Of a stretch of 64,000 nt of DNA, positions 1 through 64,000 are shown piece after piece. The DNA is from Ranitomeya imitator. Lineage: Eukaryota. The stretch is from contig NC_091285.1 in the NCBI RefSeq assembly GCF_032444005.1, forward strand, positions 675,056,001 through 675,120,000, read 5' to 3'. The position numbers and the translations under genes are program-made. Within the stretch, counting starts at the first letter, position 1. Each line of letters opens with the position of its first letter. The notes under the pieces were generated by a model. It ran no database searches. It saw only the letters and a list, made by a program, of their open reading frames with translations, and was not told the origin of the DNA.

Positions 1-361
1 ACATAGATAATGACCTACAAACACATCAAGCCCCCACAGTCCTTAAACATTATCATTCTCCCTCGGTGCCCCCCACACAGTATGGTGCACTCCCAGCACT
101 CCCCAAGATGATAATGCCCTACAAACCCAATATGATACTTTCAGTGCCCCCCAGACAGAACGATGCTCTCCCAGTGCCCCTCACCCCCGCAGAGCCTCAG
201 ATGGCACAGAGGAATGGTGGAGCAGAGAGAACTACTATAGTAATAGAGATACTAATGTAGTAGGGGGACTCGCCGCGGGCCTAGGGACAGGGGGACAGCG
301 TCTCCAAATCCGGGACCTCTCAAAAAACGCAAAAATGAAAATTGGCCTCTGCTTGAAGGGG
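1..361. mobile_element. Right end of a TTAA (piggyBac-like) element
   Basis: Ends GAAGGGG-TTAA at 355-365, the same terminus as at 54397 and 28595. Confidence 0.35.
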
Positions 362-714
362 TTAAAGATTTATGAGAAGGCATACAGACAGGTGTGAGCA
401 CTGTGGAGGGAGGCCGCGTACATGAACATGCCGCCAGACAACTCGCTGCATTGTACTGTCGCTGCGCGGACGATTGTCCTCACACATTGTCGGCTCTTAC
501 AACACAACTTTCCCATTACGGAGCGGAAAATACCCGACCTGCAGAGCCACATTACACACTGAGGCGCCAAACACAAGCTCTCCCGCCACAGTGATAATAC
601 AGCGCCCCCTGGTGACTGCAAGTGTGCAGGGACAGAATAAACCTGTACACTATACCTTGAAAAAGTATTCATACCCCGTGAACTTTTCCACATTTTTTTC
701 ACAACCACAAACTT

Positions 715-1195
715 AAATGTATACTCTGTAGGACCATCTTCCGCTGCAGTTGCTGCTGCAGTCTTCTGGGGTCTGTCCGTCCCAGATTTGCACATCTAGA
801 GATGACATTTTGCCCCTTCTTCTTTGCACACTCGCTCTGTGAGAACGGATGGCGACATCGATGATCAGCAGTTTTCACGTCTTGTCACAGATTCTCAATG
901 GGATTTCGATCTGGAATCACACACATGGATATGCTGTGATCTAACCCAGACCTGGACATGGTGTGGCCCACCGACAGAGACAGCTGAAGGCCGCGCCATG
1001 CTCATACTCACCCCCTGGTCTGCCGCCACCCATGTCCAGATGTCATCGCTGTCTACATCCACGGGATTTCAGACAGCAATGAATACATTGATGGAGGACA
1101 GAGCCGCTGGCTCCTTTCTCCACCATTCAGCGTGTGCCACGAAAACACGACAAACTCATTACATCGATAATGTCTGCAAAGCACTGTCGTATTAA
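715..1195 (-). pseudogene. Highly decayed Tc1 transposase C-terminal fragment
   Basis: Minus strand from 914 reads PDRNPIENL*QDVKTADHR...SRCANL, the typical DLNPIENLW region with stops and frameshifts. Confidence 0.55.
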
Positions 1196-1229
1196 TGGCG
1201 CTATACAAGTGATTAAAATAAATAAATTG

Positions 1230-1498
1230 CGTCTGCTGTGTGGGCTCATGCTGTGTATAGGGAGCTATGAGGGGGCTCATATTGTATAGAGAGCGCTATG
1301 TAGGAGCTCATACTTTATATAGACGTCTATTACTGTATATAGGGGGCTATGTGGCTGCTCATATTGTATATAGGGGGCCATGTGGGGGCTCATATTGTGT
1401 ATAGGGGGCATGTGTGGGCTCATATTGTATATAGGGGGGCATGTGGGGGCTCATATTGTATATAGGGGGGCATGTGTGGGCTCATATTGTATATAGGA
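1230..1498. repeat. ~30-bp tandem repeat (GGGGGCATGTGTGGGCTCATATTGTATATA), with related units again at ~5150-5210
   Basis: Visible periodicity. Confidence 0.8.
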
Positions 1499-2168
1499 GA
1501 CTTTGCCACGCACTTCAAAAATAAGATCGCCCAAACAAGGCAAGTCTTTGTTGTCTGACCACCACAGCCCCTTTGTATACCAGACCAATGCCCTAACCCC
1601 ATAACTTCCCTCTCCAAAATCACTGAAGGGGAGCTTACTCATCTCCTCTCCAAATCACACCTCACCACTTGTATGCTTGACCCCATCCCATTCCACCTCC
1701 TCCCCAACCTCACCACCACACTAATCTCATCACTAACCCATCTCTTCAACCTATCACTAATTTCTGGTACCTTCTCTTCTATTTTCAAACGTGCCACAAT
1801 CACACCTATCGTCAAAAAGCCATCCCTTGACCCAAGCGCTATGTCCAGCTATCGCTCCATATCTTTGCTCCCATTTGCTTCCAAACTCCTTGAGCAGCAC
1901 GTCCATGCTGAACTTTCCTCTCACTTTGCATCTAACTCTCTCTTCGATAACCTACAATCTGGCTTTCGTCCCCACCATTCCACTGAGACTGCCTGACCAA
2001 AATTACTAACAACTTTCTTACAGCTAAAGCTAACAGACAATTCTCTATACTCCTCCTCCTAGACCTGTCCTCTGCCTTCGACACAGTTGACCACTGCTTC
2101 CTACGGCAGATCCCCTCTTCCTTTGGCGTCAAAAACCTTGCCCTATCCTGGATCTCTTCATACCTTAC
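1499..2168 (+). mobile_element. L2/CR1-group LINE reverse transcriptase fragment (part 1)
   Basis: LDPIP, LTHLFNLSL, ITPIVKKPSLDP, YRSISLLPFASKLLE, QSGFRPHHSTETA; after a frameshift LLDLSSAFDTVDH and SWISSYL. Confidence 0.9.
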
Positions 2169-2890
2169 TGTAGCGCCTTGGAGAGGCGAGCTTCCTAGAG
2201 TGGTACTAAACTTCCCCTGGGTGAGCTATCCAGGTGAAACTGACACCTATACAGGGATCGTTAGGGCAGGCCGAGGGGACTCAAAAACCTCCACAGCCGG
2301 TACCAAGAGGGAGGCTCATAGGGAAGTAGGGTAACGGAAAAACAATAATACGCAGGACCGAGGGAACTAGAAGAACTAATGAAATTGAACCACACGGAAC
2401 GCAGAAGGACTAGGACTGGAGGGGAGCAGAAGCCGAAGGACAGGGTCCGAGAACAGAGAGAACAACGGGAATGAGTGGGTACAGGACCTCCAGGAACAGA
2501 TGGAGGAGACTGGGGCTGTAGGAGAGACAAAGGAAAAAAAATGATTTAACAGAGTAGACAAGCACAAAGGGGAAACCCACAAATAGGAGCCTAAGTATAG
2601 GTACAGAGTTATACACAATAATGAGGAGCCTCCAATAAGTGAAGGCGGCCTGATATACCTGGTACCACTACTTCATTGGCCCAGCGGTGCTTCTGGGTCA
2701 GGGAACCGCTGTTGCTAAAAGTACGGGCGATGCATGCGGTCGTGACCTAAGGCGCATGCGCGAAAAACGAAGTTCCGTCGCAGATCGTGAGACTGGCAGC
2801 GCTGGAGAGATGCGCCGCAACCCCCATCCAGCAGCACGCCGGGACGCAGGGGTGGGGAGGACAAGGTGAGTAGCGGCCACAGTCCTAGCA
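2169..2890. mobile_element. Probable solo LTR inserted into the L2 RT
   Basis: TG...CA ends, imperfect 5-bp flank duplication (CTTAC/CTTTC), splits the YL/SNRTF codons of the LINE. Confidence 0.45.
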
Positions 2891-3060
2891 CTTTCCAACC
2901 GTACATTTAGCGATTCCTACTCCCACACTACCTCCTCATCACGCCCTCTCTCTGTTGGTGTCCCTCAAGGCTCTGTAGTAGGACCCCTACTCTTCTCCAT
3001 CTATACCCTTGGCCTGGGACAACTCAAAGTCCCATGGCTTCCAGTAACACCTGTACCACC
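2891..3060 (+). mobile_element. L2 RT fragment (part 2)
   Basis: SNRTFS...[17 protein letters not shown]...HGFQ*HLY (GVPQGS motif), truncated before YADD. Confidence 0.85.
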
Positions 3061-3069
3061 ACAGTCTTG

Positions 3070-4703
3070 CCTGCAGATACCGGTAGGTGAGTAATAAAAC
3101 TAATAGTAAGTAATCCATGAACAAGTGTGGCCATGGCCTGCTGGCAATAGGTAGTGGAAGAAGAGTATCAGACAGACGGGTATGCGATACTTTAGAATGC
3201 GTGCAGATTCTACAAGTGGATACGGGTTCAACCACATCCTGATGCAACCCCAGCCACGAAAAACAACGAGAAATGAGGTCCGCAGTTGCCTTACCACCTG
3301 GATGACCAGCAAGAACAGAGTTGAGATGTTCCTTAAGGGCGCAGATTAGATGGCACAAATAACCTTCCTGAAGGGCAAGAGGCAAGGGCGTCCCCCTGGG
3401 CCTCCAACACCTCACCCTTTAGCTCAGGGTACAATGCCTAAATGACTACCTCCTTCTGCAAAATCAGGGCAGGGTTCTCATGGTCACCACCACCAGGGAA
3501 GCTCCAGGACAAAGCATCTGCCTTGACATTTTTGACCCCTGGATGGAAAGTGACAACAAAATTGAACCTAATAAAAAACAGGGACCATCTAGCCTGCCTA
3601 AGGTTGAGATGTTTAGCCGATTGAAGATATGACAAGTTCTTATGGTCAGTGATAACAGCAATAGGATGGACAACCCCCTCAAACCAATGTCGCCATTCTT
3701 CAAATGCCAATTTAATCGCTAAACGTTCCTCATTACCCACGTCATAATTTCTCTCAGCTGAAGACAATTTTGTAGAAAAGAAAGTGCATGGACGCCATTT
3801 ACCCGGGGAGGAACCCTGAGACAACACAGCCCCAACCCCCACCTCAGACTCATCAACCTCCACAACAAAGGGTTGGGAAACATCGGGTTGACTGAGAATA
3901 GGGGCCATTGCAAAACAGCTCTTTAAGGAGGAAAAAGCCTGCAGGGCGGCATCCGACCATTTGGAAAAATTCGACCCCTTCCTTGTCATGTCAGTAAGAA
4001 GTTTCACAATTACTGAATAATTTTGGATACATTTCAGGTAAAAATTAGTAAAGCCCAGAAAGCGTTGTAGAGCCTTCAGGTTCTTGGGATGGTCCCAATC
4101 AAGGACAGAATGGACCTTCTCAGGATCCATCCGAAAACCCGAAGATGACAACAAACACCCCAAAGACTGCACTTCCTGGATGGCGAAAACACATTTTTCT
4201 AGCAAAAAGTTAGAAAGCAGAAAAAAACGGCACTAAACTGTTGACTGCAGTCTCAATCAGTCCTTAATATAAAGCACACCACCTGATAGTGAGCTCGGTG
4301 GTGCATGAAAAATGTGTTGAAGACCAAGTGTAGTCAATATTGGAAAAAGAAACAGCACTCACAATTGCTTCTTAAAAAAGCTTAGTGTCCTTTATTCCAT
4401 GTGGCAGGACAACCCTTTAACGTGCAGGGGTAGCAGAAGCAGGGGGAACAATTTTTCTAGTTTGGCATATAGTTTGTTATCCCTTAATATTTGGAGCACC
4501 TGTTTAACATGCCCCCGATGTGTCTCAAAATCAGGTGAGTAAACCAAAATATTGTTCAGATAGACCACCATAAACCTGCCCACCAAATGATGGAAAACAT
4601 CATTAATGAAATGTTGGAATACCGCAGGTGCGTTGGTCAGACCGAAAGGCAGATCTGATAACACCCTACCCGCCCTACAGTCCATAAATTGGTTCCTCAC
4701 CAA
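3070..4703 (-). mobile_element. Decayed Ty3/Gypsy LTR retrotransposon pol (RT, RNase H, start of integrase)
   Basis: LPFGLTNAPAVFQ and YLNNILVYS (YLDD mutated); QRFLGFTNFY, AERNYDVG, EEWRH, ITDHKNL, RQARW, NVKADALS; HHCC region AGHPG...CRIC; domain order RT-RH-IN. Confidence 0.92.
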
Positions 4704-6796
4704 TCGCCGAGCCGGAATCTAAGCCCTGTATCTCCCAAGAGCTAGGCCCTGGATAGGGAGGGCGAGGGGATGAGCACTGGTCAATCCCCACTGTATACTA
4801 AAGACAAAAAGGTGGACAGACAAGGAGAATGAACTTAGCTTGAGTAGACTTAGAGAGCTAACACCAAACGTCCTCAAACAGCTCCAGGGAGGAAGTTAGC
4901 CAACTGCCATAGCTCCAAGCCTTCATAAGTGAAACATGTAAATATCACCGGCAACTCTCTGCAGCAGACTGGGGATTTATAAACACCCAGGTCCAGGAGT
5001 GTCAACTAGAGCCGGAGGGAGATTGCCACTGGGTCCTAGAGTCAGAAGGATTAAGGAGGCATCTGTAATGTCAAACGCAAAGACCTTCTGCAGCCAGATG
5101 CAGAGCGACTGTCTGTAGTATTTGACACACCCATGACAATACTGAATATAGGAGGCCATGTGGGGGCTGATACTGTACACATGAGGCTATGTGGGGGCTG
5201 ATACAGTATACAGCCACAGTCTGTCATGTGCCCCTCGGAATAAAACAATTGTCTATCCCTTGCCTAAACCATCCATTATAGCTCTGGCTGGATGTCTAGG
5301 GTCGTTGCCCTGCAGAAATGTGAACAAATGCCCCAGTCTTAAGCCTTTTGCAGCCTCTAATAGCTTTTCCTTCAGGGTTGCCCTGACCTGTCTGGTGGGC
5401 TCCTTGTTTTTCATGATGCTGTTTGATCCCTAATGTTCTCACACAAACCTTTAAGGCCTTTACATTTCAGTTGTTATTATACTGAGAAGAAATTACACAC
5501 AGGCTGAGTCAGTATACAAATGATATGACTACTGAGAGAATTGGTCACTCTGGATTTTATTTAGGGATGAAACTACAGGGGGCTGAATACAAATGCAAGT
5601 CACAATGTCCAGATTTGTATTTTTATTTTATAAAATCCTTTTATAATTTCCTTTACACATCACAAATACTAACTTTGTGTTGGTACTGTAGCATGGCGCG
5701 GGTCTGTAGCCATGGGCGAGGTACTTGTCTTCCACGCTACATGACGGTGGGGGTTGTAACGGATCCCTTCTCCATGGTGTCATTAGTTTGTCACATACCC
5801 GCTCTCAGCACGTGACTTGTGGTTGTGCCTGCAAGGGTTAATCTATGTCCCCACTCTCAGTCCAGCATTCAACATCTGTCCTATACTGTAACTATAACTC
5901 ACACACCGACCCAGGTCACACATCTGCTCATACACGCTGCCACCACTCACCGAATACACAGGCGATGAGTCCCGGAAATATTACTAATAATGTCTACCAC
6001 TCATAAGGCTCACACACCTTAGGCTATGGATTCTTTTAGAACATTCAAGGTTCAACTTGTTAAAGTTTTATACTTTAATACAAAAAGGTTCAGTGCTTAC
6101 AGTAAGAAAAAGGTATAAAAATGATAAAAGACATACAACTTATGCAAAGCAGTATAAAAATAAACAGGAGAAAACTTACAGAAATCATCTAACTGGTAGT
6201 TTGCTTTCTGCTCCCAGAGGGGGAAGGTGGGTGAATGGGGTTGGTGGAACACATCAGCACCTCAGGCTGCCCTCACATGTGAACATGTTTTTAGGTAAAC
6301 AGGACTAATTTATAGCTTTGGTCTGGAGGTCAGGTTTCTAGACCAGCCCCTCAGGTTAATATCATAATTGCTTGTTTTTTGATTGGACCACAGCTGCGCC
6401 CCCCAATGAATATATTATTTTCTCTTGAGATCCTTTGTGTAAAAGTTCTCACAGAGATACTATCAGGCCGTAATTAACCTCTCTCTTCCAAGAGCTAGGA
6501 GGTGTCAAATGTTACCTTTCTTCTTGGCTTCCAGCAGGACCCCCTGGTGAGATTGGAGACAGAAGTCTACTTGTCCCAGGAAAGTACATATTAACATCTG
6601 GGTGTGACCTGCAGCTTTTCAAGACAGATGGTACATTATTGCCAATCTATACATAGTCCACTGCACACTCACATGACATGTTTCGACACCACGTGTCTTC
6701 CTCCAGGTCCAAAATCTGGAACTTTTTAATGGATAAATAAAAGGTATATTTTGCTCTACCATTGGACTGATCGCTGGAGAAACAAAAAGTTTTTTT

Positions 6797-6799
<3 letters not shown>

Positions 6800-6864
<65 letters not shown>
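6800..6864. repeat. (TA)n microsatellite
   Basis: Direct reading. Confidence 0.95.
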
Positions 6865-6869
<5 letters not shown>

Positions 6870-9292
6870 CATATTTCACCACAGGGGTCCTGGCTGGTTG
6901 TGTGGACTTGTGCTGTGAGGGGGTTATGCCTGTGCAGGCCGCATGTAACCGATGACTTTGATTTGCCGGGACCAGGCGTTGGACAGTTCCATGAGGGAGA
7001 CCACCAGTCAAAAATAAATATTTTACTGAACATTAACTAGGGGAGGGTTAGATATAGAAGATAGCGGGTCATATCTTGATGGTTTCACGACACAGAGAAT
7101 TTTCCTCACACAGATTCCTTCCTCTTTATGCTCTTTATTTTGTCCTCTGTATTTCTATTTCCATACCTCTCAACTTCTGAAGAATAGAAAGGGGGACTTG
7201 TCATCCGCACGCCCAAAAGGTGTTTGCCCACACATTAATCCACACCAATTTACCACTTCTTTCTCCCCTGACAGGAGGAGATGTCAGAGGGACGGTGGCA
7301 GTGAGGGACATTCAGCAGACCCCCGGGACTGCAGGGTGTAGACCCAAATCCGGGACTGTCCGTTGTATCCAGGACGGTTGGGACTAGAGATGAGCGATCG
7401 ATTCCGGTCCGGCATCCCGGTCAGTGGTAATTGGTGGCAGGACGGGAGGCCACAAATCTCTTACTTTACAGTGTCCCTGACGTGGCTTTTGATCACCCAT
7501 AGTCGGAGCGACGTCCTCTATGTGTCCTGCTCATTTCTTCAGACCTGGGGATTATTTTTGGTTCCTTCATTCACAGTCGGAGCCGCCAGAACTTTCTCAC
7601 CTTTATGTACCGTCACTATACAGTATGACATCCGGCTTTTGTCTCTGTAAGGCCGTGTTCACATGTTGCATAAATTCTGTGTTTTTTTGCAGGATTCGCA
7701 CCAAACTACACAATAACAATCCTTTCTGGTTATTGCATCTTTGCTGCATTTTTTAGGCCTTTTCCCCCGTATTTAATGCCTTTCTTCTGCAGAAGTGAAG
7801 CCGCGTTTTTAAGTGCTTTTTATGCTACAGAAAAGCTTTGATTCTGCACTTAATAAAGTGATAATCTGATTGCTGTGACGTGCGGGTCTTCACGATTACA
7901 GGGAAACTAAATATCCGTGTTATTTTCTGATTGGTGATGTTTACTATTTTGACATTGTTGTATTTGTTTTTCATTTTTTTTTTTATTTTATAGGTAGTAA
8001 AAAATCTCTTTTAGTCTGCCTCTAGAATACAGAGACATAAAAATCCACAGCTCTGTGCAATGTATCAGTATAATCTGCCTGTGGAGTCAGGGCCTGCAAT
8101 ACAGATCAAGTACACAGAAGTCTAGTGACATCTCAAGAGTACCAAATTCTCCCACCATTATGGGCTGTGCCTCATAGCTAGAGCTGCTGCCTGAGAAGGT
8201 TGTGGAGATGTGAGTTCCAGCCCTGGCGAGACCTGATCAAAGTAGAAGTGTGAATAACAATTTATGTGAATGCAGAGAGGAGAAATGAAGACGTCTGAGG
8301 GGTAGTAATAGAGGGTGGGACTGAGTCCTCAAATCAAGACAGTGCTGCTGAAACTGGGATGGTTCTCACTACTGCATCACGATCTAGCTCAGTAGTCCAC
8401 TTAGCGAGAGTCCTTTTTTGAAACCTTGGTTCTGTGTCTTCTTCCCCATAAGGGAGCTATGCTGCCAGTACTTACCTTCTCTGGAACTCCTACCTGGGCT
8501 CTTTCTTTGTCCCGCATACTCTGTCCCTCTTGGAGTCATACACTCTGGACCTTAATACAGCTAGGTGTCCTCTCCCAGGAACACTCTCTGATAAATCACT
8601 CTGTCTCTCAGTCATTTCTGCTTCGGATCTCGCCATCTTGTTCCTTCGGTCTCCTCTATCCTTCGGAACACCCCAGAATGCGGCTTTGCTCACGTTGGTC
8701 CTTTCTCCGGGCCCTATCTGCCTGACTACAAGGAAACTGTTTCTGCCCCTTGAGCTTATCACCTCCCACCCTGGGCTCGCCCAAACATTAACCATTGCCA
8801 TCTCTACTGTCAGCAATTCAACATTACTAGCATATTTAATACAATTCACATTGCAACAATTTAAATATTCTTTAAGGGGGAACGTGGTCAACATGTCCAT
8901 CACGTCACATAAAATCCCAATAAAATACATTACAGTTTGTGGGTGTAAGGGAAAAAGATGTGGACAAGGCCAGGTTACCCCGACTGTAGATATAGAACTC
9001 CATAGCCCCCAACTGCCCCACGCTCAGCGGCTCTGTCCCGCTGTCCCGATACCTCATTGCTTTGGCCCCGGCTTCTATATTCAACTCTGACGTCTCCATG
9101 GCTCCTGTATCTCCTCCTTCTCCGGGGACCAACTATGGATGAGCAGGATGCACAGACAACGTCACTCCAGCCCACCGGGGACACAGGGAGGATAGAGATT
9201 TGAGGTCTTCCGTCCAGCCGTCCGGTACCATTGACCTGGACGCTGGATCGGAGTCCCATGAATCGATCGCTCATCTCTAGTCCCATCTCTAG

Positions 9293-10556
9293 CGATTAGC
9301 ACTGGTTGCTATGATTATGCTCTGGTTGCTATGTGATTAGCACTGGTTGCTATGGTTATGATCTGGTTGCTATGCGATTAGCACTATTTGCTATGGTTAT
9401 GCTCTCATTGCTATGTGATTAGCACTGGTTGCCATGGTTATGCTCTGGTTGCTTTGGTTATGATCTGGTTGCGATGTGATTAGCACTGGTTGCTATAGTT
9501 ATGATCTGGTTGCTATGGTTATGATTTGGTCGCTATGTACTTAGCACTGGTTGCCAAGGTTATGCTCTGGTTATGCTCTGGTTGCTATGTGGTTAGCACT
9601 GGTTGCCAAGGTTATGCTCTGGTTGCTCTGGTTACACTCTGGTTGCTATGTGCTTAGCACTGGTTGCTATGGTTATGATTTGGTTGTTATGTGATTAGCA
9701 CTGATTGCTCTGCTTATTCTCTGGTTGCTATGTGGTTAGCACTGGTACCTATGGTTATTCACTGGTTGCTATGGTTATGATCTGGTTAATATGTGATTAG
9801 CATTGGTTGCTATGGTTATGCTCTGGTTGCTATGGTTATGATCTGGTTACTATGTGATTAGCACTGGTTGCTATGGTTATGCTCTGGTTACTATGAGATT
9901 AGCACTGATTGCCATGGTTACGCTCTTGTTGCTATGGTTATCTGGTTGTTATGTGATTAGCACAGGTTGCTATGGTTATGCTCTGGTTACTATGTGGTTA
10001 GCACTGGTTGCTATGGTTATGCTCTGGTTGCTATGTGGTTAGTACTGGTTGCTATGGTTATGCTCAAGTTGCTATGTGGTTATCACTGGTTGCTATGGTT
10101 ACACTGTGGTTACTATGGAATTAATAGCGGTTGCTAGGGTTGTGCTGTGGTCAGAGGTGATGAGCAGAGGTTGCTATGGTTACACTGTGGTTATAAGGTG
10201 ATTAGAACAGGTTGCTATGGTTATGCTCTGGTTACTATGTGGTTAGCACTGGTTGCTATGGTTATGCACTGGTTGCTATGTGGTTAGCACTGGTTGCTAT
10301 GGTTATGCTCTAGTTGCTATGTGGTTAGAATTGGTTGCTATGGTTACACTGTGGTTACTATGGAATTAATAGCGGTTGCTAGGGTTGTGCTGTGGTCAGA
10401 GGTGATGAGCAGAGGTTGCTATGGTTACACTGTGGTTATAAGGTGATTAGCACTGGTTGCTATGATTACACAGTGGTTGCTATGCGATTAATAGTGGTTG
10501 CTAAGGTTATGCTGTGGTTAGAGGTGATGAGGAGAGGTAACTATGGTTATGCTCTG
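9293..10556. repeat. Minisatellite of 20/21-bp subunits (41-bp dimer GATTAGCACTGGTTGCTATGGTTATGCTCTGGTTGCTATGT) abutting the PELP1 promoter
   Basis: Core GGTTGCTATG repeated dozens of times. Confidence 0.9.
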
Positions 10557-10559
10557 GCG

Positions 10560-10860
10560 GTCACGTGATTACCATAGGTTGCCGTCCTGGTTGCCATGGA
10601 TCTCTCCATTGCTGGGATACCGCTGGCGGCGCGGTTCCGTGACGTCACGTAGAAGTCGCGCCGGCTGATGACGTGGTGGCGGGAAGATGGCGGCGACGTG
10701 TGTCGGGGTCCGGATGATGGAGGCGGCGGTGAGCGGGCTCCTGGAACATGACCTGACTGAGGGAGAGCTGGGGGAGACGATCCGGGCGCTGCGGGAGCAC
10801 GGAGCCGTGCGGGGAGAGGTGAGGAGCGGCCGCCATTGTGTGCAGCCTGTGCCCGGGGTC
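10560..10860 (+). promoter_or_regulatory. PELP1 CpG-island promoter
   Basis: CpG-dense; GTCACGTGA E-box 10560-10568, TGACGTCA CRE 10640-10647, TGACGTGG 10669-10676, YY1-type AAGATGGCGGC over the ATG. Confidence 0.75.
10687..10818 (+). CDS. PELP1: PELP1 exon 1 (MAATCVGVRMMEAAVSGLLEHDLTEGELGETIRALREHGAVRGE)
   Basis: ATG in gggaagATGGCGGCG context inside a CpG island; donor GAG/gtgagg; phase 0 matches exon 2. Confidence 0.85.
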
Positions 10861-13800
10861 ATGTGACCACTACCCCCATCATCCCCGGTGTACCACTACC
10901 CCCATCATCCCCGGTGTACCACTACCCCCATCATCCCCCTATCCCCGGTGTACCACTACCCCCGTCATCCCCCTAGCCCCGGTGTACCACTACCCCCATC
11001 ATCCCCCTATCCCCGGTCTACCACTACCCCCGTCATCCCCCTAGCCCCGGTGTACCACTACCCCCATCATCCCCCTATCCCCGTTGTACCACTACCCCCA
11101 TCATCCCCCTATCCCCGGTCTACCACTACCCCCATCATCCCCCTAGCTCCGGTGTACCACTACCCCCATCATCCCCCTATCCCCGGTGTACCACTACCCC
11201 CATCATCCCCCTAGCTCCGGTGTACCACTACCCCCATCATCCCCCTATCCCCGGTGTACCACTACCCCCATCATCCCCCTATCCCCGGTCTACCACTACC
11301 CCCATCATCCCCCTAGCTCCGGTGTACCACTACCCCCATCATCCCCCTATCCCCGGTGTACCACTACCCCCATCATCCCCGGTGTACCACTACCCCCATC
11401 ATCCCCCTATCCCCGGTGTACCACTACCCCCGTCATCCCCCTAGCTCCGGTGTACCACTACCCCCATCATCCCCCTATCCCCGGTGTACCACTACCCCCA
11501 TCATCCCCCTATCCCCGGTCTACCACTACCCCCATCATCCCCCTAGCTCCGGTGTACCACTACCCCCATCATCCCCCTATCCCCGGTGTACCACTACCCC
11601 CATCATCCCCCTAGCCCCGGTGTACCACTACCCCCATCATCCCCCTAACCCCGGTCTACCACTACCCCCATCATCCCCCTAGCTCCGGTCTACCACTACC
11701 CCCGTCATCCCCCTAGCCCCGGTGTACCACTACCCCCATCATCCCCCTATCCCCGGTCTACCACTACCCCCATCATCCCCCTATCCCCGGTCTACCACTA
11801 CCCCCGTCATCCCCCTAGCCCCGGTCTACCACTACCCCCATCATCCCCCTATCCCCGGTCTACCACTACCCCCATCATCCCCCTATCCCCGGTCTACCAC
11901 TACCCCCATCATCCCCCTATCCCCGGTCTACCACTACCCCCATCATCCCCCTATCCCCGGTCTACCACTACCCCCATCATCCCCCTATCCCCGGTCTACC
12001 ACTACCCCCGTCATCCCCCTAGCGCCGGTCTACCACTACCCCCATCATCCCCCTATCCCCGGTCTACCACTACCCCCGTCATCCCCCTATCCCCGGTCTA
12101 CCACTACCCCCGTCATCCCCCTATCCCCGGTCTACCACTACCCCCATCATCCCCCTATCCCCGGTCTACCACTACCCCCATCATCCCCCTATCCCCGGTC
12201 TACCACTACCCCCATCATCCCCCTATCCCCGTTGTACCACTACCCCCATCATCCCCCTATCCCCGGTCTACCACTACCCCCATCATCCCCCTAGCTCCGG
12301 TGTACCACTACCCCATCATCCCCCTATCCCCGGTGTACCACTACCCCCATCATCCCCCTATCCCCGGTGTACCACTACCCCCATCATCCCCCTATCCCCG
12401 GTGTACCACTACCCCCATCATCCCCCTATCCCCGGTGTACCACTACCCCCATCATCCCCCTATCCCCGGTCTACCACTACCCCCATCATCCCCCTATCCC
12501 CGGTCTACCACTACCCCCATCATCCCCCTAGCTCCGGTGTACCACTACCCCCATCATCCCCCTATCCCCGGTGTACCACTACCCCATCATCCCCCTATCC
12601 CCGGTGTACCACTACCCCCATCATCCCCCTAGCCCCGATGTACCACTACCCCCGTCATCCCCCTAGCCCCGGTGTACCACTACCCCCGTCATCCCCCTAG
12701 CCCCGGTGTACCACTACCCCCATCATCCCCCTATCCCCGGTGTACCACTACCCCCGTCATCCCCCTATCCCCGGTGTACCACTACCCCCATCATCCCCCT
12801 AGCCCCGGTGTACCACTACCCCCATCATCCCCCTATCCCCGGTGTACCACTACCCCCATCATCCCCCTATCCCCGGTGTACCACTACCCCCGTCATCCCC
12901 CTAGCCCCGGTGTACCACTACCCCCATCATCCCCCTATCCCCGGTGTACCACTACCCCGTCATCCCCCTAGCCCCGGTGTACCACTACCCCCATCATCCC
13001 CCTAGCCCCGGTGTACCACTACCCCCATCATCCCCCTAGCCCCGGTGTACCACTACCCCCATCATCCCCCTATCCCCGGTGTACCACTACCCCCGTCATC
13101 CCCCTAGCCCCGGTGTACCACTACCCCCATCATCCACCTATCCCCGGTGTACCACTACCCCCATCATCCCCCTATCCCCGGTGTACCACTACCCCCGTCA
13201 TCCCCCTAGCCCCGGTGTACCACTACCCCCATCATCCCCCTATCCCCGGTGTACCACTACCCCCGTCATCCCCCTAGCCCCGGTGTACCACTACCCCCAT
13301 CATCCACCTATCCCCGGTGTACCACTACCCCCATCATCCCCCTATCCCCGGTGTACCACTACCCCCGTCATCCCCCTAGCCCCGGTGTACCACTACCCCC
13401 ATCATCCCCCTAGCCCCGGTGTACCACTACCCCCGTCATCCCCCTAGCCCCGGTGTACCACTACCCCCATCATCCCCGGTGTACCACTACCCCCATCATC
13501 CCCCTAGCCCCGGTGTACCACTACCCCCATCATCCCCCTATCCCCGGTGTACCACTACCCCCATCATCCCCCTAGCCCCGGTGTACCACTACCCCCGTCA
13601 TCCCCCTAGCCCCGGTGTACCACTACCCCCATCATCCCCCTATCCCCGGTGTACCACTACCCCCGTCATCCCCCTAGCCCCGGTGTACCACTACCCCCGT
13701 CATCCCCCTAGCCCCGGTGTACCACTACCCCCGTCATCCCCCTAGCCCCGGTGTACCACTACCCCCATCATCCCCGGTGTACCACTACCCCCATCATCCC

Positions 13801-16800
13801 CCTAGCCCCGGTGTACCACTACCCCCATCATCCCCCTATCCCCGGTCTACCACTACCCCCGTCATCCCCGGTGTACCACTACCCCCGTCATCCCCGGTGT
13901 ACCACTACCCCCATCATCCCCGGTGTACCACTACCCCCATCATCCCCCTAGCCCCGGTCTACCACTACCCCCGTCATCCCCCTAGCCCCGGTGTACCACT
14001 ACCCCCGTCATCCCCCTAGCCCCGGTGTACCACTACCCCCGTCATCCCCCTAGCCCCGGTGTACCACTACCCCCATCATCCCCGGTGTACCACTACCCCC
14101 ATCATCCCCCTATCCCCGGTGTACCACTACCCCCATCATCCCCCTATCCCCGGTGTACCACTACCCCCATCATCCCCCTATCCCCGGTGTACCACTACCC
14201 CCGTCATCCCCCTAGCCCCGGTGTACCACTACCCCCATCATCCCCCTATCCCCGGTCTACCACTACCCCCGTCATCCCCGGTGTACCACTACCCCCGTCA
14301 TCCCCGGTGTACCACTACCCCCATCATCCCCGGTGTACCACTACCCCCATCATCCCCCTAGCCCCGTGTACCACTACCCCCATCATCCCCCTATCCCCGG
14401 TCTACCACTACCCCCATCATCCCCGGTGTACCACTACCCCCATCATCCGCCTAGCCCCGTTGTACCACTACCCCTGTCATCCCTCTAGCCCTGGTGTACC
14501 ACTACCCCCATCATCCCCGGTGTACCACTACCCCCGTCATCCCCCTAGCCCCGGTGTACCACTACCCCCGTCATCCCCCTAGCCCCGGTGTACCACTACC
14601 CCCATCATCCCCCTATCCCCGGTCTACCACTACCCCCATCATCCCCCTATCCCCGGTCTACCACTACCCCCGTCATCCCCCTAGCCCCGGTCTACCACTA
14701 CCCCCATCATCCCCCTAGCCCCGGTCTACCACTACCCCCGTCATCCCCCTAGCCCCGGTCTACCACTACCCCCGTCATCCCCCTAGCCCCGGTGTAACAC
14801 TACCCCCGTCATCCCCCTAGCCCCGGTGTACCACTACCCCCGTCATCCCCCTAGCCCCGGTGTACCACTACCCCCATCATCCCCCTATCCCCGGTGTACC
14901 ACTACCCCCATCATCCCCCTATCCCCGGTGTACCACTACCCCCGTCATCCCCCTAGCCCCGGTGTACCACTACCCCCATCATCCCCCTAGCCCCGGTGTA
15001 CCACTACCCCCATCATCCCCCTATCCCCGGTCTACCACTACCCCCGTCATCCCCCTAGCCCCGGTGTACCACTACCCCCGTCATCCCCGGTGTACCACTA
15101 CCCCCATCATCCCCGGTGTACCACTACCCCCATCATCCCCCTAGCCCCGTGTACCACTACCCCCATCATCCCCCTATCCCCGGTCTACCACTACCCCCAT
15201 CATCCCCGGTGTACCACTACCCCCGTCATCCCCCTAGCCCCGGTGTACCACTACCCCCATCATCCCCGGTGTACCACTACCCCCATCATCCCCGGTGTAC
15301 CACTACCCCCATCATCCCCCTAGCCCCGTTGTACCACTACCCCCGTCATCCCCCTATCCCCGGTGTACCACTACCCCCATCATCCCCCTAGCCCCGGTGT
15401 ACCACTACCCCCGTCATCCCCCTAGCCCCGGTGTACCACTACCCCCATCATCCCCCTATCCCCGGTGTACCACTACCCCCATCATCCCCGGTGTACCACT
15501 ACCCCCATCATCCCCCTAGCCCCGGTGTACCACTACCCCCATCATCCGCCTAGCCCCGTTGTACCACTACCCCTGTCATCCCTCTAGCCCTGGTGTACCA
15601 CTACCCCCATCATCCCCGGTGTACCACTACCCCCGTCATCCCCCTAGCCCCGGTGTACCACTACCCCCGTCATCCCCGGTGTACCACTACCCCCATCATC
15701 CCCCTATCCCCGGTCTACCACTACCCCCGTCATCCCCCTAGCCCCGGTGTACCACTACCCCCGTCATCCCCGGTGTACCACTACCCCCATCATCCCCGGT
15801 GTACCACTACCCCCGTCATCCCCCTAGCCCCGGTGTACCACTACCCCCATCATCCCCGGTGTACCACTACCCCCATCATCCCCCTATCCCCGGTCTACCA
15901 CTACCCCCGTCATCCCCCTAGCCCCGGTGTACCACTACCCCCGTCATCCCCCTAGCCCCGGTGTACCACTACCCCCGTCATCCCCCTAGCCCCGGTGTAC
16001 CACTACCCCCGTCATCCCCCTAGCCCCGGTGTACCACTACCCCCATCATCCCCCTAGCCCCGGTGTACCACTACCCCCATCATCCCCCTATCCCCGGTGT
16101 ACCACTACCCCCATCATCCCCCTATCCCCGGTGTACCACTACCCCCGTCATCCCCCTAGCCCCGGTGTACCACTACCCCCGTCATCCCCCTAGCCCCGTT
16201 GTACCACTACCCCCATCATCCCCCTATCCCCGGTGTACCACTACCCCCATCATCCCCCTAGCCCCGGTGTACCACTACCCCCGTCATCCCCCTAGCCCTG
16301 TTGTACCACTACCCCCATCATCCCCCTAGCCCCGGTGTACCACTACCCCCATCATCCCCGGTGTACCACTACCCCCGTCATCCCCCTAGCCCCGTTGTAC
16401 CACTACCCCCATCATCCCCCTAGCCCCGGTGTACCACTACCCCCATCATCCCCCTAGCCCCGGTGTACCACTACCCCCATCATCCCCCTAGCCCCGGTGT
16501 ACCACTACCCCCATCATCCCCCTAGCCCCGGTGTACCACTACCCCCGTCATCCCCCTAGCCCTGTTGTACCACTACCCCCATCATCCCCCTAGCCCCGGT
16601 GTACCACTACCCCCATCATCCCCGGTGTACCACTACCCCCGTCATCCCCCTAGCCCCGTTGTACCACTACCCCCGGTGTACCACTACCCCCATCATCCCC
16701 CTATCCCCGGTGTACCACTACCCCCATCATCCCCCTAGCCCCGGTGTACCACTACCCCCGTCATCCCCCTAGCCCTGTTGTACCACTACCCCCATCATCC

Positions 16801-19800
16801 CCCTAGCCCCGGTGTACCACTACCCCCATCATCCCCCTAGCCCCGGTGTACCACTACCCCCGTCATCCCCCTAGCCCCGGTGTACCACTACCCCCGTCAT
16901 CCCCCTAGCCCCGGTGTACCACTACCCCCATCATCCCCCTATCCCCGGTGTACCACTACCCCCATCATCCCCGGTGTACCACTACCCCCGTCATCCCCCT
17001 AGCCCCGTTGTACCACTACCCCCATCATCCCCCTAGCCCCGGTGTACCACTACCCCCATCATCCCCCTAGCCCCGGTGTACCACTACCCCCGTCATCCCC
17101 CTAGCCCCGGTGTACCACTACCCCCATCATCCCCCTATCCCCGGTGTACCACTACCCCCATCATCCCCCTAGCCCCGTTGTACCACTACCCTCATCATCC
17201 CCCTAGCCCCGGTGTACCACTACCCCCATCATCCCCGGTGTACCACTACCCCCGTCATCCCCCTAGCCCCGTTGTACCACTACCCCTGTCATCGCTCTAG
17301 CTCTGGTGTACCACTACCCCCATCATCCCCCTAGCCCCGGTGTACCACTACCCCCATCATCCCCCTAGCCCCGGTGTACCACTACCCCCGTCATCCCCCT
17401 AGCCCCGGTGTACCACTACCCCCGTCATCCCCCTAGCCCCGGTGTACCACTACCCCCGTCATCCCCCTAGCCCCGGTGTACCACTACCCCCATCATCCCC
17501 CTAGCCCCGGTGTACCACTACCCCCGTCATCCCCCTAGCCCCGGTGTACCACTACCCCCTTCATCCCCCTATCCCCGGTGTACCACTACCCCCATCATCC
17601 CCCTATCCCCGGTGTACCACTACCCCCGTCATCCCCCTAGCCCCGGTGTACCACTACCCCCGTCATCCCCCTAGCCCCGGTGTACCACTACCCCCGTCAT
17701 CCCCCTAGCCCCGGTGTACCACTACCCCTGTCATCCCCCTAGCCCCGGTGTACCACTACCCCCGTCATCCCCCTAGCCCCGGTGTACCACTACCCCTGTC
17801 ATCCCCCTAGCCCCGGTGTACCACTACCCCCATCATCCCCCTATCCCCGGTGTACCACTACCCCCGTCATCCCCCTAGCCCCGGTCTACCACTACCCCCA
17901 TCATCCCCCTATCCCCGGTGTACCACTACCCCCGTCATCCCCCTAGCCCCGGTCTACCACTACCCCCGTCATCCCCCTAGCCCCGTTGTACCACTACCCC
18001 CGTCATCCCCCTAGCCCTGGTGTACCATTACCCCCATCATCCCCCTATCCCCGGTGTACCACTACCCCCATCATCCCCCTAGCCCCGTTGTACCACTACC
18101 CCCATCATCCCCCTAGCCCCGTTGTACCACTACCCCCATCATCCCCCTAGCCCCGGTGTACCACTACCCCCATCATCCCCCTAGCCCCGGTGTACCACTA
18201 CCCCCATCATCCCCGGTGTACCACTACCCCCGTCATCCCCCTAGCCCCGTTGTACCACTACCCCTGTCATCGCTCTAGCCCTGGTGTACCACTACCCCCA
18301 TCATCCCCCTAGCCCCGGTGTACCACTACCCCCGTCATCCCCCTAGCCCCGGTGTACCACTACCCCCGTCATCCCCCTAGCCCCGGTGTACCACTACCCC
18401 CGTCATCCCCCTAGCCCCGGTGTACCACTACCCCCGTCATCCCCCTAGCCCCGGTGTACCACTACCCCCGTCATCCCCCTAGCCCCGGTGTACCACTACC
18501 CCCATCATCCCCCTAGCCCCGGTGTACCACTACCCCCGTCATCCCCCTAGCCCCGGTGTACCACTACCCCCGTCATCCCCCTAGCCCCGGTGTACCACTA
18601 CCCCCGTCATCCCCCTAGCTCCGGTGTACCACTACCCCCATCATCCCCCTAGCCCCGGTGTACCACTACCCCCATCATCCCCCTAGCTCCGGTGTACCAC
18701 TACCCCCATCATCCCCCTAGCCCCGGTGTACCACTACCCCCATCATCCCCCTAGCCCCGGTGTACCACTACCCCCATCATCCCCCTAGCCCCGGTGTACC
18801 ACTACCCCCATCATCCCCCTAGCCCCGGTGTACCACTACCCCCATCATCCCCCTAGCCCCGGTGTACCACTACCCCCATCATCCCCCTAGCCCCGGTGTA
18901 CCACTACCCCCATCATCCCCCTAGCCCCGGTGTACCACTACCCCCATCATCCCCCTAGCCCCGGTGTACCACTACCCCCATCATCCCCCTAGCCCCGGTG
19001 TACCACTACCCCCATCATCCCCCTAGCCCCGGTGTACCACTACCCCCATCATCCCCCTAGCCCCGGTGTACCACTACCCCCATCAGGAGCAGGTTTTGTG
19101 ACGCTGTTTCCTCTGATTTCAGGCCTCCTCTGCTGCAGTCTCCGGCCTCCTCAGCTGCTGTAACTCTCACCTGCTGTCTGCAGCCACCCGGTATGTACCT
19201 GCGGTGGCGCGCCCGTTTGCCCCGTGCCCGCCGCTGCCCCCTATGTCCCCCGCCGTGTGCTGATCTGTGGGTGTCTTGCAGGACTGAGGGGCTGTCGCTG
19301 CTCTCGCTGGTTGTGGAGGAGTCCTGCACAGATGTGTTCCAGCAGCACTGTGTCTCCTGGATCCGCAGCGTCCTGCAGGTCATACAGGTGAGGTGCCGGG
19401 TGGTCTGTAGCCATGGTGACTGCTGGGCGGTCTGTAACCATGGCAATATATAGGTGTGTGTATACAGTAGTTCCACAGGTCCCTGTGTCGCCCAGGCCTG
19501 ACTCTTCCTGTCCTCGGTAAGTGTGTGGGTCACCGCCTCTGATTTGGCCCGTTCTCCCCATATCCTGAAATGCTCTGTGCTGCGGGTGTGTGTGCCGCGG
19601 GGGGGGGGGGGGGGAAGGGCTGTGCCGCAGGGGGCCGTGCCGCGGTGACTGCAGGTGATGAGCGTCCGACTCTTCTTTCAGAGTGGAACAGACGTGGATG
19701 AAGAGGAGATGAAGCGCTGCGCCCTGCAGGTGCTCTGTCCGGGGTCTCCTCACTGGGCTCGGGGTCTCCCACCACTCTCTAGTCCAGCACTGGGTGCTGT

Positions 19801-22800
19801 GCCGGGGTGACCAGTGTCTGCAGAGCCCCCATTTTACCTTGTGGCTTCCCTCTTCCCACAGTCTCCGGACCCCCCGCGGGTGGTCAGCATGGCAGTGTTT
19901 GTGCTCCGCTCTCTCCTCGCCCACTCCTCCGCCCTGCCCGAATTATCCAGAGAGATCTCCACCAATCACATCCCCGGACTCCTCACCTCCTTACTGGGCC
20001 TGAGGCGTCAGGTGAGTGCGGCGGCGGCGGGCTGGCGGGGGTGCGACATGTGACTCCTGATCAGAGTCTTTAATGCGACCTTTATCTCCTAGTGTCTGAT
20101 GCCTGCACTGGAAGGAATCCGCTCCTGCCTGATCTCCTACCCCCGGGCCTGTGGGTCACTGCGGGTAAGTGTGCGTCTGGGGGCCGCTCACACCGTCATC
20201 ACTGTAAGGGTGGGAGAAGACACAAGTCCATCAATTACACCTGTGACCCAACGTATTCATACAGACGACGGCAGATCCTAAATGTCCCATAATAGCCGAA
20301 ACTACCAACTCCACATAGGGGATCAGACAAGCTCCCTGTACAGCGCCCCCCACAGGATTCAGTGCCCGTAACCTGTATCATAAAGGCATCCAGGCGCTAC
20401 TGTAGAGAATCAGACATTACATCATGTGGTAGAGGAGTCCATAGTGTCGCTGCTCGTACGGTAAAGAATCCATAGTCTCACTGCTCGTACGGTAAATAAT
20501 CCATAGTGTCACTGCTCGTATGGTAAAGAATCCATAGTGTCGCTGCTCGTACGGTAAAGAATCCATAGTCTCACTGCTCGTACGGTAAATAATCCATAGT
20601 CTCACTGCTCGTACGGTAAATAATCCATAGTGTCACTGCTCGTATGGTAAAGAATCCATAGTGTCGCTGCTCGTACGGTAAATAATCCATAGTCTCACTG
20701 CTCGTACGGTAAATAATCCATAGTCTCACTGCTCGTACGGTAAATAATCCATAGTCTCACTGCTCGTACGGTAAATAATCCATAGTGTCGCTGCTCGTTC
20801 GGTAAAGAATCCATAGTGTCACTGCTCGTACGGTAAAGAATCCATAGTGTCACTGCTCGTACGGTAAAGAATCCATAGTCTCACTGCTCGTACGGTAAAT
20901 AATCCATAGTGTCGCTGCTCGTTCGGTAAAGAATCCATAGTGTCACTGCTCGTACGGTAAAGAATCCATAGTGTCACTGCTCGTACGGTAAAGAATCCAT
21001 AGTCTCACTGCTCGTACGGTAAATAATCCATAGTGTCACTGCTCGTATGGTAAAGAATCCATAGTGTCGCTGCTCGTACGGTAAAGAATCCATAGTCTCA
21101 CTGCTCGTACGGTAAATAATCCATAGTCTCACTGCTCGTACGGTAAATAATCCATAGTCTCACTGCTCGTACGGTAAATAATCCATAGTCTCACTGCTCG
21201 TACGGTAAATAATCCATAGTCTCACTGCTCGTACGGTAAAGAATCCATAGTCTCACTGCTCGTACGGTAAATAATCCATAGTGTCGCTGCTCGTACGGTA
21301 AAGAATCCATAGTCTCACTGCTCGTTCGGTAAAGAATCCATAGTGTCACTGCTCGTACGGTAAAGAATCCATAGTGTCGCTGCTCGTACGGTAAAGAATC
21401 CATAGTGTCGCTGCTCGTACGGTAAAGAATCCATAGTGTCGCTGCTCGTACGGTAAAGAATCCATAGTGTCACTGCTCGTACGGTAAAGAATCCATAGTC
21501 TCACTGCTCGTACGGTAAAGAATCCATAGTGTCACTGCTCGTACGGTAAAGAATCCATAGTGTCATTGCTCGTACGGTAAAGAATCCATAGTCTCACTGC
21601 TCGTACGGTAAAGAATCCATAGTGTCACTGCTCGTATGGTAAAGAATCCATAGTGTCACTGCTCGTACGGTAAAGAATCCATAGTGTCACTGCTCGTACG
21701 GTAAAGAATCCTTAGTGTCACTGCTCGTACGGTAAAGAATCCATAGTGTCACTGCTCGTATGGTAAAGAATCCATAGTGTCACTGCTCGTACAGTTAACC
21801 CATGACGTTCTTGGCCTCGGCAGCAGCTGCCTGACACTGATCACTAGAGTGGAGTTTGCGTCCTCCCATACACATGTATGTCACCTTACCTCTCGCTCGG
21901 GGTTTTGGCTTCCAGATGAGGCCGAACTCCACATTCCAGGAGGAAGAATTTGGCCGCAATCTAAAAAATGTTTCCATGTCTTGTTCTGTATGACAGTATG
22001 GGACGTTAGAAGCTGCAAGAGGATTTTACTTTCCGCTCTTATCTCCCTTTTACAGACTCCAGTGGGATACAGGAGCTTTTCCTCATGTTATCGCCCATCA
22101 TACCAGTTAGTCTGTTCCTGTCATCTCACCTGTACAGCCTCCATACAGGAGCCTTTCCTCTTGTTATCATCCATCATATCCTCTCTACAGCCTCCATACA
22201 GGAGCTTTTCCTCATGTTTTCATCCATCATGTCATCTCTCTCCCTCTACAGCCTCCATACAGAAGCTTTTCCTCTTCTCACCCATCATGTCCTCTCTACA
22301 GCCTCCATACAGGAGCTTTTCCTCATGTTGTCATCCATCATGTCATCTCTCTCCCTCTACAGTCTCCATACAGGAGCTTTTCCTCTTCTCACCCATCATA
22401 TCCTCTCTACAGCCTCCATACAGGAGCTTTTCCTCTTCTCACCCATCATGCCCTCTCTACAGCCTCCATACAGGAGCTTTTCCTCTTCTCACCCATCATG
22501 CCCTCTCTACAGCCTCCATACAGGAGCTTTTCCTCTTCTCACCCATCATGCCCTCTCTACAGCCTCCATACAGGAGCTTTTCCTCTTCTCACCCATCATG
22601 TCCTCTGTACAGCCTCCATACAGGAGCCTTTCCTCTTATCACCCATCATGTCCTCTCTACAGGCTCCATACAGGAGCCTTTCCTCTTGTTATCATCTATC
22701 ATATCCTCTCTACAGCCTCCATACAGGAGCTTTTCCTCATGTTGTCATCCATCATGTCATCTCTCTCCCTCTACAGCCTCCATACAGAAGCTTTTCCTCT

Positions 22801-25800
22801 TCTCACCCATCATGTCCTCTCTACAGCCTCCATACAGAAGCTTTTCCTCTTGTTATCACCCATCATGTCCTCTCTACCTCTTATCAGTTATCCTCTTGTT
22901 ATCACATATTTCCCCCTGTCCATACGCTGTATTGTAGAGTTTCTGGCCTGGGGGTTTACAAAGAGGGGTTGAGGGTCCGTGTCGTGCTCTGGGCACAGCC
23001 CGGCGTGTGACTCCACACCCTCTTGCATTGTATTTTCTTACCTTTCCTGATGTCTCTCGGTTTCCAGACTTGCATGTATTACTATTTTTTTATTTTTTTT
23101 CTCTTAACCTTTCAGGGGAAGCTCACAGCGTTTTTTCTCAGTCTCCTGGATGAAGAAAATGTGGCAATCCAAGAGGTAACGATGTAGAAACCAGAGAGGA
23201 GAAACCATTCTCATCTTTCCACAGGTTCGGAGAAAGCTGTATAATGGGTGGCGGTCCGACCACTGGGATTTTGTGGTCTCCAAAATGAATGGAGCGACCA
23301 CCGCTGCAGTCACATCTGTGCGTGTATCGGACTGGTGGTCATAAACCCATTTCATACTTGTGATTGGACCCCCCACTATTAGTCACCTACACTCTGGACA
23401 GGTGATGAATGGGAAAATCCCTTTCATTGAGGGTCATTAATACTAAATCACAAATATTAAATATTTGTGATGGTGTAATCTTCCAGACTTCTCGTTTCAT
23501 CCAAGGCAGCTGACATGTTAGAGAGCGGCGACTCCTCAGACCGCGGCGTCCCGGACGTACGTGTGTGCCCTGGTTGCGGGGGTACAGTCGCCCGCGGTAT
23601 GTTCAGGTTCTGCTGTAATATCCCGTGTCTGTGTCCGCAGCTCGCCTGCCAGTGCTTCTGTCTGCTGCCGACTCTGGGCTCCGGCTTCTCACAAGGCGTA
23701 AAACACACAGAGAACTGGGAGCGACAGATGCAGAGCGTCCTGTGCTCGCTGCACGCCGTGTTCCAGCAGTTGTACCAGGCGGCCGAGACCGGTGAGTGGA
23801 AATCCTCAGCCCCTCAAGCTCTTTACATTAGCTCCCCCCCGATCCTTATTACTTGGGACTGATTGGTGTAGCCATCATTTTGTTCTGCTGCGTTTCTTCT
23901 CCGCAGACACCACTCGCTACGAAGGTCCCGGCACGGAGCTGGAGCTCCCCGTCCTGGACGATGATGGGGCTTCCAGTATCCTCCAGCTGGTGAGGAGGTT
24001 CACCGCCCTAGCACAATGCGTCCGTCTGCTGTTGAGGTAAGGGTGCGGCCGAGTCTTCACTCCTTCCCGACATGTAACATACAAGTAGATCACACTTCTG
24101 GGCCGGGCGCATGGGGCATCAGCCTCTATCAGCAGCAACCGGAGCTCACCCCGATCGCTGCGGTTCAACCCCTTAAATGCTGCTGTCATACGTGTCACTG
24201 TCTCGACTTATCACATTGTACAGTACGGCGCAGATTGCAGGAACAGGGCCTCTGGGGGACAAACAAAATGAGGGAAAAGTAAAAATAACTTCTTAAAAAT
24301 CGTAAGTTTGAATTTTCACCTCATTTTCCCAATTAAATTTTTTTTTAATGGAGGGAAAAAAGGGATTATCTAAAAAAAAAAAATTATATATATATATATA
24401 TTTTTAGCTTCTTTTTATGTACTTTAGCTCATACGTGACCTATGACATATGTCATCGGTTGCCTCCCTCTGTTTGGGGCGAGCTCTGGCGCTGAGCCTGC
24501 ATCTTTCTTGGCTCATAACAGCTGATCTGTTATGTTAAATTTATTTAGATAATTTTAATAAACAGCGTGGGGACCCCTCTATTCTTCATAACCAGCCCTG
24601 CTGTAGCTGACAGCTGTGGGTTGCAGCCCCCAACTGAGTTTTGCCCGGCTGGTTATAGAAAATACAGGGGTACGCACGCCGTTTTTTTTTTCCCATTCAT
24701 TTATTTCTACCGCAGGCGTCCTGTGATGAATCCCCCTATCCGTCCCTCCTGCTGTCACTGTTATTAGCGGCAGCAGGGGGAGGCTGATGCGAGTAATAGT
24801 CTCATCAGCCGCCATCTGCTGTCTCTTTTATGACTTAAATGTAAGTCTAATCATTCTCCCCTGCTCGCGCTGATCGCCGGCAGCCATGTTCAGCACCCAG
24901 CACTGGGGAACAGCACTTACTGTAACGCTTCTTGCCCAGCGCCTATGTGTGTCACACAGATGAAATGTGTTATCCGTGTGCACATGTGCGGGACGTTTTG
25001 CGGCCTGTGTGGACATTAAAAAAAGGGACACACTGTCTGCGGAAAAACAGACGTGCACAGACCCATTCACTTCAATGGGTCTATGTGTGTCAGTGTCTCT
25101 GATATGTGTGAAAACGGTCACCACACGTAGCGGAGACACTGACGTGTGAAAGAGACCTAAATCTGGTATCACTGTAATCGCACCGACTGAAGAATAAAGT
25201 CATGTAATCACTTATACCGCACAAGGAATGGCATAAAAAAATAAATAAAACCATTTCTTCACCTACTGTTCCTTTTTTCATTCTGCCTCCCAAAGATCAC
25301 AGTAAAGCTCAGCACACATTTATCCTGCGCTCTGCCCGGAGCTCTTGCATCAGGGTTTCCGTGTAAATCGCTGAATTATGTGATTCAGACAGAACCCCGG
25401 TGGAAGATTCCCTATAATGAGGCAGATGGAGGCACGGTGGATGCCATAGGACCTGTGATCTTGCGGTGTCCGTCTTTTTAGGATTGCATAAAAGTGCAGT
25501 CGGCCACAGTTTTGCGCACTTCTGAAAAAGACACCGTGGAACAAAGGCCAGACTTAGTCTAGAGTAACTCTGCTGCCTCATTATAGTGAATGGATCCATC
25601 GGGGGTTTCTTCTGTCACATCACTCATAGATTTAGATGGAAACCCCAAAGTAAGTGCTCAGCGTAGAGCGCCGGATAACTGTGATCCCAAATGTTACGTA
25701 AAACAGGGGTGTCAAACTGCATTCCTCAAGGGCCGCAAACAGGTCATGTTTTCCGGATTTCCTTGTATTGCACAGGTGATAATTTAATCACATGCACAGA

Positions 25801-28265
25801 GAATGATTCGAGCACCTTGTACAATGCTAAGGAAATCTTGAAGACCTGCATGGTTTGCGGCCCTCGAGGAATGCAGTTTGACACCCCTGACGTAAAATGT
25901 TCCCAATAAAAGCTTCAACTCAATCCACAAAAAAAGCAAGTCCCCACTCAGGTCCGTCATCTATTAACGGAAACATAGGGGGCTTCCACGTTACTGGTAG
26001 CACAAAGGCTCTGGAAAAGCAAAATGGGTCCTTACCCGGCAAAAGAAATTCAGCAAATTCTGTGCTCCCAAATCCAAATGCTCCCTCCCTTCTTAGCCCC
26101 ACAGTGTACCTAAACCACAGAGCGACCACGTTTGGCATTTCTGAAGCGATGAGAGTCCGCGCAACTTATGGGTACATGTCTCTAGAAGCACGGGCTGGGC
26201 GTACTGGTCACTACAACGTATTGGTCACTACAACGTACTGGTCACTACAACGTGCTGGTCACTACAACGTATTGTCACTACAACGTACCGGTCACTACAA
26301 CGTGCCGGTCACTACAACGTATTGGTCACTACAACGTGGTGGTCACTACAACATGGTGGTCACTACAACGTGGTGGTCACTACAACGTGGTGGTCACTAC
26401 AACGTACTGGTCACTACAACGTGCCGGTCACTACAACGTGCCGGTCACTACAACGTGCCGGTCACTACAACGTGCCGGTCACTACAGCCTACTGGTCACT
26501 ACAGCCTACTGGTCACTACAACGTACTGGTCACTACAACGTACCGGTCACTACAACGTACCGGTCACTACAACGTACTGGTCACTACAACGTACTGGTCA
26601 CTACAACGTGCCGGTCACTACAACGTATTGGTCACTACAACGTGGTGGTCACTACAACATGGTGGTCACTACAACGTGGTGGTCACTACAACGTGGTGGT
26701 CACTACAACGTGGTGGTCACTACAACGTACTGGTCACTACAACGTGCCGGTCACTACAACGTGCCGGTCACTACAATGTACTGGTCACTACAGCCTACTG
26801 GTCACTACAACGTACTGGTCACTACAACGTACCGGTCACTACAACGTACCGGTCACTACAACGTACCGGTCACTACAACGTACTGGTCACTACAACGTAC
26901 TGGTCACTACAACGTGCCGGTCACTACAACGTACCGGTCACTACAACGGCAGTTTGTAATTTTCACTTGGCAACATCCACTGCTTCCTGTTTCTGGAAAA
27001 CACCCATGGAAGCAAAATCATCAGTACACCTGTAGATAAATTCACCAAAGGGTATAATTTCCCAAATGGGGTCACTTGAGGGGGGATTCTTCTCTTCTAG
27101 CAATTAGGGGATCCGCAAACTCTTCTAGGATAATCTGCGCTACAGGAGTAAAACAGCGCTCTGTCCCTCCCGAGTCTCTCCGTATGGCTAGGCAGTACTG
27201 TACAGCCACATATGGGGTATTGCCATGTTCAATAGAAATTGTCGGACACGCTTTGGTGCCATTTTTACCCACTTCGTGTGAAAGTGTAAAATCTTTGGCT
27301 AAAAACAAAATTTTGGGGGTAAAAATGTAGTTATTTTGTCTTCACTTCCCAATGGCATAAGATTCTGTGAGGCCGATGTGGTGTCAATATGATCCCTGCA
27401 CCCCTGGATGAATTCATTGGGGAGTGTAGTTTGTAAAATGAGCTCATATATGGGGGTTTCTGTTGTTCTGGCCCCTCAGGGGCTCTGCCAATGTGACATG
27501 GCATCCTCAAACCATTCCAGCAAAATCAGAACTCCAATATGGCGCCTCTTCCCTTCTGAGCTTTGCACTGCGCCTCAGAAGTGGTATTCCCCTACATATG
27601 GGGTATCGGAGTACTAAGGAGAACCGCACAACAAATTGTATGGAGCAATTTCTCCTGGTACTGTCATGAAATTGCAAAATTTGGGGCCTAAATAAAATTT
27701 TTTTATTTGTGGCAAAATGTTTTTTTTTTGTTTTTTTAATTTTATTATTTTCACAGCTTTACGTTATAAACTTCTGTGAAGTGCTTGGGGGTTCAAAGTG
27801 CTCACCACACATCTAGATAAGTTCCAAAGGTGGTCTAGTTTCCAAAATGGTGTCACTTCTGGGGGCTTCCACTGTTTAGACACATCAGGGGCTCTTCAAA
27901 CGTGGCGTCCGATCTCAATTCCAGCAAATTTTGCATTGAAAAAGTAAAACGACGCTCCTTCCCTTCTGAGCCCTCCCGTGCGCCCAAACAGGGGTTTACC
28001 CCGACATATGGGGTATCGGCGTACTCAGGACAAATTGGACAACTTTTGGGGTCCATTTTCTCCTGTTACCCTTGGTAAAAGAAAAATAATTGGATCTGAA
28101 GTAAATTTTGCTGTGAAAAAAAGTTAAATGTTCATTTTATTTTATTTTTTAAACATTCCAAAAATTCCTGTGATGCACCTGAAGGGTTAATAAACTTCTT
28201 GAATGTGGTTTTGAGCACCTTGAGGGGTGCAGTTTTTAGAATGGTGTCACACTTGGATATTTTCT

Positions 28266-28323
<58 letters not shown>

Positions 28324-31300
28324 ATCTCTCTCTGATTTAAGGGCATGAAAATTCAAAGTTGGTAAAATTGCGAAATTTTCACCAAATTTGCATTTTTTTT
28401 CACAAATAAACACAACTAATGTCTAGGAAATGTTACCACTATCATGAAGTACAATATGTCACGAGAAAACAATGTCAGAATCTCCGGGATCCGTTGAAGC
28501 GTTCCAGAGTTATAACCTCATAAAGGGACAGTGGTCAGAATTTGAAAAAATTGGCCCGGTCATTAACGTGCAAACCACCCTTGGGGGTAAAGGGGTTAAA
28601 AAATCAAAAATATATATAAAAAAGTTCAAATCTTCGCCCAGTCAAAGTAAAAACATAACAAAAATACAGACATTTGTTATCGCCACGTTCAGAATCGCCC
28701 GATCTATCAAACTATTAATTAAACCGATCGTTAAACGGCGTAACGAGAAAACAATCAGTGCATTACTGCATATCCAGGACGTGTGGTCAGGGTGGGCCGC
28801 GTTACTGTTGCACTTCTATCCAAGGTCTCACCCGTGTGTTTTGCAGGGGACAGTTCCCGGCTCCGGTGCGGGTTCCAGTCTCCGATATCCTCAATCTGGT
28901 TTGTCGAGTGGTCAACGTGAGCGCCAAGAACTTGGTAAGAACCTCGTGGGGTGGTGATGGCGGCAGCGTCGCCCTCCTCCCACCATCCGTACGTCGCTGG
29001 TCATGGTGTCCTTGTGTTGCAGAGCTGGCAGGGTGAGGAGGCTCTGAAGCTGCTGCTGCTGCCCGGAGTCCACAAGACGGCCCTGGACATCCTGGAGGCC
29101 GCCATACTGGCGTGAGTAGCACCGCTCCTGATCTCTTGTGGGGTCTTCACCCTGGGCTGCTCCGTACCCCCGGCTGTGTCTCTTCCCCAGGTGCGGTCCT
29201 CGTCTCCTGCCGCTCTCGTCCGTCATCTGCAGATTATTTCCACAACTCCTCAGCTCCTGGGCATCTGTAAGAGGAGCAGGCGGGTTCCCATCTGGGCAGG
29301 AGAAGCCTTATAGGTGGGTGTCTGTCGCCGATGTAGTCTGCGGGGTCCTGCCGCCATCTTTCCTCTGTTTCCTACATTACTGTGTGATGCTTTATTCCAG
29401 CTCACTCCGGGGGGCCGTCTACCGGGTCCTGGAGCGCTGGGTAACCGTGTGCGGAGTCTCGGCTGGCGTCTTGCAAGGCATGGCGCACCACTCAGATATA
29501 CTGCTGGCACATCTGCTCAGTGACATCACTCCGCCCGCAGATTCCCTGAAGGTGAGACCCGCCGCCACTTACTCTTCCCTTGTCGTCCTCTTTGTCTCCC
29601 CCAGTCGTCCCCCCTTCCCCCGGTCGTTCCCCCTTGCCCCGGTCATCCGTCCGTCCCCCCTTTCCCTTCCCCCTTGCCCCGGTCGTTCCCCCCCCCCCCC
29701 CCTTGCCCCGGTCGTTTCCCTTCCCCCTTTCCCCGGTTGTCCGTCCATCCCCCCTTTCCCTTCCCACTTGCCCCGGTCGTCCGTCCCCCCCTTTCCCTTC
29801 CCCCTTGCCCCAGTCGTTTCTCCCCCTTGCCCCGGTCGTTTCTCCCCCCTTGCCCCGGTTGTCCGTCCATCCCCCCTTTCCCTTCCCCCTTGCCCCGGTC
29901 GTTTCCCCCCCTTGCCCCGGTTGTCCGTCCGTCCATCCCCCCCTTTCCCTTCCCCCTTGCCCCGGTCGTCCGTCCCCCCTTTCCCTTCCCCCTTGCCCTG
30001 GTCGTTCCCCCCCCCCCCTTGCCCCAGTCGTTTCCCCCCCTTGCCCCAGTCGTTTCCCCCCCTTGCCCCGATTGTCCGTCCGTCCCCCCTTTCCCTTCCC
30101 CCTTGCCCCGGTCGTTTCTCCCCCCTTGCCCCGGTTGTCCGTCCATCCCCCCTTTCCCTTCCCCCTTGCCCCGGTCGTCCCCCCCTTGCCCCGGTCGTCC
30201 CCCCTTGCCCCGGTCGTCCGTCCGTCCCCCCTTTCCCTTCCCCCTCGGTCTTCTCTCCCTCGTCCCCCCTTTTCCTTCCCCCTTGCCCCGGTCATCTGTC
30301 AGTCCCCCCTTTCCCTTCCCCCTTGCCCCGGTCGTTCCCCCCCCCCTTGCCCCGGTCGTTTCCCTTCCCCCTTTCCCCGGTTGTCCGTCCATCCCCCCCT
30401 TTCCCTTCCCACTTGCCCCGGTCGTCCGTCCCCCTTTTCCCTTCCCCCTTGCCCCAGTCGTTTCTCCCCCTTGCCCCGGTCGTTTCTCCCCCCTTGCCCC
30501 GGTTGTCCGTCCATCCCCCCTTTCCCTTCCCCCTTGCCCCGGTCGTCTGTCCCCCCTTTCCCTTCCCCCTTGCCCCGGTCGTTTCCCCCCCTTGCCCCGG
30601 TTGTCAGTCCATCCCCCCCTTTCCCTTCCCCCTTGCCCCGGTCGTCCGTCCCCCCTTTCCCCGGTCGTCCGTCCCCCCTTTCCCCGGTCGTCCGTCCCCC
30701 CTTTTCCTTCCCCCTCGGTCTTCACTCTCCCTCGTCCCCCCTTTTCCTTCCCCCTCGGTCTTCACTCTCCCTCGTCCCCCCTTTTCCTTCCCCCTCGGTC
30801 TTCACTCTCCCTCGTCCCCCCTTTTCCTTCCCCCTCGGTCTTCGCTCTCCCTCGTCCCCCCTTTCCCTTCCCCCTCGGTCTTCGCTCTCCCTCGTCCCCC
30901 CTTTTCCTTCCCCCTCGGTCTTCACTCTCCCTCGTCCCCCCTTTCCCTTCCCCCTCGGTCTTCACTCTCCCTCGTCCCCCCTTTTCCTTCCCCCTCGGTC
31001 TTCACTCTCCCTCGTCCCCCCTTTCCCTTCCCCCTCGGTCTTCACTCTCCCTCGTCCCCCCTTTTCCTTCCCCCTCGGTCTTCACTCTCCCTCGTCCCCC
31101 CTTTTCCTTCCCCCTCGGTCTTCACTCTCCCTCGTCCTCCCTTTTCCTTCCCCCTCGGTCTTCACTCTCCCTCGTCCCCCCTTTTCCTTCCCCCTCGGTC
31201 TTCACTCTCCCTCGTCCCCCCTTGCCCCTCGGTCTTCACTCTCCCTCGTCCCCCCTTCCCCTTGCCCCTCGGTCTTCACTCTCCCTCGTTCCCCTTGCCC

Positions 31301-34300
31301 CTCGGTCTTCACTCTCCCTCGTCCCCCCTTCCCCTTCGGTCTTCACTCTCCCTCGTCCCCCCTTCCCCTTGCCCCTCGGTCTTCACTCTCCCTCGTCCCC
31401 CCTTCCCCTTGCCCCTCGGTCTTCACTCTCCCTCGTCCCCCCTTCCCCTTCCCCCTCGGTCTTCACTCTCCCTCGTCCCCCCTTTCCCTTCCCCCTTGCC
31501 CCGGTCGTTTCCCCCCCTTGCCCCGGTCGTCCGTCCCCCCTTTCCCCGGTCGTCCGTCCCCCCTTTCCCTTCCCCCTTGCCCCGGTCGTTCCCCCCCCCC
31601 CCCCCTTGCCCCGGTCGTTTCTCCCCCCTTGCCCCGGTTGTCCGTCCATCCCCCCTTTCCCTTCCCCCTTGCCCCGGTCGTTCGTCCCCCCTTTCCCTTC
31701 CCCCTTGCCCCGGTCGTTCGTCCCCCCTTTCCCTTCCCCCTTGCCCCGGTCGTTCCCCCCCCCCCTTTCCCTTCCCCCTCGGTCTTCACTCTCCCTCGTT
31801 CCCCTTGCCCCTCGGTCTTCACTCTCCCTCGTCCCCCCCTTCCCCTTGCCCCTCGGTCTTCACTCTCCCTCGTCCCCCCTTCCCCTTGCCCCTCGGTCTT
31901 CACTCTCCCTCGTCCCCCCTTCCCCTTCCCCCTCGGTCTTCACTCTCCCTCATCCCCACTTTCCCTTCCCCCTCGGTCTTCACTCTCCCTCGTCCCCCCT
32001 TCCCCTTCCCCCTCGGTCTTCACTCTCCCTCATCCCCACTTTCCCTTCCCCCTCGGTCTTCACTCTCCCTCGTCCCCCCTTTTCCTTCCCCCTCGGTCTT
32101 CACTCTCCCTCGTCCCCCCTTTTCCTTCCCCCTCGGTCTTCACTCTCCCTCGTCCCCCCTTTTCCTTCCCCCTCGGTCTTCACTCTCCCTCGTCCCCCCT
32201 TTTCCTTCCCCCTCGGTCTTCACTCTCCCTCGTCCTCCCTTTTCCTTCCCCCTCGGTCTTCACTCTCCCTCGTCCCCCCTTTTCCTTCCCCCTCGGTCTT
32301 CACTCTCCCTCGTCCCCCCTTGCCCCTCGGTCTTCACTCTCCCTCGTCCCCCCTTGCCCCTCGGTCTTCACTCTCCCTCGTCCCCCCTTGCCCCTCGGTC
32401 TTCACTCTCCCTCGTCCCCCCTTGCCCCTCGGTCTTCACTCTCCCTCATCCCCCCTTCCCCTTGCCCCTCGGTCTTCACTCTCCCTCGTTCCCCTTGCCC
32501 CTCGGTCTTCACTCTCCCTCGTCCCCCCCTTCCCCTTGCCCCTCGGTCTTCACTCTCCCTCGTCCCCCCTTCCCCTTGCCCCTCGGTCTTCACTCTCCCT
32601 CGTCCCCCCTTCCCCTTGCCCCTCGGTCTTCACTCTCCCTCGTCCCCCCTTCCCCTTCCCCCTCGGTCTTCACTCTCCCTCGTCCCCCCTTGCCCCTCGG
32701 TCTTCACTCTCCCTCGTCCCCCCTTCCCCTTCCCCCTCGGTCTTCACTCTCCCTCGTCCCCACTTTCCCTTCCCCCTCGGTCTTCACTCTCCCTCGTCCC
32801 CCCTTGCCCTTCACTCTCCCTCGTCCCCCCTTGCCCCTCGGTCTTCACTCTCCCTCGTCCCCCCTTCCCCTTGCCCCTCGGTCTTCACTCTCCCTCGTCC
32901 CCCCTTTCCCTTGCCCCTCGGTCTTCACTCTCCCTCGTCCCCCCTTTCCCTTGCCCCTCGGTCTTCACTCTCCCTCGTCCCCCCTTTCCCTTGCCCCTCG
33001 GTCTTCACTCTCCCTCGTCCCCCCTTGCCCCTCGGTCTTCACTCTCCCTCGTCCCCCCTTCCCCTTCCCCCTCGGTCTTCACTCTCCCTCGTCCCCACTT
33101 TCCCTTCCCCCTCGGTCTTCACTCTCCCTCGTCCCCCCTTGCCCTTCACTCTCCCTCGTCCCCCCTTGCCCCTCGGTCTTCACTCTCCCTCGTCCCCCCT
33201 TCCCCTTGCCCCTCGGTCTTCACTCTCCCTCGTCCCCCCTTTCCCTTGCCCCTCGGTCTTCACTCTCCCTCGTCCCCCCTTTCCCTTGCCCCTCGGTCTT
33301 CACTCTCCCTCGTCCCCCCTTTCCCTTGCCCCTCGGTCTTCACTCTCCCTCGTCCCCCCCTTCCCCCTCGGTCTTCACTCTCCCTCGTCCCCACTTTCCC
33401 TTCCCCCTCGGTCTTCACTCTCCCTCGTCCCCCCTTGCCCTTCACTCTCCCTCGTCCCCCCTTGCCCTTCACTCTCCCTCGTCCCCCCTTGCCCCTCGGT
33501 CTTCACTCTCCCTCGTCCCCCCTTCCCCTTGCCCCTCGGTCTTCACTCTCCCTCGTCCCCCCTTCCCCTTGCCCCTCGGTCTTCACTCTCCCTCGTCCCC
33601 CCTTCCCCTTCCCCCTCGGTCTTCACTCTCCCTCGTCCCCCTTCCCCTTGCCCCTCGGTCTTCACTCTCCCTCGTCCCCCCTTCCCCTTGCCCCTCGGTC
33701 TTCACTCTCCCTCGTCCCCCCTTCCCCTTGCCCCTCGGTCTTCACTCTCCCTCGTCCCCCCTTCCCCTTGCCCCTCGGTCTTCACTCTCCCTCGTCCCCC
33801 CTTCCCCTTGCCCCTCGGTCTTCACTCTCCCTCGTCCCCCCTTCCCCCTCGGTCTTCACTCTCCCTCGTCCCCCCTTCCCCCTCGGTCTTCACTCTCCCT
33901 CGTCCCCCCTTCCCCTTGCCCCTCGGTCTTCACTCTCCCTCGTCCCCCCTTCCCCTTGCCCCTCGGTCTTCACTCTCCCTCGTCCCCCCTTTCCCTTGCC
34001 CCTCGGTCTTCACTCTCCCTCGTCCCCCCTTTCCCTTGCCCCTCGGTCTTCACTCTCCCTCGTCCCCCCTTTCCCTTGCCCCTCGGTCTTCACTCTCCCT
34101 CGTCCCCCCTTCCCCTTGCCCCTCGGTCTTCACTCTCCCTCGTCCCCCCTTCCCCTTGCCCCTCGGTCTTCACTCTCCCTCGTCCCCCCTTCCCCTTGCC
34201 CCTCGGTCTTCACTCTCCCTCGTCCCCACTTCCCCTTGCCCCTCGGTCTTCACTCTCCCTCGTCCCCCTTCCCCCTTGGTCTTCACTCTCCCTCGTCCCC

Positions 34301-37300
34301 CCTTCCCCTTGCCCCTCGGTCTTCACTCTCCCTCGTCCCCCCTTCCCCTTGCCCCTCGGTCTTCACTCTCCCTCGTCCCCCCTTCCCCTTGCCCCTCGGT
34401 CTTCACTCTCCCTCGTCCCCCCTTCCCCTTGCCCCTTGGTCTTCACTCTCCCTCGTCCCCCCTTCCCCCTCGGTCTTCACTCTCCCTCGTCCCCCCTTCC
34501 CCCTCGGTCTTCACTCTCCCTCGTCCCCCCTTCCCCTTGCCCCTCGGTCTTCACTCTCCCTCGTCCCCCCTTGCCCCTCGGTCTTCACTCTCCCTCGTCC
34601 CCCCTTTCCCTTGCCCCTCGGTCTTCACTCTCCCTCGTCCCCCCTTTCCCTTGCCCCTCGGTCTTCACTCTCCCTCGTCCCCCCTTTCCCTTGCCCCTCG
34701 GTCTTCACTCTCCCTCGTCCCCCCTTCCCCTTGCCCCTCGGTCTTCACTCTCCCTCGTCCCCCCTTCCCCTTGCCCCTCGGTCTTCACTCTCCCTCGTCC
34801 CCCCTTCCCCTTGCCCCTCGGTCTTCACTCTCCCTCGTCCCCCCTTCCCCTTGCCCCTCGGTCTTCACTCTCCCTCGTCCCCCCTTCCCCTTCCCCCTCG
34901 GTCTTCACTCTCCCTCGTCCCCCCTTTCCCTTGCCCCTCGGTCTTCACTCTCCCTCGTCCCCCCTTTCCCTTGCCCCTCGGTCTTCACTCTCCCTCGTCC
35001 CCCCTTTCCCTTGCCCCTCGGTCTTCACTCTCCCTCGTCCCCCCTTCCCCTTGCCCCTCGGTCTTCACTCTCCCTCGTCCCCCCTTCCCCTTGCCCCTCG
35101 GTCTTCACTCTCCCTCGTCCCCCCTTCCCCTTCCCCCTCGGTCTTCACTCTCCCTCGTCCCCCCTTCCCCCTCGGTCTTCACTCTCCCTCGTCCCCCCTT
35201 CCCCTTGCCCCTCGGTCTTCACTCTCCCTCGTCCCCCCTTTCCCTTTCCCCTCGGTCTTCACTCTCCCTCGTCCCCCCTTCCCCTTGCCCCTCGGTCTTC
35301 ACTCTCCCTCGTCCCCCCTTCCCCTTGCCCCTCGGTCTTCACTCTCCCTCGTCCCCCCTTCCCCTTGCCCCTCGGTCTTCACTCTCCCTCGTCCCCCCTT
35401 CCCCTTCCCCCTCGGTCTTCACTCTCCCTCGTCCCCCCTTCCCCCTCGGTCTTCACTCTCCCTCGTCCCCCCTTCCCCTTCCCCCTCGGTCTTCACTCTC
35501 CCTCGTCCCCCCTTCCCCTTCCCCCTCGGTCTTCACTCTCCCTCGTCCCCCCTTCCCCCTCGGTCTTCACTCTCCCTCGTCTCTGCAGATGTCCAGCTTT
35601 GTACAGTTAGGAGCCAAGAAGCAGAAAGTCTCGGAGATCGGGAACGGCGAATTTCAAAGTCACCGGAAACGAGAAGGCGGCGCAAATACGGAGCTGTGTG
35701 CGGCGGCACTACGGGGTGAGATGAACGACTTGTAGATGTCTGTGGGGGATGGGAAGCACCAGGGGCTTTGGAAACCCCTTATCAAGTGTCTTTACGGGAA
35801 TTCGGAGATGGAGGGGGTCCTTGTGTGTCCCCCGACCTCTCACCGTTCTCACCTGTCTCTTTTCTAGCCCTCTGCGCCATTGTCCTGTATGGAGGATCCG
35901 TAATCAAGGATGACTGTCACCGGGTGAGTGGGCGTCTCCGGGGGTCTGTCTTGGGAACAGTGACCTCTTTATATTAAGGTCTCAGGGGTAACGTTTCTCC
36001 TTGTGGCGAGTGACATGCCGCCTCTGATCAGCTGTGCAATGCTCCTCTGGGAAATTTAATATGCAAATTGCCTCTTCGGAGGAGGACTTGCCCTCTACAG
36101 CGCCACCTGTTGGAAGCAGCGATCCTATGTCGCCATCGCCCCTTTAGCAATATGACTTAGGATAATGCAAGGCTCGTTAGAGGGTCGTTGGCGACTTGTA
36201 GGATCGCTGCTTCCAGCAGGTGGCGCTGTGGAGCTCTAGTCTGCCTCTCTGAAGTCAGCTTCCATCTTTTATATTGGACACATCTGGTTGGCTCTTCAGC
36301 CTCATATCTGATGCCACCATGTGGACACGCTGTGGTATTGCACACCGTGCCTTCTGTGTATACGGCGCAGTGAGGGGCAGCAGGAGTCAAGTGTGAAGTC
36401 CAGCGTCTCCAGTGGGGTTACATGACGTAAGATCTGCGGCCGCCGGCCTGGAATACAAGAGATTGCCCAAACCTCCAGCCAGCACCTTGTGTGACAAGGG
36501 GAGGAACACCGAGTAGTATGTAGGGAGCACAAAGGAGGGCACCGTGGCTGGGGGGGCACAATAAGGGCATTATTTCTTGGTTATGGGGGGCGCAAAAGGC
36601 GGAATTAGTCTTATAAGGGGCACAAAAAGAACATTATTACAATGTAGGGGATGTCAAAAGGGGACAAAAAGGGGGTTCTTTTACTATGTGGAGGATACAA
36701 AGGGGGCATTATTACTATGTGGGGGATACAAAGATGTGCTATTACTATGGGGAACACAAAAAGGCCACTGTTACTATGTGGGGAAAGCTATTACTATGGA
36801 GGACACGGGGGCGCTATTACTATGGAGGACACGGGGGCGCTATTACTATGGAGGACACGGGGGCGCTATTACTATGGAGGACACGGGGGCGCTATTACTA
36901 TGGAGGACACGGGGGCGCTATTACTATGGAGGACACGGGGGCGCTATTACTATGGAGGACACGGGGGCGCTATTACTATGGAGGACACGGGGGCGCTATT
37001 ACTATGGAGGACACGGGGGCGCTATTACTATGGAGGACACGGGGGCGCTATTACTATGGAGGACACGGGGGCGCTATTACTATGGAAGCACATAGTTGGT
37101 GACGATATACAGGGACACAGCATGTGGGGGACATGGCTGACTACTACATGGAGTATTGCAAAGAGTTGTTGAAAAGTTTTGTGTGCGCAGCACGGTGGTC
37201 TTTCGTGGCACAGCTGCGCGGTAGTATGGGCGCTGTACGGTGGTTGGCACATCTGAGGTTGGTATAGGTGGTGCACGGTGGTGTTTGATTGGTATGGTGA

Positions 37301-40300
37301 GGCGTTGGCGCCCTCGCAGTGTGATGAGGCGATAGCGCCCTCGTAGTGTGATGAGGCGTTGGCGCCCTCGCAGTGTGATGAGGCGTTGGCGCCCTCGTAG
37401 TGTGATGAGGCGTTGGCGCTCTCGCATTGTGATGAGGCGATAGCGCCCTCGTAGTGTGATGAGGCGTTGGCGCCCTCGCAGTGTGATGAGGCGTTGGCGC
37501 CCTCGCACTGTGATGAGGCGTTGGCGCCCTCGCAGTGTGATGAGGCGTTGGCGCCCTCGCAGTGTGATGAGGCGTTGGCGCCCTCGCAGTGTGATGAGGC
37601 ATTGGCGCCCTCGCAGTGTGATGAGGCGTTGGCGCCCTCGCAGTGTGATGAGGCGTTGGCGCTCTCGCAGTGTGATGAGGCGTTGGCGCCCTCGCAGTGT
37701 GATGAGGCTTTGGCGCCCTCGCAGTGTGATGAGGCGTTGGCGCTCTCGCAGTGTGATGAGGCGTTGGCGCTCTCGCAGTGTGATGAGGCGTTGGCGCTCT
37801 CGCATTGTGATGAGGCTTTGGTGCCCTCGCACTGTGATGAGGCGTTGGCGCTCTCGCATTGTGATGAGGCGATAGCGCCCTCGTAGTGTGATGAGGCGTT
37901 GGCGCCCTCGCAGTGTGATGAGGCGTTGGTGCTCTCGCAGTGTGATGAGGCGTTGGCGCTCTCGCAGTGTGATGAGGCGTTGGCGCTCTCGCAGTGTGAT
38001 GAGGCGTTGGCGCTCTCGCATTGTGATGAGGCTTTGGTGCCCTCGCACTGTGATGAGGCGTTGGCGCTCTCGCATTGTGATGAGGCGATAGCGCCCTCGT
38101 AGTGTGATGAGGCGTTGGCGCCCTCGCAGTGTGATGAGGCGTTGGTGCTCTCGCAGTGTGATGAGGCATTGGCGCCCTCGCAGTGTGATGAGGCGTTGGC
38201 GCCCTCGCAGTGTGATGAGGCGTTGGCGCTCTCGCACTGTGATGAGGCGTTGGCGCTCTCGCATTGTGATGAGGCGATAGCGCCCTCGTAGTGTGATGAG
38301 GCGTTGGCGCCCTCGCAGTGTGATGAGGCGTTGGCGCCCTCGCAGTGTGATGAGGCATTGGCGCCCTCGCAGTGTGATGAGGCGTTGGCGCCCTCGCAGT
38401 GTGATGAGGCGTTGGCGCTCTCGCAGTGTGATGAGGCGTTGGCGCCCTCGCAGTGTGATGAGGCTTTGGCGCCCTCGCAGTGTGATGAGGCGTTGGCGCT
38501 CTCGCAGTGTGATGAGGCGTTGGCGCTCTCGCAGTGTGATGAGGCGTTGGCGCTCTCGCAGTGTGATGAGGCGTTGGCGCTCTCGCATTGTGATGAGGCT
38601 TTGGTGCCCTCGCACTGTGATGAGGCGTTGGCGCTCTCGCATTGTGATGAGGCGATAGCGCCCTCGTAGTGTGATGAGGCGTTGGCGCCCTCGCAGTGTG
38701 ATGAGGCGTTGGTGCTCTCGCAGTGTGATGAGGCGTTGGCGCTCTCGCAGTGTGATGAGGCGTTGGCGCTCTCGCATTGTGATGAGGCTTTGGTGCCCTC
38801 GCACTGTGATGAGGCGTTGGCGCTCTCGCATTGTGATGAGGCGATAGCGCCCTCGTAGTGTGATGAGGCGTTGGCGCCCTCGCAGTGTGATGAGGCGTTG
38901 GTGCTCTCGCAGTGTGATGAGGCGTTGGCGCCCTCGCAGTGTGATGAGGCGTTGGTGCTCTCGCAGTGTGATGAGGCGTTGGCGCTCTCGCAGTGTGATG
39001 AGGCGATAGCGCCCTCGTAGTGTGATGAGGCCTTGGCGCCCTCGCAGTGTGATGAGGCCTTGGCGCCCTCGCAGTGTGATGAGGCCTTGGCGCCCTCGCA
39101 GTGTGATGAGGCCTTGGCGCCCTCGCAGTGTGATGAGGCCTTGGCGCCCTCGCAGTGTGATGAGGCCTTGGCGCCCTCGCAGTGTGATGAGGCCTTGGCG
39201 CCCTCGCAGTGTGATGAGGCCTTGGCGCCCTCGCAGTGTGATGAGGCCTTGGCGCCCTCGCAGTGTGATGAGGCCTTGGCGCCCTCGCAGTGTGATGAGG
39301 CCTTGGCGCCCTCGCAGTGTGATGAGGCGATAGCGCCCTCGTAGTGTGATGAGGCCTTGGCGCCCTCGCAGTGTGATGAGGCCTTGGCGCCCTCGCAGTG
39401 TGATGAGGCCTTGGCGCCCTCGCAGTGTGATGAGGCCTTGGCGCCCTCGCAGTGTGATGAGGCCTTGGCGCCCTCGCAGTGTGATGAGGCCTTGGCGCCC
39501 TCGCAGTGTGATGAGGCCTTGGCGCCCTCGCAGTGTGATGAGGCCTTGGCGCCCTCGCAGTGTGATGAGGCCTTGGCGCCCTCGCAGTGTGATGAGGCCT
39601 TGGCGCCCTCGCAGTGTGATGAGGCCTTGGCGCCCTCGCAGTGTGATGAGGCGTTGGCGCCCTCGTAGTGTGATGAGGCGTTGTTGTTACTCTTGCACCG
39701 TGGTCAAGTCTTGGTGCTGTGGATTTGTCTCGCTCGCGCTATGATGAGGCCTTGGCGCCCTTGCTGTGTGATGAGGCCTTGGCGCCCTCGCTGTGTGATG
39801 AGGCCTTGGCGCCCTCGCAGTGTGATGAGGCGTTGGCGCTCTCGCAGTGTGATGAGGCGTTGGCGCTCTCGCAGTGTGTTGAGGCGTTGGCGCTCTCGCA
39901 GTGTGATGAGGCGTTGGCACCCTCGCACGATGAGGCCTTGGCGCCCTCGCAGTGTGATGAGGCCTTGGCGCCCTCGCAGTGTGATGAGGCGTTGGCGCCC
40001 TCTATCAGACTGTTCCTCTCCCCGCAGCGCCTCCAGGAGCTCTCCATCCCCCTCCTGATCCGCCTGCAGCAGGGTCCCGACCAGTGGACGGGTCCGTACA
40101 CCAGCAGCGAGTGTCGGAAACAGCTGTATCGGCTGCTGCTGTCCCTGACGCTGAGCCCCAGCCCGCGCCTCCCTGCCCCCCTGCACTGTGCCATCCGGAT
40201 CTTCAGAGTGGGGCTGACCGAGGAGAACTTACAGGTAGGAGGGCGGACATGATGAATATGGGAGTGCTGGGATTTGTAGTGTCACTTCTCACGGTTTTCC

Positions 40301-43300
40301 ATCATGTTGTAGGTGTCCATGTTCTGCTCGGAGGCTCTTGCGATCTGCAGGATTATCATCCACCCTCGTGTGCCCAGCCTCCAGCGGCCTCTACCACAGC
40401 ACAGCTCACGGCCTCCTATGCAGGCAGAAGCCTCGGCCCAGCGACCCCCGGCGCCTCCACTTACATTCCCTGCCACTGTACCTTTAAATCATCTCCCCCT
40501 CAGGACCCCCGTTCCTCCACAGCTCGCAGAGCCTCCGGCCGACGCGCTGATCCCTTCACCTCAAGATACTTTTGGTGGAAAGACCCTTCGTCCCATCTTC
40601 ATCCACTACGAGAAGGAAGAGGCGTCTGATGTGGAGATTTCCCTGGAGAGCGATTCTGACGACAGCGTGGTCATCGTCCCTGAAGGTCTCCTACAGAAGC
40701 CCGCCCCGAAATCTGAACCTTCTCCGCCCTCCGCTAAACCTCCTGCCGAGGAGACCCCGGCAGCAGAGACCCCTGCCCAACCTGTAGTGCCGTCACCCAC
40801 CTTGGCAGCGCCTCTGCCGCCACCAGCCTGCCCTGGTCCCTCCCCTGCACAGATGCCAGCTGCTGTAGAACTGCCGCCGCCTCCTCCGTTCTCGGCTCCT
40901 GCCCTTCCAGAGGGCGACATGGTCATCAACATTAACAGCTCGGATGAAGAAGAGGAGGACGACGACGAAGATGAAGAAGGCATGTACGATGAGGAAGAAG
41001 ATGAATTCTACGACGATGAAGAAGAGGAGGACGACGACCTAGAAGGACTGGACGATGAGGAAGAAGAATTCGATGATGATGATGAAGGACTGACTGAAGA
41101 AGACGACGAGGAGGAAGACCTGGATGCCGAGGTAGAGGAGGACGACGAAGATGTGGACGATGAGGATGCGTTAATTGCCGAGGATATACAGATGGCTCCC
41201 TCTGTGGACACCATACCCGAACCATTGCCGCCAATCATACACGCTCCAGAGGTAGAAGAAGGGCCGCCATGTCTGTCCCCTGTCCAGGAGGATGACCCCG
41301 GAGACACAGACCTTCTGATGCTGGTGGAGAGCGAAGAGCGGGAGACTCCGACGGAGACTTCTCAGGATCGGCTTTCCGAGACCGAGGTCACAGCCAGCCC
41401 GTCGCCTCCTCCAATCCTCACTCCACCTCCGGCCTCCCCGATACAGGAGGAGGAGGAGGAGGAAGAAGAAGAAAGTGCTGTGCCTGATGTCATAGAAAGT
41501 GAACCCCTCCCTGAGTTGAAACCCCCCACCAAGGAGGAAGAGCTGATCAAAGAGGTGGAAGGTGAGGAGGAGGAGAAGAAGCCGGAGACACAAGTGGTGG
41601 AGGAGGAGGAGGAGGTCCCGGAGGAGCCCGAGGTGAGTGCACGGACAGTCAGGTGAGACACCATACTCCACATGCGCAGTGCTGTACAAAAGTTTTAGGC
41701 AGGGGTGCTGCAAAAATTGAAGTGATAATCGTGTAACAAAGCGCGAAGTGAACAAAATCAGTATTTGGCGACCGCCCTCCAGCTTCATCAGTTCTTCTCA
41801 CTTGTTCACCGTTTATGGAAGATCTCAGCAGGAGGTTGTTCCAAACGTCTTGGAGAACTGACCGCAGATCTTCTGTGTATGAGGACGACTGACCCCAGAT
41901 CTTCTGTGTATGAGGACAGACCCCAGATCTTCTGTGTATGAGAACTGACCTCAGATCTTCTGTGTATGAGAACTGACCTCAGATCTTCTGTGTATGAGGA
42001 CGACTGACCCCAGATCTTCTGTGTATGAGGACAGACCCCAGATCTTCTGTGTATGAGAACTGACCTCAGATCTTCTGTGTGTGAGAACTGACCTCAGATC
42101 TTCTGTGTATGAGGACGACTGACCCCAGATCTTCTGTGTGTGAGGACTGACCTCAGATCTTCTGTGTATGAGGACTGACCTCAGATCTTCTGCGTGTGAG
42201 GACTGACCCCAGATCTTCTGCGTATGAGAACAGACCCCAGATCTTCTGTGTATGAGGACTGACCTCAGATCTTCTGTGTATGAGAACTGACCTCAGATCT
42301 TCTGTGTATGAGGACGACTGACCCCAGATCTTCTGTGTATGAGGACTGACCTCAGATCTTCTGTGTATGAGGACTGACCTCAGATCTTCTGCGTGTGAGG
42401 ACAGACCCCAGATCTTCTGTGTATGAGAACTGACCTCAGATCTTCTGTGTATGAGAACTGACCGCAGATCTTCTGTGTATGATAACTGACCTCAGATCTT
42501 CTGTGTGTGAGGACTGACCCCAGATCTTCTGTGTATGAGGACAGACCCCAGATCTTCTGTGTATGAGAACTGACCTCAGATCTTCTGTGTATGAGAACTG
42601 ACCGCAGATCTTCTGTGTATGATAACTGACCTCAGATCTTCTGTGTGTGAGGACTGACCCCAGATCTTCTGTGTATGAGGACAGACCCCAGATCTTCTGT
42701 GTATGATAACTGACCTCAGATCTTCTGTGTGTGAGGACAGACCCCAGATCTTCTGTGTATGAGGACAGACCCCAGATCTTCTGTGTATGAGAACTGACCT
42801 CAGATCTTCTGTGTATGAGAACTGACCTCAGATCTTCTGTGTATGAGGACTGACCTCAGATCTTCTGCGTGTGAGGACTGACCCCAGATCTTCTGTGTAT
42901 GAGAACAGACCCCAGATCTTCTGTGTGTGAGGACAGACCCCAGATCTTCTGTGTATGAGAACTGACCTCAGATCTTCTGTGTGTGAGGACTGACCCCAGA
43001 TCTTCTGTGTATGAGAACAGACCCCAGATCTTCTGTGTGTGAGGACAGACCCCAGATCTTCTGTGTATGAGAACTGACCTCAGATCTTCTGCGTGTGAGG
43101 ACAGACCCCAGATCTTCTGTGTGTGAGAACTGACCTCAGATCTTCTGTGTGTGAGAACTGACCTCAGAACTTCTGTGTATGATAACTGACCTCAGATCTT
43201 CTGTGTGTGAGGACTGACCCCAGATCTTCTGTGTATGAGGACAGACCCCAGATCTTCTGTGTATGAGGACAGACCCCAGATCTTCTGTGTGTGAGGACAG

Positions 43301-45763
43301 ACCCCAGATCTGTGTATGAGAACTGACCTCAGATCTTCTGTGTATGAGAACTGACCTCAGATCTTCTGTGTATGAGAACTGACCTCAGATCTTCTGTGTA
43401 TGAGAACTGACCTCAGATCTTCTGTGTGTGAGGACTGACCCCAGATCTTCTGTGTGTGAGGACTGACCCCAGATCTTCTGTGTGTGAGGACTGACCCCAG
43501 ATCTTCCGCGTGTGAGGACAGGCCCCAGATCTTCCGCGTGTGAGGACAGGCCCCAGATCTTCCGCGTGTGAGGACAGGCCCCAGGTCTTCCGCGTGTGAG
43601 GACAGACCCCAGATCTTCCGCGTGTGAGGACAGACCCCAGATCTTCCGCGTGTGAGGACAGACCCCAGATCTTCCGCGTGTGAGGACAGACCCCAGATCT
43701 TCCGCGTGTGAGGACTGACCCCAGATCTTCCGCGTGTGAGGACTGACCCCAGATCTTCTGCGTGTGAGGACTGACCCCAGATCTTCTTCTGCGTGTGAGG
43801 ACAGACCCCAGATCTTCTTCTGCGTGTGAGGACTGACCCCAGATCTTCTTCTGCGTGTGAGGACTGACCCCAGATCTTCTTCTGCGTGTGAGGACTGACC
43901 CCAGATCTTCCGCGTGTGAGGACTGACCCCAGATCTTCTGCGTGTGAGGACTGACCCCAGATCTTCTGCGTGTGAGGACTGACCCCAGATCTTCTTCTGC
44001 GTGTGAGGACAGACCCCAGATCTTCTTCTGCGTGTGAGGACTGACCCCAGATCTTCTTCTGCGTGTGAGGACTGACCCCAGATCTTCTTCTGCGTGTGAG
44101 GACTGACCCCAGATCTTCCGCGTGTGAGGACTGACCCCAGATCTTCCGCGTGTGAGGACTGACCCCAGATCTTCCGCGTGTGAGGACTGACCCCAGATCT
44201 TCCGCGTGTGAGGACTGACCCCAGATCTTCCGCGTGTGAGGACTGACCCCAGATCTTCCGCGTGTGAGGACTGACCCCAGATCTTCCGTCTCTTCATGTG
44301 ATCCCAGACAGACTGGATGATGTGAGATCATGGCTGGATCATCAACTCCCGGACTCCTTGTTATTAAGGACATCCGCTGGATGTTTACGGTCATTGTTAA
44401 TAATTTTGAGTCGATCAGACAGCTCCTGATGATGGGATTACATGATGAAGTATCAGCCATGGATTTCTCAGCATTGAGGACACCGATTAATTCTGACCAG
44501 ATTCCCAATTCCCATTTTCTGAGATTCATCCCCAAGCCTGCAGGACCCTCCACCGAGCTCCACTATTTCTGCCGCCCCTCATTATTGTGCTGTTCTCCAG
44601 AAGCTGGTCCTCTTACAGCCAAATATTTCACATTGTGACTGATCAGTCCAGAACACACGCTGACCTTCTTCTGCACCCCAGTTCCTATATTTTCATGCAT
44701 AGAATCACTTGGCCTTGTTCCTACATAGACGGTTTGGTGTTTGTCCACAATTCTCCCATGAAGACGACTTTTCTCCAGACTTCTCCAAACAGTAGATGAC
44801 TGTAGCTGATCCCACAGGTCACTGCCACGTCTGACTTGATGGCACTGCTAGACATCTTCCAGTGTAAAAGCCAAGTAAGCAGGACGCGTCTTTCGTCTGC
44901 CGCACATAGTTTCCTTGGCTGAACACTGCGTCTATGGTTCTCAATGGTGACCACACATCTTGAAATCCCCCAGACTGCTCTGAAATCTTTGCCTGGGAGA
45001 CACCTTGCTGATGCAGTGTAACTACCTTGTGTTCCATTGCTGGTACAAGTGGTCACTTATACACCCGACTATAATCCTACAACATCCCATACTGTGGGCA
45101 AGTCACCGAGAAGCCGTGGTGTAGGCGACGGCGGTCACCGGACACAAGAGGGATTTGTTGCCTGCCTACAACTTGTGCACAGCGTTGTACCGTCCTACAC
45201 GAGGGAGGCAGTCTGTTGCCCCCCTCCCCCGTCTGTTGTTGCACCACATCTCCCCCATCTGTTTTGTTAGCCCCCACCCCTTGTCTGTTGTCTGTGTGGT
45301 ACCCCCTCAGCTTATGTCAACTTCCCCCTGTTCACTTGACCTATTGCAAACATCCAGCCTACTGCTCCAGTCACGTCCAAAGCTGCATTTAGGTTTCTGA
45401 CCTTAGGTAGCTGAGATCCCGTCAAACTACATCTCCCACAATGCACCGCAGCTGAGCATGCTCCGTGTATGAAGCAGCAGGAGATGTGAAAAAAGGCGGA
45501 GAAAAATCCGTCGTAGAATTGTAAATGCAGCTCTGGATGTGACTGGAGGATCCAGGTTTGCACTGGTAGGAACGCTCCCGGGGCTGTGTGCTAACATGCA
45601 GAACAATGAAAGCTGCTGTCTTCTGTTATCAGCCTTTTCACCACACTGTTTTTTTTCCCCCCTTTGCCTCCAGGATGAACTCCGCGATGCAGAATCCATG
45701 TTGGCGGACTTCATCGACTGCCCCCCGGATGACGACAGAGACCTGGAGCCCCTGGTGACGTGA
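10687..45763 (+). CDS. PELP1: PELP1 (proline-, glutamate-, leucine-rich protein 1; rixosome scaffold), complete spliced CDS of 17 exons, 3120 nt, 1039 aa
   Basis: Exons 10687-10818, 19123-19190, 19282-19387, 19862-20011, 20093-20164, 23116-23175, 23641-23791, 23907-24036, 28847-28934, 29023-29111, 29191-29313, 29401-29551, 35589-35715, 35868-35923, 40028-40234, 40313-41632, 45674-45763. All introns are GT-AG and phases chain into one open frame. Recognisable PELP1 peptides: FQQHCVSWIRS, HIPGLLTSLLGLR, YPRACGSL, GSGFSQGVKHTENW, HLLSDITPPADSLK, EKEEASDVEISLESDSDDSVVIVPEGL, MLADFIDCPPDD; several LxxLL motifs. Confidence 0.96.
10866..19085. repeat. 34-bp C-rich minisatellite filling PELP1 intron 1 (about 240 units)
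   Basis: Unit GGTGTACCACTACCCCCATCATCCCCCTAGCCCC with a few recurring variants. Confidence 0.97.
19123..19190 (+). CDS. PELP1: PELP1 exon 2 (ASSAAVSGLLSCCNSHLLSAATR)
   Basis: tttcag acceptor, gtatgt donor; frame joins exon 3. Confidence 0.85.
19282..19387 (+). CDS. PELP1: PELP1 exon 3 (TEGLSLLSLVVEESCTDVFQQHCVSWIRSVLQVIQ)
   Basis: ttgcag acceptor, gtgagg donor; strong resemblance to vertebrate PELP1. Confidence 0.95.
19862..20011 (+). CDS. PELP1: PELP1 exon 4 (SPDPPRVVSM...HIPGLLTSLLGLRRQ)
   Basis: ccacag acceptor, gtgagt donor; LxxLL motifs. Confidence 0.95.
20093..20164 (+). CDS. PELP1: PELP1 exon 5 (CLMPALEGIRSCLISYPRACGSLR)
   Basis: tcctag acceptor, gtaagt donor. Confidence 0.95.
20350..20440 (-). 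mobile_element. CR1 LINE 3' end relic flanking the 31-bp array
   Basis: Minus strand FTVRAATLWTPLPHDVMSDSLQ*RLDAF, matching the CR1 ORF2 C-terminal FF.VR.V.LWNSLP motif from memory. Confidence 0.65.
20437..21792. repeat. 31-bp minisatellite (AATCCATAGTGTCACTGCTCGTACGGTAAAG), about 44 units, PELP1 intron 5
   Basis: Direct periodicity. Confidence 0.95.
22058..22880. repeat. 50-bp minisatellite (TACAGCCTCCATACAGGAGCTTTTCCTCTTCTCACCCATCATGCCCTCTC) with longer variants, intron 5
   Basis: Period 50 seen at 22381/22431. Confidence 0.9.
23116..23175 (+). CDS. PELP1: PELP1 exon 6 (GKLTAFFLSLLDEENVAIQE)
   Basis: tttcag acceptor, gtaac donor. Confidence 0.92.
23641..23791 (+). CDS. PELP1: PELP1 exon 7 (LACQCFCLLPTLGSGFSQGVKHTENW...AET)
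   Basis: ccgcag acceptor, gtgagt donor. Confidence 0.95.
23907..24036 (+). CDS. PELP1: PELP1 exon 8 (TTRYEGPGTELELP...LAQCVRLLL)
   Basis: ccgcag acceptor, gtaagg donor. Confidence 0.93.
25310..25690. mobile_element. Degenerate MITE (possibly Harbinger-like)
   Basis: Inverted subterminal motif CACATTTATCCTGCGCTCT vs AGAGCGCCGGATAACTGTG. Confidence 0.4.
25704..25889. mobile_element. hAT-type MITE, 186 bp
   Basis: 37-bp TIR CAGGGGTGTCAAACTGCATTCCTC(A/G)AGGGCCGCAAAC; perfect 8-bp TSD ACGTAAAA (25696-25703, 25890-25897). Confidence 0.92.
26200..26948. repeat. 17-bp minisatellite (GTACTGGTCACTACAAC), about 44 units, intron 8
   Basis: Direct periodicity. Confidence 0.95.
28270..28320. repeat. 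(TA)n microsatellite
   Basis: Direct reading. Confidence 0.95.
28847..28934 (+). CDS. PELP1: PELP1 exon 9 (GQFPAPVRVPVSDILNLVCRVVNVSAKNL)
   Basis: ttgcag acceptor, gtaaga donor. Confidence 0.93.
29023..29111 (+). CDS. PELP1: PELP1 exon 10 (SWQGEEALKLLLLPGVHKTALDILEAAILA)
   Basis: ttgcag acceptor, gtgagt donor. Confidence 0.93.
29191..29313 (+). CDS. PELP1: PELP1 exon 11 (CGPRLLPLSSVICRLFPQLLSSW...GQEKPY)
   Basis: ccccag acceptor, gtgggt donor. Confidence 0.93.
   Translation: MRSSSPAALVRHLQIISTTPQLLGICKRSRRVPIWAGEAL
29401..29551 (+). CDS. PELP1: PELP1 exon 12 (SLRGAVYRVLERWVTVCG...LLSDITPPADSLK)
   Basis: ttccag acceptor, gtgaga donor. Confidence 0.95.
29575..35580. repeat. Polypyrimidine minisatellite complex filling PELP1 intron 12: CCCCTTGCCCCGGTCGT-type units, then ~40-bp CCCTCGGTCTTCACTCTCCCTCGTCCCCCCTTCCCCTTGC units
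   Basis: Direct reading; stop-free in all three + frames. Confidence 0.97.
35589..35715 (+). CDS. PELP1: PELP1 exon 13 (MSSFVQLGAKKQKV...ANTELCAAALR), contains a basic NLS-like KKQK
   Basis: ctgcag acceptor, gtgag donor. Confidence 0.92.
35868..35923 (+). CDS. PELP1: PELP1 exon 14 (LCAIVLYGGSVIKDDCHR)
   Basis: ttctag acceptor, gtgagt donor. Confidence 0.9.
36096..36230. repeat. 32-bp inverted repeat (MITE core) carrying two CTCF-consensus sites
   Basis: TACAGCGCCACCTGTTGGAAGCAGCGATCCTA vs TAGGATCGCTGCTTCCAGCAGGTGGCGCTGTG. Confidence 0.8.
36787..37085. repeat. 26-bp minisatellite (GCTATTACTATGGAGGACACGGGGGC), about 11 nearly identical units
   Basis: Period 26. Confidence 0.95.
37295..40000. 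repeat. 27-bp minisatellite (GTGTGATGAGGCGTTGGCGCCCTCGCA), about 100 units, PELP1 intron 14
   Basis: 9-aa periodicity in the ORF track (APSQCDEAL). Confidence 0.96.
40028..40234 (+). CDS. PELP1: PELP1 exon 15 (RLQELSIPLL...PYTSSECRKQLYRLLL...EENLQ)
   Basis: ccgcag acceptor, gtagga donor. Confidence 0.95.
40313..41632 (+). CDS. PELP1: PELP1 exon 16, large Pro-rich and Glu/Asp-rich disordered region (440 aa)
   Basis: ttgtag acceptor; begins VSMFCSEALAICRIIIHPRVP; acidic tracts; donor GAG/gtgagt at 41633. Confidence 0.95.
41677..45070 (-). mobile_element. Decayed Tc1 element in PELP1 intron 16, interrupted by a 28-bp minisatellite
   Basis: Minus-strand relics HKVVTLHQQGVSQAKISEQ (N-terminal HTH) and TEDLRSVLQDVWNNL (C-terminus); CAG...CAAAAGTTTTAGGCAGG terminus-like sequence near 41677; boundaries approximate. 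Confidence 0.7.
41853..44288. repeat. 28-bp minisatellite (GTGTGAGGACTGACCCCAGATCTTC[C/T]GC), about 85 units, intron 16
   Basis: Period 28, with 31-bp variants. Confidence 0.95.
45674..45763 (+). CDS. PELP1: PELP1 terminal exon 17 (DELRDAESMLADFIDCPPDDDRDLEPLVT*)
   Basis: ctccag acceptor; conserved MLADFIDCPPDD; TGA stop. Confidence 0.95.
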   Translation, partial: DELRDAESMLADFIDCPPDDDRDLEPLVT

Positions 45764-46241
45764 CCTCGCCGCCCCCCTCCTCACCGCTGCTCACCATCTC
45801 ATTGCATTTTTACATTTAAACTGCCCACTGCCCCTGCGATCGATCCTCGGCCCACCTCAGGCTCAGAAACACTACAACGCCCAGCATACCCTGCAGTCCA
45901 CACCATGGTGTTCAGGGATTGACGGGGGTTGTAGTCTGACTAAAGTTGGATCATGGGGGTCTCACAGAAGTGGTCTCCATCCATGCTTGTTATTGTTACC
46001 CTTTCAAGTCCAGCTCCATTTCTTAGTTTACCATAAGTGGCGCAGGTCGGGGTGCCAAGATGTTCCTTATTTTTGGGGTGCAGCGATTTGTCGGGTGGTG
46101 AATGGGCTCTGGATATGTCTGCGGCAGGTGACGGACGCCTGCTCTTATGCGGATGCAGCTGTAGTTTTTTTGGTTCACGTGATAGTTTTGTCACTTTTTT
46201 CACTTTGTGATTTTTTTTTTTTTGGTGGGGTGGGGGAGGGA

Positions 46242-46247
46242 AATAAA
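46242..46247 (+). terminator. Candidate PELP1 polyadenylation signal AATAAA
   Basis: First canonical hexamer I noticed, about 480 nt after the stop; not verified by transcripts. Confidence 0.5.
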
Positions 46248-46715
46248 ATCTGGGATGTGACAACGTTTCCGGCTTCATTTATTAAGAACGAGGAAAAGTC
46301 AGATGCAATCTCTCTGCAGCAGCCATAAATGTATAAGACAATAACGTCAGCCTGCAGGAGAAGTATGGCTGGAGGAAGACGCCATAGTATTGTAGAGTAG
46401 TGGGGCAGCAATGTGGCCGTAGGACAGGAGACGAGGTGACGCATCACTCCACAGACCAGAACACGGCCTATAACATACAGGGGGGAGACAAAGTAGTCGG
46501 CCACCAATTGTGCAAGTTCTCAAACTTAGAAAGATGAGAGAGGCCTGTAATTGACATCATAGGTAGACCACAACTATGAGAGTCACAATGAGAAAACACA
46601 TCCAGAAAATCACCGCGTCTGATTTATACAGCAAATTATGGTGGAAAATAAGTATTTGGTCACCTAAAAACATGCAAGATTTCTGGCTCTGACAGACCTG
46701 TAACTTCTTCTTTAA

Positions 46716-47527
46716 AGGGAACCTGTCACCCCCGTTTTTTGAGATTGAGCTATAAATACTGTTAAATAGGGCCTGCGCTGTGTGTTCCTATAGTGTATGT
46801 AGTGTACCCCGATTCCCCACCTATGCTGAGAAATAACTTACCAAAGTCGCCGTTTTCGCCTGTCAATCAGGCTGGTCAGGTCGGGAGGGCGTGGTAACAT
46901 CACTGGTTCTTCCTCAGCTTTACGTTGGTGGCGTAGTGGTGAACAAGCAGCGCGCGATCTGCGCTGTCATCCCTTTTGTCGGTGGGGGCGGCCATCTTCC
47001 TGGGGCCGCGCGTACGCAGATCGAGTGCTCTGCTGCACGGGGCTTCAGGAAAACGGCCGCGGGATGCCGCGCGTGCGCATTAGAGATCGCGGCAGCCATT
47101 TTCCCAAAGCCGAGATGCAAACTCTGCTTTGGGAAAATGGCCGCCGCGATCTCTAATGCGCACGCGCGGCATCCCGCGGCCATTTTCCTGAAGCCCCGTG
47201 CAGCAGAGCACTCGATCTGCGTACGCGCGGCCCCAGGAAGATGGCTGCCCCCACCGACAAAAGGGATGACAGCGCAGATCGCGCGCTGCTTGTTCACCAC
47301 TACGCCACTACGCCACCAACGTAAAGCTGAGGAAGAACCAGCGATGTCACCACGCCCTCCCGACCTGACCAGCCTGATTGACAGGCGAAAACGGCGACTT
47401 TGGTAAGTTATTTCTCAGCATAGGTGGGGAATCGGGGTACACTACATACACTATAGGAACACACAGCGCAGGCCCTATTTAACAGTATTTATAGCTCAAT
47501 CTCAAAAAACGGGGTGACAGGTTCCCT
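46716..47527. mobile_element. T2/Kolobok-type MITE, palindromic over its whole length (812 bp)
   Basis: TTAA at 46712-46715 and 47528-47531; termini AGGGAACCTGTCA...TGACAGGTTCCCT; the two halves are near reverse complements. Confidence 0.9.
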
Positions 47528-47961
47528 TTAAGAGGCTCCTCTGTCCTCCACTCATAACCTGTAGTAATGACACCTGTTTGAACTTATCAGTATAAAAGAC
47601 CCCTATCCACAACCTCCAGCAGTCACACTCCAAACTCCACTATGGTGAAGACCAAAGAGCTGTGGAAGGACACCAGAAACAAAATTGTAGCCCTGCACCA
47701 GGCTGGGAAGACTGAATCTGCAATAGGCAAGCAGCTTGGTGTGATGAAATCAACTGTGGGAGCACTAATAAGAAAATGGAAGACAAACAAGACCACTGAT
47801 AATCTCCCTCGATCTGGGGCTCCACGCAAGATCTCACCCCGTGGGGTTAAAATGATCACAAGAACGGTGAGCAAAAAATCCCAGAACCACGCGGGGGGAC
47901 CTAGTGAATGACCTACATGGAACTGGGACCACCGTAACAAAGGCTATCATCAGAAACACCT

Positions 47962-48775
<814 letters not shown>

Positions 48776-49388
48776 TGACTGATCCGGGTACATGAAAGAA
48801 TGAATGGGGCCATGTATCGTGAGATTTTGAGTGCAAACCTCCTTCCATCAGCAAGGGCATTGAAGATGAAATGTGGATGGTTCTTTCAACATGATAAAGA
48901 TGCCAAGCACACCACCAGGGCAACGAAGGAGTGGCTTCGTAAGAAGCATATGAAGGTCCTGGAGTGGCCTAGCCAGTCTCCAGATCTCAACCCCATAGAA
49001 AACCTTTGGAGGGAATGGAAAGTCCGTGCTTCTCAGGCCCAAAACATCACTGCTCTAGAGGAGATCTGCATGGAGGAATGGGCCAACATACCACCAACAG
49101 TGTGTGGCAACCTTGTGAAGACTTACAGAAAACGTTTGACCTCTGTCATTGCCAACAAAGGATATATTACAAAGTATTGAGATGAAATTTTGTTAATGAC
49201 CAAATATTTATTTTCCATCATAGTTTGCTAAATAAATCAGACGCGGTGATTTCTGGATTTGTTTTCTCATTGTGACTCTCATAGTTGTGGTCTATCTATG
49301 ATGTCAATTACAGGCCTCATCTTTCTAAATGGGAGAACTTGCACTATTGGTGGCCGACTAAACACTTTTGTTCCCCACTGTGTATATA

Positions 49389-50191
49389 CCGTATTTTTCG
49401 CTTTGTAAGACGCTCCGGATTATAAGACGCACCCCAAATTTTGAGGAGAAAAATAGGAAAAAACTATTTTTTAATAAATTGGTGGGGCGTCTTATAATCC
49501 ATGCGTCTTATTACTTACCAGGGGTTGTGGTTGTGGTGGATCAGGGTCCCAGGCTCGTTGCCGGAGGCAGGAGTGGAGCATTGCTGCAGGCTGGGATGAG
49601 GGGGTCTGCAGGGGGCTCCTGTGCTGCAGGGGGGCTCCTGTGCTGCAGCCTGGGATGAGGGGTCTGCAGGGGGCTCCTTTGCTGCAGGCTGGGATGAGGG
49701 GTCTGCAGGGGGCTCCTGTGCTGTAGGGCTGTCTCCGGTGCTGCGGGGGGCTCTGGTGACATTTTGTGAAAGACCAGAGCCCCCCGGCAGTTCTTCCATG
49801 CGTTCCAGTATGACTAATTCCGGGAAAATGGCCGCCGGAATCTCGAGAGATGAGATCTCAGCGCTGAAATCTCATCTCCCGAGATTCCGGCGGCCATTTT
49901 CCCGGAATTAGTCATACTGGAACGCATGGAAGAACTGCCGGGGGGCTCTGGTCTTTCACAAAATGTCGCCAGAGCCCCCCGCAGCACCGGAGCCTTCAGC
50001 ATCACCCGGGGCAGCAGCGGACAACCCCGGCAGTGGCGGCGGACGACAGCGGCGGCAGGCGGTAGCGGCGGCGGACACCCCCTCCTCCCAGCCTGTAATG
50101 GTAAGCGGTATATCCGCTTTGTTAGACGCACCCACATTTCCCCCCCAAATTTGGGGGAAATAAAGTGCGTCTTACAAAGCGGAAAATACGG
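49389..50191. mobile_element. Non-autonomous Tc1/mariner (Tc2/pogo-like) MITE
   Basis: TIR CCGTATTTTTCGCTTTGTAAGACGC vs GCGTCTTACAAAGCGGAAAATACGG; TA flanks; internal 260-bp palindrome. Confidence 0.85.
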
Positions 50192-50203
50192 TATATATAT
50201 ATA

Positions 50204-51808
50204 CAGTGGGGCAAAAAAGTATTTAGTCAGTCAGCAATAGTGCAAGTTCCACCACTTAAAAAGATGAGAGGCGTCTGTAATTTACATCATAGGTAGACCT
50301 CAACTATGGGAGACAAACTGAGAAAAAAAATCCAGAAAATCACATTGTCTGTTTTTTTAACATTTTATTTGCATATTATGGTGGAAAATAAGTATTTGGT
50401 CAGAAACAAAATTTCATCTCAATACTTTGTAATATATCCTTTGTTGGCAATGACAGAGGTCAAACGTTTTCTGTAAGTCTTCACAAGGTTGCCACACACT
50501 GTTGTTGGTATGTTGGCCCATTCCTCCATGCAGATCTCCTCTAGAGCAGTGATGTTTTTGGCTTTTCGCTTGGCAACACGGACTTTCAACTCCCTCCAAA
50601 GGTTTTCTATAGGGTTGAGATCTGGAGACTGGCTAGGCCACTCCAGGACCTTGAAATGCTTCTTACGAAGCCACTCCTTCGTTGCCCTGGCGGTGTGCTT
50701 TGGATCATTGTCATGTTGAAAGATCCAGCCACGTTTCATCTTCAATGCCCTTGCTGATGGAAGGAGGTTTGCACTCAAAATCTCACGATACATGGCCCCA
50801 TTCATTCTTTCATGTACCCGGATCAGTCGTCCTGGCCCCTTTGCAGAGAAACAGCCCCAAAGCATGATGTTTCCACCACCATGCTTTACAGTAGGTATGG
50901 TGTTTGATGGATGCAACTCAGTATTCTTTTTCCTCCAAACACGACAAGTTGTGTTTCTACCAAACAGTTCCAGTTTGGTTTCATCAGACCATAGGACATT
51001 CTCCCAAAACTCCTCTGGATCATCCAAATTCTCTCTAGCAAACTTCAGACGGGCCCGGACATGTACTGGCTTAAGCAGTGGGACACGTCTGGCACTGCAG
51101 GATCTGAGTCCATGGTGGCGTAGTGTGTTACTTATGGTAGGCCTTGTTACATTGGTCCCAGCTCTCTGCAGTTCATTCACTAGGTCCCCCCGCGTGGTTC
51201 TGGGATTTTTGCTCACCGTTCTTGTGATCATTCTGACCCCACGGGGTGGGATTTTGCGTGGAGTCCCAGATCGAGGGAGATTATCAGTGGTCTTGTATGT
51301 CTTCCATTTTCTAATTATTGCTCCCACTGTTGATTTCTTCACTCCAAGCTGGTTGGCTATTGCAGATTCAGTCTTCCCAGCCTGGTGCAGGGCTACAATT
51401 TTGTTTCTGGTGTCCTTTGACAGCTCTTTGGTCTTCACCATAGTGGAGTTTGGAGTCAGACTGTTTGAGGGTGTGCACAGGTGTCTTTTTATACTGATAA
51501 CAAGTTTAAACAGGAGCCATTACTACAGGTAATGAGTGGAGGAAAGAGGAGACTCTTAAAGAAGAAGTTACAGGTCTGTGAGAGCCAGAAATCTTGATTG
51601 TTTGTTTCTGACCAAATACTTATTTTCCACCATAATATGCAAATAAAATGTTAAAAAAACAGACAATGTGATTTTCTGGATTTTTTTTTCTCAGTTTGTC
51701 TCCCATAGTTGAGGTCTACCTATGATGTAAATTACAGACGCCTCTCATCTTTTTAAGTGGTGGAACTTGCACTATTGCTGACTGACTAAATACTTTTTTG
51801 CCCCACTG
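50204..51808 (-). mobile_element. Full-length Tc1/mariner DNA transposon (IR/DR type, ZB/Tzf-like), apparently intact
   Basis: TIRs 50204-50410 and 51601-51808 match by eye except one homopolymer base; TA on both sides; uninterrupted 340-aa ORF. Confidence 0.95.
50419..51441 (-). CDS. Tc1 transposase, 340 aa, DD34E
   Basis: Paired-like HTH N-terminus, LPRSG AT-hook region, WSDETK / FQHDNDPKH / [15 protein letters not shown]; 34 residues counted between the second D and the E. Confidence 0.95.
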
Positions 51809-51863
51809 TATATATACAGTGACCGGAGAAGAGCTGACCCTTCACTCCACAGCCTATAACGTA

Positions 51864-52955
51864 CAGCTCTGGCAAAAATTCAGAGCCCACTGCACAGTTT
51901 TATAGCAATCAGCTTCTCTATATGTCTGACGGTCATTCCATTCCAGTGTCAGCTGAATTCCAACCAGAGTTCACCTCATTCTACTTATTGAGCTTCTGAT
52001 TAGGTGATCACCTGAACCAAATCTTATTTAATGAAGGAAAGTATAAAATCCCTGCTGTGGTGTTCACAATCCTCTTGCAATAGGACAAGCTGGATGGCAA
52101 AACAACTGGTAGAAAAATCCCAAAAGTAATAGGAATAAAAAAAATAACTTTTAACCGTGTCAAAGGAGCTGAAAAGAAAAGTCTAGAGAGAGGAAAAGAG
52201 GGGCTCAGTTCCTCAGTTCTGACTTTACTAGCAGAGGGACACAGTCAGCATCATGTTGCCTCCATCCTAAAATTTCTAAGACTGCAGTCCATTACAACAA
52301 GGTCAAGCAGCAGATATTGGGGACAACAAAGCTACAGACCGGCAGAGGGTGAAAACGACTCTCCACTGACCGGGACGACCGTCATCTTAGGCTACTTTCA
52401 CACTAGCGTCGGAATCTCCGCGTCGCAATGCGTCGGGGAGAGATTCTGACGCTAGCGTTTAGCGCATTGCACAATGGAGGCAGCGGATGCATTTCTCCGG
52501 CGCATCCGCTGCCCCGTTGTGAGGTGCGGGGAGGTGGGGGCAGAGTTCCGGCTGCGCATGCGCGGTCATAAATAGCGGTCCATCAGGAGCAAAAAACGTT
52601 ACATTTAAAGTTTTTTTGCTCCCGGCGGACCGCCACAACACGGCGCAACCGTCGCACGACGGTTGCGACATGTGGCAATGCGTCGCTAATGTTAATCTAT
52701 GGGGCAAAAACGCATCCTGCAAACAACTTTGCAGGATGCGTTTTTTGCCATAAACGACGCATTGCGACGTCTGGCAAAAAACGCCAGTGTGAAAGTGGCC
52801 TTACGCTAATGTCACTCAGCAACCGCAGGATGACATCAAGTGACCTACAAAAGGAATGACAAATGGCAGCTGGGGTGAAGTGCACGGCAAGAACAGTTCG
52901 TAACAGGCTCCTAGAGGCAGGACTCAAGTCATGGAAAGCTAGAAAAAAGCCTCAT
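51864..52955 (+). mobile_element. Truncated Tc1 of a second family (5' TIR plus N-terminal transposase relic)
   Basis: TA CAGCTCTGGCAAAAATT terminus; relic peptides RLSTDRDDRHL / MSLSNRRMTSSDLQKE / GVKCTARTVRNRLLEAGLKSWKARKKP. Confidence 0.75.
52390..52800. mobile_element. PIF/Harbinger-type MITE nested in the truncated Tc1
   Basis: TIR GGC(T/C)ACTTTCACACT(A/G)GCGT; 3-bp TTA duplication at 52387-52389 and 52801-52803. Confidence 0.85.
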
Positions 52956-53181
52956 TACACAAGAACCACAAGCCGGATTTCTTCTCCGCTGGTGTTGTGC
53001 TAATCAGTATAACAGCACTAGCATGGCACTGTCTGTAGTTTACGTGGTAAATCCTGGTTATCTTTAACCCTTTCAATAACGCCCTACAGGGCCCAGTTTT
53101 GTGCCAGTTGATGATTGTAGCTGCCGTGTATTCACACCAGGCCCTCGCTGCATTATATTTCATTATTGTGATTTTGATTAA

Positions 53182-54397
53182 CCCCTTTCCCACATCGGGC
53201 GTCATAGTACGCCAACGTCGGACACCCTCCCTTTGATGTGGGCTCCAGCGGTGAGCCCACATCTTTCTCGGCAAATGTCCGCTGACTTGTTCCCGGAACA
53301 GCCACGGATGGAATCGCAATCCACCCGCGGGTATTAACCCGTTAAATGCTGCTATCAAACGCTGACAGCGGAATTTTACAAGCGCTTCCGGCAGTCGCGC
53401 CCATCGGTGACCCGGTCACGTGATTGCGGGTCACCGATGGGTTGACATGACAATCAGAAGTGTCCTGCAGACCTCTATGGTTATCACTGCCGGATTACTA
53501 TGAGCGCCACCTGGTGGTCGGAGCTCATAGCAAGTCAGCAATTCTTCTACATACAGGCGATCTGATCAGCGCCCCTATGTAGCAGAGCTGATCGTGCTGT
53601 GGCAGCTTCTAGGCTCCCATGGACACTATTGAAGCATGGCAAAAGTAAAAAAAAAATTTTTTAAAAATATATAAAAGTTCAAATCACCCCCCTTTCGCCT
53701 CATTCAAGATAAAACAATAAAAAAAATCCAACATACACATATTTGGTATCGCCGCGTTCAGAATCGCCCGATCTATCAATATAAAAAAAGATTAACCTGA
53801 TCGCTAAATGGCGAACCGAGAAGAAAAAGTAAATACGCCAGAATTACGTTTTTTTGGTCGCAAAATAAAATACAATAACGGGCGATCAAAAGAACGTATC
53901 TGCACAAAAGTGGTACCGATAAAAACACCAGCTCGGCACGAAAAAAAATAAGCTCTCACCTGACCTCAGATCATGAAAAATGGAGACGCAACGGTATCGG
54001 AAAATGGCGCAATTTTTTTTTTAACAGAGTTTGGAATTTTTTTTCACTACTTAGATAAAATGTAACGTAGTCATGTTTGGTGTCTACGAACTCGTAATGA
54101 CCTGGAGAATCATAACGGCAGCTCAGCTTTAGCATTTAGTGAACCTAGCAAAAAAAACAAACAAAAAACACGCATGAGATTGCACTTTTTTTGCAATTTC
54201 ACCACATTTGGAATTTTTTCCCCGTTTTTTAGTACACGACATGGTAAAACCAATGATGTCGTTCAAAAGTACAACTCGTCCCGCAAAAAATAAGCCCTCA
54301 CACGGCCATATTGACGGAAAAATAAAAAAAGTTATGGCTCTGGGAAGGAGGGGAGCGAAAAACGAAAAAAATGGAAATACCCCTGGTCACGAAGGGG
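53182..54397. mobile_element. Non-autonomous piggyBac-like (TTAA) element
   Basis: TTAA-CCCCTT ... AAGGGG-TTAA ends; no coding capacity; an internal segment recurs at ~28670-28710. Confidence 0.65.
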
Positions 54398-54529
54398 TTA
54401 AAATTGTAAAAAAAAAATAAAACATGTCAGCCTCGCGAGAGGCGTTAGGTTGTAATAACGAGGGGGGTAAGCGGCGCCCCCTTGTGAGGCATCAGCACAA
54501 CTGCAGGATACAGGCACCATCCGGGGATC

Positions 54530-54930
54530 AGTCCTCAGCACGTGATCATCGTCTCCGCTGAGGTCACGTGAAAAACGACTTCTGGAAATGTCCCCTCTCA
54601 CTTACCCTAGACCTGGCTGCCCGGAGCTGCCCTGCCTCTTTGACCACGCCCACTTCCTCATAGACAACCAATAGGATCGCAGCTTAGCAGCGCTGGCCGC
54701 AATCAGCTGACCTAGGCCGGGCAGTCGGAGGAGAGCGGAGCTCGGCGTCGGTCATGGTGTCTCTTCTGTGCTGCGGGCCTAAGCTGGCCGCCTGCGGGAT
54801 CGTGCTGAGCGTGTGGGGCGTCATCATGCTGGTGAGTGCCGTCTCCTGGGACCCCGGTGCGGGCGGCATTGGCCATTTTGGGGGGGGGGGGGAGATGTCA
54901 TTGACCCCTATTGGTCACGTGATTCACTTA
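54530..54930 (+). promoter_or_regulatory. RNASEK CpG-island promoter
   Basis: CACGTG at 54539, GTCACGTGA at 54563 and 54914, CCACGCCC/ACTTCC near 54645, CCAAT at 54668. Confidence 0.7.
54754..54831 (+). CDS. RNASEK: RNASEK exon 1
   Basis: [26 protein letters not shown], donor gtgagt. Confidence 0.96.
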
Positions 54931-57900
54931 CTCGTAGTTCCCCTTTAAGTGTAAGATAAGGTCTGTCCCTTTAAGGGTGGCGATCTCAGTGAGGGGGCTT
55001 CACTATCGTGTTGGGGGCAGTTTAACCCTTCCTGGTCCGGGCGCAGGGAGCGGCAGACACTTCTCCTTTCTGCACCCAGAGTCCATGAATCATGGAGTTC
55101 CCCAAATTGTGAGGAGGAATCTTAAAGGGATATCCCGTACCAGCCACCACCCCTTTAACATTCCTCCTCGCTATTTTTTCCATTATGGGGTCATTCACGC
55201 GTCGTCAGACAATGGGGCGACTGTTTCCCGTCACAGGACGTCGTAGAACGACAAAGCTTTATTTATAATGGACGCGTCGGCTTTGGTCAGATCCCTGCTC
55301 GCTGTCAGTGGTCGGCTGCCGCGCTCCTCGCAGCTGGTGGTTTGTTACAGTTGCAGCTAGTATCAGAATCCTGCTCCTGGTCATTGACAGCAAGCGGAGA
55401 TCTCGCCAAGTGCTCCGGGATATGTTGGCGGTAATACCATGGCTGACCTCAGGGGGCGCCGCGTCGTTTCGCTGAGGCTTCAATAGTTCTTGTCGCTGAT
55501 TTCTATAAATGGCTGACACCAGGGAGCAGCAGTGGAGGAATGTGGGTGTGTTGTTGACTGTACACAGGAGGCGCGGAGCTGTGTGTACAGTAATCAGCCC
55601 CCGCTGTGTACAGTAATCAGACCCCGCTGTGTACATGTACACCCAGGAGCGGCCGCCTCCGGCCAGATCTGTGCTCATCATCATCTGAGGCACCGAACTA
55701 CAACTCCCAGCAGCCCACAATTTGGGAAGAAGCAACATGGTCCTATAGCTGTTCTCAGGGGGCCCGACATCATGGCCCCACGCCTGTGTGTGACGCGGGT
55801 GGTCTCCAGGGGACGCACAGGGTGTGCTGTACATTTAAAGGGATGTCTGCCCCCCACAAACTCAACAGCAGGTGAAGGCAAATGTGGTATTAAGGGGTTA
55901 AATGTGCCGCCCTCTGCCTTGTGGGGGCTGGCAGTGCCCGTTATCTCTGTCCTGATCCTGGGACCCATTGAAAGCCGATAGTGACCGGGTAGTAATCGTG
56001 TCCATGTGAGTGAATAGATGGGTGGACTACAAGTCTCAGCAAACCTTAATATGCATTTAGAGTGACTTCACAGTCATATACAGGTGGGCACAGGCCGTGT
56101 AACATCAGCCATACGGGGCGCTCCGAGCCCTGAGGAGGTGCCGGCTGTGTAATATCAGCCATATGGGGCGCTCCGAGCCCTGAGGAGGTGTCGGCTGTGT
56201 AACATCAGCCATACGGGGCGCTCCGAGCCCTGAGGAGGTGTCGGCTGTGTAATATCAGCCATACGGGGCGCTCCGAGCCCTGAGGAGGTGCCGGCTGTGT
56301 AATATCAGCCATACGGGGCGCTCCGAGCCCTGAGGAGGTGTCGGCTGTGTAACATCAGCCATACGGGGCGCTCCGAGCCCTGAGGAGGTGCCGGCTGTGT
56401 AATATCAGCCATACGGGGCGCTCCGAGCCCTGAGGAGGTGTCGGCTGTGTAACATCAGCCATACGGGGCGCTCCGAGCCCTGAGGAGGTGTCGGCTGTGT
56501 AACATTTGCCATACGGGGCGCTCCGAGCCCTGAGGAGGTGCCGGCTGTGTAACATCTGCCATACGGGGCGCTCCGAGCCCTGAGGAGGTGCCGGCTGTGT
56601 AATATCAGCCATACGGGGCGCTCGGTGCCCTGAGGAGGTGCCGGCTGTGTAACATCTGCTATACGGGGCGCTTCGAGCCCTGAGGAGGTGCCGGCTGTGT
56701 AATATCAGCCATACGGGGCGCTCGGTGCCCTGAGGAGGTGCCGGCTGTGTAACATCTGCCATACGGGGCGCTCCGAGCCCTGAGGAGGTGCCGGCTGTGT
56801 AACATCTGCCATATGGGGCGCTCGGTGCCCTGAGGAGGTGCCGGCTGTGTAATATCAGCCATACGGGGCGCTCTGTTCCCTGAGGAGGTGCCGGCTGTGT
56901 AACATCTGCCATACGGGGCGCTCCGAGCCCTGAGGAGGTGCTGGCTGTGTAACATCTGCCATACGGGGCGCTCCGTGCCCTGAGGAGGTGCCGGCTGTGT
57001 AACATCTGCCATACGGGGCGCTCCGTGCCCTGAGGAGGTGCCGGCTGTGTAACATCTGCCATACGGGGCGCTCCGAGCCCTGAGGAGGTCCCGGCTGTGT
57101 AACATCTGTCATACGGGGCGCTCGGTGCCCTGAGGAGGTGCCGGCTGTGTAATATCAGCCATACGGGGCGCTCCGAGCCCTGAGGAGGTGCCGGCTGTGT
57201 AATATCAGCCATAAGGGGTGCTCCGAGCCCTGAGGAGGTCCCGGCTGTGTAACATCTGTCATACGGGGCGCTCCGAGCCCTGAGGAGGTGCCGGCTGTGT
57301 AACATCTGCCATACGGGGCGCTCCGTGCCCTGAGGAGGTGCCGGCTGTGTAACATGTCATACGGGGCGCTCCGAGCCCTGAGGAGGTGCCGGCTGTGTAA
57401 CATCTGCCATACGAGGCGCTCCGTGCCCTGAGGAGGTCCCGGCTGTGTAACATCTGCCATACGGGGCGCTCCGAGCCCTGAGGTGTCGGCTGTGTAACAT
57501 CTGCCATACGGGGCGCTCCGAGCCCTGAGAAGGTGCCGGCTGTGTAACATCTGCCATACGGGGCGCTCCGAGCCCTGAGGAGGTGCTGGCTGTGTAACAT
57601 CTGCCATACGGGGCGCTCCGTGCCCTGAGGAGGTGCCGGCTGTGTAACATCTGCCATACGGGGCGCTCCGAGCCCTGAGGTGTCGGCTGTGTAACATCTG
57701 CCATACGGGGCGCTCCGAGCCCTGAGGAGGTGCTGGCTGTGTAACATCTGCCATACGGGGCGCTCCGTGCCCTGAGGAGGTCTCGGCTGTGTAACATCTG
57801 CCATACGGGGCGCTCCGAGCCCTGAGGAGGTCCCGGCTGTGTAACATCTGCCATACGGGGCGCTCCGTGCCCTGAGGAGGTGCCGGCTGTGTAACATCTG

Positions 57901-58999
57901 TCATACGGGGTGCTCCGAGCCCTGAGGAGGTGCCGGCTGTGTAACATCTGTCATACGGGGCGCTCCGAGCCCTGAGGAGGTGCCGGCTGTGTAACATCTG
58001 CCATACGGGGCGCTCCGAGCCCTGAGGAGGTGCCGGCTGTGTAACATCTGTCATACGGGGCGCTCCGAGCCCTGAGGAGGTGCCGGCTGTGTAACATCTG
58101 CCATACGGGGCGCTCCGTGCCCTGAGGAGGTGCCGGCTGTGTAACATCTGTCATACGGGGCGCTCCGAGCCCTGAGGAGGTGCCTGCTGTGTAACATCTG
58201 TCATACGGGGCGCTCCGAGCCCTGAGGAGGTCCCGGCTGTGTAACATCTGCCATACGGGGCGCTCCGAGCCCTGAGGAGGTGCCGGCTGTGTAACATCTG
58301 TCATACGGGGCGCTCCGAGCCCTGAGGAGGTGCCGGCTGTGTAACATCTGCCATACGGGGCGCTCCGAGCCCTGAGGAGGTGCCGGCTGTGTAACATCTG
58401 CCATACGGGGCGCTCCGTGCCCTGAGGAGATGCCGGCTGTGTGAAAAATAAAAACCATTCCTGTTTGTTATCGCTGCATCCGAGAAAGTCGAATGCCCCG
58501 AGATAGAAAAAAAAATTATTCTCCCGTCCCTGCGCCCCCATAACTAGTGCAAGGAAATCGGAGGAAACGCCCCCAGAATGAGGTCAGTAAACGGGAACAA
58601 CACGGACAGGGGGCTCCGAATGGGGAAACCAATTTTATTTTCTTTGTTAATATATTTTTATTACTTTCCATCTCCCCCCGTCCGCTGTGCTGCAGGTTCT
58701 GCTCGGGATCTTCTTCAATGTCCACTCCGCGGTTCTGATCGAGGACGTCCCCTTCACCGAGGACGATCTGTTTAAGGAGTGAGTGATGGCTGCAGGTAGC
58801 CCTCCTCCCGTCGCCTCCTCCGGCCGCTGATTAACCCTGTCTTGTCTCCTGCAGCCCCAAGCCCCCCACCCAGCTGTACCGCCTGTACGAGCAGGTCTCG
58901 TATAACTGCTTCATCGCGGCCGCCATCTACGTCCTCCTGGGCGGCTTCTCCTTCTGCCAGGTGCGGCTGAACAAGAGGAAGGAGTACATGGTGCGCTGA
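54754..58999 (+). CDS. RNASEK: RNASEK (ribonuclease kappa; V-ATPase V0 subunit f), 3 exons, 101 aa
   Basis: Exons 54754-54831, 58696-58778, 58855-58999 give [101 protein letters not shown]; GT-AG introns; very close to vertebrate RNASEK. Confidence 0.97.
56090..58442. repeat. 50-bp minisatellite in RNASEK intron 1 (CCATACGGGGCGCTCCGAGCCCTGAGGAGGTGCCGGCTGTGTAACATCTG), about 47 units
   Basis: Period 50. Confidence 0.96.
58696..58778 (+). CDS. RNASEK: RNASEK exon 2
   Basis: ctgcag acceptor; [19 protein letters not shown]; gtgagt donor. Confidence 0.96.
58855..58999 (+). CDS. RNASEK: RNASEK exon 3
   Basis: ctgcag acceptor; [12 protein letters not shown]...[12 protein letters not shown]. Confidence 0.96.
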
Positions 59000-59239
59000 G
59001 GACCGCCGAGCCGGCGCTGGACCCCCTCCTCCCTCTAGGCCACCAGGACCCCCCATCATCCGCCGGCCTCCATCATTGTCTTCGGATCTCGGACCTTCGC
59101 ATCATGAATCCGCAGGGTCTCCTGAAATTTGACTTTTGTGCACATTCCTGGAACCACCTCCCCTCCTGGCTCCGGACCCCTCGTTTACCCCCCAAAATCT
59201 TTCTGAGTTCTTGATGTTATTTAAAAGATGTAAATGTGA

Positions 59240-59245
59240 AATAAA
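59240..59245 (+). terminator. Candidate RNASEK polyadenylation signal AATAAA
   Basis: Canonical hexamer about 240 nt after the stop, followed by GT-rich sequence. Confidence 0.65.
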
Positions 59246-59281
59246 GTGCTGAGAATTGTGTGATAGAACCACAGCCGGGCA

Positions 59282-61395
59282 GTCTGAAATCCTCTGTGCT
59301 GCGGGGGGGCCTCGTCTATCCTCCCGCCACAGCCAGTCACCCCCAAATCTCACAATATGGCATAATATCAGCATGTGCTGAAATCCTCTGTGCTGCGGGG
59401 GCCCTCGTCTAACCTCCCACCACAGCCAGTCACCCCCAAATCTCACAATATGGCATGTGCTGAAATCCTCTGTGCTGCGGGGGGCCCTCGTCTAACCTCC
59501 CACCACAGCCAGTGACCCTCAAATCTCACAATATGGCATGTGCTGAAATCCTCTGTGCTGCGGGGGGCCCTCGTCTAACCTACCACCACAGCCAGTGACC
59601 CTCAAATCTCACAATATGGCATGTGCTGAAATCCTCTGTGCTGCGGGGGGCCCTCGTCTAACCTCCCACCACAGCCAGTGACCCCCAAATCTCACAATAT
59701 GGCTAATGCTGAAATCCTCTGTGCTGCGGGGGGCCCTCGTCTAACCTACCACCACAGCCAGTGACCCTCAAATCTCACAATATGGCATGTGCTGAAATCC
59801 TCTGTGCTGCGGGGGGCCCTCGTCTAACCTCCCACCACAGCCAGTGACCCCCAAATCTCACAATATGGCTAATGCTGAAATCCTCTGTGCTGCGGGGGGC
59901 CCTCGTCTAACCTACCACCACAGCCAGTGACCCTCAAATCTCACAATATGGCATGTGCTGAAATCCTCTGTGCTGCGGGGGGCCCTTGTCTAACCTCCCA
60001 CCACAGCCAGTGACCCCCAAATCTCACAATATGGCATGTGCTGAAATCCTCTGTGCTGCGGGGGCCCTCGTCTAACCTCCCACCACAGCCAGTCACCCCC
60101 AAATCTCACAATATGGCATGTGCTGAAATCCTCTGTGCTGCGGGGGGCCCTCGTCTAACCTCCCACCACAGCCAGTGACCCCCAAATCTCACAATATGGC
60201 TAATGCTGAAATCCTCTGTGCTGCGGGGGGCCCTCGTCTAACCTACCACCACAGCCAGTGACCCCCAAATCTCACAATATGGCATGTGCTGAAATCCTCT
60301 GTGCTGCGGGGGGCCCTTGTCTAACCTCCCACCACAGCCAGTGACCCCCAAATCTCACAATATGGCATGTGCTGAAATCCTCTGTGCTGCGGGGGCCCTC
60401 GTCTAACCTCCCACCACAGCCAGTCACCCCCAAATCTCACAATATGGCATGTGCTGAAATCCTCTGTGCTGCGGGGGGCCCTCGTCTAACCTCCCACCAC
60501 AGCCAGTGACCCCCAAATCTCACAATATGGCTAATGCTGAAATCCTCTGTGCTGCGGGGGGCCCTCGTCTAACCTACCACCACAGCCAGTGACCCTCAAA
60601 TCTCACAATATGGCATGTGCTGAAATCCTCTGTGCTGCGGGGGGCCCTCGTCTAACCTCCCACCACAGCCAGTGACCCCCAAATCTCACAATATGGCTAA
60701 TGCTGAAATCCTCTGTGCTGCGGGGGGCCCTCGTCTAACCTCCCACCACACCCAGTGACCCTCAAATCTCACAATATGGCATGTGCTGAAATCCTCTGTG
60801 CTGCGGGGGGCCCTTGTCTAACCTCCCACCACAGCCAGTGACCCCCAAATCTCACAATATGGCATGTGCTGAAATCCTCTGTGCTGCGGGGGGCCCTCGT
60901 CTAACCTCCCACCACACCCAGTGACCCCCCAAATCTCACAATATGGCATGTGCTGAAATCCTCTGTGCTGCGGGGGGCCCTCGTCTAACCTCCCACCACA
61001 CCCAGTGACCCCCCAAATCTCACAATATGGCATGTGCTGAAATCCTCTGTGCTGCGGGGGGCCTCATCTAACCTCCCACCACAGCCAGTGACCCCCAAAT
61101 CTCACAATATGACATAATATCGGCATGTGCTGAAATCCTCTGTGCTGCGGGGGGCCTCGTCTAACCTCCCACCACAGCCAGTGACCCCCCCCAAATCTCA
61201 CAATATGGCATGTGCTTAAATCCTCTGTGCTGCGGGGGGCCTCATCTAACCTCACAATATGGCATATTGGCATGTGCTGAAATCCTCTGTGCTGTGGGGG
61301 CCCTCGTCTATCCTCCCACCACAGCCAGTCACCCCCAAATCTCACAATATGGCATAATATCGGCATGTGCTGAAATCCTCTGTGCTGCGGGGGCT
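59282..61395. repeat. 83-bp minisatellite between RNASEK and BAP18, about 25 units
   Basis: Period 83 (59461/59544). Confidence 0.95.
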
Positions 61396-61562
61396 CCTGC
61401 CTTGTAGCCATTCCTTAGCTTTGCCTGCTCCTGAAATGCTCTGTGCTGCTGTAGACCCCCTTTTTTTTGCCCTCTAGGGTCTGGATCCGCCCCCACTTGA
61501 TCTCTGTGCACGAGAATCTCAGAGGATGGGGGTTACTGTGTCCTTCAACATCTGTATAATTA

Positions 61563-61893
61563 TCTCCTGAAATACTCTGCGCTGCTGTGTCATCAATTGC
61601 CCCCATGGAATTTTAAAAGGGTTGTATAGAACTAGAAAAAAACCTGACTGCTCCCTCCCCTGCAACAGCGCCCTCTCTCAGGCCGTGTGCGGTATTGCAC
61701 CTCTCCCCTAGTGATGTGAATAGGGCTGAGCTGCAGTACCGGACCCAGCCTCAGAGAAGGGATGGTGCTATTGTAGGAGGACAGCTGCCACGGTTTTCCT
61801 AATTCCGGATGCCCCTTTTAATGGCACGGGGGACATTTGGTCAATAACGGTGATATGACATAATGCTGCAGCAGCGCAGAGTATTTCAGGAGA
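61563..61893. mobile_element. MITE-like 25-bp inverted repeat enclosing a degenerate TTAA (T2-type) MITE at ~61617-61817
   Basis: TCTCCTGAAATACTCTGCGCTGCTG (61563-61587) and its exact reverse complement (61869-61893); inner TTAA-AAGGGTTG...GCCCCTT-TTAA. Confidence 0.55.
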
Positions 61894-62579
61894 CGGCGAT
61901 CGCGCTGCTGTCAGTCTCTGCAATGCAATTGTGGGATGGCGATGGTAACGGGGGCGCTGCTGAATACGGAATATAACGTATTTTTGTGTCTCGGAAAATA
62001 GTAAAAAAAAAAAAGTTATTTTCCATCATTTAAAAAAATAAATATATAAATATTTTAGTCTGGCGCAGGAGCCCTTTTCCGCCAGCAGATGGCGCCGCTG
62101 CACCTAGTATTGGTGCCATCCCTCCTGCACAGCGTCAGTCTGCTGCTCCTACAGCCCAGCATTAATGTCGTGGGTGTGAAGAGCAAGATTCTGTCTTTAA
62201 CCCCTTCCTGCACACGTCCATCACGGAGCAGCTCTGTGCAGCTTGGTGTCTCCTCTATTCAGGGGCCCAGTGGTCCCACCGCAGCCACCGGGATCCCACG
62301 ATCACCCTACAATGAACGCTGGAAAAACAATGGCACAATTGCGGTTGTTTTTTCTTCAAACATTTTACTCCACTTTGTTCATCCTGCGCCTCCTGGTTCA
62401 TGAATATAATTCTAGAGCTGCAGTGTAGACTGACACGGGGTTTTCTTTTATGAATAGCAGAAATTTCTGTAAAAAAAAAACCCATACAAAAGTAATCAAT
62501 TAAACCCAGCCCACAGGGCCAGTGACGCACTCAGCTCTGCTACATCCACACTCCCAGCTCCCACTAGTGCAAAGGCAAG

Positions 62580-63160
62580 CGACGAATAGGAACGCAGCAC
62601 CGAGGTGAATTCACCAATGGAAGAAGAGTATAGGGGGGGGAGACAACCAATAGGAACGCAGCACCGAGGTGAAATCTCCAATGGGAGAAGACTATGGGGG
62701 GGAGACAACCAATAGGAACGCAGCGCGGAGGTGAGTTCACCAATGGAAGAAGAGTATGGGGGGGGGGGAGACAACCAATAGGAACGCAGCACGGAGGTGA
62801 ATTCACCAATAGAAGAAGAGTATGGGGGGGGAGACAACCAATAGGAACGCAGCACGGAGGTAAATTCACCAATAGAAGAAGAGTAGGGGCGGGACATTAG
62901 CTTCTGATTGATAGCTGACAGAAGCCAATCGTAGCGGGAGATTAGTGTGGGCGGGCTTTGGACTCTGCTGGAGCGTCAGCAGAAGGAGCCAATAGCAGCG
63001 CCAGCCCGGTGGTCGCACAGCGAATAGGAGGCTGGAGAGGAGCAAGCCGGGACTGACAGACAGCGGCTCACCGGCGGAGGTCCGGCGGGAGATCAGGCGG
63101 ACAGCGAGGCTCCGTGTAACAGCCGCACCATAGACGTCTTCTGAACTGGCGCCATGACGT
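62580..63160 (+). promoter_or_regulatory. BAP18 promoter with a tandem CCAAT-box array and GC boxes
   Basis: Five ~62-bp units plus two further boxes give 11 CCAAT; GGGGCGGG and GGGCGGG near 62886 and 62948; CpG-rich. Confidence 0.75.
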
Positions 63161-63563
63161 CAGCATCAACCAAGGTACCCGGGCAGCGGCGCCCACATCT
63201 TATTGGCGTGAAGTAGTCACGTGTTCACCTATTGAGCAGCATTGCATGCCGGGACATGTAGTTTTACAGAAAAACAACATGTCAGATTAATGATTAATCC
63301 CATTATTGCTCTAAAGTGCTCCAGAACTCTATTTCCCCGCCTGCCCAGCGTCCTGCTGCGATATGTAGTCCTTTTCCCCTGCCTATAGTATTCTGGGGCT
63401 TGTAGTTCATCACCGGTTAAAGTGAAATGTGTGTTGTTATAATAAAGTTTCTCTTCTTTGTTCTCCAGGTGGGGGAGATCTTCTCGGCAGCTGGGGCCGC
63501 CTTCACCAAGCTGGGAGAGCTGACCATGCAGCTGCACCCTGTGACCGACTCCTCGCCTGCCGG
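63154..63563 (+). CDS. C17orf49: C17orf49/BAP18 (BACC1, chromatin complexes subunit BAP18), first two coding exons; partial, continues beyond the window
   Basis: 63154-63174 MTSASTK (donor gtaccc) and 63469-63563 VGEIFSAAGAAFTKLGELTMQLHPVTDSSPAG (ctccag acceptor, gtaaat donor); near-identical to the vertebrate BAP18 N-terminus; adjacent to RNASEK as in mammals. Confidence 0.95.
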
Positions 63564-63624
63564 GTAAATGGCGACAGAGTGGCGAAATGTCACCTGGGAG
63601 TGGCGGGGGAGTCTCCTCCGCTAG

Positions 63625-64000
63625 GGGGGGAAATGGCCTCCTCCTCCGGGAGCAATGGGGGAGGGATAGTCGCCTCGTCCGGGAGCAATGGGGGAGGAAT
63701 AGTCACCTCCTCCGGGAACAGTGGGAGAGGGATAGTCGCCTCCTCCCGGAACAATGGTGGGAGGAATAGTCGCCTCCTCCGGGAGCAATGGGAGAGGGAT
63801 AGTCGCCTCCTCCCGGAACAATGGTGGGAGGAATAGTCGCCTCCTCCGGGAGCAATGGGAGAGGAATAGTCGCCTCCTCCGGGAACAATGGTGGGAGGAA
63901 TAGTCGCCTCCTCCGGGAGCAACAGGGGAGGAATAGTCGCCTCCTCCAGGAACAATGGGGGAGGAATAGTCGCCTCCTCCAGGAACAATGGTGGGAGGAA
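63625..64000. repeat. 33-bp minisatellite (GGGAGCAATGGGAGAGGAATAGTCGCCTCCTCC) in BAP18 intron 2, runs off the window
   Basis: 11-aa periodicity in the ORF track. Confidence 0.92.

Follow-up and report, generated by a model that had tools for sequence, protein, structure and literature searches.

Minisatellites can grow inside introns at the boundary of a splice site, as in IVS7 of the human F7 gene, which carries a 37-bp VNTR of this kind (PMC1557585). Long AG-exclusion zones upstream of 3′ splice sites form a second class of related structures. In Gooding et al. 2006, the zone of PTB exon 11 measures about 380 nt, with a branch point at −351, that of GABBR1 exon 23 measures 287 nt and that of Fugu PTB 590 nt (PMC1431707). 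A third related structure is the 2.5-kb pyrimidine-rich element in PKD1 intron 21 (PMC11667243).

Here we analyse intron 12 of PELP1 in the mimic poison frog Ranitomeya imitator, within a 64,000-nt stretch of contig NC_091285.1 (hereafter the window; all coordinates are window positions). Almost 5 kb upstream of the acceptor of exon 13 are free of AG and consist largely of a tandem array. The analysis demonstrates the anatomy of this array, its origin, its states across a series of species and the correct junctions of the mRNA. The array is very probably a young, lineage-specific and tolerated minisatellite derived from intron sequence next to the splice site, and not a regulatory device.

Anatomy and splicing of PELP1 intron 12

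Intron 12 of R. imitator spans 29552-35588 (6,037 nt) and is nearly all repeat; minisatellites make up about 64% of the PELP1 gene span. The intron and its neighbouring exons contain the following features.

29401-29551, + strand: PELP1 coding exon 12, ending in CTGAAG and encoding a segment that ends in TPPADSLK
29552-29614, + strand: donor GT (29552-29553) and unique 5′ end of the intron; 2 nt differ from R. variabilis in the first 63 nt
29599-30692, + strand: older, degenerate array of units based on about 23 nt (CCCCGGTCG type); 60-77% matches in TRF
30608-35586, + strand: AG-free stretch, from the AG count; reproduced in a second assembly
30693-31489, + strand: young array of 40-nt units, block one, from TRF and the unit map
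31490-31775, + strand: older-type units embedded within the young array, from the sequence; a 323-nt 'unit' in the unit map
31776-35581, + strand: young array of 40-nt units, main block, with units of 40, 34, 33 and 27 nt
35564-35570, + strand: last TCTTCAC, with its A at 35569 (−20)
35582-35588, + strand: unique TCTGCAG tail including the acceptor AG (35587-35588), from the sequence; exon 13 starts at 35589 in four runs
35589-35715, + strand: PELP1 coding exon 13 (127 nt); joint 35715 to 35868 with GT..AG in four runs
35868-35923, + strand: PELP1 coding exon 14 (56 nt), from transcript contigs

The exons were analysed individually, and full-length proteins were taken from databases. The open reading frame running through exon 12 matches PELP1_HEAT (Pfam, E = 1.9e-23), and tblastn places both a PELP1 ortholog and the RefSeq R. 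imitator PELP1 at 29401-29551. Transcript contigs of 2.9-3.6 kb, from four runs in four studies, join exon 12 to 35589, 35715 to 35868 and 35923 to exon 15, the loose end past 35923 being the start of exon 15 at 40028. The exon 12-13 junction was taken from the loose-end consensus of these contigs (in one of them, the final 30 nt of exon 12 form the loose end attached to 35589) and agrees with the junction in the RefSeq R. imitator protein, where ADSLK is followed by MSSFVQLG. PELP1 mRNA is still produced from the authentic acceptor despite the array. Exon 13 is included in the sole form found in the contigs of the four studies; this describes assembled Logan contigs, which minor isoforms could escape and in which rare isoforms, retention and lariats are invisible. 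Rfam gives no matches across 29000-36500.

After an AG at 30606-30607, the next one is the acceptor itself, 4,981 nt away start to start, with 4,979 nt free of AG between them. The preliminary description had noted this absence by eye, and both the computed count and the second assembly agree with it. The runner-up AG-free gap within the 64-kb window is 299 nt. Between 30608 and 35588 there are 2827 C, 1546 T, 478 G and 130 A. The stretch is 88% pyrimidine, its longest pure pyrimidine runs reaching 22-28 nt, and it contains 118 copies of CTTCAC, 114 of TCTTCAC and 121 matches to yUnAy. The preliminary description had pictured some 115 units, nearly all with essentially one A in the branch motif followed by a pure pyrimidine tract. 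The A's do fall mostly in one context (118 of the 130 in TTCACTC), but the tract past the A is interrupted by 3-5 G per unit, and two segments (30608-30692 and 31490-31775) are older units without the branch motif. The final branch-motif A lies at 35569, 20 nt ahead of exon base 35589, as had been described.

TRF assigns the young array a 40-nt period and 125 copies over 30693-35581, with 88% matches. The 40-nt units (n = 87) vary at 8 columns only and differ by 3% from their consensus. In the unit map, a few variants recur in higher-order blocks of several units, such as EDIGEABBB, as growth by block duplication predicts, and the array ends in the order D-D-F; this block structure comes from the unit-letter map, a long-seed repeat search having given register-shifted copies only. 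The older array (29599-30692) is without the branch motif, contains seven AGs and carries CCAGTCG five times against 20 copies of CCGGTCG.

In a second, independent R. imitator assembly (GCA_958301615.1), intron 12 is 6,107 nt long and AG-free for 5,047 nt between flanking AGs. The 5′ AGs match in both assemblies, and AG is absent from the final ~5 kb in both. Several unit-sized indels separate the two arrays. Small indels of the sort that assembly noise produces are also numerous in the second assembly, so true variation may not underlie the unit-sized differences. Positions 35310-35379 are reproduced without mismatch by a 70-nt contig from a public run.

Origin of the repeated unit

The orthologous intron measures 75 nt in Leptodactylus, 75 nt in Bufo, 174 nt in D. 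tinctorius and 255 nt in R. variabilis, against 6,037 nt in R. imitator. The introns of R. variabilis and D. tinctorius were located through their X1 isoform proteins, which differ from the X2 isoforms elsewhere, exon 13 not being involved. A long AG-free zone is absent from all four of these orthologs: the AG-free length is 26 nt in Bufo, 70 nt in Leptodactylus, 72 nt in D. tinctorius and 138 nt in R. variabilis, versus 4,981 nt in R. imitator. CTTCAC likewise occurs once in R. variabilis (at −20) and once in D. tinctorius, compared with 118 copies in R. imitator.

The 40-nt unit is present as a single copy in R. variabilis, where it forms the final ~41 nt preceding CGTCTCTGCAG, and the final 36 intron bases of the two congeners differ at 1 nt. 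The progenitor segment is bordered by CGTC at either side, and the R. variabilis intron holds 2.8 copies of a 33-nt proto-unit. TCTTyA is invariant in six sequences from five species: R. imitator (two assemblies), R. variabilis, D. tinctorius, L. fuscus and B. bufo. The earlier reading of the array as the native 3′ splice-site core amplified in tandem, minus its AG, is thus borne out, since the congener carries the unit once at the end of the intron. As expected of a minisatellite grown at a splice-site boundary, the array has head-to-tail units organized in blocks, homology to the boundary, a lineage-specific copy number and an mRNA made from the authentic site.

We propose that the ancestral PELP1 intron 12 was a C/T-rich intron of about 75 nt. 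Its stuttering began in dendrobatid frogs, giving the 174 nt of D. tinctorius and the 255 nt of R. variabilis, and after the split from R. variabilis, replication slippage or unequal exchange amplified the ~40 nt before −8 about 120-fold in R. imitator. The copied segment comprises the conserved TCTTCAC branch-site candidate and the pyrimidine tract and excludes the TCTGCAG tail; with the tail left outside, each copy is a branch site and tract without an AG. On this reading, the founder segment came from within the stretch before the acceptor that normally lacks AG, the single A of the unit stands in a CAC context, and the array is too young and too homogenized to have gained an AG.

Its position and conservation make the A at 35569 (−20) the likeliest branch point. 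U2AF would recognize the sole AG and its adjoining tract, U2 would pair with the nearest copy (A 35569), and the ~117 upstream copies would be silent or harmless decoys. Because the true acceptor is the first AG downstream of any copy, the mRNA would be unchanged even if an upstream copy were used. We infer that the array is probably neutral. That the ~117 upstream copies are not inert, with a measurable share of lariats at units from hundreds up to thousands of nt upstream or an AG-free state held by selection, appears unlikely.

The missing AG and competing explanations

An independent-base model predicts 12.4 AGs in the AG-free stretch, and none is observed. GA (12.4 expected), TA (40 expected) and AA (3.3 expected) are equally missing, so the lack of AG is a trait of the repeated unit and not specific to AG. 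A different array within the window is GA-free over 6,450 nt. Dinucleotide-preserving shuffles are unusable here because AG stays at zero in them; the controls were instead the other dinucleotides and a count of mutational opportunity. Only 5 of the 120 possible substitutions in the 40-nt unit create an AG, one of them a transition, and with so few mutations about 0.3-1 AG gains would be expected by chance. The CpG-decay classes of the young array are CTTGGTC (2), CTCAGTC (0), CTCATC (3) and CTTGTC (0), and the AG-making class, CTCAGTC, is no emptier than CTTGTC.

Elsewhere in the gene, repeats place AG in acceptor-like contexts in large numbers: CCCCTAG occurs 137 times in the intron 1 array and CTCGCAG 67 times in that of intron 14. 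Both pseudo-acceptor arrays are tolerated and correctly removed. The preliminary description's idea of a special exclusion zone, whether selected or functional, finds no support in these results: GA, TA and AA are at zero as well, independent mutations are too few, the AG-bearing arrays of introns 1 and 14 are tolerated, and exons 12, 13, 14 and 15 are joined normally in four studies.

The strongest competitor, though an unlikely one, is that purifying selection actively keeps the stretch AG-free by removing alleles that gain an AG. As the unit is a branch site with its tract, a strong cryptic acceptor would need no more than a single CGG to CAG change, with the new AG about 31 nt beyond the A of the preceding unit. 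The change from CTCGGTC to CTCAGTC needs only a CpG transition, and none is seen at 113 target sites in the two assemblies. Mis-splicing is known to result when an AG arises within an AG-exclusion zone (PMC1431707; PMC9284458). Against selection, the whole young array shows only about five CpG decays, the equally likely CTTGTC class is empty too, and the expected number of AG gains is as low as given above; introns 1 and 14, moreover, tolerate pseudo-acceptors that bear an AG. With a cryptic acceptor placed kilobases ahead of the exon 13 donor, the exon so defined would also be unusually long, and such exons are disfavoured by vertebrate exon definition.

A further contrast was considered as a sign of AG avoidance, that between CCAGTCG in 5 of ~25 sites of the older array and CTCAGTC in 0 of the 113 CTCGGTC sites of the young one. 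It was rejected as evidence on two grounds: CpG decay of every kind has gone much further in the older array, and part of the CAGs there are ancestral, since R. variabilis and D. tinctorius have them too.

A functional splicing element, either a landing pad whose many branch points include very distant ones or a sponge that adjusts exon 13 inclusion by binding U2AF65, SF1, PTBP1 or PCBP, is highly unlikely. The zone does offer 118 yUnAy-type sites, 116 UCUU and 626 overlapping CCCC, and in human, distant branch points and alternative splicing are over-represented among exons that have long AG-free zones (Gooding et al. 2006, PMC1431707). However, the branch candidate that is conserved occupies the canonical −20 position, in contrast to the distant-branch-point class, and the array is missing in the congener and in every other frog checked, so it has no conserved function. 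Contigs of the four studies show only the form that includes exon 13, skipping of this 127-nt exon would shift the frame, and the nascent RNA of one gene would be a negligible sink relative to all cellular introns.

Effects at the DNA level, in which G-quadruplex, i-motif or H-DNA structures of a 6-kb pyrimidine-rich coding strand and its G-rich template could slow transcription or replication and destabilize the locus, are very improbable. The pyrimidine content of 88% and 84 non-overlapping (C3+N1-7)x4 motifs on the + strand, equivalent to G4 motifs on the template strand, point in this direction, as do the several unit-sized indels between the assemblies and the precedent of the 2.5-kb PKD1 intron 21 tract (PMC11667243). 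Pure-pyrimidine mirror repeats, by contrast, number only 17, with arms of 8-9 nt and hence weak H-DNA potential; PELP1 is expressed, with full-length contigs in four studies; and the small-indel noise of the second assembly means that the unit-sized differences may be unreal. Near-identical long arrays are difficult to assemble, but an artefact in which array length or sequence is wrong and true reads contain AG is extremely unlikely, given that two separate assemblies (6,037 and 6,107 nt) agree on the 5′ AGs and the AG-free final ~5 kb and that the 70-nt public-run contig is identical to 35310-35379.

Comparison with known systems

With the array read as a tolerated minisatellite, PELP1 adds to a picture in which minisatellites of poison-frog genes can expand massively, as far as the splice sites, and still be tolerated. 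The frogs provide a natural series with one unchanged acceptor in an expressed and conserved gene, from a single branch-site and tract copy (R. variabilis and D. tinctorius) to ~118 (R. imitator), which could reveal how the spliceosome settles on one of many identical branch sites and over what distance the second step can search. Were upstream copies active, or the AG-free state under selection, the R. variabilis and R. imitator pair would be a natural test of the 3′ splice-site search distance, the sole AG being reached across kilobases of AG-free RNA in the lariat case.

Like the zones in Gooding et al. 2006, the PELP1 stretch lies AG-free (4,979 nt) upstream of a 3′ splice site, far exceeds the usual tens of nucleotides and is rich in pyrimidines and PTB-type motifs. 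It differs from them in being made of repeats and not conserved between species, and its conserved branch candidate is found at −20 and not, as in that class, at the far (5′) end with no good one close to the acceptor. No alternative splicing is seen in the contigs, and GA, TA and AA are also absent. At about 5 kb it is roughly ten times the length of the longest zones discussed for vertebrate introns, yet it precedes a constitutive exon and is a by-product of repeat growth.

PKD1 intron 21 and the PELP1 array both present a kilobase-scale pyrimidine-rich coding strand in an intron of an expressed gene. In PELP1, unlike PKD1, 3-5 purines per 40 nt interrupt the tract and mirror repeats are short. 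Assignment to H-DNA tracts of the PKD1 IVS21 type was considered and is weak: long perfect homopyrimidine mirror repeats were not found, the longest pure run being 28 nt.

F7 IVS7 and the PELP1 array both amplify a splicing signal through head-to-tail copies of sequence at an exon/intron boundary, with a lineage-specific copy number, and in both the mRNA comes from the authentic, exon-adjacent site. The two differ in the signal that is copied: F7 multiplies donors, whereas the PELP1 segment ends 7 nt before the exon and multiplies a branch site and tract without the AG.

PELP1, its intron 12 and its minisatellites

The gene is PELP1: the Pfam PELP1_HEAT family matches an open reading frame through 29401-29551 (E = 1.9e-23), and the PELP1 proteins of Leptodactylus fuscus and R. 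imitator (RefSeq XP_069623419.1) align to 10687-45760 exon by exon. Counted from this protein-to-window exon mapping, coding exon 13 is the one that starts at 35589. The intron in front of it is organized as follows (forward strand).

29551: end of exon 12; donor GT at 29552-3
29552-35588: intron 12, 6,037 nt; non-repeat sequence only ~47 nt at the start and 7 nt at the end
29599-30700: older array, more degenerate, of related ~23-nt-based units, 5′ of the young array
30608-35586: AG-free stretch
30693-35581: young array, 40-nt period, 125 copies, 88% matches
31490-31775: 280-nt block of older-type units splitting the young array

Both arrays were delimited with Tandem Repeats Finder, and the window has no N runs. 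Counted over the whole window, one AG lies at 30606-30607 and the next at 35587-35588, with 4,981 nt between their starts; the second-longest AG-free gap in the 64 kb is 299 nt. The preliminary description, which had reported no AG between 30608 and the true acceptor, a TCTTCAC in nearly every unit and a last A at 35569, 20 nt 5′ of exon 13, is borne out on all three points: the zone contains 114 copies of TCTTCAC and 118 of CTTCAC, the final one with its A at that position. TTCACTC accounts for 118 of the 130 A residues. The tract following each A had been described as purely pyrimidine, which is incorrect, as the zone is 88% pyrimidine with 3-5 G per unit. A unit map comprises 24 unit variants and two further entries representing long old-type stretches; the variants are ordered in recurring multi-unit blocks, indicating growth by block duplication. 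A second R. imitator assembly (GCA_958301615.1) gives an intron 12 of 6,107 nt that shares the 5′ AGs and whose final 5,047 nt are AG-free. Relative to the window, this assembly shows a few unit-sized indels along with many indels of 1-9 nt, the latter typical of assembly noise.

Minisatellite makes up ~22.6 kb of the ~35-kb PELP1 span (64%; 10687-45763); the gene spans ~19 kb in Ranitomeya variabilis, 33 kb in Dendrobates tinctorius, 17.5 kb in L. fuscus and 14.8 kb in Bufo bufo. Intron 1 (10866-19085) is nearly all 34-nt minisatellite (247 copies), starting 46 nt past the donor and stopping ~35 nt short of the acceptor of exon 2; R. variabilis has ~62 copies (741-2796 of its locus), and related arrays occur in D. 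tinctorius and L. fuscus. In intron 14, a 27-nt minisatellite (37298-40002; 55 copies in R. variabilis, 12683-14170 of its locus) stops 25 nt short of the exon 15 acceptor (40027), and transcripts still join 35923 to 40028. Upstream of the gene, a GTTGCTATGG-type minisatellite (9294-10557) adjoins the promoter. It also occurs in L. fuscus (20-nt unit, 92 copies; 1-1845 of its locus) and R. variabilis (1-370), and is thus much older than the intron 12 array. Fragmented open reading frames resembling a Tc1/mariner-type transposase lie 3′ of PELP1 (47642-49180).

Origin of the intron 12 array

PELP1 loci of other frogs were obtained via their proteins, and exons 12-14 were placed by blastn.

Intron 12 in frog PELP1 genes (species; intron length; AG-free span upstream of the acceptor)
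Bufo bufo; 75 nt; 26 nt
Leptodactylus fuscus; 75 nt; 70 nt
Dendrobates tinctorius; 174 nt; 72 nt
Ranitomeya variabilis; 255 nt; 138 nt
Ranitomeya imitator (window); 6,037 nt; 4,981 nt

The R. variabilis intron differs from that of R. imitator at one of the last 36 bases and two of the first 63, and contains CTTCAC only once, the A being at -20. One R. imitator unit equals the ~41 nt 5′ of CGTCTCTGCAG in R. variabilis, with CGTC at either side. Because the unit is present there once, at the intron end, the preliminary description was right to see in the array a 3′ splice-site core that was amplified without the AG. The amplification postdates the split from this congener. The T-C-T-T-.-A columns are unchanged in all six aligned frog sequences; this invariance is the best available evidence that the A is probably the real branch point.

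Acceptor use and the missing AG

Logan contigs from four runs, each from a different study, were placed on 35300-36300. Each run yielded one contig of 2.9-3.6 kb covering 35583-35714 and then 35867-35923. The 6-nt overhang to 35583 (one mismatch) arises because the last bases of exon 12 (CTGAAG) align with those of the intron (CTGCAG). On the 5′ side, the loose-end consensus is exon 12 sequence (29517-29546), and the loose end beyond 35923 matches exon 15 from its first base, 40028. Exons 12-13-14-15 are thus joined in the assembled mRNA, using the acceptor at 35587-8, although assembled contigs may miss rare isoforms. The RefSeq R. imitator protein reads ADSLK|MSSFVQLG across the junction. 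Array sequence appeared in the RNA-like runs as only one 70-nt low-depth contig. In all four runs, many short high-depth contigs with divergent flanks match 35980-36250 in intron 14 (summed word depth up to ~5,000); the segment is probably a transcribed, dispersed repeat, for instance a SINE- or MITE-like element. In R. variabilis PELP1, RefSeq isoform X1 has an insert of 16 residues (102-117) that is missing from X2 and R. imitator and unrelated to exon 13.

With independent bases, 12.4 AGs would be expected in the stretch and none is observed; GA (12.4 expected), TA (40) and AA (3.3) are also all absent, and a different array in the window is GA-free over 6,450 nt. Among 87 forty-nt units, variation is confined to 8 columns, with 3% divergence from consensus, mostly at three subfamily columns. 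Only 5 of the 120 single substitutions per unit create an AG, just one of them a transition, at a CpG. For ~8-10 independent substitutions the expected number of AG gains is 0.3-1, which makes zero unremarkable. Within the young array, CpG decay has produced CTTGGTC twice, CTCATC three times, and CTCAGTC and CTTGTC not at all; the AG-making class is thus no emptier than another. The older 5′ array, far more decayed overall, has 7 AGs; at least the first of the CAGs, shared with R. variabilis, is ancestral.

Acceptor look-alikes also abound in other PELP1 minisatellites (137 CCCCTAG in intron 1, 67 CTCGCAG in intron 14). Yet the exon 14-15 junction is correct in transcripts, and the contig sequence 5′ of exon 13 (1,299-1,345 nt) matches the 1,320 nt (440 codons) of upstream spliced coding sequence. 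Tolerance therefore does not need AG-lessness.

In the mechanism we propose, U2AF would bind the sole AG and its adjoining tract, and U2 would pair with the TCTTCAC that is nearest and conserved, with its A at 35569; upstream copies have neither an AG partner nor an exon nearby. Even if an upstream copy served in the first step, the next AG 3′ of it would still be the true acceptor, leaving the product unchanged. A sink for splicing factors, also suggested earlier, is unlikely to matter when it consists of the nascent RNA of one gene. At the DNA level, 30608-35588 carries 84 non-overlapping G-quadruplex motifs on the PELP1 template (minus) strand, which are C-run motifs on the plus strand, and there are 626 overlapping CCCC in the transcript; its H-DNA potential is weak.

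Comparison with known systems

According to Gooding et al. (PMC1431707), AG-exclusion zones of at least 100 nt occur in 838 of 67,334 human introns, distant branch points have been verified at -275 and -351, and the zone of Fugu PTB measures 590 nt. The frog PELP1 zone is about ten times longer than these long zones. However, it lacks two defining features of the distant-branch-point class (PMC1431707): the intron offers a good branch candidate at -20, and its orthologues do not share the long zone. It fits instead with minisatellites that have expanded out of splice-site boundaries, human F7 IVS7 (PMC1557585) among them; what is particular to the PELP1 intron 12 array is that the copied segment leaves out the AG.
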